From positions 1 to 30,507 of the IMG/VR virus record IMGVR_UViG_3300032225_000487: 30,507 nt of DNA; one strand, given 5' to 3'. Every line of letters begins with the position of its first letter. Position 1 is the first letter of the stretch. The translations under genes and the position numbers were made by a program. The notes under the pieces are model-generated. The model was not told the origin of the DNA. It did not search any database and saw only the letters and a list, made by a program, of their open reading frames with translations. This DNA is from a virus (Duplodnaviria > Caudoviricetes). Below, piece by piece: positions 1-30,507 of the stretch.

Positions 1-1
1 A

Positions 2-304
2 TTAGACCCCAATCAAGTAGCCTATGGTGTTGCTAGTAATGGCACAAGTCAGGTGGCTACAGTTACTACCAGTAGCGTTCAAATGACTGCTTTTGGTGCA
101 AATACAACAATGATTCGCATTGCTTGTTCTCAAGGCCATTGCCACTATGCAATTGGCACAAGTCCAACGGCAAGCGTTACAACATCAGCCATGATACCCC
201 CCAATTGTGTTGAAATTGTGCGAGTAAATCCTGCCCAAAAGATTGCGTTTATCAAGGATGCAACAATTACAACTTGTACTGTTTCTGTAACGGAGTTGGT
301 ATGA
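2..304 (+). CDS. Hypothetical virion-associated protein, 5'-truncated
   Basis: Frame is open from position 2 (LDPNQVAYGVASNGTSQVATV...) to TGA 304. Beta-rich Thr/Val composition; stop overlaps the next ATG (ATGA). Confidence 0.7.
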   Translation, partial: LDPNQVAYGVASNGTSQVATVTTSSVQMTAFGANTTMIRIACSQGHCHYAIGTSPTASVTTSAMIPPNCVEIVRVNPAQKIAFIKDATITTCTVSVTELV

Positions 305-468
305 AAACTAAAGCACAAAAGAAAATTAGCAAAGTGATGACTGAGTATGGGGCAGGAAAACTGCACTCAGGATCTAAAAAGGGCAAGGTTGTTACTTCAC
401 AAAAACAAGCAGTTGCCATTGCTTTGTCTGAGGCTGGTATGTCTAAACCTAAAAGGAAGATGAAATGA
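301..468 (+). CDS. Small basic protein, DUF6496-like
   Basis: MKTKAQKKISKVMTEYGAGKLHSGSKKG..VTSQKQAVAIALSEA matches my recollection of DUF6496. ATGA coupling at both ends. Confidence 0.75.
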   Translation: MKTKAQKKISKVMTEYGAGKLHSGSKKGKVVTSQKQAVAIALSEAGMSKPKRKMK

Positions 469-635
469 AAGCTGGTTTGTATTCAAACATCAATGCTAAA
501 CAGGCTCGTATCAAGGCGGGTTCTGGTGAAAAGATGAACAAGGTTGGGTCTAAAGCTGCACCTACTGCCGCTGACTTCAAGCAAGCTGCAAAGACAGCAA
601 AGAAGCCTAAAAAGAAAACAATGATGGGATATTGA
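465..635 (+). CDS. Small Lys/Ala-rich basic protein, 56 aa (absent from ORF track)
   Basis: Translated by hand: MKAGLYSNINAKQARIKAGSGEKMNKVGSKAAPTAADFKQAAKTAKKPKKKTMMGY. Start and stop overlap both neighbours. Confidence 0.8.
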   Translation: MKAGLYSNINAKQARIKAGSGEKMNKVGSKAAPTAADFKQAAKTAKKPKKKTMMGY

Positions 636-934
636 TGAAAACTCCTACTTGGCAAACAAAAGCTGGTCAAAATCCCAAAGGGGGGTTGAATGCCAAGGGG
701 AGATCATCTTATAATGCAGAAACTGGTGGTAATCTGAAACCGCCAGTAAAGTCTGGAGATAATCCCAGACGAGCTTCTTTTCTCGCCAGAATGGGCAACA
801 TGGATGGTGCAGAGTATAAGGATGGCAAACCCACAAGGTTGCTACTTTCTCTGCAAGCATGGGGTGCTACATCAAAGGCAGACGCAAAGGCAAAAGCTAA
901 AGCGATTTCGTCAAGAAATAAAGGAAAGAAGTAA
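635..934 (+). CDS. Basic protein, DUF6321-like
   Basis: KGGLNAKGR...NLKPPVKSGDNPRRASFLARMG motif; ATG overlaps the previous TGA. Confidence 0.7.
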   Translation: MKTPTWQTKAGQNPKGGLNAKGRSSYNAETGGNLKPPVKSGDNPRRASFLARMGNMDGAEYKDGKPTRLLLSLQAWGATSKADAKAKAKAISSRNKGKK

Positions 935-937
935 TCT

Positions 938-1600
938 ATGGCTTTACCTACATACCTATCACTTGTCAACGATGTATTGGTTCGTTTGCGTGAGCCTACT
1001 GTTTCTACTGTTACTCAAACCTCATATTCATCATTGATTGGCAAGTTCATCAATGATACTAAGCGTCAAGTGGCTGATGCCTATGATTGGGATGCTTTTA
1101 ATCAAGCAGTTACTGTCACTACTGTTAGTGGTCAGGTTGGAGAATACTCTTTAACCAATGCTGGTGTTCGATTCAAGACGATGGATGTTATTAACACAAC
1201 ACGTTACTATCAGTTGACTCCTTTGTCTCATGTAGACCATGATGTTTTTTATTACACAGTTCCTAGCCCAATTCTGAATCTCCCAATGTATTACACAGTT
1301 CAAGGTGTAGATACCAATGGAGACTTGAAAGTCAAATTCTGGCCTGTTCCTGATGGTGTATATAGCATCAGATTTAGTTTGATCGTGCCAGAAAACGATA
1401 TGTCTAGCGATTCAGATACAACCTTGTTAGCAAAAGAACCAATCATTCTTGGTGCTTATGCTAGGGCATTGGTTGAACGTGGTGAAGATGGTGGTTTAAA
1501 TAGTTCTGAGGCGTATGCACTGTTCAAGGCCTCTATGTCTGATTTGATTGCTTTAGAGTTGGCTCGTTCCCCTGAAAACGATTCGTTTGAGGCGGTGTAA
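938..1600 (+). CDS. Head-tail adaptor / tail tubular protein A-like
   Basis: 220 aa with an N-terminal 'TYLSLVNDVLVRLRE' helix typical of podovirus adaptors; lies before the nozzle gene. Confidence 0.65.
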   Translation: MALPTYLSLVNDVLVRLREPTVSTVTQTSYSSLIGKFINDTKRQVADAYDWDAFNQAVTVTTVSGQVGEYSLTNAGVRFKTMDVINTTRYYQLTPLSHVDHDVFYYTVPSPILNLPMYYTVQGVDTNGDLKVKFWPVPDGVYSIRFSLIVPENDMSSDSDTTLLAKEPIILGAYARALVERGEDGGLNSSEAYALFKASMSDLIALELARSPENDSFEAV

Positions 1601-3162
1601 TGGCAACGGGACTTGAAATCAGTAGAGTTTCAGCCCCAGGATTTTATGGGCTAAACACACAAGACTCTCCTTTGGATTTGTCTTCTGGTTTTGCTTTGAT
1701 TGCGTCAAACTGCATCATTGACCAATATGGTCGTATCGGTTCTCGCAAAGGTTGGACTGCACTTAATTCCTTAACAGGAAACTTGGGTGCAAATGATATT
1801 AGTGTGATGCACGAATTGGTGCAAGCTGATGGAACATTAACTGTTTTATTTGCTGGAAACAATAAATTATTTTATTTGGGAACATCAAATGCAGTAACAG
1901 AGTTAACTTATGGGGGTGGTGGAACAACTCCAACCATAACAGCAAGTAATTGGCAATGTGCATCCCTAAATGGAATAACTTATTTTTTTCAAACAGGTCA
2001 CGATCCACTCATATTTGACCCTGCTGTCTCTACAACAACGTATATGCGTGTTTCAGAGAAAACTGGCTATGTGGCTACTGTCCCATCAGCCAATAATGTT
2101 ATATCTGCCTATGGTCGTTTATGGGCTGCTACAACCACTACAAACAATGCTACTGTTTACTTCAGCGACTTGATCTCTGGTCATGTATGGGCAACTGGCA
2201 CTGCTGGCAGTTTGAATGTAAACAATGTTTGGCCTAATGGTGCTGATGAAATCACTGGTTTAGCGGCACATAATGGATTTTTGTTTATCTTTGGTAAACG
2301 TCAGATTTTGATTTATTCTGGTGCAACTGCACCATCAACAATGACACTTAGCGACACTGTTGAGGGTATTGGTTGCATTGCTAGAGATAGTATTCAAACA
2401 ACAAGCACAGACGTTATTTTCTTGTCAAACAGTGGCATTCGGTCATTGATGAGAACAATTCAAGAAAAGTCAGCACCAGAACGTGATTTGTCTAAAAATG
2501 TGCGTAATGAGTTGATGAATAAAAAGATTCCAAGTGAAACATTGGCTAATCTTAAATCTGTTTATTCTGAAAAAGAAGCATTTTATTTATTGACATTACC
2601 AATCAATCAGCAAGTTTATTGTTTTGACACAAAAGTTGCATTGCAAGATGGTTCTTATAGAGTAACAACATGGGACTCTATACTTCCAAAATCATTTTTG
2701 TCTAAACGCAATGGTGATGTATTGATTGGTAAGACAGGATATGTAGGTAAATATACTGGTTATCAAGATAATGGATCAGCATATAGGATGGCATATTACA
2801 CAAATCATGCTGATCTTGGTGACCAAACAATAACTTCAATTGTTAAAAGAATTTCTGTTGTAATTATTGGTGGAAGTAATCAATATGTAACTATCAAATG
2901 GGGATACGATTTTTTGACAAATTATTTATCTCAAAACGTATTAATTCCAACTCAAGGAATATCAGAATATGGAACAGCAGAATATGGCTCAAATGCCACA
3001 GTAGTTGCATATTATTCTGAGGGAGTTGCCTTGCAAACCTTGGTTGCAAATGGTGCTGGCTCGGGAAAGATTGTCCAAACTGGATATGAGATGGATATTA
3101 ATGGTTCTCAGTTATCCATTCAGAAAATTGAAATTCAATCTAAACATGGTCGATTGACTTAA
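1600..3162 (+). CDS. Tail nozzle / tubular protein B (P22 gp10-like stabilisation protein)
   Basis: 520 aa, beta-propeller-like, 'EGIGCIARDSI' motif, syntenic after the adaptor. Confidence 0.65.
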   Translation: MATGLEISRVSAPGFYGLNTQDSPLDLSSGFALIASNCIIDQYGRIGSRKGWTALNSLTGNLGANDISVMHELVQADGTLTVLFAGNNKLFYLGTSNAVTELTYGGGGTTPTITASNWQCASLNGITYFFQTGHDPLIFDPAVSTTTYMRVSEKTGYVATVPSANNVISAYGRLWAATTTTNNATVYFSDLISGHVWATGTAGSLNVNNVWPNGADEITGLAAHNGFLFIFGKRQILIYSGATAPSTMTLSDTVEGIGCIARDSIQTTSTDVIFLSNSGIRSLMRTIQEKSAPERDLSKNVRNELMNKKIPSETLANLKSVYSEKEAFYLLTLPINQQVYCFDTKVALQDGSYRVTTWDSILPKSFLSKRNGDVLIGKTGYVGKYTGYQDNGSAYRMAYYTNHADLGDQTITSIVKRISVVIIGGSNQYVTIKWGYDFLTNYLSQNVLIPTQGISEYGTAEYGSNATVVAYYSEGVALQTLVANGAGSGKIVQTGYEMDINGSQLSIQKIEIQSKHGRLT

Positions 3163-3171
3163 AGGATAAAC

Positions 3172-4467
3172 ATGAGTAATTACACAAAATCAACTAATTT
3201 TGCAACAAAGGATACGCTTACATCTGGCGATCCTTTAAAAATCGTCAAAGGTACTGAGATCAATACTGAGTTTGACAACATTGCAACTGCTGTCAACTCT
3301 AAAGCAAATACAGCATCTCCAACATTTACTGGAACTGTAACTATCCCATCATTGTCATTATCTGGATTAACTGCTTCAAGTGCAGTTGCTACTGATGGCT
3401 CAAGTGCATTGGTTAGTGTGACGAATACAGGTTCAGGCAACAATGTACTGGCGACTAGCCCAACCTTGGTAACCCCAGCATTAGGCACTCCATCATCTGG
3501 TGTTTTGACAAATTGCACAGGGGTTCAATACAACGGCTTCAAGAACCGCATCATCAATGGTCAGATGCAGATTGCACAGAGAGCAACGTCTGCAACCATC
3601 ACTGCTGGTTCAACGATTGCGGCTGGTTATTCAACTGTGGATCGCTTCTATGTGTACTGTACTGGTGCAAACGTCACTGCGGCGCAAGTTGCTGGATCAG
3701 GCGCAAACAAAAACAATCTACAAATTACTGGTGCGGCATCTGTTACTGCTGTAGGTATTGGTCAGCGTATAGAGCAACTTAACAGCTATGACATGGCTGG
3801 CTCTACCGCTACGTTGTCTGTCAATCTTGCAAACAGCTTGTTGACCACAGTGACATGGACTGCATACTATGCAACCACTGCTGACACGTTTGGCACATTG
3901 GCAAGTCCTACACGCACACAGATTTCAACAGGCACATTCACTGTTACATCAACACTGACAAACTACAGTGCCCAAATCAGCATCCCTGCCGCCGCTACAA
4001 CAGGTATTGAGGTTGTATTTATTGTTGGCGCACAAACTTCAGGAACATGGGTTATTGGTAATGTGCAATTGGAAAAATCTTCCATTGCAACAAGCTATGA
4101 CTACAGGTCTTATCCTACTGAGTTTGCAATGTGTCAGAGGTATTATCAGACATCTTATCCTTATGGAGTTGCACTACAAGGTTTAACCAACATAACAGAT
4201 GGCGCTTCTTTTATCTGTTTTAATACTAGCGATACATCAAATGGCGGCCCAATACCTGTGACTATGAGGGCAACACCAGTATTTGCAACATACAGTAGTA
4301 ATGGTGGTGTTGGTGCAAATTCTGCAAGAAATGGTGCAGGAACAGATGTAACTGGTATTACATTAAATGGTGGCACAACAAATAATTTACCCAGACTAAC
4401 TAAAGCTAGTATTGGAACTACAGGTGCGCCACTTACGGCTCATTGGACTGCTGTTGCGGAGTTATGA
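3172..4467 (+). CDS. Tail fibre / receptor-binding protein
   Basis: N-terminal anchor 'MSNYTKSTNFATKD..KIVKGTEINTEFDNIA'; T/S/G-rich; contains GFKNRIING and ELAMCQRYY-like fibre motifs. Confidence 0.85.
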   Translation: MSNYTKSTNFATKDTLTSGDPLKIVKGTEINTEFDNIATAVNSKANTASPTFTGTVTIPSLSLSGLTASSAVATDGSSALVSVTNTGSGNNVLATSPTLVTPALGTPSSGVLTNCTGVQYNGFKNRIINGQMQIAQRATSATITAGSTIAAGYSTVDRFYVYCTGANVTAAQVAGSGANKNNLQITGAASVTAVGIGQRIEQLNSYDMAGSTATLSVNLANSLLTTVTWTAYYATTADTFGTLASPTRTQISTGTFTVTSTLTNYSAQISIPAAATTGIEVVFIVGAQTSGTWVIGNVQLEKSSIATSYDYRSYPTEFAMCQRYYQTSYPYGVALQGLTNITDGASFICFNTSDTSNGGPIPVTMRATPVFATYSSNGGVGANSARNGAGTDVTGITLNGGTTNNLPRLTKASIGTTGAPLTAHWTAVAEL

Positions 4468-4468
4468 A

Positions 4469-4630
4469 ATGTACAAATTAATTAAAGATAGTATTGAATT
4501 AGTCGTAAAGTCTGTTATGAGACTATCTGATAATTCTTGCATACCATTTGAGCCAACCAGTATTGACTACCAAGAATACCTTGCATGGCTTGCAGAGGGC
4601 AACACACCACTTCCAGCGGATGAATCATGA
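4469..4630 (+). CDS. Tail fibre assembly chaperone, 53 aa
   Basis: MYKLIK...IPFEPTSIDYQEYLAWLAEGNTPLPADES, directly after the fibre. Start re-assigned to ATG 4469. Confidence 0.7.
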   Translation: MYKLIKDSIELVVKSVMRLSDNSCIPFEPTSIDYQEYLAWLAEGNTPLPADES

Positions 4631-4938
4631 TGACTCATCCTGAGATCATTCACCACTTTTCTGATGGTTTGTATGCCAAGGAATCGGTGTTCCCTGCTGG
4701 AATGTCAATCCTAAAGCATACCCATAACTTCAACCATTTATCTATATTGGCTAAAGGTAAAGTGGTGGTGTTAAAGGGTGATGAATTAGAGATTGTTGAA
4801 GCTCCTGCTTGTATTGAGATTAAGGCTGGATTAACGCATGGCGTTAAAGCAATAACAGATTGTGTTTGGTTTTGTATTCATGCTACTGATGAGAAAGATC
4901 CATCAAAAGTAGATGAAGTTTTGATTAAAGGAGAATAA
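4627..4938 (+). CDS. Cupin-domain protein
   Basis: HHFSDGLYAKE...HTHNFNHLSILAKGKV...GLTHGV cupin His motifs. Confidence 0.8.
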   Translation: MMTHPEIIHHFSDGLYAKESVFPAGMSILKHTHNFNHLSILAKGKVVVLKGDELEIVEAPACIEIKAGLTHGVKAITDCVWFCIHATDEKDPSKVDEVLIKGE

Positions 4939-4939
4939 T

Positions 4940-5983
4940 ATGCCGTGGATTATTGGTGGTGCTTTATTAGGCGGTGCGCTTTTAAGTTCCAACGCAAATA
5001 AGAGTGCGGCTCAATCTGCTGCAAATGCTCAAGTTGCATCTACTCAAGCTGCGGCACAAGCAGCAAAGTTTACTCCAGTTGGAGTAACTACTAGATATGG
5101 TTCAAGTGCCTTTAAGTTCAGCCCATCTGGTGATTTAATAGGTGCTGGTTATAGTGTTGCACCAGCCTTGCAAGACTATCAATCTAGATTAGAAGCATTG
5201 ACTGGTCGAGGCTTAACTCAGGCCGAGATGGCGCAACAGCAATATGCACCACTTCAACAGGCGGCTAGTGGATTGTTTGGATTAGGCCAACAATATCTTG
5301 CCCAGAGTCCTCAACAAGTTGCTGCTCAATATATGCAACAGCAACAGGATTTGCTTGCCCCTAGTCGTGAAAGACAAATGGCACAACTGCAAAACCAGTT
5401 GTATCAGCAAGGTCGTGGTGGTTTATCGGTAGGTGCTACAGGTACTCGTCCTAGTGGTGCGGCTGGTTTGGGTGCTACTACTCCTGAGATGGAAGCATAT
5501 TACAACGCATTGGCACAACAAGATGCTCAGTTAGCGGCACAGTCTCAACAAGCTGGTCAACAGAACGTAGCATTTGGCACAGGATTGCTTAATCAAGGTG
5601 CTGGATTGTTGGGTCAGTATCAAGCGGGTCAGGTTGGCGCATTGAGTCCATTCTCAACCTATTTAGGTGCTGGTCAGACGATTGAATCTATGGGTCAACA
5701 ACCATTAGATATTGGCGCACAATTAGGTGGTCGTGCTGCTACTGCTGGTGCTAATGTCGGTGCGTCTTTACTGCAAGGTGGACTAACATCTGCTAGAACC
5801 CAACAAGCAGCGGCAGGATCAAGTGGATTAGGATCATTCTTAACAGGTGCGGCTAGTAATCCTCAATTGATTAGTGGCATTCAAAACTACTTCACTCCGA
5901 CACCTACTACATTTGGTGCATATAGTGGTGGTGGTGTAAATTCATCAAATGTTGGATATAACCCTGCGGCTTGGAACTATTAA
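4940..5983 (+). CDS. Internal virion / DNA ejection protein 1
   Basis: Gly/Ala/Gln-rich with a hydrophobic glycine-zipper N-terminus; first of three large genes after the tail genes, as in podoviruses. Confidence 0.65.
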   Translation: MPWIIGGALLGGALLSSNANKSAAQSAANAQVASTQAAAQAAKFTPVGVTTRYGSSAFKFSPSGDLIGAGYSVAPALQDYQSRLEALTGRGLTQAEMAQQQYAPLQQAASGLFGLGQQYLAQSPQQVAAQYMQQQQDLLAPSRERQMAQLQNQLYQQGRGGLSVGATGTRPSGAAGLGATTPEMEAYYNALAQQDAQLAAQSQQAGQQNVAFGTGLLNQGAGLLGQYQAGQVGALSPFSTYLGAGQTIESMGQQPLDIGAQLGGRAATAGANVGASLLQGGLTSARTQQAAAGSSGLGSFLTGAASNPQLISGIQNYFTPTPTTFGAYSGGGVNSSNVGYNPAAWNY

Positions 5984-5992
5984 GGAATCATC

Positions 5993-7384
5993 ATGGCAAC
6001 AGACATTGCAGGACTTTTTACAACACCCGATCAGTACCAACTTGCACAACAGCAAGCACAACAAGCACAAGCATTGCAATATGCTCAACTTGATCCAAGG
6101 GCGCAAGCACAATATGGGTTCTATCGTGGTGGACAGCAACTAGGTGGTATTATTGGTGGTGCTTTGGGTGGTCAAGATCCTCAGTTACAGTTGATTTCAC
6201 AGCGTCAAGCACTGTCTAAAAATGTTGATCCCAATGACCCTCAATCACTGATTACTGCTGCTCAACAAGCTGCTCAAGGTGGTGATATGCAGTTTGCTAC
6301 TGTTTTGGCTGATCGCGCTAAGGCAATTCAAGAGTCAATGACAAAGCAAATGCAAGAACGAGCAACAGCATCTAAGAGTTTTGCTGAAGCAGGAAAGATT
6401 GGTACTGAGCAATTAAGAACTCAAAATATTACTCAAGAATTGATGAATACTCATAATTTGAGTGAAGCTGAAGCGCAAGCGGTTGCATCAAATCCTGACT
6501 TAGTTAAGTCTTATTACACTCCTAAATCTGCACAAGGATTGAAATTACTTGAAACAGGTAAATACACTCCTGAAAGCATAACTCAATGGCAGTCAGGAAA
6601 AGGTGAACTTGAACCTCTTGATAAACAATCAAAAACAACTTCTGATTTTTTAGCTAAAGCTGTTGAACTTGGTTTTCCTGCTAATGCAAAGTATGGTGAT
6701 TATTCACAAGATCAAGTTGCAAAAATTAATAAATCTTTATTTGATGACCAAATTAAATTAGCTGCCGCAAAAGCTATGAGTGTGCGTGTTGGTGTTGATT
6801 TAAAAGGTGAAGAAGCATTTGCTAAAGGACTTGGCGAATTAGATGCTAAAGCTGTTTCCGCTGCTCGTGACAAGCGAGATGCATCAATTGCGGCATTAAA
6901 TTCATTAAAACAATTAAATACATTGAACCAAAATGATTTGATTAGCGGTTCATTTGCTACTGGTCGTGTTGGAGCAACAAATCTATTGGCAAGTCTTGGT
7001 TTGGCAAGTGGTAAAGATATTGACAAACTTGCTAGTTCTGAAAATTACCAAAAGGTAGCTGGAGATGTTATTCTTTCTACTCTTGGCGGTAGATTAGGCG
7101 CAGGTTTTTCTAACGAAGATCGTAAATTTATTCAAAGTCTTGTTCCTCAACTTGAAAACAGTGCATTAGCTCGCAAACAATTGATTGAGTTTATGACTAA
7201 GAAGAATCAAGATATTGTTACTGAGACAAGTCGAATGGAAGATTATGCTCGCAAAAATAAAACATTAAATGGTTTTGTTCCAACAATTCCTGTGGTTAAT
7301 TTGCCATCTGCTAATGGGAAACCATTAAGCCAAATGTCAACTCAAGAACTTCAAGATTTGCGTTCTAAACTCATGAAACGATAA
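5993..7384 (+). CDS. Internal virion / DNA ejection protein 2
   Basis: 463 aa, Gln/Ala-rich helical protein with AAGGA RBS; synteny. Confidence 0.6.
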   Translation: MATDIAGLFTTPDQYQLAQQQAQQAQALQYAQLDPRAQAQYGFYRGGQQLGGIIGGALGGQDPQLQLISQRQALSKNVDPNDPQSLITAAQQAAQGGDMQFATVLADRAKAIQESMTKQMQERATASKSFAEAGKIGTEQLRTQNITQELMNTHNLSEAEAQAVASNPDLVKSYYTPKSAQGLKLLETGKYTPESITQWQSGKGELEPLDKQSKTTSDFLAKAVELGFPANAKYGDYSQDQVAKINKSLFDDQIKLAAAKAMSVRVGVDLKGEEAFAKGLGELDAKAVSAARDKRDASIAALNSLKQLNTLNQNDLISGSFATGRVGATNLLASLGLASGKDIDKLASSENYQKVAGDVILSTLGGRLGAGFSNEDRKFIQSLVPQLENSALARKQLIEFMTKKNQDIVTETSRMEDYARKNKTLNGFVPTIPVVNLPSANGKPLSQMSTQELQDLRSKLMKR

Positions 7385-7393
7385 GGATTTGTT

Positions 7394-9490
7394 ATGGCAA
7401 CTTTAGCTGAAATTGAGGCAGAACTTCAAAGTCGTGGTGAAACGACATCTACAGGTTCTGTTTTAGATAAAGGTACATCATTAGATGAATTCAAAAAGTT
7501 TGCTGAATCTTCTTTAAAAGGTATTCCTAGTGGCCTTATCAACATGGTTGGTGGTTGGGGTAATTTGTATGATTACCTTAAAGAGAGTAATGATCCAAGT
7601 GCTTTTTCTAGTACAGGAATCAAACAAGCTATAACAAAATTGACTGGCTTCAATATGCAGTCAATCCCCGGTTATCGTGGCGCATTCCAATTTACTGAAG
7701 CTGGCGCACCTGCTGCTGCTGCAACTGCTTTAGGCATCCCCGGACTGTTTAACAGAACTTTGCCGGGTGTTGCTGGTGAGTTTGGTGTTGCTGGTACTAC
7801 TGGATTGTTGTCTCAACAGGTTGCTCCTGAAAGCCCGTTAGCTCAACTAGCATTGCAATCTACTCCTTATGTTGCCAAAGGTGGATTAAAAACCATTGGT
7901 GGCATTATGACAAAGCCAGAGGGAACATTCCCATCTGTTGCTGATACTCAAGCATTGTCACAAGTTGGTCGTTTGACTCCGGGCGAATTGAGTTTGAATC
8001 GTCCTCAATTGGCAACAGAAGCTGCTGTTGAAAGAACACCTGCATCTGGTCAAAAACCTGTTGAGTTTAGACAAGCACAAGCTGGTGATATTGAGTCTTA
8101 TTTGTCAAACTTGTTCAATAAAGCAAGTGGCAAGACTTTGAATATTGCTGATACCACTCAAGCAATTGTTTCTTCATTCAATAACTACGGAAAATCTTTG
8201 ACTTCTAAGTTGAAGTCAGATGCAAAGATTGATTTCAATGCGGCTAAAAGGGCTGGCGGATTGATTGATACGACACCTGTTGTTGATGCAATTACAAGTA
8301 AATTAGGAGAAATACCTCCTGAAGTAAAAGCACTTGATCCTGTCAAAAATGCAATGCAGCGCATTATTGATGAATATGTAATACCTGAAGTTCCTGCTCA
8401 AACTATTCCATCCACTATTTTGGGTGCTGGAGGACAACCTGCATCTGTAAATATTATTCCCGGAACCCCTGCTCAAAATTTAAAAATAAACATTGATCGT
8501 TTACAAAAGAATTTGTCAACTTGGGGTGATGCTGTTTACTCAGGAAAAGCTGATTTTGGAAAAGGTAATATCTTTGAGGGTGTTGCTCCCGGTCAAGCAA
8601 AAGGAATTTCTATGGCTGTTTTAAATGGCTTTAGAGAGGCGTTAGATGAAGCAATTGCAAACAATGTTCCGGGTGCGGATAAATTAGTTGCTGCTAGAGA
8701 TAAATTCAAAGCAAATATTGCCAAAATTGAACAGTTTTCTGACAGACCATTAACAAAAGCATTTGATGTTTCAAATGTGACTGATCTTGTTCCTGAAGAT
8801 GTAATGAGCAAACTTAAAAGTATGCCTTCATCACAGAGGCAATTCTTGGTTGAAGTCATGCAAAACAATCCAAACGCTCAAGTCGCTGAGGTTTTGAACA
8901 CTATTCGTAGATCAAAATTTGATGATGTTTTGGGTGCGGCTCAAGTTAAAGGTGGTGCTGCAACAGACCCAACTTTTAGCATAAAAACTGCTTTGACTGA
9001 GTTAAACAAAAAGAATAGTGAATTTGCTGATCTTTTTCCAAATAAGGCTGATTTAAATCAAGCAAAATTGGCTATGAATTGGATGCAAAGAGTTTTATCT
9101 AGCGAATCCCCTCAAATGGCTGGTGTTACAGGTGCTGAAGCCTATGCTTTAGGTGGTGCTGCTGGTGGTAGCGCACAGGTTCGACTTGGCTTGAAAGAAG
9201 CAATCCCTTACATTCGTAATTTGATTGCAAGCCCTGCTGATTTTGCTGATGTTATTTTCAATCCTGATTACCGCAAGGCAATGGTTGATTTAGCTACTGC
9301 TAAAAATATGACTCAAAAGACTGCTGATGCTTTGGCTACTTTGTCAAAGGCATCTGCTACTTTGAGCGCAAGAGCAGGTGGAATGATGGGTCAAACACCT
9401 CCACAAGAGCCACAACCAGTTCCTGAAGCAGCAGGTACACCAACCTTACAAGATATTGAAAACGAGTTGAAGTCTCGTGGCATTCAATAA
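7394..9490 (+). CDS. Internal virion / DNA ejection protein 3
   Basis: 698 aa, Ala/Gly-rich; N- and C-termini share a 'TL..IE.EL.SRG' motif; synteny. Confidence 0.6.
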   Translation: MATLAEIEAELQSRGETTSTGSVLDKGTSLDEFKKFAESSLKGIPSGLINMVGGWGNLYDYLKESNDPSAFSSTGIKQAITKLTGFNMQSIPGYRGAFQFTEAGAPAAAATALGIPGLFNRTLPGVAGEFGVAGTTGLLSQQVAPESPLAQLALQSTPYVAKGGLKTIGGIMTKPEGTFPSVADTQALSQVGRLTPGELSLNRPQLATEAAVERTPASGQKPVEFRQAQAGDIESYLSNLFNKASGKTLNIADTTQAIVSSFNNYGKSLTSKLKSDAKIDFNAAKRAGGLIDTTPVVDAITSKLGEIPPEVKALDPVKNAMQRIIDEYVIPEVPAQTIPSTILGAGGQPASVNIIPGTPAQNLKINIDRLQKNLSTWGDAVYSGKADFGKGNIFEGVAPGQAKGISMAVLNGFREALDEAIANNVPGADKLVAARDKFKANIAKIEQFSDRPLTKAFDVSNVTDLVPEDVMSKLKSMPSSQRQFLVEVMQNNPNAQVAEVLNTIRRSKFDDVLGAAQVKGGAATDPTFSIKTALTELNKKNSEFADLFPNKADLNQAKLAMNWMQRVLSSESPQMAGVTGAEAYALGGAAGGSAQVRLGLKEAIPYIRNLIASPADFADVIFNPDYRKAMVDLATAKNMTQKTADALATLSKASATLSARAGGMMGQTPPQEPQPVPEAAGTPTLQDIENELKSRGIQ

Positions 9491-9499
9491 GGACTCAAA

Positions 9500-10192
9500 A
9501 TTGATCCAATCTCCCTTTTGTTTGCCGCCAATGCTTGTGTTGCAGCAATCAAAGAGGGTTGCGAGCTTTACAAGCAGGTCAAGACTTCCTTTATGGAAGT
9601 TAAATCGACAGTTGAAGAAGCGGTTGGGATTGGACAAGAAGCATACGGGTTTTGGCGGCAACTTACAGGGTTCTTTAATAAGAATCCCAAGCCATCCACC
9701 AAGCCTGTGGAAAAAAAGAAAGAAAAGTATGTTCGAGTTGATGAAACTCAAGTCAAGGTCAACATTGTCAAACAACTCACTGAATTTTTCCGTATCCAAG
9801 AGCAACTTGCTGCTCACATAAGAGAGGAAGAAGAAAAGTCTAGAAGCGTTTACGATCCTGACCAAAACCACATGGAAGCCGCCCTAAACAGGGTTATGGC
9901 TCAACAGCAAATGGCTGAGTTGGTTGTTCAGATTCGTGAGTGCATGGTGTACCAGAGTCCTCCAGAGATGGGTGCTTTGTACTCTGAAGTGTTTGAGATG
10001 AGAGAGATAATTCAAGAGGAGCAAGAACAGGCTAGATTGAAGCAAGAAGCACAAGAGAGGTACAGGGAATGGCTACGCAAGGACAGGCAAAGAAACTTCC
10101 AAGCAAAGTCGGCGTACCTAGTAATAACAGGAATATTCCTCCTCTATATATGGATGTGGCTAATATTCGTAAGCCAGTTGAGGAGGATATAG
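9500..10192 (+). CDS. Coiled-coil membrane protein of the lysis region; probable ATT start (M)DPISLLFAA
   Basis: Long ORF with a C-terminal TM helix. AAGGA at 9489-9493 lies 6 nt before an in-frame ATT; the ORF track start TTG 9518 has no RBS. Confidence 0.65.
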   Translation: MDPISLLFAANACVAAIKEGCELYKQVKTSFMEVKSTVEEAVGIGQEAYGFWRQLTGFFNKNPKPSTKPVEKKKEKYVRVDETQVKVNIVKQLTEFFRIQEQLAAHIREEEEKSRSVYDPDQNHMEAALNRVMAQQQMAELVVQIRECMVYQSPPEMGALYSEVFEMREIIQEEQEQARLKQEAQERYREWLRKDRQRNFQAKSAYLVITGIFLLYIWMWLIFVSQLRRI

Positions 10193-10413
10193 TGGGATGG
10201 ATTGCTGCTTGTATTTTGGTTGCCTTGATGCTCCCTTTGGGTGCAATGTTGTATTTAGACATTCTGGACGCAAAGAATGAAACTAAAAATGCTTTAGATA
10301 AAATTGAGAAAATTGAGAAACGTATTGAAAGGAAACAACGTGATAAAGATCGTAAAGAGCCTGATACTATTAGCGACAATCCTATATTTGACAGGGTGCG
10401 AAGACCGTTTTAG
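10192..10413 (+). CDS. N-terminal TM plus coiled-coil protein (i-spanin-like or holin-associated)
   Basis: Strong AGGAGGA RBS just before GTG 10192; MGWIAACILVALMLPLGAMLYL followed by a charged coiled coil. Confidence 0.6.
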   Translation: MGWIAACILVALMLPLGAMLYLDILDAKNETKNALDKIEKIEKRIERKQRDKDRKEPDTISDNPIFDRVRRPF

Positions 10414-10528
10414 GTATCCTTGCCAAAACCCTCAGAACTGGTCTAGTGCTGAATGTAAACCCCCAATCTGTACCGCTACAGGTACTTGCCCTGAACAACT
10501 CGTAACACCCGAAAAGGAGAAAAAGTAA
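10340..10528 (+). CDS. Cys-rich lipoprotein (o-spanin-like)
   Basis: AAGGA RBS then GTG; signal peptide with lipobox LTG-C; four further Cys; overlaps the upstream gene in another frame. Confidence 0.7.
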   Translation: MIKIVKSLILLATILYLTGCEDRFRYPCQNPQNWSSAECKPPICTATGTCPEQLVTPEKEKK

Positions 10529-10848
10529 TGCCTACCATCGTTATGAACAAAAATAACCGCCTAACTCCTGAAGAAATTGAAGTCAGGATTTGGGCTATTG
10601 TCATCTTCTCCTTGACGATGATTCTCCTTGGCTCTGTAGCTATGTTCTTGTATAGCGTTTCATTTGTGACTCAGCCTATGAATGGCATGGCAGCGATAGA
10701 TAAAGTCTATACACAGCAGATTAATACCATCATGGTCTTCATCACTGGTGTACTTGGTGGTGTAGCTGGTCGTAGTGCTGTCTCAGCCAGTGCCAAGGCA
10801 ATTGCCAAGGCAGAGGCTACAGACAATGATGAGCCTCCAACACCATGA
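10528..10848 (+). CDS. Putative holin with two TM segments
   Basis: Two hydrophobic helices, inside the lysis cassette. Confidence 0.55.
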   Translation: MPTIVMNKNNRLTPEEIEVRIWAIVIFSLTMILLGSVAMFLYSVSFVTQPMNGMAAIDKVYTQQINTIMVFITGVLGGVAGRSAVSASAKAIAKAEATDNDEPPTP

Positions 10849-11327
10849 GTCTATTTAATCCTTGGGTGCTGTTGGCTATCTTGATAGCTATCTGCTCATC
10901 CTTTGGCAGTGGATACTATAAAGGTGGGCAAGATGAGTTTGCTAAACAGCAGATGGAGATTGCCCGACTTAATGCAGAGGCTAGACAAAAAGAACAGGCA
11001 TTAGTGTCTGCTGTAAACAACACTTCAAATAAACTTGCAAAGGCAAATTATGAAGCCAAACTTCAAACTCAAAAGTTGCATTCTGCTATTGACTCTGGAA
11101 CTTTCAAGTTGCGGATTCCTGTCAAAGCAGCCAACTGCCCCGTACCAACCGCCACAGATACCGCCCCTACCAGCGGAGATAGCGTTCAAGCAACAGCCGA
11201 ACTTGACGGAACGATTGCTAAATCTCTTGTCGCCATCACAGACCAAGGAGATGCCAACACAAGGCAACTCAACGCCTGTATTGATGCCTACAACTCAGTC
11301 TACCAAACCTTGAAAGGAAAACCATGA
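10845..11327 (+). CDS. rz: Rz-like inner-membrane spanin
   Basis: N-terminal TM, coiled coil, LRIPV motif and C-terminal 'AELD...QLNACIDAY' typical of lambda-type Rz. Confidence 0.8.
   Translation: MSLFNPWVLLAILIAICSSFGSGYYKGGQDEFAKQQMEIARLNAEARQKEQALVSAVNNTSNKLAKANYEAKLQTQKLHSAIDSGTFKLRIPVKAANCPVPTATDTAPTSGDSVQATAELDGTIAKSLVAITDQGDANTRQLNACIDAYNSVYQTLKGKP
11050..11313 (+). CDS. rz1: Rz1-like outer-membrane lipoprotein spanin embedded in Rz
   Basis: +1 frame inside Rz; MKPNFKLKSCILLLTLELSS-C lipobox followed by a Pro-rich segment (PYQPPQIPPLP). Confidence 0.7.
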   Translation: MKPNFKLKSCILLLTLELSSCGFLSKQPTAPYQPPQIPPLPAEIAFKQQPNLTERLLNLLSPSQTKEMPTQGNSTPVLMPTTQSTKP

Positions 11328-11788
11328 ACTTATCAGCCAACTTCACCCTCAAAGAACTCACCAAGTCTGATACTGCCACTCGCTTAGGTATCGACAATAC
11401 GCCTGATGACGCAACCATTGAGAACCTGAAGTTATTGTGCGAGATGGTTCTGCAACCTGTGCGTGAGCATTTTGGCAAGTTGGTGACTGTGAACTCTGGC
11501 TATCGTAGTCCTGAGAGTAATGCGGCTGTGGGTGGTTCTAAGACCTCAGATCACTGCAAAGGTCAAGCTGCTGATATTGAGATTGATGGGTTGCCCAATC
11601 CTGAACTGGCTCAATGGATTATGGATAACCTTGACTACACACAATTGATCTTAGAGTTTTACACCCAAGGTCAACCAAACTCAGGTTGGGTTCATGTAAG
11701 TTATGACCCTAACAACCTGAAGAAACAAGAATTGACTGCTGTCAAAGTTGCTGGCAAGACTACTTATCTAAATGGTTTACAAGCTTAG
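11324..11788 (+). CDS. Endolysin, peptidase M15A family (Zn peptidase)
   Basis: SGYR..N.AVGGSKTSDHCKGQAADI and WVHVSY motifs. Confidence 0.9.
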   Translation: MNLSANFTLKELTKSDTATRLGIDNTPDDATIENLKLLCEMVLQPVREHFGKLVTVNSGYRSPESNAAVGGSKTSDHCKGQAADIEIDGLPNPELAQWIMDNLDYTQLILEFYTQGQPNSGWVHVSYDPNNLKKQELTAVKVAGKTTYLNGLQA

Positions 11789-11797
11789 TTAAGCAAA

Positions 11798-11820
11798 CTG
11801 TCACAAATATGCGTCAACAT
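11798..11820 (+). promoter_or_regulatory. Putative Pho-box-type promoter
   Basis: CTGTCAC, 10 nt, then CAACAT (-10-like), upstream of the phosphoesterase gene; only one good half-site. Confidence 0.35.
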
Positions 11821-11843
11821 TACGTTTTTTACAAGGCGCATAT

Positions 11844-12794
11844 ATGAAACTGAATGACCAAGAATTCCTTGAATTGTGGAAACAGTATCAGTCAGCGACT
11901 CACATGGCGACAGCTACTGGGATGAATATCAGGAATATTTCTCGTAGGCGTAGAGCTTTAGAGATCAAATATGGTGAGTCTTTAGAAGCAAAAAAACCTA
12001 TACAAACTATATCTACAAAACCTAGCGCAGCCCGTAAGGATTTAGGAATTTTAAACGGCGTGGTAATTATTTTCAGTGATGCTCACTTCTGGCCGGGCAT
12101 TCATACAACAGCATTTAAAGGTCTTTTGTGGGCTATTAAAGAGTTTAAACCTGTGGCAGTTATTGCTAACGGCGACATTTTTGATGGGGCTAGTATCTCT
12201 CGTTATCCGAGGATTGGATGGGATTCTGTACCATCTGTAATTCAAGAACTCAAAGCCTGTGAAATAGCAATGGGTGAGATTGAAGATGTAGCCAAGAAGA
12301 CACGACACAATATGCAGTTAATTTGGACACTTGGAAACCATGACGCTAGGTTTGAGAATCGTCTAGCTGCTAACGCACCACAGTATGAATTTGTTAAAGG
12401 GTTTTCCCTTAAAGACCATTTTCCTGCATGGCATCCATGTTGGGCGTGTTGGCCTACTGACAATACGATTGTCAAGCACCGCTGGAAAGGCGGAGTTCAT
12501 GCCACACACAACAACACTGTCAATGCTGGCGTAAACATCGTCACAGGGCATCTACACAGCCTTAAAGTGACTCCTTTTGATGATTACAACGGTACAAGGT
12601 TTGGCGTGGATACAGGCACTTTGGCAGAGCCAACAGGCGCACAATTTGAGAACTACCTTGAGCTATCACCTACTAACTGGCGGTCTGGATTTGCTATTCT
12701 GACGTTCCATGATGGACGTTTGTTGTGGCCTGAACTTGTCCATACATGGGCAGATGGTCAAGTTGAGTTTAGAGGCAAGATACACAATGTCTGA
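11844..12794 (+). CDS. Calcineurin-like metallophosphoesterase with an N-terminal HTH-like segment
   Basis: SDAH, GDIFD, GNHD and GHLH motifs. Confidence 0.85.
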   Translation: MKLNDQEFLELWKQYQSATHMATATGMNIRNISRRRRALEIKYGESLEAKKPIQTISTKPSAARKDLGILNGVVIIFSDAHFWPGIHTTAFKGLLWAIKEFKPVAVIANGDIFDGASISRYPRIGWDSVPSVIQELKACEIAMGEIEDVAKKTRHNMQLIWTLGNHDARFENRLAANAPQYEFVKGFSLKDHFPAWHPCWACWPTDNTIVKHRWKGGVHATHNNTVNAGVNIVTGHLHSLKVTPFDDYNGTRFGVDTGTLAEPTGAQFENYLELSPTNWRSGFAILTFHDGRLLWPELVHTWADGQVEFRGKIHNV

Positions 12795-12827
12795 TTTAGA
12801 CTTGTTCGCCATTTGCAAATAGCGAAT

Positions 12828-12853
12828 AAAAAAAGGGGGCAATTAAGCCCCCT
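12828..12853 (-). terminator. Rho-independent terminator between convergent operons
   Basis: AGGGGGC-AATTAA-GCCCCCT hairpin followed by a T-run on the minus strand. Confidence 0.8.
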
Positions 12854-12880
12854 GCAATAAACAACTGCATGGGTAGTATA

Positions 12881-13141
12881 TCAGCCTACCAGTTCCCATA
12901 CAAGACCATCTTCATCTTCAACGATGTCGCCGACAGCGTATTCACCATTTTCTTCTTCTACTTCTTCTTCTTCGCCATCATAGTCTTCAACTAAGTCATA
13001 GTCAGCAGCCCAACCATGTTCTTTTTGGAATTCAACGAATTCTTGAATGATTTGAGCTTTGTCAAAATCAGCCGTTTGAATAGTCACTGTTTGGTCTTCG
13101 TCCCATGACCAATCGCCAATGTCAATCACAACCTTGTACAT
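12881..13141 (-). CDS. Highly acidic small protein
   Basis: About one third D/E, 3 Lys, no Arg; GGAG RBS. Confidence 0.75.
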   Translation of the reverse strand: MYKVVIDIGDWSWDEDQTVTIQTADFDKAQIIQEFVEFQKEHGWAADYDLVEDYDGEEEEVEEENGEYAVGDIVEDEDGLVWELVG

Positions 13142-13183
13142 AATATTCTCCTGAAAAATGAATGCGGAAGATCCCGCAAAACC

Positions 13184-13206
13184 ACTTTATCCCAAAAATA
13201 TGACAG
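13184..13206 (-). promoter_or_regulatory. Putative Pho-box-type promoter
   Basis: Minus strand reads CTGTCAT, 10 nt, TAAAGT, upstream of the acidic protein gene. Confidence 0.4.
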
Positions 13207-13305
13207 TTACTCACCAATAAATAAAATAAAAAAGAATACTCCTAAAATACCAACAAATGTTCCAATAGCTAATAACAAAATTATCATTATTGTGTTTGTA
13301 ATCAC
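13207..13305 (-). CDS. Single-TM micropeptide, 32 aa (absent from ORF track)
   Basis: GGAG RBS, GTG start; MITNTIMIILLLAIGTFVGILGVFFFILFIGE. Confidence 0.6.
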   Translation of the reverse strand: MITNTIMIILLLAIGTFVGILGVFFFILFIGE

Positions 13306-13321
13306 TTTGTTTCTCCAATCT

Positions 13322-13669
13322 TTAAGAGTTGCATTTGACTTGCCATTCACGCTCATTGCGACCAGATTTAGACTTGACTGTTTGACCTGTCAACTCAATC
13401 AAATCCATTTTGGACAATTCTTTTAAGCGTCTTGATACTTGACTTGAATCTAAACCTGTCTGCTTGGCTATGCCATCTTTTCCAAGCGCACCATGATTCT
13501 TCAGGCACTCCACAATTATTTTGAAATGCTTGGATGCCAAATCTTTAGCTGCATCAGCCGCTTCATAGCTTGTGATTGGGTCAGAATTTCTAGCCCGACC
13601 AAAAATAGGTAAGTTAAAGAATTTTTTCACTTCACCGCCAAAATGTATATTATCTAATTTACTCATCAT
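13322..13669 (-). CDS. Winged-HTH (MarR-like) DNA-binding protein
   Basis: RARNSDPITS motif; HTH 'KDGIAKQTGLDSSQVSRRLKEL' and wing 'KSKSGRNEREW'. Confidence 0.75.
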   Translation of the reverse strand: MMSKLDNIHFGGEVKKFFNLPIFGRARNSDPITSYEAADAAKDLASKHFKIIVECLKNHGALGKDGIAKQTGLDSSQVSRRLKELSKMDLIELTGQTVKSKSGRNEREWQVKCNS

Positions 13670-13722
13670 TCACTCCTGTTAAGTTAGTGGGTACTCACTT
13701 ACGCTTTCCCCATTGAATTACA

Positions 13723-13968
13723 TCAAAAAGGGATGTCATCATCCAAGTCATCAAAACCAGCTTTAGGCTTGTTTTGAGGCTGGCTTGCTTGTTCTTCTTT
13801 AGGGCTTACAGCTAATCCCATGAACTTACCGTTCTTTCCCTCTTTTACCCATGCTGAGAGCCAGAATTCCTGACCAGCAACCCGAATGTTTCCTTTGTAA
13901 TCAGGATGACTGTCTTTTTCTTTCTTATCGTTCTTAAACAATACACCTGAATTGTCACGCTGTTCCAT
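13723..13968 (-). CDS. Small single-stranded DNA-binding protein
   Basis: NSGVLFKN..K...HPDYKG...WLSAW; acidic C-terminal tail DDDIPF; adjacent to recombination genes. Confidence 0.75.
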
Positions 13969-13970
13969 AT

Positions 13971-14591
13971 TTACACCTTAATTTCATTGAGTTTTTTAAC
14001 TTTGTCTTCCACTTCCATTAAGAACTGGACTACCTCTTTTTCGAGTTGTTCAATGTATTCATCATTGCGCTCGATCCTTTTGACAAACAGTTGTAAATGC
14101 GATGGCATCCGTGGGTCGAAACTCACGAAATCACACCAACTTCTGTTTGTACATGAAAGTTGCCACTGGATCTGGTCGTAATACTTCTTTGCGGGTTCAT
14201 CACCAAGAATAGTGTCTATGTGTGTTGCTGTGTTTGGACACTTGATCTCTAGGCATCCATCATCACCCACAAGGCCATCAGGAGAAGCAGCAGACATGGC
14301 AATCCTTGGATGGTCAATAGCACCTACCTGATCGACCATATTGCCTGTTTTAGCCTCGTATGCGGCACGAGCAAAAGTTTCGTTCTCGATACCCCATTCC
14401 ATAGCGGCATTGGTGTAAGACTCTGCTACTTGATTAGTCATGCGCTCGACTACCAACTGTGCCATGTAGTTAGCTCTGCTTGTGCTGTAACCTGTCTTGG
14501 TCTTGGCAACAATGTCAGAGATGCGAGATGCTGTAGCTTTGCCACAACGCTGTGCAAACCATTCTGGTGAGCCTTGTTCAACTTCACTCAT
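13971..14591 (-). CDS. YqaJ / lambda-exonuclease family recombination exonuclease
   Basis: [27 protein letters not shown] and Y..QIQWQ motifs. Confidence 0.92.
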
Positions 14592-15145
14592 TTCAATGCT
14601 CCTTTGCGCTTTTCCTTGGCATCAATTACTTTCTTTTGCCAGCCTTTATCAGCACCGCAAGCAGTGTAAGCAACAGTGTAGACATTCTTCAATTCCTCAA
14701 GTGTGGCTGCTGAATCAATTGCTGCCAAGTGGTCAATCATTGTGTTCACATCAAGGTCAGACTCACCCTCTGGCAAATCTTCGCCTGCATAGATATACAA
14801 ACCCAAACCATGTAAAGACAAAGCCTTGGTCATGCATCGCATGATGGCAGTATTGACCGCAAACGCATCGGGACTGGGGATTGCTTTGTTCTTGTAGTCC
14901 ATCACTGGTAATTGGCAAGTCATTGGTTTGCCAAACATAGTGACTGTGACGAACACCATTGCAGTGCCGTTTATGTCCATGAAACACTTATCGCCAAACA
15001 TCTCAATCTTGTATATAGCATCTGGATCAGCCTTGAGAGCTTCTGCCCATGCCCACGCCCATGAAAGATATGTCAAATTTCCTTTCTTCTCAGTATGTTC
15101 ATTGACATTCTTACTGATAAGACTTAACACCTGTTCTTGATTCAT
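14588..15145 (-). CDS. Single-strand annealing protein, Sak3/DUF1071 family
   Basis: NVNEHTEKKGNLTYLSWAWAW and MRCMTKALSLHGLGLYIYAGED; start placed at the ATG following GGAG. Confidence 0.85.
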   Translation of the reverse strand: MNQEQVLSLISKNVNEHTEKKGNLTYLSWAWAWAEALKADPDAIYKIEMFGDKCFMDINGTAMVFVTVTMFGKPMTCQLPVMDYKNKAIPSPDAFAVNTAIMRCMTKALSLHGLGLYIYAGEDLPEGESDLDVNTMIDHLAAIDSAATLEELKNVYTVAYTACGADKGWQKKVIDAKEKRKGALK

Positions 15146-15147
15146 TT

Positions 15148-15342
15148 TCACTCCTGTTTAAAAGTATCATTTAAGATTTGTTGTGCTTCTTTGTTTACTG
15201 CCCACATACCTAGAAGCGTTAGGTCGCTGTGGATTGCTGAAAGCGTTTGAAAAAATCCTTGTAGTTCATTCTTCAAGCACTTATCTGACAATTTTTTGGT
15301 GTTTTGCTCAATTCTCATGAGTATGGTTGCGTAATCAAACAC
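15148..15342 (-). CDS. Hypothetical protein, 64 aa
   Basis: CAGGAG RBS before GTG 15342 (MFDYATILMRIEQ...); overlaps the upstream stop. Confidence 0.55.
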   Translation of the reverse strand: MFDYATILMRIEQNTKKLSDKCLKNELQGFFQTLSAIHSDLTLLGMWAVNKEAQQILNDTFKQE

Positions 15343-15550
15343 TGGTTTCTCCTGAGTCTGTCTTTTTCTGTTGAATGATTGTTTTACAGATAGAGAATTG
15401 GGTATCAAAATCAAAGTCTCGCAATTTGAAGAACTCGCCAGAGCACTCGCAGGTCTTTGAAAGTGTTGCTTTAGGTTTTGTACAAAATTGGCAAAAATAT
15501 TCATCTTGGTTGTCCTCTATAAAGTTTGCTATTGAATTTTTTATTTTCAT
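15335..15550 (-). CDS. Hypothetical Zn-finger-like protein
   Basis: CQFC...CEC motif; operon context. Confidence 0.6.
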   Translation of the reverse strand: MKIKNSIANFIEDNQDEYFCQFCTKPKATLSKTCECSGEFFKLRDFDFDTQFSICKTIIQQKKTDSGETSV

Positions 15551-15553
15551 GAT

Positions 15554-15916
15554 TTACTCATCAAACATTTGTTGAAACTGGGCATCCATCTTAATTTTGA
15601 GGTCGTTCTCTTTTTCAATACGTTGCTTTTCAAGAGCAAGTCTTGATGCTTCACGCAACACCCAGAGATTACGCAATTCACGCAATTCTTCATCGTCATC
15701 AATCCAAGGGGTTTGTACCATGCCATGAAAAGATAACTCTGCCAGTCGTGTAATCTTGGTGTTTACACGTCTTTTAAGAAGCTCTAAGGCATCATTCCAA
15801 TCACCTTGCTTGATTGCTAAGGGAATGGCTACAGAGCCTTGTATGGCATCCATAATGTCTTCATCATTTAACTGCTGTTGAGCAGCCCACTTTGCTCTTT
15901 CAAATACTTCTATCAT
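15554..15916 (-). CDS. Hypothetical protein
   Basis: 120 aa ORF with GGAG RBS. Confidence 0.7.
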   Translation of the reverse strand: MIEVFERAKWAAQQQLNDEDIMDAIQGSVAIPLAIKQGDWNDALELLKRRVNTKITRLAELSFHGMVQTPWIDDDEELRELRNLWVLREASRLALEKQRIEKENDLKIKMDAQFQQMFDE

Positions 15917-15956
15917 TTTTCACTCCTGTTTAAAAGTTATCAACCTATCTATTCTG

Positions 15957-16142
15957 TCAGACGCTATCATAATTGATATAGGGAGTTTCCCTAATACACC
16001 TATGAAGTGCTGACAACTGTTTGTTAGTGAACACTTTCCCGCAACCCAAGCAAAGCCAAGCAATTCCCATAACCACATCGGTTTTTTTGTTGCCTTTTGA
16101 GCCTCGTTCTCTGCCGTAGAAAGTGCGTATTTGCTGAATCAT
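15957..16142 (-). CDS. Small C2H2-like zinc-finger protein
   Basis: CLGCGKVF...HRC; ATGA coupling. Confidence 0.6.
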   Translation of the reverse strand: MIQQIRTFYGRERGSKGNKKTDVVMGIAWLCLGCGKVFTNKQLSALHRCIRETPYINYDSV

Positions 16143-16309
16143 TTTTTACTTGACAATGCTTTTGAATAGATAAAGACCTGATTTTTGTAGTTAATATCTT
16201 GTTTTTCTTGTAGTTTCTTGGCGTGATCCTCACCTTGTTTGAATCGCTTGAGCTTCTTATCTGTTGTCCAGATTGAGGGTTGGCCTTTGTAATCAAATGC
16301 TGTGGTCAT
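16139..16309 (-). CDS. Hypothetical basic protein, 56 aa (absent from ORF track)
   Basis: MTTAFDYKGQPSIWTTDKKLKRFKQGEDHAKK...ALSSKK; AGGAG RBS; ATGA overlaps on both sides. Confidence 0.7.
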   Translation of the reverse strand: MTTAFDYKGQPSIWTTDKKLKRFKQGEDHAKKLQEKQDINYKNQVFIYSKALSSKK

Positions 16310-16551
16310 GTGTTCTTCTCCTTTTTAAACTCAACATAGGCATCAGCAAATTTAACCTTTTCCTCTTGTTGAACAAGATGCCTGAATTTGGCAAGGGCAA
16401 TCCACATTAAAGTAACTTTGCGTCCACTCCAATCATTGCCATACTCAACAGCAAAATCAGGCATAACGAATCCTGCATCTGCTGCAAGACATTTCAGTTC
16501 GTCATCTGGTCGGTAGGAATCAATAGATTCTCTGTTCAACAAAGGCTTCAT
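16306..16551 (-). CDS. Hypothetical protein
   Basis: ATGA-coupled ORF in the leftward operon. Confidence 0.65.
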   Translation of the reverse strand: MKPLLNRESIDSYRPDDELKCLAADAGFVMPDFAVEYGNDWSGRKVTLMWIALAKFRHLVQQEEKVKFADAYVEFKKEKNT

Positions 16552-16724
16552 TTCTTCATGTTCCTTATGTAGATGCCAAGCGAATCAATGGTGTCATTGC
16601 CAAATCCTTTCATTTTTTCAATCTCTTTAGCAACTTCTTCAATAACGTTATTGCGAAGTTCATCGTAAAACTCTTGTTGAGTCTTAGGTTTTTGCAAAAC
16701 AGTGGGTTTGTTAAATTTACTCAT
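16548..16724 (-). CDS. Hypothetical protein (MSKFNKP...LRNNVIEEVAKEIEK)
   Basis: Start overlaps the stop of the upstream ORF. Confidence 0.65.
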   Translation of the reverse strand: MSKFNKPTVLQKPKTQQEFYDELRNNVIEEVAKEIEKMKGFGNDTIDSLGIYIRNMKK

Positions 16725-16896
16725 CGCCATAACTTTCTTCAAGGGTTTTATCATCTAAGTAAAACCAAGAATTACAGCCACGGCAATGGTATGTATCCTC
16801 CTCTAAAAATAATGCACCGCCACATCCGATAAATGGGCATTTATCACGGCTTTCATCAGCAAACAAGGGTTTCCAAGAAGATTCGGATTGTTTCAT
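16717..16896 (-). CDS. Zinc-ribbon protein, 59 aa (absent from ORF track); first gene of the leftward operon
   Basis: MKQSESSWKPLFADESRDKCPFIGCGG...YHCRGCNSWF; AAAGGTG RBS. Confidence 0.7.
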   Translation of the reverse strand: MKQSESSWKPLFADESRDKCPFIGCGGALFLEEDTYHCRGCNSWFYLDDKTLEESYGDE

Positions 16897-16920
16897 TTGA
16901 CACCTTTCAAGTTGTTAAGA

Positions 16921-16990
16921 TTGTAGTGTATTACACAATATATAATGTAGGACATTAGGATTTTCCCTAATTGTCAAACTGTATGACACA
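16921..16990. promoter_or_regulatory. Divergent promoter/operator region with three TGTA-KK-ACA sites
   Basis: TGTATTACA 16927, TGTAGGACA 16946, TGTATGACA 16980; TATAAT at 16941; lies between divergent operons. Confidence 0.6.
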
Positions 16991-17029
16991 AACAACAATG
17001 TGTTTTCTTTCAACCAACATACAAAATTC

Positions 17030-17203
17030 ATGCCTAGACCACCATCAGAACTAACAGGATCAACCATTCAAATTGCAGTCAGGGTGACTCAACCTTTAAA
17101 AGATGAATTCAAGAGTCTGGGAGGTGCAATGTGGTTGCGTAAATTGCTTGCCAATGCCATTGAGCAAAGGAAAAACAGAGAAGCAGAGTTTGATAAGAAG
17201 TGA
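17030..17203 (+). CDS. Arc/CopG-like ribbon-helix-helix regulator
   Basis: MPRP...IQIAVRVTQPLKDEF..LGG..WLR: beta-strand then helices; first gene of the rightward operon. Confidence 0.6.
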   Translation: MPRPPSELTGSTIQIAVRVTQPLKDEFKSLGGAMWLRKLLANAIEQRKNREAEFDKK

Positions 17204-17214
17204 TATAGTCATGC

Positions 17215-17283
17215 GAAACGTGGCTAGGGTAGCTCCCGAAAAGACGATTCGTTACCGTCCTGCCTATGTTTCCTCAGTAACGA
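17215..17283 (+). ncRNA. Structured leader/ncRNA upstream of the replication initiator
   Basis: Closing stem 17215-24/17262-72; inner hairpins GGG/CCC and GACG/CGTC; loop TCGTTAC is complementary to GTAACGA at 17277-83; extended -10 TGaTATAGT at 17201. Confidence 0.6.
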
Positions 17284-17306
17284 CAACCAAGAACGTAAGG
17301 TTTATT

Positions 17307-18047
17307 ATGAAACTCATACCCAAAAATTGGGCTGTATTCCAACATTACAAAGACCGAAATCCACCTTGGATAAAGCTCCATCGTGAGTTTTTGAACGACA
17401 GAACTTTTATGACCTTGCCATTAGCTAGCAAGGCGCTAGCACCTTTAATGTGGTTGTTAGCATCAGAGTCAAAAAATGGTGTTTTTGATGGGTCAGTAGA
17501 TGACCTCATGTTTAGATTGCATATCACCAAGAAAGAATATGAGGATGGTGTTAAACCATTGATTGATAAGGGATTCTTTGAGATTGCTAGCGGAGTGCTA
17601 GCAGACTGTCAGCAAGATGCTAGACCAGAGACAGAGACAGAGAGAGAGAAAGAGAAAGAGACAGAGGTTAAACAAAGAACAAAAGGCTCACGCCTTTCAA
17701 CAGATTTTGATTTACCTGATTCTTGGAAAGAATTCTGCCAAACAGAACGACCTGACTTAAACCCTCAAAAGGTGTTTGACTCGTTTAGAGATTATTGGGT
17801 AGCCAAAGCAGGTGCAGCAGGTGTTAAGCTCGATTGGCAAGCCACATGGCGTAATTGGGTAAGAAACCAGAATGTTGCCAAACAGATGTTTAACAAGGCA
17901 GATGTTGTGCATCAGACAATACCTGGAAGCTCATTTCGTGATCCTGCCCTTGTTAAATTGGATGAAGACAGAATGAGATCAGCACCACCAAACCCAGAGG
18001 TTTTAGCCAGAATACGGGCAGTTTTAGGAAAAGGAAAGGTGGCATGA
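17307..18047 (+). CDS. Phage replication initiator (replisome organiser, O-like)
   Basis: N-terminal KNW..FQHYKDRNPPWIKLH, central low-complexity linker, C-terminal FRDYW...KLDWQATWRNWVR. Start re-assigned to ATG 17307. Confidence 0.75.
   Translation: MKLIPKNWAVFQHYKDRNPPWIKLHREFLNDRTFMTLPLASKALAPLMWLLASESKNGVFDGSVDDLMFRLHITKKEYEDGVKPLIDKGFFEIASGVLADCQQDARPETETEREKEKETEVKQRTKGSRLSTDFDLPDSWKEFCQTERPDLNPQKVFDSFRDYWVAKAGAAGVKLDWQATWRNWVRNQNVAKQMFNKADVVHQTIPGSSFRDPALVKLDEDRMRSAPPNPEVLARIRAVLGKGKVA
17585..17667. repeat. Putative replication origin: four iterons plus an AG-rich tract
   Basis: TGCTAGC, TGCTAGC, TGTCAGC and TGCTAGA at 17585, 17596, 17607 and 17618 (11-bp phase), then GAGACAGAGACAGAGAGAGAGAAAGAG. 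Confidence 0.6.
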
Positions 18048-18976
18048 ATGAGTTGGCTCTTTTCGCAGGTGCTGGTGGAGGAATACTTGGCGGCAAACTC
18101 CTTGGATGGAGAACAGTCTGTGCAGTTGAGTGGGAAGCCTACCCCGCAAGCGTACTGTGCGCCCGACAAAATGACGGTTTTCTCCCGCCTTTCCCGATTT
18201 GGGATGACGTTCAAACCTTTGACGGAAAACCTTGGCGAGGAATTGTTGATGTCGTATCTGGAGGATTTCCATGCCAGGACATTAGCGCAGCAGGAAAAGG
18301 CGCAGGAATTGATGGAGAACGATCAGGTATGTGGGGAGAAATGGCACGCATCATTTGTGAAGTACGACCAAGATTCGTCTTTGTGGAGAACTCACCAATG
18401 CTCACTTCTAGGGGACTTGGACGAGTTCTCGGAGACTTGGCCGCAATGGGGTTTGATGCGAGATGGGGAGTGTTGGGAGCAGCTGACGTTGGAGCAAACC
18501 ATCAGAGGGACAGAATCTGGATTGTCGGAAAAGCTACCAACTCCGCAGTCAACAGATTACAGGAGCAAGCCAACAAGCAAATCATGGAAAGCAAAGGGTG
18601 GAGTGAATTTCAGTTTGAGCAATCCAGAGATTCAATCCAAATGGCCAACGCCAGATGCGAATTGCGGACAAAGGGGAACTCAACCAAACTGGAGTCCCAA
18701 ACGCAAGTCAGGACATTCGGCGCAGTACACAATAAATCAAGCAGTGAGAGACAAAATGTTTCCAACACCGACAGCACACAATTCCAAAGAGGGGAATTAT
18801 CCAAGCGAACAGAATCGGAATACTCCCTCGCTTGCGACTCACGCTGGTGGGAAGCTGAACCCGATGTGGGTCGAATGGCTGATGGGTTGGCCTCTGGGGT
18901 GGACAGACTTAAAGCCATTGGAAATGGACAAGTCCCACTTTGTGCAGCAACAGCATGGAGAATCCTAAGTGAATAG
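18044..18976 (+). CDS. C5 cytosine DNA methyltransferase, alpha polypeptide (no recognisable motif IX)
   Basis: Motif I FAGAGG, IV GFPCQ, VI ENS, VIII HQRDRIWIV and X RLKAIGNGQV. Confidence 0.9.
   Translation: MNELALFAGAGGGILGGKLLGWRTVCAVEWEAYPASVLCARQNDGFLPPFPIWDDVQTFDGKPWRGIVDVVSGGFPCQDISAAGKGAGIDGERSGMWGEMARIICEVRPRFVFVENSPMLTSRGLGRVLGDLAAMGFDARWGVLGAADVGANHQRDRIWIVGKATNSAVNRLQEQANKQIMESKGWSEFQFEQSRDSIQMANARCELRTKGNSTKLESQTQVRTFGAVHNKSSSERQNVSNTDSTQFQRGELSKRTESEYSLACDSRWWEAEPDVGRMADGLASGVDRLKAIGNGQVPLCAATAWRILSE
18048..18968 (+). CDS. Overlapping +1-frame beta polypeptide of the methyltransferase (motif IX plus PTP repeats)
   Basis: 306 codons open inside the MTase gene; ends in GKLNPMWVEWLMGWPLGWT (motif IX-like); LPTP, WPTP and FPTP modules. 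Confidence 0.75.
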   Translation: MSWLFSQVLVEEYLAANSLDGEQSVQLSGKPTPQAYCAPDKMTVFSRLSRFGMTFKPLTENLGEELLMSYLEDFHARTLAQQEKAQELMENDQVCGEKWHASFVKYDQDSSLWRTHQCSLLGDLDEFSETWPQWGLMRDGECWEQLTLEQTIRGTESGLSEKLPTPQSTDYRSKPTSKSWKAKGGVNFSLSNPEIQSKWPTPDANCGQRGTQPNWSPKRKSGHSAQYTINQAVRDKMFPTPTAHNSKEGNYPSEQNRNTPSLATHAGGKLNPMWVEWLMGWPLGWTDLKPLEMDKSHFVQQQHGES

Positions 18977-19235
18977 ACAAGAAGCAAACGAATTACTTGA
19001 TGAACATAAACATGGAATCAAAGCCCATTCAATCCTTGAAGTCACAAAAGCCCTCTGGATTACTAACGATCTCAGACGATTACCAAAGCACTCTAGACCA
19101 TTTAGTCAAACTGGCATCAATGAATGGATGGAAAGCTCACGCATGGCACAGAGCCAAGGAGTTGGACAACGACCCGACAGGGATATGGCGAGGAATGAGC
19201 AAAGATTTGACCAACAGGATGAAAGCAATCAATGA
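18969..19235 (+). CDS. Hypothetical protein
   Basis: GGAG RBS, GTG directly after the beta stop; stop is ATGA-coupled to the resolvase gene. Confidence 0.6.
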   Translation: MNRQEANELLDEHKHGIKAHSILEVTKALWITNDLRRLPKHSRPFSQTGINEWMESSRMAQSQGVGQRPDRDMARNEQRFDQQDESNQ

Positions 19236-19711
19236 TTTACATAGGGATTGATCCTGGTGCTGTCAGTGGTGCATTAGGCGCAGTAGATCATGATGGCAAT
19301 TACCTAGAAGCATTTGACATTGAACATAAGGACAAGCACATACTGGCTTTGGTTTTCAAGAGTCGAATTCTGAGCATTGTCGATCCCAAGATAGGGGCTG
19401 AAATCTGCATGGAACAAGTCCATTCAATGCCAAACCAAGGGGTTAGCTCTACCTTTGCTTTTGGTCGTGCCGTAGGCGTTATCAGTGCGGTTTGCGAGTT
19501 AACCCGATACCCAGTGCATCTTGTCACCCCTCAGAAGTGGAAAAAGCATTTTCATTTAACAGCAGACAAGAATGAATCTCTGGATATGGCACGATACCTT
19601 TGGCCTGAAGCTAAATTAAAGCTCAAAAAGGACATAAACAAGGCTGAAGCTCTACTGATAGCAGAATATTTAAGGCACACACTGCATGGCATATCGAAAA
19701 CACCCGAATAA
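19232..19711 (+). CDS. RuvC-like Holliday junction resolvase
   Basis: IGIDPG, E.VHSMP.QGVSSTFAFG, VTPQKWKK and AEALLIA motifs. Confidence 0.85.
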   Translation: MIYIGIDPGAVSGALGAVDHDGNYLEAFDIEHKDKHILALVFKSRILSIVDPKIGAEICMEQVHSMPNQGVSSTFAFGRAVGVISAVCELTRYPVHLVTPQKWKKHFHLTADKNESLDMARYLWPEAKLKLKKDINKAEALLIAEYLRHTLHGISKTPE

Positions 19712-19895
19712 TATCTATTTAACCCTTACAGAAGACGAAATGTTGATTCTAAAAACACTGGGTAACGATAGGGATCAAGTAGGCGCTAGAATTGCAATTA
19801 CATGGGCTGCACATTTTTACAATCTAGGGTTAAGACCTGATTTTGATATAAACCGTATAGGGTTATGCTTGATGGCTGATAGCGAGATAGATTAG
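19686..19895 (+). CDS. Hypothetical small protein, possibly DNA-binding
   Basis: Last ORF of the rightward operon. Confidence 0.55.
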   Translation: MAYRKHPNNIYLTLTEDEMLILKTLGNDRDQVGARIAITWAAHFYNLGLRPDFDINRIGLCLMADSEID

Positions 19896-20014
19896 ACTGA
19901 TTTTAAAGTACCTAGAATTGATTTTTATAGGTAGGTGTATGCTAGGGTATAGGCAACTAAAATAATGCCTAGAAAAGCCTAAAATTGAAAAGTACTCACT
20001 AACTTGATGGGCAA

Positions 20015-20036
20015 TAAAAAACCGCCCGAAGACGGC
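20015..20036 (-). terminator. Rho-independent terminator of the leftward early operon
   Basis: Minus strand GCCGTC-TTCG-GGCGGT-TTTTT (cUUCGg tetraloop). Confidence 0.8.
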
Positions 20037-20057
20037 TGAATGTTAGTGGTTACTGAC

Positions 20058-20252
20058 TTAATTGAATTTATTCATGTTTTCAAATGGCTGACAAAAATAA
20101 CGGGTTTCACCTCTGCCTCTGCCGCTTGTGTCAATTATTGATAACTTAACTACATCAAAGCCAAGCCTTGTAGCAGTTTCTTTTTTGATATGCCCTGCAA
20201 AAACTCGCATTTTTGCGTTTTTGAAACAATAGGATTTTTTAAGATATGACAT
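20058..20252 (-). CDS. Hypothetical early protein, 64 aa
   Basis: AAAGGTG RBS before ATG 20252 (MSYLKKSY...). Confidence 0.6.
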   Translation of the reverse strand: MSYLKKSYCFKNAKMRVFAGHIKKETATRLGFDVVKLSIIDTSGRGRGETRYFCQPFENMNKFN

Positions 20253-20262
20253 TTGAACACCT

Positions 20263-20427
20263 TTATTTTGAAAAGTAAGTAATGCACTCGTAATGCAAAA
20301 AAGATTCACCTGCAAATTCCTGATCAATTTTCCAACCTTTTTCAAGCATTTTGCTAATGTGTTTTTCCATTGCTTTATACGCTGATTCTTTTGTCATTCG
20401 CTTAATTGATTTTCTGATCGTTTTCAT
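20263..20427 (-). CDS. Hypothetical early protein, 54 aa (absent from ORF track)
   Basis: MKTIRKSIKRMTKESAYKAMEKHISKMLEKGWKID...; AAAGGTG RBS. Confidence 0.65.
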   Translation of the reverse strand: MKTIRKSIKRMTKESAYKAMEKHISKMLEKGWKIDQEFAGESFLHYECITYFSK

Positions 20428-20483
20428 TTTGAACACCTTTTTAATATGATTTTTAGTAATAACGCTAGGGCTGCATATATCAT
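20424..20483 (-). CDS. 19-aa hydrophobic/basic micropeptide
   Basis: MIYAALALLLKIILKRCSK; AAGGA RBS; ATGA-coupled to the next gene. Confidence 0.4.
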   Translation of the reverse strand: MIYAALALLLKIILKRCSK

Positions 20484-20485
20484 TA

Positions 20486-20686
20486 TCAATCCTTTGCGTT
20501 TTTCATATCCGACCATTGCCCTAGATCGGCATCATAGAAGACATGGGGTAATTTGATTTTATAAAAATCAACTACTTGCATGACATCGCTTAGATTCTGT
20601 TTATAGTCGCATAAGGGTGATCCCTGATTAATTAGAATCCAGCGCCTATCGTTACTATAGGATAGATAAATTTTATGATCTTCCAT
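20486..20686 (-). CDS. Hypothetical early protein
   Basis: GAGG RBS; start overlaps the upstream stop. Confidence 0.65.
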   Translation of the reverse strand: MEDHKIYLSYSNDRRWILINQGSPLCDYKQNLSDVMQVVDFYKIKLPHVFYDADLGQWSDMKNAKD

Positions 20687-20841
20687 TATTTATCCTCTAA
20701 TAGTATCTTTTTTAGGAAAGGGACTGCATACCCTGTCAGATTAGACAATTCCCGTAACGTCATATTTGGATTATTGTCATATATCCGCTTGATATCGTCA
20801 TGTGTTAAACCATTGATTGATCTTTTGAGTGTATATGCCAT
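20686..20841 (-). CDS. Small HTH-like protein, 51 aa
   Basis: NPNMTLRELSNLTGYAVPFLKKIL; start re-assigned to ATG 20841. Confidence 0.6.
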   Translation of the reverse strand: MAYTLKRSINGLTHDDIKRIYDNNPNMTLRELSNLTGYAVPFLKKILLEDK

Positions 20842-20843
20842 TA

Positions 20844-20930
20844 TTAACCCCATATACCAATAATCAGCATCAAACAAGCAAAGCCTATCAAGCTTACGAT
20901 AACCACAATCTGGTCGATTTTTTCCATCAT
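20844..20930 (-). CDS. Single-TM micropeptide, 28 aa (absent from ORF track)
   Basis: MMEKIDQIVVIVSLIGFACLMLIIGIWG; AGGTG RBS. Confidence 0.5.
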   Translation of the reverse strand: MMEKIDQIVVIVSLIGFACLMLIIGIWG

Positions 20931-20998
20931 TAACACCTATAAAACCCTGTAAAATCACAGGCCACTAACCCCTAAGTTAAGAGTTAGCAGTCTATGAT

Positions 20999-21127
20999 TT
21001 ATTTTTTACGGTTTAACCACTGTTTAGCCTGTTTTTTGGTCTCAAACCGTCCAGATATTGGCGTATCGTGCGAACCACGCACAATAAACCAGCCGTTTAA
21101 AAGTCTATTAAAAATGATCTTAGGCAT
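20999..21127 (-). CDS. Hypothetical basic protein, 42 aa
   Basis: MPKIIFNRLLNGWFIVRGSHDTPISGRFETKKQAKQWL; overlaps the upstream stop. Confidence 0.6.
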   Translation of the reverse strand: MPKIIFNRLLNGWFIVRGSHDTPISGRFETKKQAKQWLNRKK

Positions 21128-21878
21128 AATGCACCCCTTTGATTTGAACAAATCCGTTATCTTCTTTTTTGGCCTTACCCTTAGCATATAGGGCAACAAC
21201 TACATTTTTGGGTTCGATATGCCTAACATCGGAATTATCACCGTCAACTACAGGCCATGTTCTAAAAGTACTAGGAATATCGGATTGTTTTTGAAATACT
21301 ACAGCTACACGGGAATTGTTAGGATTGGTTAACCCTTTGATCGATATCGGTTTAGGGGTAATTGCAGAGAATGAATAAGTTAGATCGTAATTCCCTGTCG
21401 TTTTCCCTGTCAAATTACGGGACGGGTGTTTAGTGTAATCATAGAATTGAACATCCGGGAATAATTGGAATAGGTTTTTGTTGTCCCATACAATTAGATT
21501 CTCATAAGGGATATCGGATGTACCGTTAGGTCTAATCAACGGAATCAAACCTAGATTCTTAGATTTTCGCTCAAATGACCAAATGTCTGCAGCTAACGAC
21601 AATAAGAATGCCTGTCGATTGTTATAAAAATAATCGGTCTTGGATTGTCTCGCTTGTTGCACTGTATTAAATGCTCCCCTACCAGCAGATTTAAGACAGC
21701 CAGCAAAGCAGCCAGCAGCCCTGGCTAAGGGACAAATTTTATGATCTGGTACTAAATAGACAATACCTGTCAGATAACCTATTTTTTCCCCTTTAACGGT
21801 CTTAGCAGAGGATTCCCCTAGAATTGTCTTATAGGTCAAACCTAATGATTTTAAAATTGTCTTGTACGGATTTTTCAC
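21120..21878 (-). CDS. Gp88-family protein (radical-SAM-like Cys triad)
   Basis: CP.....GC...C, RPNGTSDI, FYDYTK, YDLTYS and DGD..D.R motifs. Confidence 0.65.
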   Translation of the reverse strand: MKNPYKTILKSLGLTYKTILGESSAKTVKGEKIGYLTGIVYLVPDHKICPLARAAGCFAGCLKSAGRGAFNTVQQARQSKTDYFYNNRQAFLLSLAADIWSFERKSKNLGLIPLIRPNGTSDIPYENLIVWDNKNLFQLFPDVQFYDYTKHPSRNLTGKTTGNYDLTYSFSAITPKPISIKGLTNPNNSRVAVVFQKQSDIPSTFRTWPVVDGDNSDVRHIEPKNVVVALYAKGKAKKEDNGFVQIKGVHYA

Positions 21879-22129
21879 AATTTACGCCTTTCAAAAATTC
21901 ACACTTGTTTAAAAAAGTAAGACCGTTTTTTCTATGTCCTACACTATATATCATGAGAGAATCGTGCCAGTTCTTATAAGTACTTGATCTATATAGTAGC
22001 TCCAAAACCCTATGAATTGCAAAGTATTAATATTGATATAACTAATTTAAGTTTGCTATTTATTTGATAGACTTTAAAGTAGTTTAGATTAGTACCCTGA
22101 TAATGGTGCATCGACCCTACACAGATCTA

Positions 22130-22201
22130 AATGAGAATGATTCGCATTTGCATCTAGCTATTGTTAGTGTGTGCTCACTCTAGATGAGAATGATTCGCAT
22201 T
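22130..22201. promoter_or_regulatory. Two Fur-box-like 19-bp palindromes
   Basis: AATGAGAATGATTCGCATT (22130-48) and GATGAGAATGATTCGCATT (22183-201); 9-1-9 inverted repeats sharing an exact 18-bp direct repeat. Confidence 0.6.
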
Positions 22202-22607
22202 CGCAGTTGTAAGTGAGTGCTCGCTTTGATGGGGGGGGAGGGGGTAGTCGTGTGTTGTAAATATTGTGGTAGCCTCCTCCGCACACGAAAAGCAATATGT
22301 AGCGTAATACACAAACAAGTCTGGATTAGGGGAGAAGACGAATAGGAGTATTCACCCGTAGTGGGTTGTTCCTTTTAAAAAGGATGAGCCTCTCGTTTAT
22401 CTAAGTTAGTGGTGACTGTCAGATCAACACTCCACGCTACTAGCCCCGTTCAATTTCTTTACTTGAGAACTACATGGTTCACTACGTTTATCCTACTTGG
22501 TCGGCTCTACCGCATAGAGGGGTGGGTGATACCCCCGTTTGTCTCCACTATACAAGAATCTCATTCTGATGTAAAGTGTGCGCTAACTTCCATTTACTGG
22601 ACAAAAG

Positions 22608-23018
22608 ATGAATGCCATAGATGCTTTACCTGATAAACTGAAAAAGCCAAGAGGTCGCCCCAAGCTTCCTAAAGTGGCTATTCCTAAGCCAATGACTATG
22701 GCTCGTTATGCTGATAACCCTCAGTCCCTTGTTCTGCCTAAGACCGAGCATCAGAAAGTCAAAGAACTCAAAGAACTCCTGATAAACAGTGCAGGTGCTA
22801 ATGTTGTCCACAAGGCAGTTGAGATTGCCATGAATGATGAACATCCTGCTCAAATGGCTGCAATCAAACTCTGTATGGATCGAATGCTTCCTGTTTCACT
22901 ATTTGAAAAAGAGGGCAAACAGCGTTCCGCTGTCAACATCACAATCTCAGGCATTGGTGGTGTGAATATTGATACTCCTGTGATAGACGCAGAAGATATA
23001 GAAAGCAAAGATGTCTGA
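22608..23018 (+). CDS. terS: Terminase small subunit (putative)
   Basis: KKPRGRPK N-terminus, AAIKLCMDR.LP, C-terminal VNITISG; directly before terL. Confidence 0.65.
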   Translation: MNAIDALPDKLKKPRGRPKLPKVAIPKPMTMARYADNPQSLVLPKTEHQKVKELKELLINSAGANVVHKAVEIAMNDEHPAQMAAIKLCMDRMLPVSLFEKEGKQRSAVNITISGIGGVNIDTPVIDAEDIESKDV

Positions 23019-24270
23019 CCTTAATTTCAGTCTCCTTCCTTGGCAACAAGAAGTCTTTGCTGACAAAACAAGGTTTAAAGTCATTGCTGCTGGACGGCGT
23101 TGCGGTAAATCTCGCTTGTCAGCTATTACCCTATTGATTGAAGGATTGCAGTGTACTGCTGGCTCTGCTGTACTGTATGTTGCGCCTACCAATGGTCAGG
23201 CAAGACAGATTATTTGGGATGTGCTGATGGAGTTGGGCAGAGATGTTATTCAGTCTAGCCACATCAATAACATGGATATTACCCTGATTAACGGAGCAAA
23301 AATCTATGTCCGAGGAGCAGATCGCCCAGATACTTTGCGAGGAGTGTCACTCACCTACGCTGTGCTTGACGAGGTTGCGGACATCAAACCCGAGGCTTGG
23401 GAACAGGTTATTCGTGCATCTTTGTCTGATAAAAAAGGCAGAGCTATGTTCATCGGTACTCCCAAAGGTCGCAACTTCTTCTATGATATATTCAAACTTG
23501 GAATGTCAGAAGAAGACTCAGACTGGAAATCTTGGCACTTTACAACCAAAGATAACCCCCTGATTGACCCTAGTGAAATCGAAAGCGCAAAGAAGACCCT
23601 TAGCTCGTTTGCCTTTAAGCAAGAGTATATGGCATCCTTTGACAATGCTGGTAGTGATGTTTTTAAAGAAGAATGGATCAAATATGGAGAAGAACCTGAA
23701 TATGGCTCGTACTACATTGCTGTCGATCTGGCAGGGTTTGAAGAAGTGGCTAAACAAGCTGCCAATTCCAAGAAAAGGCTAGACCAGACTGCTATTGCTG
23801 TAGTTAAGGTGACGGATGAGGGTAAATGGTTCGTCACTAAGATCGAATATGGGCGGTGGGACATCAGAACAACTGCTGTCAACATCCTGAAAGCTATGCG
23901 AGATTACCGTCCTTTGGCAATAGGAATTGAGCGTGGAGCATTAAAAAATGCAGTTTTGCCTTATTTAAGTGACTTAATGCGTAAAAATAATGTATATTCG
24001 CATATAGTTGACTTGACCCACGGTAATCGCAAAAAAACCGACCGTATCATTTGGTCACTTCAAGGACGGTTTGAGCATGGGCGTATCGTGCTGAACTCCA
24101 AGGAAGATTGGGACGAATTCAAAGATCAGCTTTTGATGTTCCCTGCCCAAGGTGTGCATGATGACTTGCCTGATGCCCTTTCCTACATTGACCAACTTGC
24201 TGTTACTTCCTATTTTGAGGAAGATGACTCAGATGATTGGCAACCACTTGATGTAATAGCGGGGTTTTAA
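23011..24270 (+). CDS. terL: Terminase large subunit
   Basis: Walker A AGRRCGKS, Walker B AVLDE, GTPKGRN, nuclease AVDLA and HDDLPDA motifs. Confidence 0.95.
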   Translation: MSDLNFSLLPWQQEVFADKTRFKVIAAGRRCGKSRLSAITLLIEGLQCTAGSAVLYVAPTNGQARQIIWDVLMELGRDVIQSSHINNMDITLINGAKIYVRGADRPDTLRGVSLTYAVLDEVADIKPEAWEQVIRASLSDKKGRAMFIGTPKGRNFFYDIFKLGMSEEDSDWKSWHFTTKDNPLIDPSEIESAKKTLSSFAFKQEYMASFDNAGSDVFKEEWIKYGEEPEYGSYYIAVDLAGFEEVAKQAANSKKRLDQTAIAVVKVTDEGKWFVTKIEYGRWDIRTTAVNILKAMRDYRPLAIGIERGALKNAVLPYLSDLMRKNNVYSHIVDLTHGNRKKTDRIIWSLQGRFEHGRIVLNSKEDWDEFKDQLLMFPAQGVHDDLPDALSYIDQLAVTSYFEEDDSDDWQPLDVIAGF

Positions 24271-26319
24271 ATGGCAGATATGCAACAAAATCAATTTGAC
24301 GAACCTACTGAGGCTGATAAGGAATTAACAAAATTTGTTATTGACCACTGTGATCGGTGGAGAAACTATCGGGATACCAATTTCCTGTCAGATTGGGAAG
24401 AATATGAACGTATCTTCCGAGGTCAATGGGCTGATGATGATAAGACTCGTGAATCAGAACGTAGCCGTATTGTGACCCCTGCGACTCAACAAGCTGTTGA
24501 GACTCGTCACGCTGAGATCATGGAAGCTATCTTTGGTCAAGGTGACTTCTTTGATATTGAAGACAATATTCAAGACGTTAATGGCAACCCCATTGATGTT
24601 GAGATGATTAAGAATCAGTTGATGGAGGATTTCAAGAAAGACAAAATCCGCAAAGCCATTGACCAGATTGAATTGATGGCTGAAATCTATGGCACTGGCA
24701 TCGGCGAGATTGTCGTTAAGACTGAAAAGGAATACATCCCTGCAACTCAGCCGATTCCTAACCAGCAAGGTCAAGCAGCTATTGGCGTGATTGAAAGAGA
24801 CAGAATTGCTGTCAAGATCATGCCTATCAACCCTAAGAATTTCTTATTTGATCCCAATGGAACATCAGTTGATGACTGTATGGGTGTTGCTGTAGAGAAG
24901 TTCATCTCTATCCACAAGATTGTGGCTGGCATTGAGTCTGGTGTATACCGCAAGGTAGACATTGGCATTGTTGCATCTGACGAGGATTTAGAGGCAACTC
25001 AAGAAATTCAAATGTTCCAAGACCAAAAGGTCAAGCTGTTAACTTACTATGGTCTTGTGCCTAGAGAGTATTTGCAGAACTTGACTGAGAACAAGGACAT
25101 TGTTGAGTTGTTCCCTGATAGTTCAGAGGCTGAAGATTATCAGGATTTGATTGAGGCAATCGTTGTGATTGCCAATGATGGATTATTGTTAAAGGCTGAA
25201 GAAAGTCCTTACATGATGAAAGACAGGCCAATCCTAAGTTATCAGGATGACACTGTTCCTAATCGTTTGTTGGGTCGTGGCACAGTTGAGAAAGCCTACA
25301 ATATGCAAAAGGCTATGGATGCTCAAATCCGAAGCCACTTGGATTCATTGGCACTGACTACAAGCCCAATGATTGCAATGGATGCAACTCGCTTGCCAAG
25401 GGGTGCAAAGTTTGAGGTAAAGCCAGGAAAAGCTATCCTAACCAATGGCGCACCTAGCGAGATTTTGTATCCATTTAAGTTTGGTCAAACAGATCAAAAC
25501 AATCTCGCTACTGCACAGACGTTTGAGAGAATGCTATTGCAAGCCACTGGTACTCTTGATTCTCAAGGCATGGTTACTCAGGCATCTAGAGATGGTTCGG
25601 GTATGTCTATGGCGGTGGCATCCATCATCAAGAAGTACAAACGTACTCTGGTGAATTTCCAAGAAGATTTTCTTGTGCCATTCATCAAGAAAGCCGCATT
25701 CAGGTATATGCAGTTTGACCCCAACCGCTATCCCTCTGTGGACATGAACTTCATCCCGACTGCTACCCTTGGCATTATTGCTAGAGAGTACGAGCAACAG
25801 CAGTTCATTGGTTTGTTGCAGACTTTGGGGGCTGATACGCCAGTATTGCCGATTATTTTGAAAGGCATTGTGGCTAATTCCAGTTTGAGCAATAGATTTG
25901 AGATGATTGCAAAGTTGGATGAAATGATGAAACCTAATCCAGACCAACAGCAGATGCAACAAGCACAGCAACAGTTGGCAATGCAAGCGGCACAGGCTCA
26001 GATTGCTGTAAATACCACTCAAGCAGAGCAAAATCGTGCAGAGGCAACCAAGTTGATGGTTGAAGCGCAGTTAATGCCGCAAGAAGTACAAGCTAAAACG
26101 GCTAGTGCATTGACCAAAAACTTGCCGAATCAAGACGATTTAGCCTCAAAAGAGTTTGATAAGAGGGTTAAGATTGCTGAATTGATGCTTAAAGAGTCTG
26201 ATATTAAAAACAAAGCAAAAATTGTTGAATTGCAGATGGCAGACAAGCAAAATGCAAGTATGCAGATCAAACATGACTTTTTGAACAAGCTAAATACTGG
26301 ATTGAAGAACAATGGCTAA
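24271..26319 (+). CDS. Portal protein
   Basis: 682 aa after terL with a Gln-rich C-terminal barrel coil, as in P22-like portals. Confidence 0.85.
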   Translation: MADMQQNQFDEPTEADKELTKFVIDHCDRWRNYRDTNFLSDWEEYERIFRGQWADDDKTRESERSRIVTPATQQAVETRHAEIMEAIFGQGDFFDIEDNIQDVNGNPIDVEMIKNQLMEDFKKDKIRKAIDQIELMAEIYGTGIGEIVVKTEKEYIPATQPIPNQQGQAAIGVIERDRIAVKIMPINPKNFLFDPNGTSVDDCMGVAVEKFISIHKIVAGIESGVYRKVDIGIVASDEDLEATQEIQMFQDQKVKLLTYYGLVPREYLQNLTENKDIVELFPDSSEAEDYQDLIEAIVVIANDGLLLKAEESPYMMKDRPILSYQDDTVPNRLLGRGTVEKAYNMQKAMDAQIRSHLDSLALTTSPMIAMDATRLPRGAKFEVKPGKAILTNGAPSEILYPFKFGQTDQNNLATAQTFERMLLQATGTLDSQGMVTQASRDGSGMSMAVASIIKKYKRTLVNFQEDFLVPFIKKAAFRYMQFDPNRYPSVDMNFIPTATLGIIAREYEQQQFIGLLQTLGADTPVLPIILKGIVANSSLSNRFEMIAKLDEMMKPNPDQQQMQQAQQQLAMQAAQAQIAVNTTQAEQNRAEATKLMVEAQLMPQEVQAKTASALTKNLPNQDDLASKEFDKRVKIAELMLKESDIKNKAKIVELQMADKQNASMQIKHDFLNKLNTGLKNNG

Positions 26320-28318
26320 TATTCGGGAACTTATTCTCAGTATTGAATCAGATGCATTGACATTTGATGAGAAGTTAGCCGCTTTGACTCAGGTTGAGGA
26401 GACTCTTGTTGCAATGCAACAGCAAGAAGAAGATGCTGTTCAAGAGAATGTTGACTTGATTGTTGAGGCGATCAAGGTCATGCAAGAAAAAGTTGATGCT
26501 CAAGTCAATCGTATTGCTGATTTTGTGCCTGAAAAAGGTGAAAAAGGCGATAAGGGTGAACGTGGATTAGATGGTCGGCAAGGCGTAGATGGTAAAGATG
26601 GTCGAGATGGAATCAATGGTCGAGATGGTAAAGATGGTGTAGATGGTATATCGGTTATTGATGCCAAGATTGACTTTGATGGTTCACTAATTATCACTTT
26701 ATCCACTGGTAAAGAACTAAATGTTGGTGAAGTTGTTGCTCCTGACTTAGCTGAAAAGATTAAGTTAGTTACTTCTGGCGGTGCTGGTACTGTTTTGCCT
26801 AGCCAAGCAGGGAACTCAGGTAAATATCTAAAGACTGATGGCTCTGCACTTTCATGGGCGACAGTTTCTGGTGGTGGTTCTGGTACTGTTACATCGGTGG
26901 GTGGTACAGGTACAGTAAATGGCATTTCCTTATCAGGCACAGTTACTACTTCTGGAAATCTTACTTTAGGTGGTACGCTAGATTTATCTTCACCTCCTAC
27001 AATTGGTAATACTGCCGCAAATACAGGCGCATTTACCACATTGAGTGCATCATCTACTGTTAGTGGCACAGGATTTAGCACATATTTGGCATCTCCCCCT
27101 GCAATTGGTGGTACAACTGCAAGCACAGGTAGATTCACAACAGTTACATCCACAGTAGCAACAGGTACTGCACCATTTACAGTTACATCAACAACCGCAG
27201 TGGCAAATTTGTCTATTGGTGGTAATGCGGCAACAGTAACCAATGGCGTATATACAACTGACACAGGAACAGTCACCAACACAATGTTGGCGGGTTCTAT
27301 TGCAAATGCAAAGTTAAGTAATTCCACAATTACGTTTGGTTCAACTTCTCAAGCACTTGGCTCAACTGTTTCTGGTTTGAGTGGTGTAACTGTTGACAAT
27401 GCTGCTATTGGTGGAACAACACCAGCGGCTGGAACATTTACAACACTGAATCTTACTGGCACAACCAATCAAGTTTCTAGCGTGGCGGTGTCATCTGACC
27501 CTGCCGCCCCTAGTGCTGGTAATTTAAAGACATTTGCTAAAACTATTGCGGGTGGATATACAGCACCAGCGTTTTTAAATGCTACTAATGCCTCAGTTCA
27601 GTTACAGCCAGCATTTGCTAATAAACGTATAGGAAATTTATTTCCTCAAAATAATGCCAACCCTAATATTATTGGATTAAATGCTTTTACTGGTACTATA
27701 ACGGGTGTTACTAGTGCAACAACTTCAATGTTTACTAGGGCTAATAGATTTACAATTGCTAGTACTGCAACTGCTGGTACTTTAGCTAACTATTATCAAG
27801 TTGTTGCATCCTATACACTTGGTTCTGCAACTACTCCTGCTTACGGTGGTTTTTATTTTGTTATTCGTTTTGGAATTGCTGATACGGTTGCATCGCCAAG
27901 GTCATTTTTTGGTGTATCAAGCTCAGTAGGCGCACCAACAAACGTAGAGCCATCTACCCTGACAAACTCAATTGGTGTTGGACAAGGCGCGGCTAATACA
28001 AATTTGTTTGTTTACTATGGTGGATCTGCGGCTCAAACTCCTATTGATTTGGGTGTAAATTTTCCAACAGGAACATCAAATACTGATTTGTACGAATTGA
28101 CTTTGTTTGCGCCACCAACATCTAACAATACAGTTTATTACCAAGTTATAAGATTAAACACAGGTAATGTGGCATCTGGTACTTTGACAGGTACAGCGGG
28201 AACTGTATTGCCATCAAACACAACATATTTAGCAATCAGAAATTGGCGAACCAATAACGCTACTGCATCTGCGGTAACCATTGCTATGGCGGGTATGTAT
28301 ATAGAAACGGATTACTGA
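26312..28318 (+). CDS. Collagen-repeat fibre protein (second fibre)
   Basis: Coiled-coil N-terminus, about 12 Gly-X-Y triplets (GEKGDKGERGLDG...), T/S/G-rich shaft with AIGGTT repeats, C-terminal beta domain. Confidence 0.75.
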   Translation: MANIRELILSIESDALTFDEKLAALTQVEETLVAMQQQEEDAVQENVDLIVEAIKVMQEKVDAQVNRIADFVPEKGEKGDKGERGLDGRQGVDGKDGRDGINGRDGKDGVDGISVIDAKIDFDGSLIITLSTGKELNVGEVVAPDLAEKIKLVTSGGAGTVLPSQAGNSGKYLKTDGSALSWATVSGGGSGTVTSVGGTGTVNGISLSGTVTTSGNLTLGGTLDLSSPPTIGNTAANTGAFTTLSASSTVSGTGFSTYLASPPAIGGTTASTGRFTTVTSTVATGTAPFTVTSTTAVANLSIGGNAATVTNGVYTTDTGTVTNTMLAGSIANAKLSNSTITFGSTSQALGSTVSGLSGVTVDNAAIGGTTPAAGTFTTLNLTGTTNQVSSVAVSSDPAAPSAGNLKTFAKTIAGGYTAPAFLNATNASVQLQPAFANKRIGNLFPQNNANPNIIGLNAFTGTITGVTSATTSMFTRANRFTIASTATAGTLANYYQVVASYTLGSATTPAYGGFYFVIRFGIADTVASPRSFFGVSSSVGAPTNVEPSTLTNSIGVGQGAANTNLFVYYGGSAAQTPIDLGVNFPTGTSNTDLYELTLFAPPTSNNTVYYQVIRLNTGNVASGTLTGTAGTVLPSNTTYLAIRNWRTNNATASAVTIAMAGMYIETDY

Positions 28319-28479
28319 TGTACACAATAATTCTTGACCAAGGAACAGTAACAAGGGATGAAGATGGTAAGGTGGTTGCACCTTGTCAATCAGACCAAGA
28401 CCCTGATTTTCGTGCTTACATTGATTGGGTAGAAGCAGGAAATCAACCTACTATTTTGGAAACTACAAATGACTCCTGA
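28318..28479 (+). CDS. Fibre assembly chaperone, 53 aa (absent from ORF track)
   Basis: MYTIILDQGTVTRDEDGKVVAPCQSDQDPDFRAYIDWVEAGNQPT...; same D..Y..W...GN.P motif as 4469-4630. Confidence 0.7.
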   Translation: MYTIILDQGTVTRDEDGKVVAPCQSDQDPDFRAYIDWVEAGNQPTILETTNDS

Positions 28480-28708
28480 GTTACAAAAGTATTACGAAAG
28501 CCGTTTTGACATGATGGCAATGGATGGTTGGAAAGAATTAACTATTGATATTGACAATATGATAGAGTCACTCAATAATATAAGCGTGATTCCTGATGAA
28601 AAGACCTTGCATTTCCGCAAAGGCGAACTTTCCATCTTGACTTGGCTAAAAACCTTGAAAGAGGTCAGCGAAAAGGCTTATGAGGAATTGAATGAAAAGA
28701 ATGTATGA
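28469..28708 (+). CDS. Hypothetical protein of the head module
   Basis: MTPELQKYYESRF...GW...LHFRKGEL; operon coupling. Confidence 0.7.
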   Translation: MTPELQKYYESRFDMMAMDGWKELTIDIDNMIESLNNISVIPDEKTLHFRKGELSILTWLKTLKEVSEKAYEELNEKNV

Positions 28709-28919
28709 ATTTGCCTGTGAAAACGGGCATCGCACTGAAAAACTGGCTGATTATGAGGCTGCCATTGTCCAGTGTGATTGTGGTTCGGTAAGTCACCGAA
28801 TTATTTCTGCACCCAACATCAAGTTGGAGGGTTGGAGTGGGCATTTCCCTACATCAGCCCATCAATTTGACCGAAAACATCGGGAAAAATTGGCGGCAGA
28901 ATTGAAGTTGGACTCATAA
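28692..28919 (+). CDS. FmdB-like zinc-ribbon protein
   Basis: MYEFACENGH...CDCG...RIISAP motif. Confidence 0.7.
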   Translation: MKRMYEFACENGHRTEKLADYEAAIVQCDCGSVSHRIISAPNIKLEGWSGHFPTSAHQFDRKHREKLAAELKLDS

Positions 28920-28980
28920 ACTTTTGTCGAGTCCATGTGTAATCTCCTAAAACCCAGAGTGGGCAGGAAAAGGAAACTGT

Positions 28981-29739
28981 ATGTTGTTAGATAACGATGA
29001 TGAGATGCTAGGTGAAATTCAAGCTGTTGAAAAGCAGAAACTGGAGTCCACTGTTGAGCCGATGAATGCTGATGTTCCCGATAAATATCGGGGAAAAGAA
29101 CTGTCAGACATCATCAAAATGCACCAAGAAGCTGAAAAGTTGATTGGGAAGCAAGCTCAAGAGGTGGGTGAGGTACGCAAATTAGCAGATGAGTTGATTA
29201 AGCAAAATCTCTCTGGCAATCGACAAAATGCAGAGGTTGAGCCTGAAATTGATTTTTTTGAAGACCCAAAAAAGGCAGTTCAGAACACTATTGATAAACA
29301 TCCAGATGTACTTGCGGCTAGACAAGCTAGTCTAGAGTTCAAAAGGATGCAGATTCAGCAGAAACTTACTACTGAACATCCTGATTTTACTCAGATTGTT
29401 CAAGACCAAGAGTTTGTTGATTGGGTGAAATCTTCACCTATTCGCCTTGGGCTTTATGCTAAGGCAGATGGTGAGTTTGACTATGATAGTGCCAATGAAT
29501 TGTTGAGTACCTACAAGCAATTGAAAGGTGTTCGGACTAAGCAAACGAGTGATGCTGGTGAAGCGACTCGTAAACAGAATCTGAAAGCCGCAGCAGTTGA
29601 TACTGGTGGTACAGGGGAAACAGGAAAACGAGTTTACAGGAGAGCTGACCTGATTCGGCTAAAAATGACTGATCCTCAACGATATGAGACATTATCAGAT
29701 GAGATAATGACCGCATATGCAGAGGGTCGAGTGAAATAA
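28981..29739 (+). CDS. Capsid scaffolding protein
   Basis: Acidic and helical, PDKYRGK...QEAEKLIGKQAQEVG; immediately before the major capsid gene. Confidence 0.75.
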   Translation: MLLDNDDEMLGEIQAVEKQKLESTVEPMNADVPDKYRGKELSDIIKMHQEAEKLIGKQAQEVGEVRKLADELIKQNLSGNRQNAEVEPEIDFFEDPKKAVQNTIDKHPDVLAARQASLEFKRMQIQQKLTTEHPDFTQIVQDQEFVDWVKSSPIRLGLYAKADGEFDYDSANELLSTYKQLKGVRTKQTSDAGEATRKQNLKAAAVDTGGTGETGKRVYRRADLIRLKMTDPQRYETLSDEIMTAYAEGRVK

Positions 29740-29764
29740 CACTTAACTTTTTGGAGTATTTAAC

Positions 29765-30507
29765 ATGGCAACAGCATTTTCCCCCGCAAATAACGTAACC
29801 GTTACGTCAGCAGCCAATTTCATCCCTGAAATTTGGTCAGACGAAATTGTTGCGGCTTACAAACGTAATCTTGTAGCCGCAAATGTCGTTAAAAAGATGA
29901 ACTTTAAAGGCAAGAAAGGTGACACTGTTCACATTCCTAGCCCAACCCGTGGTTCTGCATCAGCTAAAGGCGCAACAAACGCCGTTACCTTGATTGTGAA
30001 CAACGAAGGTGAAGTTCAAATCTCTATCAACAAGCATTACGAATATTCTCGTTTGATTGAGGACATCGTTGAAGCACAAGCATTGTCTTCACTGCGTAGT
30101 TTCTACACAGAAGACGCTGGTTACGCTTTGGCTAAACAAGTCGATACAGACTTGATCCAGTTGGGTCGTATCGCTAATGGTGGTGCTGCTGGTGCTCGTT
30201 ATGACACTGGCTATATCGGCGGTGATGGCACAACAACCTTTGACTACAGTGCAAACTCTAGCGCTGGTAACGCTACAGCACTGACCGATGCAGCTATTCG
30301 CCGTACTATTCAGCGTTTGGACGATAGCGATGTACCTATGGATGGTCGTTTCTTCATCATCCCTCCATCAAGCCGCAACACTTTGATGGGTTTGGCTCGT
30401 TACACTGAGCAAGCATTTGTGGGTGACGCTGGTAACGGTAACACAATCCGCAATGGTGAAATCGGTAATCTGTATGGTATGCCTGTGTTTGTGTCTAGCA
30501 ATGCTGA
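29765..30507 (+). CDS. Major capsid protein, 3'-truncated (absent from ORF track)
   Basis: GGAG RBS; MATAFSPANNVTVTSAANFIPEIWSDEIVAAY...KGDTVHIP; frame is open to the window end. Confidence 0.9.
   Translation, partial: MATAFSPANNVTVTSAANFIPEIWSDEIVAAYKRNLVAANVVKKMNFKGKKGDTVHIPSPTRGSASAKGATNAVTLIVNNEGEVQISINKHYEYSRLIEDIVEAQALSSLRSFYTEDAGYALAKQVDTDLIQLGRIANGGAAGARYDTGYIGGDGTTTFDYSANSSAGNATALTDAAIRRTIQRLDDSDVPMDGRFFIIPPSSRNTLMGLARYTEQAFVGDAGNGNTIRNGEIGNLYGMPVFVSSNA

Follow-up and report, generated by a model that had tools for sequence, protein, structure and literature searches.

A nested-frame phage locus that probably encodes a two-chain C5-methyltransferase with exchangeable cassettes

Comparison with described systems

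The recognition domains of C5-methyltransferases lie between motifs VIII and IX. Among the closest described systems, M.EcoHK31I of E. coli HK31 (Lee, Kam and Shaw 1995) is an α/β heterodimer with the target YGGCCR (PMC2836561, PMC3404938), for which the target-recognition domain (TRD) is predicted on α (PMC3404938) and which functions with its chains on separate plasmids (PMC2836561). M.AquI is composed of two subunits and has the target CYCGRG (PMC3404938). The multispecific C5-methyltransferases of Bacillus phages (SPbeta MtbP, SPR, phi3T and H2) carry tandem TRDs (PMC8936443).

The locus described here lies in a stretch of 30,507 nucleotides of a caudoviral record (IMG/VR IMGVR_UViG_3300032225_000487), called the window below; all its features are on the plus strand. 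The α ORF (18044..18976, 310 aa) holds motifs I-VIII, a filler and motif X. The β ORF (18048..18968, 306 aa) is nested wholly within the span of α, in the +1 frame relative to it, and consists of a leader, three cassettes and motif IX. The motif numbers (I, IV, VI, VIII, IX and X) are assigned to α and β by the usual convention.

The predicted enzyme combines two known kinds, the two-frame heterodimer of the EcoHK31I type and the cassettes of a multispecific phage methyltransferase. As in M.EcoHK31I, α carries motifs I-VIII together with X, and β, nested in the +1 frame, carries motif IX; in both, motif IX overlaps the run-up to motif X (22 versus 24 codons before the motif-X core), and the β chains are homologous at the leader block and at motif IX. 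Unlike M.EcoHK31I, whose β starts at α codon 104 and has 176 aa, β starts here 4 nt after the α start and has 306 aa. Moreover, the β chain of M.EcoHK31I has no xPTP cassettes and the TRD is predicted on α, whereas here β has the cassettes and the variable region of α is filler, and a restriction endonuclease adjoins M.EcoHK31I, whereas the present one is an orphan placed within the replication region of a phage. With the Bacillus phage enzymes, which are also phage orphans, it shares several different units of 30-50 residues in tandem in the VIII-IX slot, and the cassette starts resemble their T-L-x-A-x-D-x-K-G segments, a likeness that is partly circular. Those enzymes, however, are single chains whose genes use a single frame (the +1 frame of MtbP contains 41 stops), the present library, at about 139 types, is far more extensive, and the alignment of β with MtbP is not significant. 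M.AquI can be likened by its motif split to those relatives that have cassettes, IX and X on β, unlike the window, which keeps motif X on α. PHROG 363 and PHROG 1008, N15 gp58, ORF29/ORF28 of K1H and gp49/gp50 of Diva belong to the same family as α and β.

In the literature searched, we found no description of a two-frame, cassette-carrying methylase layout, and it is absent from passages on the phage Tweety, on phages of Gordonia and P. larvae, on out-of-frame genes of E. coli and on GeneTack. The PADLOC model PDLC03270 gave no matches at 1e-50 over 301 enterobacterial genomes, controls being likewise silent, and a primer search of plasmids returned chance matches only.

Gene organization and open frames

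A sequence-only reading of the window had noticed ATG 18044 and ATG 18048, each opening a long frame behind one shared ribosome-binding site. The two ORFs bear out the starts and the open frames; the shared site is one reading only of the double start (18032..18050), in which SD-like AGGA and AGGTGG are followed by ATGAATG. AGGA (18032-18035) lies 8 nt upstream of the α ATG and AGGTGG (18037-18042) 5 nt upstream of the β ATG. The stop codon TGA of the upstream gene (18045-18047) overlaps the α ATG and abuts the β ATG, and re-initiation could therefore serve both chains. The double start xTGAATGAG is found in 152 of 189 distinct loci, and a Met stands beside the start of α in 75/75, 71/71 and 66/68 loci. 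At the other end, the β stop TAA (18966-18968) directly abuts GTG 18969, as had been observed; the rival to that GTG as start of the next gene is the overlapping 18997 frame, with homologs in 14 fetched loci, compared with only 1 for the GTG ORF. The locus has a RuvC-like resolvase, a replication protein and two short ORFs as neighbours, and no gene for a cognate restriction endonuclease is among them.

For the stop-codon nulls, one protein was held fixed, its codons were resampled 5000 times and stops were counted in the other frame. Holding α fixed predicts 9.3 stops in the +1 frame, and holding β fixed predicts 28.6 in the frame of α; none of the 5000 resamples was stop-free in either case. 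In 15 other genes of the window, the +1 frame has a stop density of 6.0 per 100 codons. The homologs are the top matches of the scans, and the loci are related to one another. Among 80 viral loci chosen by α alone, β is open from its start through the motif-IX block in 79, the exception (L067) being cut off; the frequent frame-2 stops that would have spoken against the initial reading thus do not occur, and the third frame of these loci has 6-28 stops. α is intact, motif X included, in 73 of the 80 and in 72 of 80 loci selected by β, and it is broken beside an intact β in 3 of the α-selected loci. Over motifs I-VIII of α, 5.4 stops are expected in β (average of 61 loci), yet β is kept open there. 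Among sequencing runs, covered as assembled contigs, RNA runs matched at shares of 0.06-0.20, the one aligned is probably DNA, and no sign of expression emerged from them.

Sequence analysis of the α chain

α matches PF00145 over residues 4-247 (E 1.3e-32), the match stopping at profile position 242 of 324, and phrog_363 (E 6.8e-69), while matches to HhaI and HaeIII are confined to residues 1-170. The catalytic part (18044..18532) contains motif I (18059-18079), motif IV (PC, 18260-18280), motif VI (EN; ENS at 18383-18397) and motif VIII (RxR, 18500-18520). The C-terminal block WW..EP ... DRLKAIGNGQV (18845..18976) includes motif X (18902-18934) and overlaps motif IX of β. Frame 1 was thus correctly credited with motifs I, IV, VI, VIII and X and with the lack of motif IX: the best window for motif IX on α scores 10.1, compared with 34.1 for the motif IX of EcoHK31I β, which places α outside the monomeric type. 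The catalytic motifs are nearly invariant across aligned relatives, codon-position diversity in the catalytic part is 0.12/0.06/0.26 (60 loci), and the invariant columns of the C-terminus are W269, E272, G281, A291 and G293-P298 (54 sequences).

The filler of α (18533..18844) is open yet unconstrained. It has no conserved column, and β is the constrained frame there, in agreement with the earlier view of this stretch as filler opposite the modules. In the window it contains no stops against 11.7 expected, and it has gained 6, 1, 3 and 3 stops in four distinct loci in which motif X has moved to β. From this sequence pattern, the filler is predicted to have the role of carrying the ribosome to motif X, selection in that stretch acting on β.

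Sequence analysis of the β chain

β matches phrog_1008 (E 6.9e-31) and gave no match in Pfam, NCBIfam or PADLOC; its profile matches 29,380 clusters of 50% identity at E<=1e-3. A Pfam search with nine β-type chains, most with IX and X, returned no match to PF00145. In the search of both frames suggested at the outset, PF00145 matches α only and β matches EcoHK31I β. The EcoHK31I sequence compared here is that of an M.EcoHK31I-type gene. The leader block of β, WPQWGLMRDGECWEQLTLE (18438..18494), is homologous to residues 37-55 of M.EcoHK31I β, where it ranks 1 of 157 windows with a score of 28.8, which 0 of 400 synonymous resamples reach (best 28.6). Deletions in this region of M.EcoHK31I β weaken assembly (PMC2836561), and by analogy the leader block is likely to be the α-binding segment. 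The remainder of the leader is weakly constrained (nearly invariant four-fold α sites 4/36). Part of the conservation of the leader is imposed by the overlapping codons of α.

The block LNPMWVEWLMGWPLGWT (18855..18905), read from the start as a motif IX-like end of frame 2, holds up in comparison with EcoHK31I β, with whose motif IX it has 7/17 identities. The family score for motif IX on EcoHK31I β is 34.1, rank 1 of 160 with the next at 9.7, and is reached by 1 of 3000 shuffles; the HMM of the β family scores 15.5 bits against EcoHK31I β, a value that no resample attained when EcoHK31I α was recoded synonymously 1000 times. Similarity to motif IX of the Bacillus SPbeta type is not significant, 64% of shuffles scoring as high, and the conserved arginines of that type are missing from β. 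An HMM and a PSSM of the Bacillus-type motif IX (120 MtbP relatives) did not detect the β block, the EWLM block being the best window in only 21/189, and the β profile found nothing significant in SPbeta MtbP and PDB sequences. The AlphaFold model of β alone is of low confidence (pLDDT 57.8, pTM 0.22), and comparing this model with 48,161 chains by VIA-align yielded nothing at Z>=2, which is uninformative for so poor a model.

The cassette library

The three xPTP-led modules proposed over the filler of frame 1 are present, starting at 18534, 18642 and 18759. Cassette 1 (LPTP, 18534..18641, 36 aa) is of a type found in 8 of 189 loci, cassette 2 (WPTP, 18642..18758, 39 aa) in 26 and cassette 3 (FPTP, 18759..18854, 32 aa) in 35. 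They are distinct cassettes from a library and not, as had been supposed, expandable copies of one PTP repeat. In 188 loci, 438 xPTP modules represent about 139 types in 144 arrangements with no type twice within a locus, as counted by an automatic split and threshold that produced at least one spurious difference (L023/L027). In the first 72 loci, 7.6 same-type repeats are expected by free permutation (P 0.0002) and 3.4 by position-stratified permutation (P 0.0185). For pairs of loci with 90-93% identical catalytic DNA, the arrangement is common to 3 of 236 and no cassette is in common in 152 of 236. The turnover of cassettes by gain, loss and swapping greatly outpaces the divergence of the catalytic DNA. 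A site-specific recombination core at the cassette junctions was considered and rejected, the third codon positions of xPTP being free.

Cassette diversity by codon position of β is 0.13/0.11/0.43. For types C, E, G and I, third-position diversity is 0.33-0.43 versus 0.03-0.15, first and middle cassettes behaving as the last. A contig of another study has the same three cassettes, and of the listed differences 11/12 are silent in β and 11/12 change α. The third-position excess and the silent differences show protein-level selection on β over the cassettes. Types D, F and H stood in the last position throughout and type C nearly always in the first; the common types A and B are found at positions 1-3, and arrays reach up to 12 units. 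Scored against the Bacillus T-L segments, cassette starts reach -1.0 vs -4.2 +/- 0.16, a likeness that is partly circular because both sets are anchored on T-L/T-P.

Arrangements in related phages

Relatives occur in phages of E. coli, Klebsiella, Salmonella, Acinetobacter, Rhodobacter, Paenibacillus, Streptomyces and Mycobacterium. Motifs IX and X move between the chains, both being present in nearly all complete loci. In L072, L129, L240 and L243 and in phiBT1, Rebeuca, TaylorSipht, Ryadel and Ovechkin, α has motifs I-VIII and β has the cassettes, IX and X. β opens 50-65 codons into α in N15, Harrison, Diva and MoxS-R1. In an actinophage branch, the catalytic chain itself holds the cassettes, between VIII and IX, in 23 of 33 loci, and these single-chain cassettes have types in common with β chains. 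One such single chain models as a C5-methyltransferase with IX and X confidently placed, most of the length of its cassettes scoring under pLDDT 50. No single-chain fusion is among the 273 proteins found with β queries; single chains were met only via named phages.

The prediction that gene callers would miss frame 2 is correct for some phages. Only α is annotated, and no β, in N15 (gp58), Seifer, Harrison, S9-5 and ABMM1, but β is represented in PHROG 1008, and the annotations of K1H (ORF29/ORF28) and Diva (gp49/gp50, 'g49 internal gene') list it as a nested gene, these being database labels only.

Proposed function and alternative explanations

In our view the two-frame region probably encodes a two-chain C5-methyltransferase, in which α would hold the catalytic motifs and β motif IX and three exchangeable recognition cassettes. 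Homology to EcoHK31I β and the conservation of both frames argue for the heterodimer that had been suggested. Placement of recognition in the PTP modules, also suggested then, is supported by selection, by shuffling and by the position in single-chain relatives; because these hold the cassettes between VIII and IX, recognition is apparently on β, unlike in EcoHK31I. Translation from the paired starts, separated by 4 nt, would yield roughly equal amounts of both chains, and the leader block of β would bind α. The catalytic motifs would come from α and motif IX probably from β, and each cassette may act as a target-recognition unit, as do the tandem domains of the Bacillus phage enzymes. Such an enzyme could methylate several sequences in the replicating phage DNA and so block host restriction enzymes, a role we infer from the neighbouring replication protein and RuvC-like resolvase and from the absence of an adjoining endonuclease gene. 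The cassettes would be reshuffled when co-infecting phages recombine, homology being provided by the conserved flanks and the xPTP codons, and as long as motif X stays on α, the acceptable cassettes would be those that keep the frame of α open. A wider proposal we find plausible but stop short of favouring: a very large phage family may possess an overprinted library of well over 100 DNA-reading cassettes, each of 30-50 residues and with one target, on either chain or in trans, which would be swapped to retune anti-restriction methylation.

The two-chain enzyme might also exist with cassettes that are not independent recognition units, either because only the one adjacent to IX reads DNA and the others are a silent reservoir, or because they bind protein. 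The position bias of types C, D, F and H, the lack of a fold or sequence match to DNA-reading domains and the TRD predicted on α of EcoHK31I (PMC3404938) would fit this, but first and middle units share the third-position excess of the last, types A and B are not tied to one position, same-type repeats are avoided, the cassettes fill the VIII-IX slot in single chains, and there are arrays of up to 12; we consider it unlikely, though deserving of weight. Decidedly improbable in our judgement is recoding, by which a +1 shift after motif VIII would give one chain with I-VIII, cassettes and IX, motif X being provided in trans or through another shift and the β ATG being incidental. Natural single chains do exist in the actinophage branch, and after motif VIII a run of >=5 occurs in 26 and a slippery-like hexamer in 19 of 185 type-E loci. 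In the window, however, the gene lacks runs of >=5 and its junction lacks a slippery heptamer, β is kept open over motifs I-VIII of α, a Met is conserved beside the start of α, the filler of α is kept open though a shifted product would not need it, and EcoHK31I works with its chains on separate plasmids.

β could also be real and itself be a DNA-binding or anti-restriction factor, with α working alone or being catalytically irrelevant. The 3 of 80 loci with broken α and preserved β speak for this, as do 24 of 33 actinophage loci in which the catalytic chain has all motifs and a short nested β persists. It remains very unlikely given that α has no motif-IX-like window, that IX and X shift between chains with both nearly always present, and that the catalytic motifs of α are nearly invariant. 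Openness of the +1 frame by chance or through the codon use of α would agree with the missing Pfam match of β and with leader conservation partly forced by α; it is contradicted by the stop nulls, the 79 of 80 open loci and the constraint on β over the cassettes, and we regard it as next to negligible.

Implications

If the two-chain reading is true, M.EcoHK31I would no longer be a lone textbook oddity but would stand for one of the more frequent designs among phage methylases (29,380 clusters). Annotations with α only would then describe an enzyme without motif IX and the recognition part, so that specificity could not be predicted from them and a recoded cloned α should lack activity. The cassette library would offer a direct route for mapping short peptides to DNA targets and for building multispecific methylases, and it would make the history of phage versus restriction readable from sequence. 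Should the cassette-library reading hold, the family would represent a multispecific 5mC writer that is naturally programmable and mostly escapes annotation. The locus is also a clean natural example of 300 dual-coding codons, the frame that dominates changing from one part of the gene to another.

Two overlapping reading frames

The 30.5-kb virus record holds terminase, portal, Sak/YqaJ recombination, replication and lysis genes. Its C5-methyltransferase gene, alpha (18044-18976, + strand, frame 0), encodes 310 amino acids that match PF00145 over residues 4-247 and HhaI/HaeIII over residues 1-170, and it completely overlaps beta (18048-18968, + strand, frame +1), a 306-residue protein which matches the phrog_1008 family and no Pfam, NCBIfam or PADLOC model. 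Re-reading of the sequence confirmed the ORF and motif coordinates of the sequence-only reading; the motif numbers follow the usual convention. Both frames stay open from 18044 and 18048, as it said, and synonymous codon resampling shows this to be more than chance: 9.3 stops are expected in the +1 frame with the alpha protein fixed and 28.6 in the alpha frame with the beta protein fixed, and none of 5000 resamples was stop-free either way. The +1 frames of 15 other window genes have 6.0 stops per 100 codons.

The two-frame locus is real and conserved. Among the best 80 of at least 598 viral loci picked by alpha alone, beta has no stop between its start and the end of its motif IX (EWLM) block in 79, L067 being cut off, and frequent stops in the second frame of homologs were not seen; the third frame has 6-28 stops. 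The layout is window-like in 74 of these loci, one has motif X on beta (L072), three have a broken alpha (L028, L048, L051) and two are cut by contig ends; 65 of 81 loci, window included, were distinct and passed the filters for codon resampling. When loci were selected by beta, alpha was intact with motif X in 73/80 viral and 72/80 genome loci. The double start xTGAATGAG occurs in 152 of 189 distinct loci. A beta profile search found 29,380 clusters at E<=1e-3 (15,174 at 1e-10), and a search with the 35-residue IX region gave matches in 380 phage records (E<=10); among the 60 matches listed, most lie in genes named DNA methylase. In L028, L048, L051, L128, L171 and L207 a beta intact through IX accompanies an alpha that is interrupted by stops or is missing motif X; these may be pseudogenes, assembly errors or three-piece variants.

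Comparison with M.EcoHK31I

EcoHK31I and M.AquI are the two-chain enzymes described in the literature (PMC2836561, PMC3404938), and Bacillus phages are described as having tandem target-recognition domains (TRDs; PMC8936443). The window locus appears to be a new variant uniting these two designs. The nested beta gene is annotated in the K1H and Diva records; searches of the open-access literature turned up none describing dual coding over the full gene length or shuffled cassettes in this methylase family.

A primer sequence given with PMC2836561 located the EcoHK31I-type gene in 81 of the 5426 E. coli genomes searched. Locus L259 encodes an alpha of 309 amino acids and, from codon 104, a +1-frame beta of 176 amino acids, with an endonuclease gene adjoining. 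The beta-family HMM matched this beta at 15.5 bits with both the leader block, a segment that likely binds alpha, and motif IX aligned; none of 1000 synonymous resamples of L259 alpha reached this score. In a comparison with the leader block alone, the matching window of L259 beta ranked first of 157, and none of 400 resamples reached its score, but since the best attained 28.6 against 28.8, alpha codons account for part of this match. According to PMC2836561, deletion of the matching EcoHK31I residues weakens assembly. For the IX block, the matching window of L259 beta ranked first of 160 (score 34.1, next 9.7; 1/3000 shuffles; 7/17 identities), whereas the best window of alpha scored only 10.1, in agreement with the earlier proposal that motif IX lies in the second frame and is missing from the first. 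A search with the Bacillus-type motif IX did not detect the beta block, which counts against this identity.

Unlike the window beta with its three cassettes, EcoHK31I beta has no xPTP. The apparent place of recognition differs as well: the predicted TRD of EcoHK31I is on alpha according to PMC3404938, whereas in the window recognition appears to be on beta and has probably moved to the overprinted chain.

Constraint on the two frames

Over motifs I-VIII alpha is the dominant frame, with diversity of 0.12/0.06/0.26 by alpha codon position in 60 loci; most of the beta leader is loosely constrained, because only 4/36 four-fold sites are nearly fixed. Over the cassettes beta is dominant (0.13/0.11/0.43 by beta codon position). 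A contig of another study (run X3) that covers these three cassettes shows 13 differences from the window; among the 12 differences listed, 11 leave the beta protein unchanged and 11 alter that of alpha. The alpha filler overlapping the cassettes is stop-free where 11.7 stops are expected in the window (mean expectation 7.4 in 61 loci), but contains 6, 1, 3 and 3 stops in the four distinct loci whose motif X has shifted onto beta. The job of the filler is therefore to deliver motif X.

Cassette repertoire

Automatic splitting of 189 distinct loci gave 438 modules, which fall into about 139 types, 54 of them recurrent; these counts hinge on split and threshold. In 188 loci there are 144 arrangements of 0-5 cassettes, and no type occurs twice in a locus; in a test on the first 72 regions, free permutation predicts 7.6 loci with a repeated type (P 0.0002), and permutation that keeps first, middle and last positions predicts 3.4 (P 0.0185). 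Of 236 viral pairs whose catalytic DNA is 90-93% identical, 3 had the same arrangement and 152 no common cassette; the loci are related, and the L023/L027 difference is spurious. Cassettes start with the consensus [WLF]PTPxAxD, a protein motif and not a DNA site because third codon positions are free. Arrays of 5-12 modules occur in longer relatives, and the beta chains P0153, P0154 and P0151 carry 12, 7 and 7 cassettes plus motif X.

In four sequencing runs, summed contig depth was 10-50x higher over 18027-18514 and 18881-18941 than over the cassettes, and contig joints cluster at the cassette borders, near 18525-18533, 18642, 18756 and 18845. This pattern reflects many relatives with other cassette arrays in the same samples.

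Cassettes as candidate recognition domains

The suggestion that target recognition may sit in the PTP modules is supported by their place in single-chain relatives, where cassettes occupy the slot between VIII and IX. Sequence comparison with known TRDs gave no significant alignment. The cassette starts are similar to T-L-anchored Bacillus segments outside the anchor as well (-1.0 vs -4.2 +/- 0.16, 0 of 300), in a partly circular comparison. Position is stronger evidence for cassettes as recognition domains than sequence likeness. Seven of 12 hand-picked named phages have the window layout and three have IX and X on beta; in JKSyngboy IX and X are on alpha and the cassettes on beta, whereas the catalytic chain of Estave1 carries all three elements, cassettes, IX and X. 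IX and X are also on beta in phiBT1 and Rebeuca, and S9-5 and ABMM1 also show the window layout. A search with Estave1 gave 33 loci, itself and close relatives included; in 24 of these the catalytic chain carries IX and X beside a short nested beta, and in 23 of the 24 it has 1-5 cassettes between VIII and IX. Several of the 42 cassette sequences of Estave1-type chains match types on beta chains.

Structure prediction gave no usable model for beta alone. The model of L263, one of these single chains (pTM 0.68; best match HhaI, E 5e-15), has pLDDT of about 95 over the core; values are 78-97 in the 301-390 stretch that holds IX and X, and mostly under 50 in the filler and cassettes.

In the actinophage loci L260-L292 and in L252 and L257 all motifs are on the catalytic chain, yet a short nested beta persists, consisting of the leader plus 0-4 cassettes without IX. 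This suggests that cassettes may be supplied in trans in this branch.

Proposed mechanism

Both chains would most likely start at the twin ATGs, aided by two SD-like elements and the upstream gene's stop between them. Recoding, in which a +1 shift after motif VIII would yield one chain, is less likely, as the window gene has no run of 5 or more and its junction no slippery heptamer, and a slippery-like hexamer is found at the junction in 19 of 185 loci. Translated from twin starts, beta would use its leader block together with motif IX to dock onto alpha. Each cassette would offer a target, and the putative orphan enzyme would methylate replicating phage DNA against host restriction.

Neighbouring ORFs

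In L072 (contig shared with L094) an HNH endonuclease ORF at 3795-4148 (PF01844, E 0.0017; phrog_1271, E 1e-9) occupies the third frame directly downstream of motif IX; as a result of this insertion beta reads on into motif X and alpha is cut short. The arrangement resembles the out-of-frame HNH of PMC11855218. L129 and proteins such as P0072, P0119, P0132 and P0136 belong here too, and comparable long inserts between IX and X recur among those 13 of the 150 top beta relatives that carry X on beta.

Just downstream in the window, two further ORFs overlap in frames 0/+1 (18969-19235, 88 aa; 18997-19251, 84 aa), possibly a second small dual-coding gene. The 18997-19251 ORF has homologs in 14 fetched loci; the other has a single one, in L164, with about 60 codons open in both frames there. 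L051 has a similar-looking pair. On the minus strand, long antisense ORFs lie inside the collagen-repeat gene (26500-27327, 275 aa) and the portal gene (25534-26031, 165 aa), and a GP88-family gene (21120-21878, minus; PF17338, E 8e-36) lies between the replication and packaging regions, on the opposite strand.
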